Assembly: GCF_000829235.1 (NCBI RefSeq)
Contig: NZ_AP012549.1
Span: forward strand, 390,001-422,000
Direction of reading: 5' to 3'
DNA length: 32,000 nt
From: a cyanobacterium endosymbiont of Epithemia turgida isolate EtSB Lake Yunoko
GTDB lineage: Bacteria; Cyanobacteriota; Cyanobacteriia; Cyanobacteriales; Microcystaceae
Shown: positions 1-32,000 of the stretch, in pieces
Layout: every line of letters begins with the position of its first letter
How positions within the stretch are numbered: the stretch's first letter is position 1
Translations under genes and position numbers: made by a program
Notes under the pieces: generated by a model
What the model was told of the DNA's origin: nothing
The model's input: the letters and a program-made list of their open reading frames with translations, nothing else
The model's database searches: none

Positions 1-577
1 AGTATTAGTTATACTGACATTTATGATTTATGATAAAAAGCAATTAAAACAGTATAAAACAACACAAAAAATCAAAGTTTATCGTTTATTTGTAATTAGT
101 CGCAATATTTTCAATTTACAGTTTAAAATAGCAAAAAATAAGAGATTATACTGTAGCTATTAATATAATGAAGACTTAGTACAATGTATAATTAAGAATA
201 TATAAAAATTTTAGTACTTTGTAAAGTAAAATAATAATTTAATTTTAAGAAACATGGCTAAATTATGGGAGATCAATATTGATCAATGAAGTATGATTTA
301 TATATGCTAAAAATTATGAATTATTTTAAAAAATAAATAAACTAAAATATTTAGATAAAGTTTATCTGTTAACAAAGAGAATTATCTATATAGCTAAAGT
401 CTTACTCTAATATTTTTACATAGTACTATAACTATAGCTCTTTATAGATTTATGATCAATTGTTAAACTTTGCCTTTGCATTTTTTATATTTGTATGACA
501 GTTTTCATAAACCAAATTATCTTTGAAATCAATTAATATTTTAGTTATTTTAGGGTGAGCAATCCCCACCCATAAAC

Positions 578-2410
578 TTAGAAATTAGTATAATTAGTTA
601 TAGCTTCAGTTAACTTTTCTATCACTTCATTAACCCCCATTTGCCCTAATTCACCTGATGTGCGAGTCCGAATGCTTAAATTGTTAGACTCCACTTCTTT
701 TGAACCGACAATTGCCATTACAGGTATCTTTTGTTTTTCCCCATTACGAATCATTTTACCCAGTCTCTCTCCAGAGGCATCGGCTTCTGCACGAATATCT
801 AATTTTTGCATCTTGTTTGCTATTTCTTTAGCATAATCTAACTGAACATCACTAATAGGTAAAATACGCACCTGAATAGGAGATAACCACAAAGGAAAAT
901 CTCCAGCATACTCTTCGATTAGAATACCGATTAATCTCTCTATAGAGCCAAAAGGTGCACGGTGAATCATCACCGGACGTTGACGAGTTCCATTCTCTGC
1001 TATATATTCTAACCCAAATCGTTGGGGTAAATTATAATCAACTTGAACCGTTCCCAATTGCCATTCTCTTTCCAAAACATCTTGAAAAATAAAGTCTAAT
1101 TTAGGACCATAAAAAGCCGCTTCTCCTGGAGCCTCAAAATAGTCCATTTTCAGTGTTTGTACAGCGCGAAGAATGGCATGTTGAGATTTTTCCCAAACTT
1201 CGTCAGACCCAATATATTTACCTGGCTCATTACCTCTAAAACTTAATCTAGCCTTGAAATTATTCAGTTGCAAACTTTTAAAGACAGTAAGAATTAAATC
1301 AACCACATTAAGAAATTCTGCATCTAACTGATCAGGAGTAACGAATAAATGAGAGTCATCAACAGTAAACCCACGAACACGAGTTAATCCTCCTAATTCT
1401 CCTGACTGTTCGTATCGGTAAACTGTGCCAAATTCTGCCAACCGAACTGGTAAATCGCGATAAGAACGCAATTCACTTTTATAAATTTGGATATGAAAAG
1501 GACAGTTCATTGGTTTAAGAACAAATCCCATTTCTTGCGCTGCTTCCTCAGCATTTTCTGCCATCATAGGAAACATGTCCTTTTTATAATTTTGCCAATG
1601 ACCCGAAATTTTGAAAAGATCGATTTTAGCAATATGAGGGGTTACTACCCCAAGATAACCCCGTTTGATTTGTTCGTTCTTTAGAAAATTTTCCAGAGCA
1701 AACCTAATAATAGTTCCTTTGGGAGTCCACATAGGTAAACCTGGTCCCACGAGGTCAGAAAAGATAAATAACCCTAGTTCTTTACCTAATTTACGGTGAT
1801 CTCGTTTTAATGCTTCTTCCTTTCGTCGTTTATATTCGGCCAGTTGTTCAGGAGTTTCCCACGCAGTCCCATAAATACGTTGCAGTTGCGCTTTTGTTTC
1901 ATCCCCTCTCCAATAAGCTCCAGCCACACTTTCTAGATCAAATGCTCGGGGGTCAATATCTCCAGTAGTTTCCATGTGGGGACCAGCACAAAGATCCCAC
2001 CATTGATCTCCTAAATGATAGAGAGTAATAGGAGGTTTAAGTTCTTCAAGTATTTCAAGTTTATAGGGTTCTTTGAGATCGGTAATACGTTTTTTTGCTT
2101 CCTCTGGGGTCACTTCTTCGCGGATAACGGGAAGTTTGCGTTTGATAATTTTAACCATTTCTTTTTTGATGTCCTTGAGATTCTGTTCAGTAAAAGGTTC
2201 AGAAATATCAAAGTCATAGTAAAACCCTGTTTCGGTCCAAGGTCCAATGGTTACTTGCGTTTTAGGAAAAAGTTTCTGAACCGCCATAGCCATAATATGG
2301 GAGGTGGTATGGCGAATACGCTTTACCTTATCAGACTCACTGGTACGGGGAAGTTTGATGGGAGTTAATTCTTGGAATGCCTCAAGGTTAGCAGTTGACT
2401 GGTTAACCAT
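578..2410 (-). CDS. thrS: Threonine--tRNA ligase (short cyanobacterial form, no N-terminal TGS domain)
   Basis: 610-aa ORF. It has the editing-domain His motif HTTSHIMAMAV, a class II catalytic core (RVRGFTVDDSH, HRAPFGSIERLIGILIEEYAG) and a C-terminal anticodon-binding domain (VRILPISD...IPVMAIVG). Confidence 0.95.
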   Translation of the reverse strand: MVNQSTANLEAFQELTPIKLPRTSESDKVKRIRHTTSHIMAMAVQKLFPKTQVTIGPWTETGFYYDFDISEPFTEQNLKDIKKEMVKIIKRKLPVIREEVTPEEAKKRITDLKEPYKLEILEELKPPITLYHLGDQWWDLCAGPHMETTGDIDPRAFDLESVAGAYWRGDETKAQLQRIYGTAWETPEQLAEYKRRKEEALKRDHRKLGKELGLFIFSDLVGPGLPMWTPKGTIIRFALENFLKNEQIKRGYLGVVTPHIAKIDLFKISGHWQNYKKDMFPMMAENAEEAAQEMGFVLKPMNCPFHIQIYKSELRSYRDLPVRLAEFGTVYRYEQSGELGGLTRVRGFTVDDSHLFVTPDQLDAEFLNVVDLILTVFKSLQLNNFKARLSFRGNEPGKYIGSDEVWEKSQHAILRAVQTLKMDYFEAPGEAAFYGPKLDFIFQDVLEREWQLGTVQVDYNLPQRFGLEYIAENGTRQRPVMIHRAPFGSIERLIGILIEEYAGDFPLWLSPIQVRILPISDVQLDYAKEIANKMQKLDIRAEADASGERLGKMIRNGEKQKIPVMAIVGSKEVESNNLSIRTRTSGELGQMGVNEVIEKLTEAITNYTNF

Positions 2411-2689
2411 TTACTTCATACTCTTCTATGATTCTTTATCTAGTTTATTGTGTATTAAGGAATAGAGAACTTAGAAACAGCTTTAAGCTCAATATTTTAT
2501 ATTCTGATAGTGTAGATTTAATTTGTTAAATGTTAAATCGATCAGCTTCTGAATTAAATATCTACGAAAGTTCTCAATCCATAAACCCTCTTTTTAATCA
2601 ATCTTGATTTATTTTTAATACTTTCTGCTGTTACTGGAGTTATTTTTTAGTAATTGAATAATTATTAGAGAAAATATAGAGTATCAAGA

Positions 2690-3469
2690 TTATAAAATCT
2701 GAGATAAAAACTGTCTGGATCTTTCTGTTTGAGGCTTATCAAAAAATTCTCCAGGGGTTGCCACTTCAACAATTTTTCCTTTATCCATAAAGACTACACG
2801 ATCAGCTACTTCCTTTGCAAATCCCACTTCATGGGTAACACATACCATGGTCATCCCGGAATCAGCTAAACTACGCATTGTGTCCAACACTTCTTTGATC
2901 ATTTCTGGATCTAAGGCAGAGGTAGGTTCATCAAATAACATAATCTTGGGTTGCATGGCTAATGCGCGAGCGATCGCCACTCGCTGCTGTTGTCCTCCTG
3001 ATAATTGACCTGGATATTTATGAGCCTGTTCAAGAATACCCACCTTTTCGAGTAATTGCATAGCTGTCACTTCTGCTTTTTCTTTCTTTTGGTGGCGAAC
3101 CCAGATGGGAGCTAAAGTAACATTATTAAGAACTGTGAGATGGGGAAATAGATTAAATTGCTGAAATACCATCCCCACTTCCCTACGAATAGTTTCAATA
3201 TTTTTAAGATCATGGGAAAGTTCCACGCCATCAACAATAACATTCCCCTTTTGATAAGATTCTAGAGCATTAAAAGTGCGAATAAAAGTAGATTTCCCTG
3301 ACCCTGAGGGTCCCATAATGACCACCACCTCTTGGGGGTTGACTCGAAGACTGACCCCCTGTAACACATGAAAGTTATTATCGTACCATTTCTCCACATC
3401 TTGAGCAATGATGATAGGGTTCTTTTCAGAACTAGAATATGAATTGTTATTTTTAATAGATTGAGTCAT
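2690..3469 (-). CDS. Polar amino-acid ABC transporter ATP-binding protein (GlnQ/BgtA-like); no permease or binding-protein gene adjacent
   Basis: Walker [13 protein letters not shown] signature [15 protein letters not shown], Walker [13 protein letters not shown] and H-loop CVTHE are present. I placed the start at the internal ATG (3469, MTQSIKNN...); the ORF-track extension to 3523 adds an unconserved-looking leader. Confidence 0.9.
2970..2977. repeat. HIP1 octamer GCGATCGC
   Basis: Exact match, inside the ABC ATPase CDS. Confidence 0.9.
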
Positions 3470-3884
3470 CGATTTTAAGCAGTGACTATTTGGTCTTCTA
3501 CCACTGTATTGCAAAATTCTCAAACTTTCACTGTGAACTATAACTTAAACTTGTTTGAGGACAAAGAAAAATACAAAGTAATGGAACCAAAAGAAATATA
3601 TAAATTATAGATTAAAACAAAAGCTGACGATCTATCTTTCGTTGTTTCATCTCCCAATAGTATAACGAAAAAATACTCAATAGATAGAAATTTTAACTCA
3701 TCAGATTTAATAACACTTCTTGTTTATCTATTTTGGTAAAAAATTATGATCAACTCCTTTCCTCAAAATAGAAGAGCAGCAAGACCATAATTGCAATTAA
3801 GACTCTGACTCAACAAGACTCTAAAATCTGTAGCAATTTACTTTTAAGTTCAGAAGTATCCCCTTTTTTATTTCTTTAAAATTA

Positions 3885-3932
3885 ACATAACACAAAGTAG
3901 CTTAATATGAATTAAGCTACTTTGTGTTATGT
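3885..3932. repeat. Perfect hairpin/inverted repeat: 22-bp stem, 4-nt loop (acataacacaaagtagcttaat-atga-attaagctactttgtgttatgt)
   Basis: I checked base by base: 3885-3906 pairs perfectly with 3911-3932. It lies in a divergent intergenic spacer, not downstream of any surviving gene. Confidence 0.9.
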
Positions 3933-4352
3933 CTACAATAAGTTTTCGGAAAACAAGATAGTGACAATAGTATAAATATATTAAATGTAAAATATATTAC
4001 AGCAAAAAGCTGATATAAAATTTTCTATTTTTTTCTGCAATTAAATGGCAATCATATGTAGACAACCAGTCAAATTATTACTTTTCTAAATAAAATACAA
4101 ATCAAGATATTAATTTTATTTATTAATAAAAATTTAATTGTAATTAAAATTGCAGATCAATTGAACTTATTGGAAATAAATGTATAGGTGATAAATATAA
4201 GTTTGAAAATACCAAATTAATTTTTCAGGAATTACCTATACATTTATCAAAATAAATTGAATAATAATAACTTTTTTTATATCTTCTTCTTTATAAGTAG
4301 CCGCCAACATCAGATAATAGAGAAGATAACCGATATCTAACTCATACTTCTC

Positions 4353-4715
4353 ATGAATACTCCTTTCCTTTCCCCCGAAGACTTACCTTTGCAAAGTACG
4401 ACGGACTTCGGACTGCGACGGAAACTTGATGAAATCATCGGTAAATATTTCTACGAATCTTGTGATCGCTCACTCCAGACCTTATTGTCCCAATGTGGCT
4501 GGTATCTTACCAGTTCTTCTAATGTTTTAACTTTGGTGATTACCTGTCCTGATCATTCAACTAATTTACGCATTCTTAAATATGTTACAGCCCTGGGATA
4601 TTATTTAAAAAATTTTACTGAGAACGGAAAAATCCAGATATATCCTCCTGTGGGTGAAGGAACTTCCTTGAAAATTTTCGTCAAACAAGGACGAATCTAT
4701 CAAGACTCTCTTTAA
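4353..4715 (+). CDS. Hypothetical protein (120 aa), function unknown
   Basis: ATG-initiated ORF with balanced, non-low-complexity composition in an otherwise stop-rich spacer. It is followed immediately by a very strong intrinsic terminator. I do not recognise a family. Confidence 0.6.
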   Translation: MNTPFLSPEDLPLQSTTDFGLRRKLDEIIGKYFYESCDRSLQTLLSQCGWYLTSSSNVLTLVITCPDHSTNLRILKYVTALGYYLKNFTENGKIQIYPPVGEGTSLKIFVKQGRIYQDSL

Positions 4716-4775
4716 AAAAACCCTCAGTAAGATGGACAATGCCATCTTACTGAGGGTTTTTTTAAAGAGAGTCTT
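4702..4775. terminator. Bidirectional intrinsic terminator: 34-bp perfect inverted repeat with a 6-nt loop
   Basis: 4702-4735 pairs perfectly with 4742-4775 (checked base by base). The GC-containing core ccctcagtaagatgg/ccatcttactgaggg is flanked by A7 on the left and T7 on the right, giving a U-tract in either transcription direction. The left arm contains the last codons and the TAA stop (4713-4715) of the 120-aa ORF. Confidence 0.75.
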
Positions 4776-6090
4776 ATTACAATTATTAACACCACGAATT
4801 TTACGAGTAGTTGGTGATGATACGGTCAAACTAGACTATAAAATCAAAGTTAAATCTCAGCTAGGCTCAATAGACAATTATATTTTATTCTCTTTCTCCA
4901 ATAATTTTTATTCTAGTGACATCCATCTTGCTCAATGTACTGAAATCTCTCCTTGTAATACTCGTCAAACATTAATGCAGTGCTTGTCTGTAGTTATGGT
5001 AATAATTGTACACTTACCACCTCAACTTTGTTAGGATATTGTTAGTACTTACCCCATGGTTGCCAGGTTTTGCCGTAGAAATAACGTTTTAAGTTGCACA
5101 AAAAAACAACCATTTATCATTATTAATAATAATTTTTCTGGATACTAATTAGAAACTTTTATCTATTGGTCGAACCTAGTCAATAATTCTCCGTCCAGCT
5201 ATAATTAATCAATTATCATTGTAACTGCACATAGCTACCATATTCAATTATGGAGATAAATATCTATCTTTATTTGTAGGAATCTTTTTTAAAGAGCTAT
5301 AGCGAGTTATAATGATAATCTCTGAATAACCAAAGACTTTAAATCAATACAATAGTCTGGGTTGGATAGGTAGGAGTGAGCAAAAATTAGAGTAACACCT
5401 AATAAAAAAATATACTACATAACTATAATTAAAACCACTATCAAAATAGAGATTATTGCATACTCAGAAAATTTTCATTTTGACATGACGCCACAATAGT
5501 TATAGCTAACTTAATTAGTATAATATTGAGCTTTGTATTTTTCTAGATTAACTCTACTAACAAAAGATAGTATTCAAAAACTATAGATATTATCCTAAAT
5601 TAATTCTTTTTACTTGATCTTAAAAAGTAAGGAATAAAGATAATCATTAGAAAACAGTAAAAAAAATTAATGTCAGTTAAGTGAAAACAAAGACAATTAT
5701 TCCGGTGGAATACTTTCCCTTTTTTCTTAGTAACATGACTAACAAAGTGGGCGGAGATTATTAGGACTCAGAATCGGCTCGATTGTAGTCACTATGATAG
5801 ACCCTTAATGCTATAGGGTTTCTTTTTTTAATACTCAGCTTTGGAATATTTTCTTGTGGTTTAAGACACTGTATTCCATACTTGATACATTTATACTCTG
5901 GAGCTTGTTCAATAATTTTCCAATTTTTGGGGTATCAAGATGCCATATCCATTAAACTAGACTGAAACAAAGCATATTATCAATTAATTTTTCTATAGTT
6001 TCCACACCTCTGATACTCCTACAATATGGCACAATAGAAAAAGCTGACTATTATGATAGTCATGTAAAACTGAATTAACTAAAATTTTAA

Positions 6091-6960
6091 ATGATTCTGG
6101 TGAATGCAACTTTTGAAGGATCTACAAAGACTTGTCGCATTGTTTTTCCCCTCACTGCTATTGTCGGACAAGAAGAGATGAAATTGGACTTGCTACTCAA
6201 CGTCATTGACTCTAAAATCGGTGGTGTAATGATTATGCGTGATCGAAGTACTGGAAAATCTACCACTATTCTCGCGTTAGCCGACTTACTTTCTGAAATT
6301 AAGGTAGTAGCTGATGATCCCGTCAACTCTGACCAGAATGATCCTAACTTTATGAGTGAGCGCGTTCGTCAACAACTGAGGAAAAATATTCCTCTCCAAG
6401 TGGTTAGTAAAAAAGTTACGATGGTAGATCTTCCCTTGGGAGCCACTGAAGATAGAGTCTGTGGTTCAATTAATATTGAAAAGACCCTCTCACAGAAGGT
6501 GTGAAAGCTTTTGAACCACAGACTTTTGGCTAGAGCAAACTGTGGTATCATTTACATAGATAAGGTTAATCCTCGATGACCATCATGTAGATGTTCTCCT
6601 TGATTCGGCAGCTAGTGATTGAAATAAAGTAGAACGAAAAGGGGTTTCTATTCGTCATCCCGCACGGGTTTTCCTAGTTGGCTCAGGAAACCCAAAAGAG
6701 GGAGAATTACGACCTCAATTACTTGATTGTTTAGGAATGCACGCAGAAATTAATACCACAAAGGAACCGTAATTAAGGGTGAAAATTGTAGAACAACGTT
6801 CGTAATTTGACAAAAATCCTCAGAAATTCTATATTAGATACCAATTCCAACAAAAAGACCTGCGAAAACACTTAGTTGAAGCTCAAAAACTTCTCAAACA
6901 ATTGGAAATAGAAGAACATTAAGATAAAAAAAGTGTAAATTGAGTGAACTGTAAGAAGTT
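6091..6960 (+). pseudogene. chlI: Mg-chelatase subunit I (ChlI), multiply disrupted and 3'-truncated
   Basis: The N-terminal 137 codons read FPLTAIVGQEEMKLDLLLNVIDSKIGGVMIMRDRSTGKSTT...MVDLPLGATEDRVCGSINIEK, versus canonical ...IMGDRGTGKSTT..., so the P-loop glycines are already mutated. The rest of the ChlI sequence continues through at least two frameshifts (EGVKAFEP / LLARANCGIIYIDKVN / LDDHHVDVLLDSAAS). It also carries in-frame stops: TGA replacing Trp at 6620-6622, then EP*LRV, RS*FD and EEH*DKK. Similarity fades near 6960, before the AAA+ lid/C-terminal region. Confidence 0.9.
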
Positions 6961-7154
6961 TAAATTTTTAAAAAGCATTTTCTTTACTGTAATAGAATTG
7001 GGGAAATTAGAAGTTTGCAAGTTTTTTTTATCTTAAATTATCTGTACTATTTTTGATTATCTTTCTATGATTTTATTTGAGCTAAACCAGAAAAAATTCG
7101 TTAAAATCAAAGTGAATTAGAAAATCGCTTTACCATTGACCGGCTCACAGTTCT

Positions 7155-7718
7155 ATGACTTCTGTAATCGCTGTAGAAAAAGAAAAGTTAGAAAATCCTC
7201 CGTTAGATATTCACTATTTGGGTGACCGCATTTTACGTCAACCAGCTAAACGTATTGCGAGAGTTGATAACTCTGTTCGCAAACTAATTAAAGAAATGCT
7301 ACAAACTATGTATAGTTCTCATGGAATCGGTTTGGCTGCAACTCAAGTAGGGATTCATAAACAATTAATTGTTATAGATTGTGCTCCTGATGATTCGGAC
7401 AATAAACCTGTGGTTTTAATTAATCCTAAAATTACCAGTATTTCTAAAGAATTATCTCTGTTTGAAGAAGGTTGTTTAAGTATTCCAGGAGTTTATTTAA
7501 ATGTTACTCGTCCTGAAATGATTGAAGTATCTTTTAAAGATGAACAAGGAAAACCTCGCAAGCGACAAGCAACTGATTTATTAGCACGGGTTATTCAACA
7601 TGAAATAGATCACCTCAATGGAGTGATGTTTGTTGATCGAGTTGGCAATGGTTTAGCATTAACTGAAGCTTTACAAAAGAATGGATTTTCTCCACAAGCT
7701 ATCAGACCGGTCAAATAA
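7155..7718 (+). CDS. def: Peptide deformylase
   Basis: 187-aa ORF with all three PDF motifs: GIGLAATQVG, EGCLSIPG and QHEIDHLNG. Confidence 0.95.
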   Translation: MTSVIAVEKEKLENPPLDIHYLGDRILRQPAKRIARVDNSVRKLIKEMLQTMYSSHGIGLAATQVGIHKQLIVIDCAPDDSDNKPVVLINPKITSISKELSLFEEGCLSIPGVYLNVTRPEMIEVSFKDEQGKPRKRQATDLLARVIQHEIDHLNGVMFVDRVGNGLALTEALQKNGFSPQAIRPVK

Positions 7719-8185
7719 CCAATAATTAATTGGTTACTAAAAAGAGGCAATTTTTTTATCTTTAAAAGTAGCTTACTATTGTCGGGGTTGTCCATTATTC
7801 TAATTGTAGACGTTAGTCCTATCTTTGAACTTTCGTCACAAATCTTTGATTGCTCAAAATGATCACAAGTATTATTTTAACCATTAGCACTTTCTCAACG
7901 GCTCTTTTTTTGTGCGCCGTGTGAGACACAAAAATCAACATAGAATAATCCCAACTCTTCCTCTAGAGCTAGGCTTAATGATGAGAGTGTCGATCTCGAC
8001 AATGTTAACTGTGAATGAGTTATATTTAAGGTCTAATTTACTATTAACAACTTAGCTTACAAAATATCAAGAGCAACTACTTAAACTCTCCCTAAAAATA
8101 CTATCAAAAACTACAGGAATCTTATCCTTTTGTCGTAAATCTATAAAAATATCTTTTATTTAAGTACTTTTGTCAAGATTTCACA

Positions 8186-10420
8186 CTATTTATTGACACG
8201 GTGAACATTGACTATATCACTTAAATTCCGAATTTGAGTGATAACATATTCTAATTGTTGACGATCACGAATATCAATTCGCAAGTTAATTATTGCAGGC
8301 TTACTACGACTGGTTTTTACCCCAGCATTACGAACATTAATGTTATTGTCACTGAGACGGGATAAAATATCCTTAAGGATTCCTACACGATCGAGAGCTT
8401 CAATAAAAATATCCACCGGATAGGTTTGGGTATATCTATTGTCTTCTGTGGGATTCCAACGAACTGGAATCAAGCGGTCACCAAGTACATCATTTATGTT
8501 AGAACATCCTTGACAGTGAATTGAAATACCTCTAGCCCCCTTTGTCACTATACCGATAATGGGTTCTCCGGGCAAAGGGTAACAGCAGCCAGCAATATTG
8601 TAAACTAACCCTTCAACGCCTATAATCGGAGATCTATTTTGCTTGACTGGACAAAAAGCAAGAGGAGAAGGGTTGGAAGCTCGAATTTTATCATTGGAAA
8701 TTTCTTCTTCTTGAACCTTAACAGTATTTTCTCTAAGTCGGTTAGCGACTTGGTTTAGGGTAATTTCTCCATACCCTAAAGCCGCTAGTAAGTCCTCAAC
8801 AGATTGATAATTAAAGCGTTCAGCGACACTTTGCATGGGATCAGATTTAAGCAAAGCATCTAAGCCATTTTTACCTAATTCCTTTTCTAACATCTCGCGT
8901 CCTCGGGAAAAATTTTCGTCTCGGTGTGATCGCTTATACCATTGACGAATACGATTTCGCGCACTGGGAGTCACTACAAAATTAAGCCAGTCTAAACTAG
9001 GGTGGGCGTTTTTCTGGGTAATAATTTCTACAATATCTCCATTATTAAGAGGAATATCTAAAACCGACCACTTTTCATTGACTCTTGCTCCTTTCATGTG
9101 GTTTCCGACTTCTGTATGGATACTATAGGCAAAATCAACGGGCGTAGCCCCTCGCGCTAGGGCAACTACATCTCCTTGAGGGGTAAAGACATAAACATCA
9201 TCATTAAAGAGATTATCTTTGAGAGTATCCACATATTCTTGAGCATCTTGGAGATCTTTTTGCCATTCGAGAAGTTGACGCAACCAGGTAAATTTTTTAT
9301 CCTCTTCAGAAAGAGTAGTATAGTTCGATTTCCCTGTCTCTTTATATTTCCAGTGAGCAGCGATCCCATATTCAGCTATGTGGTTCATCTCCAGGGTCCG
9401 AATTTGTACTTCTAGGGGACGACCCGTTAACCCCACTACCGTTGTATGAAGAGATTGATAACAGTTGGGTTTTGGTAGTCCAATATAATCCTTAAAACGC
9501 CCAGGAATTGGTTTAAATATGTCATGAACTACCGCTAAGGCCCGATAGCATTCCTCATTATTGTGAACAATGATTCTTAGAGCAGCAATGTCGTAAATTT
9601 GATGAAATCCTTTTTGCCGCCGCTGCATTTTATGATAAATTCCGTAAAGATGTTTGGGGCGAGCTTGTAAGTCCAACACTCGAATTCCAACACTTTCTAA
9701 GCGTTGACGTAAGGTTTCTTTTATTTTTTCTAAACGAGTTTCGCGATCACTACGTTTTTCGGCTACTAAGGATTGAATTTCTCGATAGGCTTCTGGTTCC
9801 AAATATTTAAAGGATAGATCTTCTAAGTCCCACTTCAACCGCCAAATTCCTAAACGATTTGCTAAAGGAGCAAAAATTTCTCTAGTTTCCAGGGCTATAC
9901 GTTTTTGCTTTTCTGGTTTAAGGTGTTCTAGGGTTCGCATATTGTGTAGGCGATCAGCTAATTTCACCACAATTACCCGAATATCTTTAGCCATTGCTAA
10001 GAACATCCGACGAAAATTTTCAGCCTGGTGTTCTGTTTTACTCGAAAAATTGAATTTAGATAGCTTAGTTACCCCTGCCACTAAGTTTTGTATTTCCTGC
10101 CCAAACTGTTCCTCAATTTGTTCTAGAGTGACATCCGTATCTTCTACTACGTCATGGAGAAATCCGGCCGCAATCATAGCTTTATCTCCACCTAAATCCC
10201 GCAATAACCCTGCTACAGCGATGGGATGTGCAATATATGGTTCTCCCGATTGACGATATTGTCCTTCATGTAGTTGATAGGCAAAATTGAACGCCCGACA
10301 GATTAGACCAATATCTTCATTATCTTGATCAGATTGATAGGTAACCAGAAATTGATTCAGCCAGTCAGGAAAAGATAGTTTAATATGTTCTGGTTCAGGA
10401 TAAGTAGCTACTAGGTTCAT
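8186..10420 (-). CDS. spoT: Bifunctional (p)ppGpp synthetase/hydrolase (RelA/SpoT homologue)
   Basis: It has an HD hydrolase domain (HDVVEDT), a RelA/SpoT synthetase domain (YRALAVVHDIFKPIPGRFKDYIGLPKPNCYQSLHTTV), a TGS region (VYVFTPQGDVVALARGATPVDFAY) and a C-terminal ACT domain. I placed the start at ATG 10420 (MNLVATYPEPEH); the ORF-track start at 10498 adds 26 hydrophobic residues of doubtful reality. Confidence 0.93.
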   Translation of the reverse strand: MNLVATYPEPEHIKLSFPDWLNQFLVTYQSDQDNEDIGLICRAFNFAYQLHEGQYRQSGEPYIAHPIAVAGLLRDLGGDKAMIAAGFLHDVVEDTDVTLEQIEEQFGQEIQNLVAGVTKLSKFNFSSKTEHQAENFRRMFLAMAKDIRVIVVKLADRLHNMRTLEHLKPEKQKRIALETREIFAPLANRLGIWRLKWDLEDLSFKYLEPEAYREIQSLVAEKRSDRETRLEKIKETLRQRLESVGIRVLDLQARPKHLYGIYHKMQRRQKGFHQIYDIAALRIIVHNNEECYRALAVVHDIFKPIPGRFKDYIGLPKPNCYQSLHTTVVGLTGRPLEVQIRTLEMNHIAEYGIAAHWKYKETGKSNYTTLSEEDKKFTWLRQLLEWQKDLQDAQEYVDTLKDNLFNDDVYVFTPQGDVVALARGATPVDFAYSIHTEVGNHMKGARVNEKWSVLDIPLNNGDIVEIITQKNAHPSLDWLNFVVTPSARNRIRQWYKRSHRDENFSRGREMLEKELGKNGLDALLKSDPMQSVAERFNYQSVEDLLAALGYGEITLNQVANRLRENTVKVQEEEISNDKIRASNPSPLAFCPVKQNRSPIIGVEGLVYNIAGCCYPLPGEPIIGIVTKGARGISIHCQGCSNINDVLGDRLIPVRWNPTEDNRYTQTYPVDIFIEALDRVGILKDILSRLSDNNINVRNAGVKTSRSKPAIINLRIDIRDRQQLEYVITQIRNLSDIVNVHRVNK

Positions 10421-10712
10421 AGAATAATGAATGGTTAACAGGGCGATAATAGACAGAACAAGACAACTATGGTAGCCGAAAGCAAAATTACTGTACAAAT
10501 TAACGATTGACTGCCGTTTAACGAAAAAAGTAATAAAAAAGGCGCCCAGAAACTAAATATGTGTTTTTTCTTTGTATCTTCTACAGAAAGACTAACTAAA
10601 AGAAATCAATGCTTGCTTGAATAGTTTTAGTCGAAGAAAAGGTTTAGTACCAATACAATTAACTTCTATGGTCTATCATAATTAAATATATCTTAGCTCG
10701 ATCCTGTTGTTT

Positions 10713-11060
10713 ATGTTATCGAAACCTCATCAAAAATTGTTAGCTTCCTTGATTACCCTCAAAGATCAAGTCATGATGAAGGACATAGACTCGAAACGAT
10801 TATCCCAAAATTTTCGAATGTTACAAGAAATTTTCCAAAATTATATTTTGGGAGCAACAACTGAGAATTTAGAGAATTCTGTTGTCTCTTCTTGGCAATC
10901 TATCCAGACTGAAATCCATCGGACGTTACGCTTGTTGATAACTGATTTTCTATTTTTACAGTCTTCCCACAAGCGAAGTACAGAAGAACAACGATTAGAA
11001 ATCGTGCTTGATCACATTGAAAAACTGATAGGTTATTGTCAAGTTATTCTAAATAGGTAA
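10713..11060 (+). CDS. Hypothetical protein (about 115 aa)
   Basis: ORF with the first ATG at 10713 (the track start 10707 is TTG). It is predicted helical with non-random composition and a convergent terminator-like hairpin downstream. It vaguely resembles small conserved cyanobacterial proteins, but I cannot name the family with confidence. Confidence 0.55.
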   Translation: MLSKPHQKLLASLITLKDQVMMKDIDSKRLSQNFRMLQEIFQNYILGATTENLENSVVSSWQSIQTEIHRTLRLLITDFLFLQSSHKRSTEEQRLEIVLDHIEKLIGYCQVILNR

Positions 11061-11078
11061 CTTTTTAAAAAAATTATT

Positions 11079-11105
11079 GGGGAAAAAATGCTATTTTTAT
11101 TCCCC
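11079..11105. terminator. Candidate bidirectional terminator hairpin between convergent genes
   Basis: ggggaaaaaa-tgcta-tttttattcccc: a GGGGAA/TTCCCC stem extended by A/T pairs with one bulge. On the minus strand, T7 follows within 6 nt (downstream of the M16 peptidase gene). It sits in the 56-bp gap between stops at 11060 and 11117. Confidence 0.4.
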
Positions 11106-11116
11106 ATATATGGATA

Positions 11117-12655
11117 TTATTTTGTTTTAGATAAAATACGACCAATAGTTTTATTTTCAGGAATAAACGTTTTTTTAGCTACTCGTTTAATGTCTGCTGC
11201 ACTCACCGCTTCAATAGCTGTTAATTGATCAAAAAGATTGCGCCAACTTCCAGTTTTAACTTCATATTCAATCAATGATCGAGCCATACCTAAATTAGAG
11301 TCGAGCGATCGCACTAAGGCTGCCCTAAGTTTAGTTTTTACTCTTTGCAATTCTTGATCGGTGACAAATTCTTGCTTTAATCGTTCAATTTCTTGTTCCA
11401 AGGCTTCACCTACTTGGTTAACTGTACTATTAGGAGCAGTCTGAGCATAAAACAACATTAAATTAGGATATTTATCTCCTGGAAATCCATTAAAACCTTG
11501 AGCAACTAAAGCCACTTTTTTCTCCTCAACCAGGGACTTATAAAGACGAGATGTCCGTCCTGAACTTAATAAAGTTGCCATCACTTCATAGACAGCATGA
11601 TCAGGGTGAGTAATCGCCGGGCGGTGATATCCTTCAAGATACCAGGGTTGAGACAGTAATTCCAGGGTAATTTCTTTGGCTTCAGTTTGTCGAGGTTCTA
11701 TTTCAGTTACTCTTGGCGGTTTAGGTTTAGCTGAATAACGACTGAAATAAACTTGGGCTAATTGTTTAACTCGTTTGGGACTCACATCTCCTACAATGGC
11801 GAAAGTTAAATTATCAGGAACATAATAAGTCTCGAAGAATTGCCGGACATCTTCACGGGTCAGACCAGTAATATCTTGATTATAACCAATAACAGGGCGT
11901 TTATAAGGATGTTTAGCAAAGGCGATATCAAGAAATGCCTCCACCATTTTACCAATAGGACTATTATCAGTTCTGAGGCGACGTTCTTCCAAAATAACGT
12001 CCTGTTCTTTATAAAATTCTCGGAAAACAGGTTCTAAAAATCGTTCTGATTCCAGCGACATCCAAAGTTCCAATTTATTCGACGGAAAACTATAAAAATA
12101 GGTCGTCCAATCACTCGAAGTCGCTGCATTCATCCCAACTCCTCCGGCCGTTTCCACAATTTGACCAAAGGCATTTTGCTGAACGTATTGGTTAGCTTCT
12201 GTCTGAACTTTTTGGAATTCTTGAACTAATTGTTCAACTTCTTTGATTTTCCCCGCAGCTTGAGCGGCTTTCATTTGAGAAAATAGGGTATCTAGTCGCT
12301 CTAAAAGAGGCTTTTCTGCTGTGTAATTGGTGGTTCCAATGTCTTTCGTCCCTTTAAACGCTAAATGTTCTAAAAAATGAGCGACCCCTGTCTTGCCATC
12401 AGGTTCATCTACCCCTCCCACATCAGCATAAGTTACGAAAGACACCACAGGTGCGTCATGATTTTCCATGACGATGAACTTCATGCCATTATCGAGTTTA
12501 AATTCCGTTATTTGTTCAATCGCTCTATTAAGATAAGGTGTAATTGATTGGTTGGCTATTGGAGTGGAAGAATTATTAGAAAGTGGTTGAGCAATAACTG
12601 GAACACTACTCCAAAGAAGAAATAGCAAGCTGAGGGTTGCAAAAGAATAGCGCAT
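11117..12655 (-). CDS. M16 (pitrilysin/insulinase) family zinc peptidase, secreted
   Basis: It has the inverted zinc motif HFLEH (GVAHFLEHLAFKG) and two M16 domains. An N-terminal signal peptide MRYSFATLSLLFLLWSSVPVIAQP appears if the start is ATG 12655. Upstream in-frame ATGs reach 12700. Confidence 0.9.
   Translation of the reverse strand: MRYSFATLSLLFLLWSSVPVIAQPLSNNSSTPIANQSITPYLNRAIEQITEFKLDNGMKFIVMENHDAPVVSFVTYADVGGVDEPDGKTGVAHFLEHLAFKGTKDIGTTNYTAEKPLLERLDTLFSQMKAAQAAGKIKEVEQLVQEFQKVQTEANQYVQQNAFGQIVETAGGVGMNAATSSDWTTYFYSFPSNKLELWMSLESERFLEPVFREFYKEQDVILEERRLRTDNSPIGKMVEAFLDIAFAKHPYKRPVIGYNQDITGLTREDVRQFFETYYVPDNLTFAIVGDVSPKRVKQLAQVYFSRYSAKPKPPRVTEIEPRQTEAKEITLELLSQPWYLEGYHRPAITHPDHAVYEVMATLLSSGRTSRLYKSLVEEKKVALVAQGFNGFPGDKYPNLMLFYAQTAPNSTVNQVGEALEQEIERLKQEFVTDQELQRVKTKLRAALVRSLDSNLGMARSLIEYEVKTGSWRNLFDQLTAIEAVSAADIKRVAKKTFIPENKTIGRILSKTK
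11305..11312. repeat. HIP1 octamer GCGATCGC
   Basis: Exact match, inside the M16 peptidase CDS. Confidence 0.9.
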
Positions 12656-13218
12656 AGGAAGCGATCGAGTTGAAGAGTTTATTACCATTGATGCCATCAA
12701 AGAAAACGACGTTTAGAATCTCTTTTCTAGGATATCGAGATTTAAAAATGATAGCAGGGAGTCATAGGGTGATTAAGTCGTTTCTATGAAAAAGGATTAT
12801 TTGTTACAATGTGAGTGGGTCAAAATATAACTGAGATATTGATTTGATAATAAAAAAAGTGTTCAAATCTCTAATATAGATCATACACATTACAAAATAC
12901 CTCTGTAAGATCAAGACGAAATTTTAATTTAATATCTACCCCATCAGACTTCAATGAAATGTTGCTTCTAGGATCAATCTACTGCTTCCTCTTCTCTCAA
13001 GTTTATGTCGGACTCATGTTTTTAGAAAATCTTCTCTGTCGCTACACAGGAAACTTATTTTATTTAGTGCTACCTTGTCTAAGTTAAACCTGAATTTTCT
13101 CCTCTTCTCCGCTACTGTCAAACACTTCCCGAACCCAAAGCAATTTTTAATTTTACTGGATAAGTCTTGAAGAAGCAAGATATAATTTGTTACAAAACAG
13201 ATTAGAGAAAATTTTGTA

Positions 13219-13533
13219 ATGAGTAATCCAGTACTTCATGCCTTTTTCTTAGGCCGAGCTTTTGCTGAAGTCCTTAGTGAGAAAATAGAAGAGAACTTTA
13301 CTAATGCCCTCAGCGAATTGGGCAGATTTGACGCAGAACAACGCGAACAACTGCGGCAATTTATCGAAGAAGTACAAACAAGAGCTAAAGTCGATGTTGC
13401 TCCAGAAAAAACTGTTAACACTACCCATAGTGAAGATTTTCCCATCGATTTACAAGAGACAATAGACAATTTACGTGCTGAAATCGCTCGTCTGAAAGCA
13501 GAATTAAAAATTTATCGCGTTCAAAAAACATAA
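13219..13533 (+). CDS. Hypothetical coiled-coil protein (104 aa)
   Basis: ATG ORF with a charged, heptad-like C-terminus ([16 protein letters not shown]). It lies 66 bp upstream of the ABC1 kinase gene and is co-oriented with it. Family not recognised. Confidence 0.6.
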
Positions 13534-13599
13534 TTATTTCTTTATAGCTCTCATTTTCTCACCCTATTAGCCTAAGTTACTCTTAGCACCACAAATCGA

Positions 13600-15351
13600 G
13601 TGTTTCCCCTGTCCTTCAATGTCAACCGTTTCTATTCCACAAAAACTACTTTAGTCTCTAACTACGTGACCGAATTAGAAAATAAACAACAATTCCGTTG
13701 GAATCAGGAAAAATACTCTATTAATCGCCGTCGTCTGGACATTTGGTGGTTCATGTTGACCTTATTTACCCAATTTTGGCTCAATGGTAAAAAATGGAGC
13801 TATCGAGGGGGCTATAGTGAAGAAAAAGAGACCGCCCGACGGCAAAGACAAGCGGTGTGGATTAGAGAAAATTTATTCAATCTCGGACCAACTTTTATTA
13901 AAATAGGTCAATTGTTCTCTACTCGTGCCGATTTATTCTCTGCCGAATATGTTGCGGAACTGGCAAAACTTCAAGATGAAGTTCCGGCTTTCGCCTACGA
14001 ACAAGTTAAAGCTATTATTGAAAGGGATTTTAGTAAACCACTTCCTAAACTATTCCATAATTTTACTTCAATCCCTATTGCAGCAGCTAGTTTAGGTCAA
14101 GTCCATAAAGCTCAACTCCATTCAGGAGAGGAAGTAGTCGTTAAAGTTCAACGGCCAGGGTTAAAACAACTCTTTACTATTGACCTAGCGATTCTAAAAC
14201 ATATTACCCACTATTTTCATAACCATCCTCGTTTGAGGAAAGGACGAGACTGGACCGGGATATATGAAGAATGCTGCCGTATTCTCTGGTTAGAAACTGA
14301 TTACCTTAACGAAGGACAAAATGCGGATACCTTTCGTCGTAATTTTCGTGACGAAAATTGGGTTAAAGTCCCCCGAATTTACTGGCGTTACACTTCCCCC
14401 CGTGTCTTAACTCTTGAATATATGCCGGGAATTAAGATTAGCCATTATGAAAAACTCGAAGCAGCCGGATTAAATCGTAAAATCTTGGCTAGACTAGGAG
14501 CAAAAGCTTATTTGTACCAATTGCTTAACAGTGGATTTTTCCATGCCGATCCCCATCCGGGAAATATTGCTGTAAGTACGGATGGAGCCTTAATTTTTTA
14601 TGATTTTGGTATGATGGGACGTATTAACGCGAACGTCCGCGAGAAGTTAATGGATGCTTTGTTTGGGATTGCTCAAAAAGATGCTGCTAGAGTGGTCTCG
14701 TCTTTAGTAGCTCTCGATACCTTAAGTCCTGCAGACGATATGGGGCCAGTGCGTCGTTCCATTCAATTCATGCTCGATAATTTTATGGACAAACCCTTTG
14801 AGGAAAAGTCAATTAGTCAAATTAGTGATGACTTGTATGAACTTATCCATAATCAACCCTTCCTCTTTCCAGCAACTTTTACCTTTGTTATACGTGCGTT
14901 TTTAACAATAGAAGGGATAGGAAAAGGGTTAGATCCAGACTTTAATTTCATGGAGGTGGCACAACCGTTTGCCATGGAACTTATGACTGATATCAATGGA
15001 AATAGCGAAACTAACATTCTCAATGAATTAGGACGGCAAGCGATTCAGGTGAGCAATATAACGTTAGGATTACCGCGACAAATTAACGATACAATGAAAA
15101 AATTAGAGAGCGGTGATATTCGCGTAAGAGTACGCTCAGTTGAATCTGATCGTCTATTGCGTCGCTTAGGTATGATACAGATGGGGACTAACTATACTAT
15201 TCTCACCAGTGCTTTAGTCATATCTGCAGCCCTTTTATTTGTCAACGGTTCGCTTCTTTTGGCAATAGCCACAATCATGATGGCATCGGTTCCAACATGG
15301 GCTTTATTTTGCTTACTGCGTCGTCTTAATAGTCTAGATTTGATGTTCTAG
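13600..15351 (+). CDS. ABC1/UbiB-family atypical protein kinase with C-terminal transmembrane helices
   Basis: ABC1 hallmarks are present: LGPTFIKIGQLFSTRADLFS, AAASLGQVHKAQL...VVVKVQRPG, FFHADPHPGNI, IFYDFGMMG. There is a hydrophobic C-terminal tail. The first in-frame ATG (codon 52) would delete conserved N-terminal sequence, so a non-ATG start is implied (GTG 13600 or GTG 13666). Confidence 0.9.
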   Translation: MFPLSFNVNRFYSTKTTLVSNYVTELENKQQFRWNQEKYSINRRRLDIWWFMLTLFTQFWLNGKKWSYRGGYSEEKETARRQRQAVWIRENLFNLGPTFIKIGQLFSTRADLFSAEYVAELAKLQDEVPAFAYEQVKAIIERDFSKPLPKLFHNFTSIPIAAASLGQVHKAQLHSGEEVVVKVQRPGLKQLFTIDLAILKHITHYFHNHPRLRKGRDWTGIYEECCRILWLETDYLNEGQNADTFRRNFRDENWVKVPRIYWRYTSPRVLTLEYMPGIKISHYEKLEAAGLNRKILARLGAKAYLYQLLNSGFFHADPHPGNIAVSTDGALIFYDFGMMGRINANVREKLMDALFGIAQKDAARVVSSLVALDTLSPADDMGPVRRSIQFMLDNFMDKPFEEKSISQISDDLYELIHNQPFLFPATFTFVIRAFLTIEGIGKGLDPDFNFMEVAQPFAMELMTDINGNSETNILNELGRQAIQVSNITLGLPRQINDTMKKLESGDIRVRVRSVESDRLLRRLGMIQMGTNYTILTSALVISAALLFVNGSLLLAIATIMMASVPTWALFCLLRRLNSLDLMF

Positions 15352-15396
15352 TTCTTGTTTATCACTATTGTAAATTGTTTAGTAGTTAACTCACCA

Positions 15397-16182
15397 ATGA
15401 TAAATCGTAGGTTCACGGGTCTAACTGATACAGGTGTCGTGCGATCAGTTAACCAAGATAATTTCTATATCGACCCTGGAGGGCGGTTTTTTATTGTAGC
15501 TGACGGTATGGGAGGCCATGCTGGAGGAGAAGAAGCAAGCTTAATTGCTACTCGAGAGATTCAAGCCTATCTTGAGACTCATTGGAAATCTGATATTCCT
15601 TCTCGTATTCTCCTTGAACAAGCTTTTTTAGAAGCTAATAAAGCAATTCTCATTGATCAACAAGATCATCCTGAACGAGTAGACATGGGAACAACGGCTT
15701 TGGCGATTATTTTCCGAGATAATCAGCCCTGGCGAGCCCATATTGGAGATTCTCGCCTTTATCGCTTCCGTGACATTGAGCTTGAGCAAATTACAGAGGA
15801 TCATACTTGGGTAGCAAGGGCATTAAAAATGGGTAATATTACTCGAGAACAGGCGACAACTCATCCTTGGCGACACGTTCTTTTCCAATGTTTAGGGCGT
15901 AAGGACGTTAATACCATTGAAATTGTCCATCTGGATGTTCAATCTGGTGATCGCTTATTGCTATGCAGTGATGGGTTAACAGAAGAAGTCTCTGATGAAA
16001 CCATTGAGCAGCTTTTAAAACAACAAAGATCTTGTGAAATAGTTGCTCAAAATCTCGTAGAAACAGCTAAAAAAGCTGGGGGGTCGGATAATATTACAGT
16101 AGTTATTGTTGTTGAAGAGGGAGAAACTCAGAGAGTTCAAGGAGATGACCTTGATACTAGAGTTGATATAAGAGGTATTTGA
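15397..16182 (+). CDS. pphA: PP2C-type Ser/Thr phosphatase, probable PII phosphatase PphA orthologue
   Basis: Motifs FFIVADGMGGHAGGEEAS, DMGTTA, HIGDSRLY, HPWRHVLFQCLGR, GDRLLLCSDGLTEE and GGSDNITVV closely match my recollection of PphA/tPphA. It lies directly downstream of an ABC1 kinase gene, as pphA (sll1771) does next to sll1770 in Synechocystis 6803. I placed the start at ATG 15397. The PP2C call is firm; PphA orthology is about 0.75. Confidence 0.88.
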   Translation: MINRRFTGLTDTGVVRSVNQDNFYIDPGGRFFIVADGMGGHAGGEEASLIATREIQAYLETHWKSDIPSRILLEQAFLEANKAILIDQQDHPERVDMGTTALAIIFRDNQPWRAHIGDSRLYRFRDIELEQITEDHTWVARALKMGNITREQATTHPWRHVLFQCLGRKDVNTIEIVHLDVQSGDRLLLCSDGLTEEVSDETIEQLLKQQRSCEIVAQNLVETAKKAGGSDNITVVIVVEEGETQRVQGDDLDTRVDIRGI

Positions 16183-16515
16183 AATGGACTTTAATTAGCA
16201 TAAATTACTGTTTCATAATTTTTTTAGACAAGATCAGGGTAGTAATTATAAATTGTTTACACTGTTAGCCTTGTTTCTCAAAGTCGATATAGGCGTAACC
16301 TATTTATCTAAAGGTTGAATAGTTTTCTTAGCTTTAGGTCAATTTATAGTCCTTTAATTTTTTTAAAAATCTTTAGGTTGTTTATAATTTTTGTTTGAAT
16401 ATAACTCATAAATTCCGGCGAGTAGCTAACTCTACATAAACATTAGTATTTTTTACCCCTATGTTTAAGCGCAATTAAAGTTCAATCCTACTTGGTAAAT
16501 TTCAATGGTCTTTTT

Positions 16516-17019
16516 TTATTGACTGTGATGTTGATCATCATTAACTAACTGAGATAAAGTTCTCTCACTTACTCGACATATACGCCAGTCAGGTAATATA
16601 TCAGCACCCATTTTCTTGTAAAATCCAATAGCGAGACTATTCCAATCTAAAACACTCCACTCTAACCGTCCTGCCCCTCGTTTAACAGCTAATTGAGCTA
16701 AATAAATCAATAAAGATTTTCCAACTCCTTGACGACGATAATCAGGTAAGACAAATAAATCCTCGACATAAATTCCTGGCTTAGTCAAAAAGGTAGAATA
16801 ATTGGGAAAAAAGACAGAAAACCCTACACATTGAGTTCCCCATTGTGCCACAATAGCTTCTATATAGGGTCTTTTGCCAAATAAATGTTCCCGCAACATC
16901 TCTGCATCTCCTGTTACTTTATGAGAGAGCTTTTCATACTCAGCCAAGGCTTGAATTAGCGAAAATAAGTCTACAATATCTGATGGTTGAGCAGAACGTA
17001 TTCTGAGATTTTTGTTCAT
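16516..17019 (-). CDS. GNAT-family N-acetyltransferase
   Basis: 167-aa ORF with the acetyl-CoA binding motif RRQGVGKSLL and the typical GNAT fold order (VLPDYRRQGVG...LEWSVLDWN...FYKKMGA). Confidence 0.9.
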   Translation of the reverse strand: MNKNLRIRSAQPSDIVDLFSLIQALAEYEKLSHKVTGDAEMLREHLFGKRPYIEAIVAQWGTQCVGFSVFFPNYSTFLTKPGIYVEDLFVLPDYRRQGVGKSLLIYLAQLAVKRGAGRLEWSVLDWNSLAIGFYKKMGADILPDWRICRVSERTLSQLVNDDQHHSQ

Positions 17020-17133
17020 AAATTTTATTTCAGGTAACAGTGAACAGCAGCCTTTCGAGACCTCTTTTTAGACTAGCCTAAACTGCTACTTTGTCCACGA
17101 TAATCTACTGATTCACTGTCAATTACTCAATAA

Positions 17134-18261
17134 CTAATGTAACCATCCTTTTAAACGACGAGCAACCTGGGGACGACGTAATTTCCGCATGGCTTTACTT
17201 TGAATCTGACGTACTCGTTCACGAGATAGATTAAACATTCCACCTACCTCTTCCAAGGTGTGGGGTTGACTAGTGGATAATCCATAGCGTAGAGAAATTA
17301 CATCTTTTTCCCGTTCAGTAAGAACATCACTTAACACCGCTGATATCTCATAGCGTAACATTCCTTCACTCATTTGTTCTTCAGGAAGTTGTAGCTCCTG
17401 ATCTTCAAGTAAGTCCAGCAGTTCTGTATCTTCTCCTTTCCCAACGCGATGGTTTAACGAAAGAGATTGTCTGCGCAATTGAAGTAACTGGCGCAGTTGA
17501 GGTGGTGTCACTTCTAACTCCATAGCTAGTTCCTTTTCGTTAGGGTTGCGCTGCAAGTTTTGCTTCAAAACGCGCTGTGCTTTTTTGAGTTTGTTAAGCT
17601 TCTCAACAATGTGAATCGGTAAGCGAATCGTCCGTGCATCATTGGCAATAGTACGAGTAATGGCTTGACGAATCCACCAATAGGCATAGGTAGAAAACTT
17701 ATAGCCTTTATTTGGATCAAATTTTTCAGCTGCCCGATTTAAGCCAATAGCTCCTTCTTGAATCAAATCTAGAAAAGGAACCCCTCGATTAAGGTATCGT
17801 TTTGCAATAGAAACTACTAACCTTAAATTCGAGCGAATCATTTTCCGTTTGGCAGTACGTCCTCGATAAAGACGACTTTCAAACTGCCGTTGGACATCAA
17901 ATCCCATCGCTTCGGCTAATTCCTCTTTGGTCGGAAAACGCTGCAGTTCTTCTTTAAGTTTTTGACGTGTTTCTTCTGTTTGAACTAAAAATTGAATATT
18001 ATTAGCTAATTCAACTTCTTCTTCGGGCCCTAATAGGGGATACCGTGACATTTCTTTAAAAAATGTTCCTATAGTGTCATCTGAAACTGCCTTGCGGTAT
18101 TCATTGGAGTGCTGATTGCTCAATTCATTAGATAAAGACGAGAACTCAACTTCAATCGCTTGAAAATTAGTATCAACTTGATCAATATTATCTGGCTCAA
18201 AGACTTCTTGAGGCAATGGAGCAGTTAAAGAATGGTCTTGGAGCATTTGAGTCATGTTCAT
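17134..18261 (-). CDS. RNA polymerase sigma-70 family factor (RpoD-like, probably group 2)
   Basis: Region 1.2/2 ([59 protein letters not shown]), region 3 ([16 protein letters not shown]) and region 4.2 HTH ([28 protein letters not shown]) are present. I placed the start at ATG 18261 (MNMTQM...); the upstream extension to 18330 is hydrophobic and implausible. Confidence 0.9.
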
Positions 18262-19066
18262 AATTAATAAACAGATGAGAATGGTGTGTAAAAAAATTAA
18301 TAAATGAGGGAACAATAGAACTAGATACAATGTCGAATATTTTGTAGAGCTGATTGTGACATTTAATGAAATTTGGAGAAAATATTTAAGGTTGTCTTAA
18401 GTAGTTACCCCAGATAAACAGCTATCAAAATAAAGAAAAGTTATGACACCTTAATAAGGAATAAGAGAAACTGAGCCATCGGACTTCTCACTAAACCTCT
18501 ATCTTAACTTTGTCAAGATTATTCCCTAGTGAAGGATCATGTCTACTAAGCTACCAGAATTATTTGAGGTTTCTGTTTGTCTAATTACAAAATGACAAAC
18601 AAGTAGAGGGAATCTTGCTATGATTTTTTTGAGATAAAACCTATGACTAGAGAGAACTTAACATCTTTAACCCCAGTAATAATCAAGGATATCAAGAAAA
18701 TTAGTAATGATTAACTAGTCTTATTTTTGAGATATTTATTTTTTTGTGGTTGTAATAAAGTTTTGTTACAAAAAAATCTAGATTATTTATAGCTAAACTT
18801 TAAAAAAAAATAACAATGGTATATTTTTATACCTTCGATGCATCAAAAAAGTTTTGGCATAAGTGGAGGTAAATTTTTGATAGAACTCTGATGTTTGAAA
18901 GAAAATAGGAGAAGATAACGATTCAAGAAGTAGATCACAATTTATTAACTAATTTCATTAACAAATTAAGCTTTGCTTGCATACCTAGTACGAAGAAATA
19001 GGTAAATTTTTTCAGACAATTATATGTAGGATCGCTATAGTTTACCTTTAAAAATCCTAAAGGACT

Positions 19067-21589
19067 ATGGTTGATAGCATGAAAACTTTTATTGGAGCTG
19101 AATCTAGCTCCCCTTATGACGTAAGATTCTCTTCCGAACAATGGGTTGAGGTGTTGGTCGACTGTCCAGGGGTACAAGGATTATATACCTACCATATTCC
19201 TCCAGAATTAAGCATAAAATCAGGAGATATACTAAATGTTCCTTTTGGTTCTCAAATGGTGGGGGGAATTGCTATCCGTCGGGTAACTTCCCTTCCTCGT
19301 GATCTTGATATACAACGAGTTCGCGATGTAGAGGATGTAATTACAGCAGGGTTCTTTCCTTCTGGATATTGGGAATTACTTAATCGAGTTGCCCAATATT
19401 ATTGTACAGATTTAATAACGGTGGTTCGAGGAGCGTTACCACCAGGGTTATTGGGACGATCACAATATCGTATTCGTTTAAAATATAAAATTCTACCTCC
19501 TGAGGCTAAAACTTTTTGTAGTTCAGTGGCTAGAAAAATTTTAAACTTATTGCTGTCGCAAAAAGACGGAGACTACAGTAGTCAATATTTACACCGAGAA
19601 GTTATAGGAGCAAGTCGGGGGATACGAGAATTAATCAAACGGGGTTGGATTGAAAGTTATCTCAACCCCCCAAAAATGAATAAACCCAAACGACAAAAGG
19701 CTGTTACATTAGTGGTTGATCGCTTTCCCACAAATTTGACTAAACAACAGTTAGAAGTGTTACAGGTATTGCGTCAGCAAGATGGGGAATGTTGGTTGAC
19801 GGAATTAGTTAAACTTTGTAATAGAAGTTCTCAAGTGGTGAAAAAGTTAGAAGAAAAAGGGTGTGTTGTAATTCAATATAAAGAAAGATTAAGGTTATTA
19901 GAACAGCCTCAATTAAATAAAGATCACCCAAAACCATTAACCACATTTCAAACAAAAGCTCTGAACGTTATTAAAGCCCTAGAAAACTATGCAGAAATTT
20001 TATTACATGGGGTAACAGGTTCAGGAAAAACAGAAGTCTATTTACAAGCTATTGCCCCTTTATTAGATAAAGATAAATCCGCCCTAGTTTTAGTTCCCGA
20101 AATTAGTTTAACTCCTCAATTAACCGATCAGTTCCGGTCTCGTTTTGGAAATAAAATTTGTGTTTACCATAGTGGGTTATCAAAGGGGGAAAGATATGAT
20201 ACTTGGAGACAAATGTTAACAGGAGAACCCCAAGTTGTCATTGGAACCAGATCAGCAATTTTTTCACCCTTACCTAATTTAGGATTAATTATTCTTGACG
20301 AAGAACATGATTCGAGTTTTAAACAAACTCAAATTTTACCCACTTATCACGCCCGCAATGTTGCCTTATGGCGAGGAGAAATAGATAATTGTCCAGTAAT
20401 TTTAGGATCAGCCACTCCCTCGTTAGAAACTTGGATAAAAATAGCTAATACGAAACAAAATAACTCTCTCCCTTTATCTGCCTCTTCCTCTCCTAATTCT
20501 TACTATTTATCTTTACCAGAAAGGATTCAATCTCGTCCCTTACCTCCGGTAGAAATTATAGACATGAAACAAGAATTAAAATTAGGAAATAGTTCTATTT
20601 TTAGTCGTTCTTTACAAGACGCTTTAGCCGAGCTAGAAAGCTCAAAAAAACAGGGTATTTTGTTTATTAACCGTCGGGGTTATAGTACTTTTGTTTCCTG
20701 TCGTAGTTGCGGTTATGTTTTAGAATGCCCCCATTGTGATGTATCTTTGTCTTACCATTATGCTCATGAAGGAGCAATGGAACTGCTGAGATGCCATTAC
20801 TGTAATTATAGTCAAAGTCAACCTAGTCGATGTCCTCAATGTAGTTCTCCTTATTTAAAATTTTTTGGCAGTGGAACCCAAAAAGTAACCCAAGAATTAA
20901 CTAAACTGTTTCCGTCTCTACGTCCTTTACGTTTTGATAGTGATGCGACAAGAACTAAAGGATCACATCGTAGTTTATTAACCAAATTTGCTCAAAGAAA
21001 AGCAGATTTGTTAGTAGGAACTCAAATGCTAACAAAAGGGTTAGATATAGCCCAAATAACCTTAGTAGGAGTCATAACAGCAGATGAACTATTACATATG
21101 TCTGATTACAGAGCAGCAGAACGGGCTTTTCAAACTTTAACTCAAGTAGCAGGAAGGGCAGGAAGAGGAAATGATTCCGGCCGAGTAATTATCCAAACCT
21201 ATTCACCGGAACATCCTGTTATTCAATCAGTCAGTTCCCATGATTATCAAGGCTTTATTGAAACTGAATTACCCCAAAGAGAGGTATTAAGTTATCCTCC
21301 CTATGGACGATTAATTTTAATTAGATTGAGTGGAACTAATAAAATAGAAGTTCAGCAAACTTCTCGAGCATTAGGAGATATTTGTCGAGATAAAGTAGGA
21401 AAAGGTTGTGAAATTTTAGGTCCTGCACCAGCAAATATTATGCGAATAGCTAGACGTTATCGCTGGCATATTTTATTAAAGTTTGATCCTAATGCTCAAG
21501 TAATTATTCCAGATATTAACAACTTAAAAAAGGTTTGTCCACAATCAGTTAACTTAACCTTTGATATTGATCCATTAAGAATTGATTGA
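19067..21589 (+). CDS. priA: Primosomal protein N' (replication restart helicase PriA)
   Basis: 840-aa ORF with Walker A GVTGSGKTEVY, DEEH box ILDEEHDSSFKQ, the Cys-rich zinc module CRSCGYVLECPHCDVSLSYH...CHYCNYSQSQPSRCPQCSS, and the helicase C-terminal motif QVAGRAGRG. Confidence 0.95.
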   Translation: MVDSMKTFIGAESSSPYDVRFSSEQWVEVLVDCPGVQGLYTYHIPPELSIKSGDILNVPFGSQMVGGIAIRRVTSLPRDLDIQRVRDVEDVITAGFFPSGYWELLNRVAQYYCTDLITVVRGALPPGLLGRSQYRIRLKYKILPPEAKTFCSSVARKILNLLLSQKDGDYSSQYLHREVIGASRGIRELIKRGWIESYLNPPKMNKPKRQKAVTLVVDRFPTNLTKQQLEVLQVLRQQDGECWLTELVKLCNRSSQVVKKLEEKGCVVIQYKERLRLLEQPQLNKDHPKPLTTFQTKALNVIKALENYAEILLHGVTGSGKTEVYLQAIAPLLDKDKSALVLVPEISLTPQLTDQFRSRFGNKICVYHSGLSKGERYDTWRQMLTGEPQVVIGTRSAIFSPLPNLGLIILDEEHDSSFKQTQILPTYHARNVALWRGEIDNCPVILGSATPSLETWIKIANTKQNNSLPLSASSSPNSYYLSLPERIQSRPLPPVEIIDMKQELKLGNSSIFSRSLQDALAELESSKKQGILFINRRGYSTFVSCRSCGYVLECPHCDVSLSYHYAHEGAMELLRCHYCNYSQSQPSRCPQCSSPYLKFFGSGTQKVTQELTKLFPSLRPLRFDSDATRTKGSHRSLLTKFAQRKADLLVGTQMLTKGLDIAQITLVGVITADELLHMSDYRAAERAFQTLTQVAGRAGRGNDSGRVIIQTYSPEHPVIQSVSSHDYQGFIETELPQREVLSYPPYGRLILIRLSGTNKIEVQQTSRALGDICRDKVGKGCEILGPAPANIMRIARRYRWHILLKFDPNAQVIIPDINNLKKVCPQSVNLTFDIDPLRID

Positions 21590-21949
21590 ACAACAAAAAC
21601 TATAAATAGTTTAACCTATAATGTACTATTATTTCATAAAATTATTTCTTGTATAAGAGATAAATGTAATTATTTTCAATGAAATTTTTTAAGGGGTTTT
21701 TTTAAAAAAATAAATTTGTCTATTTTAGAGATTATATAGTCATATTTATTATTTAATAGTAAACGGTTTAAATTAATAATAATTAACAAATAATGACCAC
21801 CATTAGTGTTATGATCTGAATCGGTTTAGTTTACCTGTATAAGAGAGTCTCAAAATTACCAGAAGACTTATCGTAAAAAAAAATTGTGAAATAGTTATGT
21901 TAATTATGTTAATCTTGTAGCCTTAGTTTTTAAATTCAGAGTAGAACTA

Positions 21950-22215
21950 AATGCTCACAATGACTATTTTCGTTAAAATTGCCTTGTCACCAATTAATTA
22001 TTGAAATAATTAATTTTAATTGGATTGAGTGGAACAAATAAAGATATTTAATGTTGATGTTTTTAAATATTTTTTTGAATATTATTTAAGTAACACTGCA
22101 CGGCATAGATCATAAAAAGATTACGCATCACTAGTACTTATAGTAATATTTTATTATTTCATGTTTTATTTAAATGTTTAAAATACTATTTTGATAATTT
22201 ATTTACCTTTGAAAG
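21950..22215 (+). pseudogene. Decayed partial duplicate of the priA 3' end (corresponds to priA about 21230-21565)
   Basis: In the core, 22010-22042 matches priA 21311-21343 at 31 of 33 nt and translates LILIGLSGTNK versus PriA LILIRLSGTNK. Upstream, ALSPINY* compares with VLSYPPYG and AHNDYFR with SHDYQGF. Collinear downstream anchors are ctgcac (21423 / 22096), atattttatta (21468 / 22146) and acctttga (21557 / 22205). Stops and frameshifts occur throughout. Boundaries are approximate. Confidence 0.55.
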
Positions 22216-23317
22216 TACAACTTGTAATCTAGAGAATATTTCACACTAAAATCTCACAAAAATTTCAAAAAATATTAAATGTGCAGAACTAAATAGACAA
22301 AATGAAATGATCTCATTTATCGTCTAGTAAATATTGCTCTTTTAGGCTTGTGACAATATGTCAATAAATAAAAATTAAAAGTTTTATATTGCAATATTTA
22401 TTAAATTTAAAAAATTAATGATCATTCAAAATAGCTAAAAATAATTATTATTTTCAGAATTAATTTAATAAAAAATTAGATAATAGAAAGTATACTGACA
22501 AATAGTTTTTATAAAAAAAAGTAATTTTAAAACTAGTTAGGTAGTCGCTAAGTACTACAATATATGGGATAAGAAACAAATTAAATCTCGACAATAGAAA
22601 TTACCTAAGATGACTGCTAATATTTAGCGAATCTACTTTGAGAACTAGTATTGCTGAAAGTTAATCTAAAATATTTAATGAATTAATCTTCTACTATTTT
22701 TTAGACTATAGAGTGTGCAATTATGATAGTGATCTCGAACATTATCTATCATCCAAAGCTTACACGCACTACAAAATGATAAAAAAAGTTAAACGAAAAC
22801 TAATTGATATGATTCTAGGTTTTTTATCTAAACAAATACCATTACGGATAATATCAGGTACTATTTAGTATAGGCAAATATTTTACTTAAAGTTTTTATA
22901 CTGGCGTGACTAGTAATTACTTGCTCCGTTAAGAATTACTATTGTGCTAGACTAACTAAAATGACAAGATCAGATAGAGGATCTATGAAAACTTTTAAGT
23001 TTAGAAGTAGTGACTAGTTATGAAACGAAAACACAAGGAATAAAACTAGAAAAAATCAAAAAAAGATAAATTGCTAATAATTAGACTTTTTATGATCGTT
23101 GACTTCAAATTCAATGGTAATTTTTTGATTGTGCTTAATAACTCTTAATATGTGAGAGAGTAAACTAAATACTTAATTCTAGATTAGGACTAAGAATTGA
23201 TTAAGTTTCCTAGAATATTGATTAACTTAGTCTAGTTATCGAGCATATCTGTCGACAAGAAAACCTAGTTGACTATTTGCTCGACGAATGTTTTATTTAT
23301 CCTAAATTTGTCAGAAA

Positions 23318-24283
23318 ATGGAAGTAGAGTTAACTGTAGTAGAAAAAAGTGATCGTCTTGATCGTTGTTTATCCCAACTTTTAAAAGATATCTCCCGATC
23401 ACGTCTCCAAAAACTCATTCAACAGGGAAATGTTCAGGTTAACCGTCAAATTTGTACTAATAAGAAAATTAAAGTTAGTTTAGGCGATCATCTACTTATC
23501 TCTTTTCCTCCTCTTCAACCATCGAATCTTGAACCAGAACCCATTCCACTCGATATTCTTTACGAAGATGACTCCCTTATTATCATTAACAAACCCGCAG
23601 GGTTAGTTGTTCATCCAGCCCCTGGACATCCTACTAAAACATTAGTCCATGGACTGTTGTATTATTTTCCTGAATTAGCAGGAATTGCAGGAGTACAACG
23701 ACCAGGAATTGTCCATCGTCTTGATAAAGATACAACAGGAGCGTTAATGGTAGCAAAAACTGATTATGCCCACCAGCACCTACAAAGTCAACTAAAAACA
23801 AAAACAGCGCGACGAGAGTATTTAGGGATAGTTTACGGTGGTTTTCATTTTCAGTCACCGGGAAATTTTTCTACTCACGATCACAAGGAACATGGCACAA
23901 TTAACTTACCTATTGGCCGTCATCGAGTTAATCGCAAAAAAATGGCAGTGGTTCCTGTGGAAAAAGGAGGACGCGAGGCGGTCACTCATTGGGAAATGTT
24001 AGAAAAGTTAGGGAACTATACTCTAGTTAAATTTCGACTAGAAACCGGACGCACGCATCAAATACGGGTTCATAGTAGTTATTTTGGTCATCCAATTGTA
24101 GGTGATCCACTGTATTCTTCTAAAAGATCGGTCGGAGTAAATTTAACAGGTCAGGCTTTACACGCTCATAAGTTGAGTTTAGAACATCCAGTTACAGGAA
24201 AACCAATTGAGGTAGTCGCCCCTTTTCGAGAGGCTTTTACTAAACTTTTGACTACATTGCGTAAACGATATTCAAACACTTGA
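23318..24283 (+). CDS. rluD: 23S rRNA pseudouridine synthase, RluA/RluD family
   Basis: N-terminal S4 RNA-binding domain (RLDRCLSQLL...SRSRLQKLIQQGNVQVN) and catalytic motif HRLDKDTTGALMVAKT, followed by TGRTHQIRVH. Confidence 0.92.
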   Translation: MEVELTVVEKSDRLDRCLSQLLKDISRSRLQKLIQQGNVQVNRQICTNKKIKVSLGDHLLISFPPLQPSNLEPEPIPLDILYEDDSLIIINKPAGLVVHPAPGHPTKTLVHGLLYYFPELAGIAGVQRPGIVHRLDKDTTGALMVAKTDYAHQHLQSQLKTKTARREYLGIVYGGFHFQSPGNFSTHDHKEHGTINLPIGRHRVNRKKMAVVPVEKGGREAVTHWEMLEKLGNYTLVKFRLETGRTHQIRVHSSYFGHPIVGDPLYSSKRSVGVNLTGQALHAHKLSLEHPVTGKPIEVVAPFREAFTKLLTTLRKRYSNT

Positions 24284-24375
24284 TAAAACAAGGTAAAAAA
24301 AGTAATTTGTATTTTACAAATGAAGTATGTTGTTAACCAGAAAATTTTTTGAATATTTTTATTAAAATACTTTAG

Positions 24376-24892
24376 GAAATTTTAGAGTCTTGCCGCTCTA
24401 GTACTACTTTGTGGGGAATAGCAGCCTCAGTAGGGGTAATTGGTATTTTGGGGCTGAACTATCGAGCTATTCCAAAATTTACTTCCTCGTTGTTAGAGGT
24501 ACGGGTAGACTGAAATTTATTTCTCAAGGAATAGCTCTTCTATTCTATGGGGTTGTAAGTTCGGCTTATGAACTCTGTCTCTGGTCTAGTATTATTTTAA
24601 ACATCGGAGAAGGCTATGACAAATCCAATAAAGAAACGGGCAAATTAAGCATATTTCGCTGGAGGTAGAAGTTTCTTGGCAAAAGCATCGGATCGAATTT
24701 AAAGATGTCCAAGCAGCTATACGGACTGATATAAAATAAGGGTTAAATGTCACACGAAAACTGTATGTACGGCTGAAGCAATATAGAAAAGTTTCCCTGA
24801 TTCGCACAGGACAGTCTATTTCTTTTTCAAGACTAGAAAACCAAGAGGCTGAATTGGCTTGTTTTTGGGGAGTTCCCTTCTAGGGCTTATAA
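24376..24892 (+). pseudogene. ycf4: Photosystem I assembly protein Ycf4, frameshifted with premature stops
   Basis: The Ycf4 sequence is spread over three frames. The segments are EILESCRSSTTLWGIAASVGVIGILG (frame of 24376), GAELSSYSKIYFL...FISQGIALLFYGVVSSAYELCLWSSIILNIGEGYDKSNKETGKLSIFRW (frame of 24411) and HRIEFKDVQAAIRTDIK*GLNVTRKLYVRLKQYRKVSLIRTGQSISFSRLENQEAELACFWGVPF*GL (frame of 24707). Two Glu codons are stops (TAA 24737-24739, TAG 24881-24883), and a stop (24373-24375) lies upstream with no usable start. For comparison, canonical Ycf4 reads ...PQGLVMGLYG...[30 protein letters not shown]...IRVDIKEGLNP...PLTRVGQPL...LENQGAELARFLGVPLEGL. Confidence 0.88.
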
Positions 24893-24923
24893 TAATTGCC
24901 AACCCTAGCATTAGAAAATTGAA

Positions 24924-25667
24924 ATGAAAAAATTACTACAGCGTTGGTCAACTATCTTAGCTTGTTTAGTTTTAGTTGGCGGTTTACTCTTAACGGGATG
25001 TTCTAGTCCGTCGGCCACTTCTTCTGATGCCAATACTAGCGAAAACTCAACTCTATCCATGCTGACGGGTCAAGAGAATCAGCTAGATATGGACAATTAT
25101 GTTCCTAGACTTGAAGGTAAAGCAATAGTAGAAATGATTATTAAAGGCTTTCCCGTTACGATTGAAGTCAATGGAAAAGATGCTCCCGTCACCGCTGGAA
25201 ACTTCGTTGATTTGGTTAACCGCGGCTTTTACAATGGATTAATTTTTCATCGGGTAGTTAAAGAACCCCAACCTTTTGTTGCCCAAGGAGGAGATCCCCA
25301 AGGAACTGGAACCGGCAGTTTTGTTGATCCTGATACAAAGAAAACTCGTTATGTTCCCCTTGAGATTAAATTAGAAGGAAATGAAAAACCTATCTATAGT
25401 AAGGCTTTGGGTCGGCAAGGAGCTTCTGTTAAAAAAAATGTAGTTCTATCCCATACTCGTGGTGCAGTAGCTATGGCTCGCTCTCAAATGCCTGATACTG
25501 CCTCTTCCCAATTCTATTTTGCTCTGTCTGATTTAACTTTTCTTGATGGAGACTATGCTGTATTTGCTTATGTCACTAAAGGAATGGATACTGTCGATAG
25601 CCTTAAACAGGGCGATCATATTGATTCAGCTAAAGTGATTTTTGGATTAGAAAACCTAAAACAATAA
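24924..25667 (+). CDS. ppiB: Cyclophilin-type peptidyl-prolyl cis-trans isomerase, lipoprotein/periplasmic
   Basis: Signal peptide with lipobox LLLTGCSS. Cyclophilin core: [37 protein letters not shown]...SSQFYF. Confidence 0.92.
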
Positions 25668-25699
25668 TTTATAGAAGTTTAATACTAAAATACTGACTT

Positions 25700-26520
25700 G
25701 AATGACTTGTTGATGATGGCTTTAGTGAGGCTGAGTATAAAACAGTCATAAAGTTTGAGTCCGTTGGCTTATTTAACAGACTGTAGTTGCTGAAAGTTCA
25801 TGACACGACTACGTTATCGTTAATTCGCAGAATCCTTACGTCTTAGAATGACAGAAAATTACGGACGGAAAGAAAAACAGTAGCTCCATGGTAAAAACAG
25901 TATTTGTTGAAGTCTGGTGCTATGCAGATAAAATATCGTCCTAATTCTACCGGAGTATTTTGTGATTGGGATCACTTCTATAGTTAGGATATTGAACTGT
26001 TCAAACATTTTATACATCACAGGTTCTTCTCCATTACAAGAAAACATTTCTTGATTTAATCAGCCATAATCGTTTTGTGGACTTATGCCTCAGGCAATGA
26101 CGTTGCTGTGCTGTTTTTATGGATTTATCAAAGCTAAATTACACGGACAAGTTTTATCAATTATACTCCGATATAGGTCTTTCGTCAGGTCTTCAAGAAT
26201 AGTGCGCTTCCTGTTCTTGAGAAACTAAAGAGTTATATAGGGTATGTAATTTTTAAAATTTTTAAAAAAGCTATATTGACAAAGACTTCAGGCAACTACT
26301 TGCTATTTACAAAGGATGAAGTAAAAGTTAGTTTAACTGATTTATAAAGTTTTTTTATAGGTATTTTGAAATTAAAACGATTAACGACAAACTTTAAAAT
26401 ATTTCTCGGGTTGAACAAATATTCAATATCCCGAAATATTTGGGATTGTTTTGTTAACTTTTTTGCTCGCCTGATTGCTTATACTTATTTACAAAAAAAA
26501 TTTTTTCTCGGTTTAGGAGA
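25700..26520 (+). mobile_element. Heavily decayed IS982-family-like transposase relic
   Basis: Collinear fragments in shifting frames match family motifs as I remember them. LVDDGFSE corresponds to (V)DDFCQ; VFCDWDHFYS*DIELFKHFIHH to IMTILIxFHxSxYRxFKxFY; HNRFVDL/MPQAMTLLCCFYGFIKAKL to SYNRFVELMP...LC.F. SFINYTPI*V (26150-26179) corresponds to SFIDSTPIKV; VFKNSA...IGYVIFKIF to VFeGiA..GWFYGFKLH; and LKRLTTNFKIF...SRNIWDCFVNFFARLIAYTYLQKK to IETINDQLKNI...SRHRSPINFLVNLVCGLIAY..QPKK. There are many stops, frameshifts and internal deletions. I identified no terminal inverted repeats. Confidence 0.6.
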
Positions 26521-26744
26521 ACAAGATCAGCTAATCTTGTCTACCACTATTTGAAACAACCATTGTAGTTTTTATTTTATTATTGGCGATTGTTATTTAA
26601 GATTATCGTCAACTTTGTTGTTTTTAAACTTACGTCGTCTTAATCATAGATATGACGCTGAGAGAACAAGTTCAATATAAAATCAAAAGCAATAACTCCT
26701 ATGCCGAAATTAGTTTATGTGTCTTCTGTATGTTTTTGAAAATC

Positions 26745-28913
26745 ATGTCCCAAGCCAATGTAGTCAATAATACCTTTAATCTTAAAGATTCTCAATACTA
26801 TTTCAATCGAGAATTAAGCTGGTTAGAATTCAACTATCGAGTCTTGCACGAGGCATTAGACGAACGAACTCCACTTCTAGAACGCCTAAAATTTACCGCA
26901 ATTTTTAGCTCTAACCTTGATGAATTCTTTATGGTTCGCGTAGCAGGGTTAAAACAACAAGTAGCTGCTGGTGTAAGTAAATTAACTCCTGATGGTCGGA
27001 CTCCTTCTCAACAGTTAATCGATATTGGTGCACGTCTTCGTCCTTTAGTTAAACAGCAGGATCATCTGTTTGAATACACCCTCAAAAATCTCTTAATTGC
27101 TCAAGGAATTTACTTAATTAACTACGTCGATCTCGATCAAGAACAACGTACTTATCTACATCAATATTTTGATGATTATATCTTTCCAGTACTAACACCA
27201 TTAGCCGTTGATCCGAGTCATCCTTTCCCTTATATTTCTAACCTAAGTCTAAATTTGGCGGTTGTAGTTCGTGAACCTAACACCGCAAAAGAACATTTTG
27301 CAAGGGTTAAAGTTCCTCAAGTGCTTCCCCGTTTTGTCGTATTCCCCAAGGAATTACGCCATCAAGAAAATGAGCATACTGCTGTCTGGACAGGAGTTCC
27401 TCTTGAACAAGTAATCGCCCATAACTTGGAGGCTTTGTTTCCGGGGATGATTGTGCAAGAATGTCATCCCTTTCGTTTAACTCGCAATGCGGATCTATTA
27501 GTAGAAGAGGATGAAGCTGATGATCTTCTATTAGCCATAGAACAAGAACTTCGCAAACGTCATGTAGGTAAATCTGCAGTTCGTTTAGAAATACACACTT
27601 CTACCCCCAGTAACATTCGAGAACGACTGATAAAAGATTTAGTTTTAGATGAGATTGATGTCTATCATATCGATGGGTTACTAGGACTCAAAGACCTATT
27701 TTATTTTATGTCCATTCCTCGCTCTGATCTTAAAGAGAAACCTTGGAGTGCAGTCATTCCTAGTCCTTTACAACGAATTAAACAAGTTTTTAACAACAAT
27801 GAAGATAGCATAATCCAACAGAAAGGAGAAAATATTTTTTCCCTAATTAAAAATTCTGATTTGTTAGTTCATCATCCCTATGATTCTTTTAGTGCTTCTG
27901 TTGAAGAATTTATTAACCAAGCTGCATATGACCCTAATGTTTTAACAATTAAGATAACCCTTTATCGTACTTCTGGCGATTCTCCTATTGTCAAAGCTTT
28001 AATTGCGGCAGCAGAAAATGGTAAACAAGTAGCAGCCTTAGTGGAATTAAAAGCCAGATTTGATGAAGAAAATAATATTCTTTGGGCGCGGCGCTTAGAA
28101 CAATCTGGCGTCCATGTTGTTTATGGCTTAGCGGGACTCAAAACTCATACTAAAGTAGTCTTAGTAGTGCGACAGGAAGATAATAAAATTCGGCGTTATG
28201 TCCATATTGGAACAGGAAATTACAATTATAAAACTGCTAAGTTATACACCGATCTAGGCTTATTAAGTTGTCGAGAAGAACTGGGGGCTGATTTAACAGA
28301 TTTATTTAATTTTCTCACAGGATATTCTCGTCAGAAATCCTACCGAAAATTGCTAGTCGCTCCCGTCACTATGCGTAATCGCATGATAGAAATGATTTAT
28401 CGTGAAGCACAACATTCTAAAAATGGAGGAAGTGGACGCATTGTAGCTAAAATGAATGCCTTAGTTGATTCCCAGATGATTAGAACCCTCTATGAGGCTT
28501 CTCAGGCAGGAGTTAGAATCGACTTGATTGTGCGGGGAATTTGTTGTCTACGTCCAGGAGTTAAAGGGATTAGTGACAATATTAATGTTATTAGTATTGT
28601 GGGTCGTTTTTTAGAACATTCACGAATTTTTTATTTTCACAATGGTGGAAAAGAAAAAATATATATTGGGAGTGCAGACTGGATGACTCGTAACCTTTCT
28701 CGTCGGGTTGAAGCTATAACTCCTATCGAGGATCCATCAATTATGCAGGAGTTACAAGAAATCTTAGGAATTATGCTAGCTGATAATCGTCAAGCTTGGG
28801 AATTACAGTCTGATGGTAGTTATATTCAAAGACATCCTGGGGAAAATTGTCGAGAACAGAGTGCGCACGAGATTTTCATGAAAATGGCATTAAAGAGTCA
28901 ACAGTTAACATAA
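26745..28913 (+). CDS. ppk: Polyphosphate kinase 1
   Basis: PPK1 N-domain YFNRELSWLEFNYRVLHEA...FSSNLDEFFMVRVAGL, autophosphorylation His region GLKTHTKVVLVVR, and two PLD-like C domains (GTGNYN, FLEHSRIFYF). I placed the start at ATG 26745 (MSQANVVNN); the ORF-track start at 26652 adds 31 unconserved residues. Confidence 0.94.
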   Translation: MSQANVVNNTFNLKDSQYYFNRELSWLEFNYRVLHEALDERTPLLERLKFTAIFSSNLDEFFMVRVAGLKQQVAAGVSKLTPDGRTPSQQLIDIGARLRPLVKQQDHLFEYTLKNLLIAQGIYLINYVDLDQEQRTYLHQYFDDYIFPVLTPLAVDPSHPFPYISNLSLNLAVVVREPNTAKEHFARVKVPQVLPRFVVFPKELRHQENEHTAVWTGVPLEQVIAHNLEALFPGMIVQECHPFRLTRNADLLVEEDEADDLLLAIEQELRKRHVGKSAVRLEIHTSTPSNIRERLIKDLVLDEIDVYHIDGLLGLKDLFYFMSIPRSDLKEKPWSAVIPSPLQRIKQVFNNNEDSIIQQKGENIFSLIKNSDLLVHHPYDSFSASVEEFINQAAYDPNVLTIKITLYRTSGDSPIVKALIAAAENGKQVAALVELKARFDEENNILWARRLEQSGVHVVYGLAGLKTHTKVVLVVRQEDNKIRRYVHIGTGNYNYKTAKLYTDLGLLSCREELGADLTDLFNFLTGYSRQKSYRKLLVAPVTMRNRMIEMIYREAQHSKNGGSGRIVAKMNALVDSQMIRTLYEASQAGVRIDLIVRGICCLRPGVKGISDNINVISIVGRFLEHSRIFYFHNGGKEKIYIGSADWMTRNLSRRVEAITPIEDPSIMQELQEILGIMLADNRQAWELQSDGSYIQRHPGENCREQSAHEIFMKMALKSQQLT

Positions 28914-28990
28914 AGAAATAACTGAATATAGAGGTTAATACTTATTGTCTTTTGTTATGAAGCCCAAGAGACCTCATAGGCAGTCTATGA

Positions 28991-30355
28991 TTAGACTATT
29001 AACTGTTCTCGAAACTTTTCTACCACTAAGTTTAACCCGACAGAATTAGAGGCTTTAAAAAGTAAGCGATCGCCCGGTTTGACGATTTCTTTTAATCGTT
29101 CAATAAGTTCCTGATGGGTAGAGATACAATCAGTGATCACACCTAGTGCGCCCTGGGTAATTGCCTCTGCCTCAGGATCATTAACCAACACTAACAAATG
29201 ATCAATCTCTAATTCCTTTACCATTTTTCCAACTTCACGGTGGAATTGAGCTGATTTTTCTCCTAATTCTTTCATAGTTCCTAGAATAGCTAAATGTCGT
29301 TTGCCAGGAATCCCTTTCAACAAATTTAGAGCCGCTTTCATAGACTCTAATCCTGCATTATAGGTCTCATCGAGAATGATAATGTCACCTGACAATTGAT
29401 ATTTTTGGGAACGTCCTTCAGGTACATGAACCCCAACTCCTTGAGTCAAAGGAGTTAAATCGAAATTTAGACATTTGGCTACAGCCAAAGCCCCTAAATA
29501 GTTTAAAGCATTGTGATGACCTGGTAACGGCACAGGAAAATTCATCCCCTCTACCTGTAAAGTTTGAAAATCAATTAATTTGCCAGTTATATCTCCTCCT
29601 TCAAGCCCATAAGTAATGGTTTTTCCTGACCAAACTTTCTTTGCCGTTTGAATTAAAAGAGTATTATCGTGGTTGAGAATAGCAATTCCCTCTTGAGACA
29701 TTTGAACTAATAACTCACATTTAGCTTGCGCGATCGCCTCTTTTGAGCCTAGTCTCCCAATATGGGCTGTTCCCACATTTGTAATTAGCCCAATAGTGGG
29801 ACGGGCTATTTGAGTGAGTAAAGCAATCTCTCCTAGAGCTCGCATACCCATTTCAACTACCACATAATTATGATCAGTCGTTAGATCTAATAAAGTTTTA
29901 GGAACACCAATTTCATTATTGTAGTTACTTTTAGTTTTGTGTACTTTCCCCTGTGTTCTCAAGACAGCTGCAATTAATTCTTTTGTAGTTGTTTTGCCAA
30001 CTGAGCCTGTGACAGCTATCACCGGAATATCAACTTGATTACGCCACCAATGAGCAATTTGTTGATAAGCAACTAAAGTGTCTTTGACTTTAAACTGTGG
30101 TATTTTCTTACTTAAATTTACTGGTAAATAGTGATCGACAATCAGAGCTACTGCTCCCTTTACTGTTGCATCTTCTGCAAATTCATGTCCATCAAAATGG
30201 CTGCCTTTTAATGCCAAAAATAATTCTCCTTTTTCGATGGAGCGGCTATCTGTACTAATTCCTTTAGCCCTTTCATAAGGAGTAAAATCAAAAACTTGTT
30301 CTAAATTACTTTCAAATAAATTAAGAAAGTTGCTGAGATAAATTTGGAATGACAT
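28991..30355 (-). CDS. murF: UDP-N-acetylmuramoyl-tripeptide--D-alanyl-D-alanine ligase
   Basis: 454-aa Mur ligase with P-loop AVTGSVGKTTTKE, central-domain motif GLITNVGTAHIG and the C-terminal Mur ligase domain (ILDETYNA). Confidence 0.93.
   Translation of the reverse strand: MSFQIYLSNFLNLFESNLEQVFDFTPYERAKGISTDSRSIEKGELFLALKGSHFDGHEFAEDATVKGAVALIVDHYLPVNLSKKIPQFKVKDTLVAYQQIAHWWRNQVDIPVIAVTGSVGKTTTKELIAAVLRTQGKVHKTKSNYNNEIGVPKTLLDLTTDHNYVVVEMGMRALGEIALLTQIARPTIGLITNVGTAHIGRLGSKEAIAQAKCELLVQMSQEGIAILNHDNTLLIQTAKKVWSGKTITYGLEGGDITGKLIDFQTLQVEGMNFPVPLPGHHNALNYLGALAVAKCLNFDLTPLTQGVGVHVPEGRSQKYQLSGDIIILDETYNAGLESMKAALNLLKGIPGKRHLAILGTMKELGEKSAQFHREVGKMVKELEIDHLLVLVNDPEAEAITQGALGVITDCISTHQELIERLKEIVKPGDRLLFKASNSVGLNLVVEKFREQLIV
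29066..29073. repeat. HIP1 octamer GCGATCGC
   Basis: Exact match, inside murF. Confidence 0.9.
29730..29737. repeat. HIP1 octamer GCGATCGC
   Basis: Exact match, inside murF. Confidence 0.9.
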
Positions 30356-31493
30356 AATGTTTCAATCAAACTCTTTTATTGAAAAATAAACTTGAATTTA
30401 GTGATTTTATAATAACAAATATTACTTAACAAATATATCTAATTTTAGCTACAGTTATGATACTATGATAGTAGATTTTATAGATCTACTTGGTATCTAA
30501 AGCATATTTAAGAAGCTTAATGTTACAATGTTGACTATCTAGCTTTGAATATTCTGAATCAATGCTAAAAATCATTCTAATGAACAGGTTATGTGCAAAT
30601 TAATTCGTCCGGGTGCTTATTCGATTATTGTCTGAATTTTGAATGTGATATTTTAATCATCCGTTGACAGATAAAGCCTCAACTACACAATTGTATTCCT
30701 AACCTAATTAGTCTGTTTAAAAATTTAGTGGAACTTTGTAGTGTTTTTTAGCATTACATCAATTAAATTCACTATTTGGTTAAAAAACTTAGTAAATCTA
30801 ATGAATTTACTAAATTTCAGTGGTTAGTGAGAATAATTAATGTTAAAAGCACCAACAATTAATTCATAAGCAATCTTATCCATTGTTATTAATAATTTAT
30901 ACAAATATTATTCATCTACAGACGATAGTAGAGGTCGATATAAACAAATCGTTGTAAGTATTAAGCACAACACAGAACTTTACTTATAAGGTTGGGATTG
31001 TTCAACTAATACCACTCTTCAGGCTTAAATTAATGACACTAGAATATTGTCAAATTTAAAATTCTACGTTTTCAATAGAGTTAAGTCCTGTTTTTAAACA
31101 CTTTGTGTAGACATAGTAGACGATAGTCATACTTATGAAAGTATGTCCCATAATTTTTCTAACTCCAATTGTTTCCGCCTAAACTATTAAATGGTTTCAA
31201 CAAGATTTTTATAAGTATTTAATTATTATTTAACAACCTTTAATATACAAAAAATTAATTAAAAAAACTATCCATAACGTCTTCTGAAATATTATACCTG
31301 AATACAATAATAAAAAATCCAATAAATTTTTAATGGTGCAGATATCGAATCAATTATTAAATTTTTTCACCGTTAAAAGTATTCAGTAGCCGGAACACTA
31401 TGTTTTCACTAAAAATATTACTTTTAGTAAAGTGAATTTAACTATCTTAAGCCAAATCAAGTTTTTTTCAAATGAAATCGACTGAGATCATGA

Positions 31494-31533
31494 CAAACTT
31501 CTCATTTTTATATCCAGAAGAATGAGAAGTTTG
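31494..31533. repeat. 13-bp perfect inverted repeat (caaacttctcatt / aatgagaagtttg) with a 14-nt loop
   Basis: 31494-31506 pairs with 31521-31533 (checked base by base). It lies 64 bp upstream of the hydrolase ATG at the end of a 1.2-kb ORF-free spacer. Confidence 0.7.
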
Positions 31534-31596
31534 CTATGATTTGAAAGTTTCCTGTTTAAGAATATATAACTAACTATCAACTCTACACAGTCAATA

Positions 31597-32000
31597 ATGA
31601 GGTTACTTTGTCCAAAATACTCAACATCATCAGAAGTTCCTCTATTTATCTATTTGCCAGGAATGGATGGAACGGGGAAGTTATTACATCGACAAGTTAA
31701 AAAATTGACTCAATTTTTTAACGTTCGTTGTTTAGCAATTCCCCAAAATGATTGTAGCAACTGGAATACTTTAGTTTCTCAAACCATTTGTTTAATTGAA
31801 AAAGAACTCAAGCATCATCCTCAATTTTCTTCGGTTTATTTATGTGGAGAATCTTTTGGAGGATGTTTAGCGATCAAACTTGCTCTAAAGTCTCCTGAAT
31901 TAATTAAAAAAATGGTTTTAATCAATCCTGCTTCATCTTTTACACAACGTCCTTTATTAAGTTGGGGAAGTGAATTAATTCAATGGGTACCGGAGATTCT
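31597..32000 (+). CDS. Alpha/beta-fold hydrolase (5' part; runs off the window end)
   Basis: Open frame from ATG 31597 to the window edge: MRLLCPKYSTSSEVPLFIYLPGMDGTGKLLHRQVKKL...VYLCGESFGGCLAIKLALKSPELIKKMVLINPASSF. It has the nucleophile elbow GESFGG and an LPG(M/I)DGTG oxyanion region like the hydrolase domain of plant/cyanobacterial PES-type esterases. It is absent from the ORF track because no stop is reached. Confidence 0.8.
   Translation, partial: MRLLCPKYSTSSEVPLFIYLPGMDGTGKLLHRQVKKLTQFFNVRCLAIPQNDCSNWNTLVSQTICLIEKELKHHPQFSSVYLCGESFGGCLAIKLALKSPELIKKMVLINPASSFTQRPLLSWGSELIQWVPEI

Follow-up and report, generated by a model that had tools for sequence, protein, structure and literature searches.

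Does the cyanobacterial endosymbiont of Epithemia turgida still carry a working chlI, the gene for the ATPase subunit of Mg-chelatase? In the stretch of its genome analyzed here (32 kb in length, referred to below as the window), a chlI-like sequence is present in broken form. The original prediction read this sequence as a dead gene and took the accompanying loss of chlorophyll synthesis to be odd for a phototroph. The loss itself is supported by published tables of the chlorophyll a (Chl-a) pathway, but the sense of oddity was misplaced, as the organism is a spheroid body (SB) and not a phototroph. Epithemia spheroid bodies are N2-fixing relatives of Rippkaea and Crocosphaera in which the photosystems have been lost and chlorophyll autofluorescence is absent (PMC5638926). 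All ten genes of the Chl-a pathway are dysfunctional in the E. turgida SB, and 9 of the 10, chlI among them, are intact in the SB of Rhopalodia gibberula (PMC5638926). In the SBs of E. turgida and E. adnata alike, the genes of this pathway are either pseudogenes or missing (PMC5638926; PMC12903740, supplementary material). We are highly confident that positions 6100 to 6922 of the window hold the nonfunctional relic of the single ancestral chlI of a nonphotosynthetic, N2-fixing Epithemia endosymbiont, a gene that presumably decayed after the photosystems were lost. The loss of chlI in SBs of the E. turgida and E. adnata type has already been published, and the relic is genuine but ordinary; only its strain-private lesions and the signature suggestive of a templated mutation are mildly new.

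Identity and position of the chlI relic

The chlI locus and the neighbor that anchors it are laid out as follows, in coordinates of the window.

6091-6504, + strand: longest surviving open reading frame (ORF) of the chlI relic, an N-terminal AAA+ fragment of 137 codons
6100-6922, + strand: pseudogene of chlI, which encodes the Mg-chelatase ATPase subunit; it extends from the former start codon to the ancestral stop TAA
7155-7718, + strand: def (peptide deformylase), intact, the conserved downstream neighbor that anchors the synteny; pN = 0 against the E. adnata SB

The relic, for which the original prediction had given the span 6091 to 6960, thus begins and ends inside that span, and it keeps 273 of 358 ancestral codons (76%). 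The product of the 137-codon ORF matched residues 2 to 133 of Synechocystis ChlI (PDB 6l8d_A) in a phmmer search with E = 2e-52. With the R. gibberula SB ChlI, which is intact, as the tblastn query, residues 1 to 156 of this protein were recovered in frame +1 and residues 157 to 271 in frame +2, with a joint E of 1.7e-104. Sequence homology to ChlI therefore extends over the AAA+ module, and six-frame translation likewise revealed that the ChlI reading carries on in further frames beyond the 137-codon ORF. Residues 272 to 358 of the query had no tblastn match in the 32-kb window, and no further significant ChlI match was found beyond the relic in these 32 kb. A Pfam search with the 137-amino-acid ORF gave no Mg-chelatase match and returned only a chance hit to Hpr_kinase_C (E = 0.024), which we rejected. 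Because Pfam is blind to this fragment, the evidence for assigning it to ChlI comes from phmmer, tblastn, and the DNA alignment. Over residues 1 to 267, the relic is homologous to the ChlI/BchI AAA+ motors (Synechocystis slr1030, PDB 6l8d; R. capsulatus BchI, PDB 1g8p). Unlike these active proteins, it has no continuous ORF, its longest reading of 137 codons standing in place of one of approximately 350 to 360; its Walker A motif, Walker B motif, and LLDRFG arginine are mutated, and its lid domain is deleted.

The genes of the window match the corresponding locus of the Rhopalodia SBs in order and orientation. In the SBs of both R. gibberula and R. gibba, this locus reads thrS(-), ABC ATPase(-), orf120(+), chlI(+), def(+), crcB(-), spoT(-), and M16 peptidase(-), with crcB called at the R. 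gibberula SB locus and not at that of the R. gibba SB. At the orthologous position, both have an intact chlI, of 358 codons in the R. gibberula SB (RGRSB_0198, 358 aa) and 353 codons in the R. gibba SB (JJP05_05780, 353 aa). As the gene order around the relic is the same as in the Rhopalodia SBs, the relic is the positional orthologue of their only chlI and not a spare copy. DNA identity to the Rhopalodia SBs is approximately 79 to 83% across the locus, and the conceptual translation of the relic has 78% protein identity. In contrast to the relic, the Rhopalodia SB genes are uninterrupted and have all motifs intact, although the Rhopalodia SBs are equally nonphotosynthetic. The neighborhood of chlI is different in the free-living Rippkaea orientalis PCC 8801.

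A much closer relative is the SB of Epithemia adnata 19Bon2, whose chromosome is CP076462 (PMC11131595). The window is 98.1% identical to CP076462 over 17.7 kb, and the def protein (7155-7718) is identical in sequence to one encoded there. This chromosome also carries a chlI pseudogene (KPI85_05410) at the same locus and in the same gene order. The window has a G+C content of approximately 35%, and intact coding sequence makes up approximately 65% of it. This composition agrees with that of the published spheroid-body genomes, which have 33 to 34% G+C and approximately 0.6 genes per kb (PMC11131595).

Immediately upstream of chlI lies a 1.4-kb noncoding stretch (4716-6099), which is noncoding in the Rhopalodia SBs too, with approximately 79% identity. 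In Rippkaea, chlI is preceded by a CYP38-like PPIase, of which this stretch might be a remnant.

Shared and private lesions

Lesions were read codon by codon in a five-way DNA alignment in which the window was set beside the R. gibberula SB, the R. gibba SB, and the E. adnata 19Bon2 SB, the last represented by two assemblies. A lesion is called shared if it is also present in the E. adnata SB and private if it occurs in the window strain only.

6100, + strand: start codon ATG changed to GTG; shared
6238-6240, + strand: Walker A G47R (CGT); private
6247-6249, + strand: Walker A G50S (AGT); private
~6491-6492, + strand: +2 insertion 'CA', frameshift; private
~6518, + strand: +1 insertion, frameshift; shared
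6562-6564, + strand: Walker B E154K, YVDEVN changed to YIDKVN; shared
After 6571 (6570-6573), + strand: -2 deletion, frameshift at codon 157; shared
6620-6622, + strand: nonsense codon, W174 TGG changed to TGA; shared
6728-6730, + strand: R210C in the invariant LLDRFG motif; shared
6770-6772, + strand: nonsense codon TAA at codon 224; shared
6803-6805, + strand: nonsense codon, E235 GAA changed to TAA; shared
Junction 6901|6902, + strand: 255-bp in-frame deletion of codons 268 to 352; shared
6902-6922, + strand: last six ancestral codons (LEIEEH) and the ancestral stop TAA (6920-6922), kept; aligned with ...LEMEEH* of the R. gibberula SB ChlI

In total, the relic is disrupted by three indels that shift the frame, three in-frame nonsense codons, and one 255-bp deletion, and six disabling lesions are common to the window and the E. 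adnata SB. The indels (+2, +1, and -2) bear out the earlier view that the ChlI reading passes through three frames. That view had also counted at least five in-frame stops. Stops are indeed present and interrupt chlI, but only three are true nonsense codons, the others in the earlier count being out-of-frame consequences of the frameshifts. The out-of-frame TGA that ends the 137-codon ORF is there because of the strain-specific +2 insertion. The structure of this ORF is not kept in the E. adnata SB, which lacks the +2 and has +5 and -5 indels of its own.

The catalytic motifs of the AAA+ module have also been destroyed. The Walker A region of the relic reads MIMRDRSTGKST, with RDRSTGKST in place of GDRGTGKST, and we could confirm the prediction that the longest surviving piece (137 codons, 6091-6504) has its Walker A glycines replaced, by G47R and G50S. 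The columns of G47 and G50 are at least 99% conserved among 119 ChlI sequences, and codons 47 and 50 remain GGT/GGA in the E. adnata SB and in both Rhopalodia SBs. At Walker B (hhhhDE, YVDEVN), E154K likewise falls in a column that is at least 99% conserved in the 119 ChlI sequences. The LLDRFG motif reads LLDCLG (R210C, F211L); by analogy with BchI, we regard its arginine, R210, as the arginine finger. Alignment of 119 full-length ChlI proteins gave 160 columns with at least 99% conservation outside the deletion; the relic departs from 25 of these, and a further 30 family-invariant residues went with the 255-bp deletion.

The deletion took out the C-terminal helical lid domain (AAA_lid_2, with sensor 2), which is represented by PF17863 in intact ChlI homologues. 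The 3' third had been described as unrecognizable; instead, codons 268 to 352 are cleanly missing, and survival of the last six codons and the stop indicates that this part was deleted and not eroded. GGTT (4 bp) is readable at both ancestral breakpoints, though later substitutions blur the junction. When the GTDB species-representative genomes were searched for an exact copy of the deletion junction, there was no match.

The E. adnata SB pseudogene (KPI85_05410, CP076462) shares with the relic the +1 and -2 indels, the three nonsense codons, the 255-bp deletion, E154K, and R210C. The two differ by approximately 3%: the relic lacks the GTCGC +5/-5 change and has the private G47R/G50S replacements and the +2 insertion. 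Private substitutions are also present both in the window and in the E. adnata SB. The lesions of the relic thus sort into ancestral and strain-private sets, the former presumably being the older, and one of the frameshifts has a recognizable mutational signature.

The GTCGC change, private to the E. adnata SB, consists of a gain at ~6115 and a loss at 6134-6138. In E. adnata 19Bon2, this pentamer is inserted behind CTTTTG, 18 nt upstream of the site before ATTG from which it has been deleted, and its displacement shifts the frame of 18 nt. The gain and the loss could be one complex event and not two independent indels.

Neutral decay and alternative explanations

Compared with its counterpart in the E. 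adnata SB, the relic differed at 25 of 815 aligned sites (3.1%). These differences were distributed over the three codon positions as 8/8/9 and gave a pN/pS of 1.02, a small-sample value resting on 25 differences. In the same comparison, eleven intact neighbor genes had a pS of 0.026, a pN of 0.005, and a pN/pS of 0.20, and 4.3% of sites differed in the spacer downstream of the relic. When amino acid replacements were polarized with Rippkaea, 39 fell on the window branch versus 5 on the R. gibberula SB branch; between the intact chlI genes of the R. gibberula and R. gibba SBs, dN/dS was approximately 0.12. These results show that the chlI relic drifts neutrally between both Epithemia endosymbionts. 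It has the hallmarks of a unitary pseudogene, occupying the place of a functional orthologue and being free of purifying selection, with pN/pS at ~1 and all codon positions evenly hit. With its frameshifts, nonsense codons, deletion, and destroyed catalytic motifs, and a pN/pS of ~1, chlI at this locus is dead, as originally proposed.

The frameshifts and stops might instead be artifacts of sequencing or assembly, and the underlying chlI intact, since indel errors are possible in low-complexity, AT-rich genomes built from metagenomic reads; the original prediction had allowed for this. However, a Logan contig from SRR29904087 was 100% identical to the window over 12,973 bp, and the same 137-amino-acid ORF was predicted in the read assembly SRR29904083. 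The Logan contig may share reads with the window genome, and the E. adnata strain is therefore the main source of independent data. Both assemblies of E. adnata 19Bon2 derive from a single Illumina MiSeq run, SRR25945676, and therefore count as one independent strain. In that separately sequenced strain, the six disabling lesions recur, including the 255-bp deletion and the three nonsense substitutions; in addition, the even spread over codon positions and the 25 replaced invariant residues are beyond what indel errors can yield. Lesions that are identical in independent assemblies and present in a separately sequenced strain exclude assembly error, to which we assign practically no chance. 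A redundant paralogue had been allowed for as well: a second intact chlI elsewhere, together with chlD and chlH, would keep Mg-chelatase working. Our ChlI search within the strain's own genome covers the 32-kb window, which gives this reading some room. Against it, the relic sits at the exact position of the sole chlI of the Rhopalodia SBs, and the best ChlI matches listed from a collection of 5.8 billion proteins, which includes read assemblies of the window strain and the E. adnata SB genome, were Rhopalodia SB proteins at 78% identity. None of the best 120 ChlI matches lay on the 2.78-Mb E. adnata SB chromosome. In a scan of GTDB-based genomes with the R. gibberula SB ChlI, the R. gibba SB was the sole endosymbiont among the 80 loci listed. 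The published orthology tables have one chlI row, in which the gene is broken in the SBs of both E. adnata (EaSB; KPI85-05410) and E. turgida (EtSB; ETSB-0249), both of which also lack chlD and have a broken chlH (PMC12903740, supplementary file 3), and these endosymbionts have neither photosystems nor chlorophyll autofluorescence (PMC5638926). The entry for E. turgida corresponds to the pseudogene ETSB_0249 of AP012549, listed as broken in the same file (PMC12903740, supplementary file 3). Three lines bear on a second chlI in the window strain: the E. adnata SB genome (98% identical), the published tables, and the absence of listed ChlI matches above 78%. They make such a copy very unlikely, and a paralogue that maintains Mg-chelatase is correspondingly improbable.

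It might also be asked whether the 137-codon 5' ORF, or RNA from the relic, has been retained for a new function, for example, as a truncated AAA+ N-domain protein or a regulatory transcript. The ORF is long, has an ATG start, and is predicted by gene callers in read assemblies; the sequence upstream of its start is well conserved among SBs and contains weak promoter-like matches; and intact Chl genes persist in some SBs, possibly for regulatory reasons (PMC12903740). Several observations nevertheless make a retained function highly improbable. The pN/pS of 1.02 and the evenly hit codon positions are those of a sequence under no constraint, and the E. adnata SB has not kept the ORF, which there contains +5/-5 indels and has another 3' end. 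The P-loop glycines are replaced in the window strain only. Promoter-like matches near the relic numbered 8, versus 5.1 +/- 2.4 in shuffled sequences, and so were not above expectation. Published RNA-seq covers the R. gibba SB only.

The reading of 6100-6922 as the relic of a single ancestral chlI also allows the decay to be placed in time. Its onset lies before the split of the two Epithemia strains and after their divergence from the Rhopalodia SBs. Relative to the R. gibberula SB, the relic had an excess of nonsynonymous change, with a dN of 0.10 observed and approximately 0.04 expected, at a neighbor dS of 0.30. As an order-of-magnitude estimate, this excess suggests that inactivation occurred approximately 0.06 to 0.07 neutral substitutions per site ago. 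On a crude scale in the same units, the split from the E. adnata SB lies at ~0.015 and that from the Rhopalodia SBs at ~0.15. This suggests, again to an order of magnitude, that the inactivation is several times older than the E. adnata SB split and less than half as old as the Rhopalodia split.

Relaxed selection after the loss of photosynthesis would account for this history. Once the photosystems had been lost in the endosymbiont, Mg-chelatase would have been free of selection, and chlI would have been disabled on the branch that gave rise to endosymbionts of the E. turgida and E. adnata type, drifting neutrally from then on. Frameshifts, nonsense codons, active-site replacements, and the 255-bp deletion would have accumulated in it, probably leaving a relic without a working protein product and protoporphyrin IX for heme only. 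We propose that the relic persists because deletion is slow in the mobile-element-free spheroid-body genomes. As a case of gene decay it is clean and datable, in an endosymbiont that is young, organelle-like, and N2-fixing. A more interesting question is why the Rhopalodia SBs and some Epithemia SBs, which have no photosystems, retain an intact chlI and most Chl genes.

Hairpin-linked frameshifts and further features of the window

The shared +1 frameshift lies within an inverted repeat.

Arms 6456-6469 and 6511-6524, + strand: perfect 14-bp inverted repeat in the chlI relic; the 3' arm holds the shared +1 frameshift

The frameshift is a complex change of TG to ACA, by which the ancestral TTGAACC-TG-GACT became TTGAACC-ACA-GACT; the ancestral codons at this place encode E-P-G-L, which is invariant in ChlI. 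At every position, the derived arm (6511-6524) matches the reverse complement of 6456-6469, which lies 41 nt upstream. Both Rhopalodia SBs show the ancestral state of the arm, with 11 of 13 positions complementary. An imperfect repeat has thus been made perfect by a complex change (TTGAACCTGGACT to TTGAACCACAGACT), as in a quasi-palindrome mutation, which suggests that the shared +1 frameshift at ~6518 arose as a templated (strand-switch) mutation of this kind. The private +2 insertion 'CA' lengthens a small hairpin (CTCTCACA / TGTGAAAG) and may represent a second templated event, for which the case is weaker than for the +1.

Quasi-palindrome (template-switch) mutations have reportedly been described in Escherichia coli, phage T4, and yeast, by Ripley in 1982 and by Lovett and co-workers. 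The change in the relic resembles these mutations in that an imperfect repeat has been perfected, here to 14 bp, with a +1 frameshift; it differs from them in that the mechanism is read from the sequence alone. Spheroid-body genomes contain many pseudogenes and no mobile elements. Template switching may have made the +1 at 6518 and perhaps the +2, and might, if general, be a major source of gene-killing frameshifts in SBs; we advance this proposal tentatively and regard it as rather doubtful. If it were true, the relic genes of SBs would constitute a natural mutation-accumulation record of hairpin-templated mutation.

A second photosynthesis-related pseudogene, a relic of ycf4 (photosystem I assembly factor), is present in the window at 24381-24880 (+). 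Its stop-free piece at 24402-24665 matches Pfam Ycf4 (PF02392) with E = 1.8e-18, and its C-terminal part (EVSWQKHRIEF...CFWGVPF) is in another frame and has internal stops. Between def and spoT lies a relic of crcB (fluoride channel) at ~7998-8125 (-), where residues 1 to 47 of the R. gibberula SB CrcB (locus 8212-8595) match in two frames with stops (tblastn); approximately 290 bp are missing relative to the R. gibberula SB locus.

tRNA and Rfam scans across the window found nothing. A 1.7-kb gap without a long ORF spans 21590-23317, with a G+C content of 0.23 in 22001-23000; it gave no Pfam, Rfam, or tRNA match and is probably a fully eroded gene remnant. At the 3' end of the window, 31570-32000 (+) holds an alpha/beta-hydrolase ORF (Hydrolase_4, E = 9e-9) that continues past the end. 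Two short ORFs belong to no Pfam family: orf120 (4353-4715, +, 120 aa), with pN = 0 against the E. adnata SB, and orf117 (10707-11060, +, 117 aa), with pN/pS = 0.18 in the same comparison. Both are under purifying selection, and both are called in the Rhopalodia SBs.

Follow-up and report, generated by a model that had tools for sequence, protein, structure and literature searches.

The segment at 24376–24892 on the forward strand of this stretch is almost certainly a non-functional relic of ycf4, the gene for a photosystem I (PSI) assembly factor, in the genome of Epithemia turgida's spheroid body (EtSB). (All positions refer to the window, the whole stretch of 32,000 nucleotides that was analysed.) The relic has the properties of a unitary (in situ) pseudogene: it occupies the orthologous position, carries real disabling lesions and diverges neutrally. 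Its anatomy, the pattern in which its lesions are shared among related endosymbionts and its neutral rate of change were computed here; the link to the loss of PSI comes from published gene tables. The 2014 study of the E. turgida spheroid body reportedly portrayed it as an endosymbiont that fixes nitrogen, is non-photosynthetic and abounds in pseudogenes. Since the genome was published as non-photosynthetic, a dead ycf4 is no surprise: a defunct PSI assembly factor is expected there and already known in kind, and the value of the remnant is mainly confirmatory and descriptive.

Anatomy of the ycf4 remnant

The resemblance to ycf4 is genuine and well above chance. Once the reading frames are repaired and the stops masked, the translation matches the Pfam family PF02392 (Ycf4) with 121.8 bits (E 2.7e-35; cut-off 34.7 bits) over profile positions 7–169 of 170, and the NCBIfam model NF002712 ("photosystem I assembly protein Ycf4") with 127 bits over positions 17–188 of 188. 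The latter score stays under the equivalog cut-off of 220 bits, as expected because the sequence has decayed. The closest intact protein found, the 188-aa Ycf4 of the free-living relative "unicellular cyanobacterium SU2" (P0001), is 59% identical to the repaired translation, and as a tblastn query it matched the window in two frames (E 7e-38). In three-frame translation the Ycf4-like peptide passes through three successive frames, the first giving EILESCRSSTTLWGIAASVGVIGILGL, the second KFISQGIALLFYGVVSSAYELCLWSSIILNIGEGYDKSNKETGKLSIFRWR up to a stop, and the third HRIEFKDVQAAIRTDIK, a stop, GLNVTRKLYVRLKQYRKVSLIRTGQSISFSRLENQEAELACFWGVPF, another stop, and finally GL before the terminal stop. 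The first-pass annotation had considered ycf4 recognisable end to end, and the nearly complete PF02392 domain bears this out with one correction: the homology begins at 24376 (GAA), which is codon 16 of SU2 Ycf4, and runs to the native TAA.

The lesions listed below emerged when the segment was aligned, codon by codon, with ycf4 from SU2 and with the orthologous remnant from the endosymbiont of Rhopalodia gibberula (RgSB):

24376..24892, forward strand: ycf4 pseudogene remnant, corresponding to codons 16–188 of an intact ycf4 and spread over three frames
~24444..24450, forward strand: first frameshift, one base missing from a T-rich stretch (SU2 nt 118), common to the E. adnata endosymbiont
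24666–24668, forward strand: third in-frame stop, TAG, made by the 5-nt insertion
24667–24671, forward strand: second frameshift, 5-nt insertion AGAAG after SU2 nt 337, found elsewhere in the E. adnata endosymbiont only
After 24700 (24700..24701), forward strand: 12-nt in-frame deletion of SU2 nt 367–378 (residues TYPI)
24712–24714, forward strand: 3-nt in-frame insertion (AGC duplication) after SU2 nt 389, also in the E. adnata endosymbiont
24737–24739, forward strand: premature stop TAA at codon 138, formerly Glu (GAA)
24881–24883, forward strand: stop TAG for Glu at codon 186, two codons ahead of the native stop
24890–24892, forward strand: native ycf4 stop TAA, in register with the stop of intact ycf4

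Both frameshifts (−1 and +5) and both Glu-to-stop changes (codons 138 and 186) of the first-pass annotation are recovered in this map; the third stop, the 12-nt deletion and the 3-nt insertion had been missing from it. An uninterrupted ycf4 reading frame of ~180–190 codons with a start codon is absent from the locus, codons 1–15 being gone and the rest being broken by two frameshifts and three in-frame stops.

Could the frameshifts and stops be errors of sequencing or assembly, with ycf4 intact in the organism? Both frameshifts lie in low-complexity sequence (one T-rich, one purine-rich), where errors are plausible a priori, and sequencing error was the explanation that the first-pass annotation itself had regarded as a threat to its reading. 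However, an independent assembly of SRR29904087 from Logan (L082) matches the window with 100% identity across 6147 nt, remnant included, and the separately sequenced genome of the E. adnata endosymbiont (CP076462) has the same truncation, frameshifts, in-frame indels and stops. Two of the lesions are found in RgSB and other lineages as well, and some recur in four or more other lineages. In addition, the first 15 codons of ycf4 are missing altogether and its substitution pattern is neutral, neither of which fits an error in reading an intact gene. The chance that ycf4 is intact in the organism is accordingly very remote.

Ancestral position and the deletion at the 5' end

The remnant lies between intact genes that share its orientation:

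23318..24283, forward strand: rluD, intact, RluA-family pseudouridine synthase (ETSB-0260, BAP17141.1; Pfam and NCBIfam matches, exact protein match)
24373..24376, forward strand: deletion junction, matching RgSB sequence downstream of rluD (locus L002, to 5155) on the left and ycf4 (L002 from 9460) on the right
24924..25667, forward strand: ppiB, intact, cyclophilin-type peptidylprolyl isomerase (ETSB-0262, BAP17142.1; PF00160, 132.8 bits, exact protein match)
26652..28913, forward strand: ppk1, intact, polyphosphate kinase (ETSB-0263; Pfam PP_kinase domains), completing the order ycf4-ppiB-ppk

The remnant is thus immediately upstream of ppiB, as originally described, and the same order is found in SU2, where ycf4 and ppiB are separated by only ~32–35 nt. 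Thirty cyanobacterial loci were fetched by way of ppiB, of which 28 have ycf4, one is cut by a contig end and one lacks the gene; in other words, an intact, co-oriented ycf4 precedes ppiB in 28 of the 29 assessable loci, and the 28 include Synechocystis salina and many Nostocales. Published tables give adjacent tags for ycf4 and ppiB in Synechocystis (sll0226/sll0227), Rippkaea (Cyan8802-0559/0558), Crocosphaera (cce_2172/2171) and UCYN-A (ucynA-03520/03530) (PMC12903740), so that the Synechocystis 6803 adjacency given in the first-pass annotation agrees with the table. The synteny comparison that it had proposed thus gives one answer in Synechocystis, Rippkaea and Crocosphaera (from the tables) and in SU2 (from the locus itself). 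Since the adjacency is conserved among relatives, the remnant is the ancestral copy, and the idea of an ancestral locus decaying in place stands: the order is that of SU2, and six other spheroid-body genomes have this remnant in the corresponding position.

Recombination can relocate pieces of genes, so that a stray fragment of ycf4, brought in by duplication or horizontal transfer, is conceivable in principle; nothing specific points to one. The segment stands to ppiB and ppk, in place and in direction, as ycf4 does in free-living relatives; in the six other endosymbiont genomes, the lesions of the orthologous remnants form a nested pattern on the tree of ppiB and ppk; and at synonymous sites the distance between the remnant and SU2 ycf4 is comparable with the divergence seen in the flanking genes. 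The probability of a stray origin is negligible, lower still than that of sequencing error.

Between rluD (0260) and ppiB (0262), the published protein accessions are consecutive while the tag 0261 is skipped, and searches of the window for RNA genes found none, which suggests that the original record annotates a pseudogene, ETSB_0261, at the remnant locus. As for ppk, the open reading frame from the first ATG encodes 753 aa, compared with 722 aa for the published ETSB-0263. Translation probably starts 31 codons further downstream, in which case the ppiB-ppk spacer would be ~1.08 kb, as against ~0.2 kb in SU2.

The absence of a start codon, noted at first reading, reflects a complete deletion of codons 1–15, as established by blastn and targeted alignment. 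In blastn comparisons with the RgSB locus, 22430–24373 of the window corresponds to L002 3179–5155 (rluD and the region downstream), and the window from 24375 on corresponds to L002 from 9460, within ycf4. About 4.3 kb (L002 5156–9459) is therefore missing from the window. In RgSB this interval holds two intact reading frames, 6079–7527 (482 aa) and 7683–9368 (561 aa), which are SsaD (RGRSB-0212) and OgdA (RGRSB-0213), cyanobacterial TCA-bypass enzymes that the tables score as absent in both EtSB and KPI85 (PMC12903740). We take KPI85 to be the E. adnata endosymbiont, in which the same 5' truncation of ycf4 is found. Because the RgSB copy is full-length and retains its ATG, and of these two loci only that of RgSB has the 4.3 kb, a single deletion in the E. 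turgida lineage took ssaD, ogdA and ycf4 codons 1–15 together, leaving rluD as the upstream neighbour of the remnant. A three-way MAFFT alignment had offered a different 5' end, with an ATG>TTG start, an 18-nt deletion and a 5' CAA>TAG change; it was rejected, since the homology of 24284–24375 is with sequence downstream of rluD and not with the 5' end of ycf4. Both ssaD and ogdA survive intact in the endosymbionts of R. gibberula and R. musculus and in the E. pelagica-type one, and are fragmented in two other genomes (L090 and L092).

Decay among the spheroid-body lineages

Eight spheroid-body lineages were compared: in seven the locus holds a dead ycf4, and from the eighth the gene has been deleted entirely. 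Besides EtSB, the eight comprise RgSB (L002) and the endosymbionts of E. adnata (L083, CP076462), R. musculus (L091) and R. sterrenbergii (L092), an E. pelagica-type endosymbiont (L089), an ENA genome (L090) and a lineage represented by two JGI metagenome contigs (L085/L087). The loci L089–L092 are without a called ycf4 gene, and each of their remnants is broken by two or more stops and four or more frameshifting indels.

In a simple neighbour-joining tree of two genes, ppiB and ppk (2662 columns, with SU2 as the outgroup), the ENA genome L090 is basal and the E. pelagica-type lineage branches next, followed by a group made up of the three Rhopalodia-type endosymbionts and a clade in which EtSB, the E. 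adnata endosymbiont and L085 fall together. The lesions nest accordingly. Every remnant-bearing lineage except the basal one has the 12-nt deletion, and the TAA at codon 138 is present in the five inner-group genomes that keep a remnant (the endosymbionts of E. turgida, E. adnata, R. gibberula, R. musculus and R. sterrenbergii). Only EtSB and the E. adnata endosymbiont have the 5' truncation and the −1, +5 and +3 indels. Two characters are less tidy. The TAG at codon 186 is shared by the E. turgida, E. adnata, R. musculus and R. sterrenbergii endosymbionts, and RgSB has CAG there, a distribution that calls for either a reversal or parallel changes; a small deletion at SU2 nt 117–118 is scattered among the lineages and looks recurrent.

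The L085/L087 lineage differs by only 2% from EtSB in ppiB and ppk, and is devoid of any ycf4 remnant, ssaD or ogdA. It keeps ~80 nt 3' of rluD that are missing from EtSB, and common sequence resumes only ~17 nt before ppiB. The loss in this lineage (L085 1818–2132, L087 1103–1417) is a second, independent deletion with different breakpoints, so that the ssaD-ogdA-ycf4 interval has been struck by two independent multi-kb deletions. (Its ppiB is called eight codons longer, at 255 aa.) The lineages together form a decay series for one gene, from a full-length copy that still has its start codon in RgSB, through the clipped and frameshifted copies of EtSB and the E. adnata endosymbiont, to nothing at all in their sister lineage. 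In the E. pelagica-type lineage, the other flank has a peculiarity of its own: rluD is called as two reading frames (L089 1386–2191), one of 58 aa (S4) and one of 205 aa (PseudoU_synth_2), which suggests that rluD itself is disrupted there.

How did ycf4 come to this state? No lesion clearly common to all eight lineages was found, and we therefore infer inactivation in their last common ancestor from the loss of PSI. With PSI lost in the ancestor of the rhopalodiacean spheroid bodies, Ycf4 would have been left without a substrate and purifying selection on its gene would have ended. The gene would then have gathered substitutions and indels at the neutral rate, still upstream of ppiB. The 12-nt deletion presumably arose once the basal lineage had split away, and the TAA at codon 138 while the E. 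turgida group and the Rhopalodia-type endosymbionts were still one lineage. On the branch leading to E. turgida and E. adnata, two frameshifts, the 3-nt insertion and the 4.3-kb deletion (ssaD, ogdA and ycf4 codons 1–15) would have followed, while in the sister lineage, represented by metagenomes only, a different deletion would have erased the remnant.

Neutral divergence, possible roles and the loss of photosystem I

The ycf4 remnant is diverging at a neutral, intergenic rate. Between EtSB and RgSB, its dN/dS is 0.82, compared with 0.21 for ppiB and 0.23 for rluD, and the differences are spread evenly over the three codon positions (37/36/34); by these two measures, purifying selection on the coding sequence of the remnant was not detected. 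Nucleotide identity between the same two genomes is 77.6% in the remnant, 74.4% and 77.8% in intergenic DNA and 90–93% in genes. The comparison with the E. adnata endosymbiont has the same form, at 97.3% in the remnant, 95–98% in intergenic DNA and 98.8–99.5% in the flanking genes.

Might the remnant have taken on a new role? It could act as a promoter or 5' leader for ppiB, which in E. turgida and E. adnata might have come to need one once the 4.3-kb deletion had taken away the original upstream region, or it could encode a small membrane protein, conceivably a thylakoid peptide, from an 85-aa reading frame (24411–24668) that persists in it and spans the second transmembrane region. The short ycf4-ppiB gap of SU2 suggests an operon, so that ancestral co-transcription is probable; the 31 nt from the ycf4 stop to the ppiB start are 94–100% conserved among the endosymbionts; and a remnant has, after all, survived in seven of the eight lineages. 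On the other hand, the divergence of the remnant keeps pace with that of other intergenic DNA, with all codon positions hit equally, and the lesions that bound the 85-aa reading frame vary between lineages. A promoter scan yielded one promoter-like site, located on the minus strand, and this yield is within that of shuffled sequence; no Rfam match or tRNA was found in the remnant or elsewhere in the window, and a terminator scan gave nothing above chance. Moreover, ppiB is intact in L085/L087 with ~17 nt of common upstream sequence and the remnant wholly gone, a sign that the remnant is dispensable. A new role of either kind, as far as the sequence allows one to judge, is thus improbable, although the last few dozen bases of the remnant may retain some part in ppiB expression.

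The reading of the segment as a dead PSI assembly gene is in keeping with what has been published on the host genome. According to published work, the nitrogen-fixing EtSB is without functional PSI or photosystem II (PSII) genes, and most PSI and PSII genes appear absent (PMC5638926). A supplementary table lists psaA, psaB and psaD as absent, psaC (ETSB-0673), psaE and psaL as broken and chlI (ETSB-0249) as broken, and for ycf4 gives "--" with no protein listed (PMC12903740). An intact ycf4 with a PSI gene set elsewhere in the genome, which would have told against the original reading, is not found in the published gene tables (PMC12903740); the supplements of PMC5638926 yielded no ycf4 entry, only "YCF41". 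The 2026 table scores ycf4 as absent ("--"), not broken, in all six rhopalodiacean endosymbionts (PMC12903740). The recognisable remnants 5' of ppiB in seven of eight lineages are a small correction to that score.

The first-pass annotation counted ycf4 as the second loss of a photosynthesis gene in the same 32 kb, and the other one, presumably chlI, is genuine:

6091 to ~6930, forward strand: chlI (Mg-chelatase subunit I) pseudogene (TIGR02030 matches; ETSB-0249 in PMC12903740)

Its reading frame at 6091–6504 corresponds to TIGR02030 positions 1–118 with an altered Walker A motif, a fragment at 6623–6769 corresponds to positions 160–207 in a different frame, and the 3' part is gone. The window also has long AT-rich non-coding stretches:

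3524–6090, 21590–23317 and 25668–26651: GC down to 0.23, 74–78% identity to RgSB

These are probably heavily eroded former genes, and their stop-free segments gave no Pfam or NCBIfam matches. Among stop-free segments of at least 40 aa in the window, a Pfam search added nothing besides chlI and an alpha/beta-hydrolase reading frame at the window end (31570–32000, forward strand; Hydrolase_4 / Abhydrolase_1), which exits the window and has orthologues of 261–263 aa in related endosymbionts. A 117-aa reading frame at 10707–11060 (forward strand) matches NF037954, "heterocyst frequency control protein PatD", with 112 bits and has no Pfam match, in what is a unicellular endosymbiont.

How does the remnant compare with known cases? 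The nearest are the published photosynthesis pseudogenes of the same genome, chlI (ETSB-0249) and psaC (ETSB-0673), which like ycf4 serve photosynthesis alone, became useless when the photosystems were lost and have decayed in place through stops, frameshifts and truncation; they are catalogued as broken, whereas ycf4 is scored "--" (PMC12903740). The ycf4 genes of UCYN-A, Rippkaea (Cyan8802-0559), Crocosphaera (cce_2172), Synechocystis (sll0226) and SU2 (P0001) belong to PF02392 too and are likewise next to ppiB. However, in UCYN-A and the free-living relatives PSI is kept and ycf4 is an intact reading frame of 183–209 aa, whereas two frameshifts and three stops break the EtSB copy, from which 15 codons are missing. 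UCYN-A, which retains both PSI and an intact ycf4 beside ppiB, provides a clean contrast. Plastids offer a further parallel, ycf4 having been lost or pseudogenised in the non-photosynthetic plastid genomes of parasitic plants and colourless algae. The gene is the same and so is the reason, a PSI assembly factor being dispensable where there is no PSI, but EtSB differs from these cases in being a young cyanobacterial endosymbiont with a genome that is still of bacterial size.
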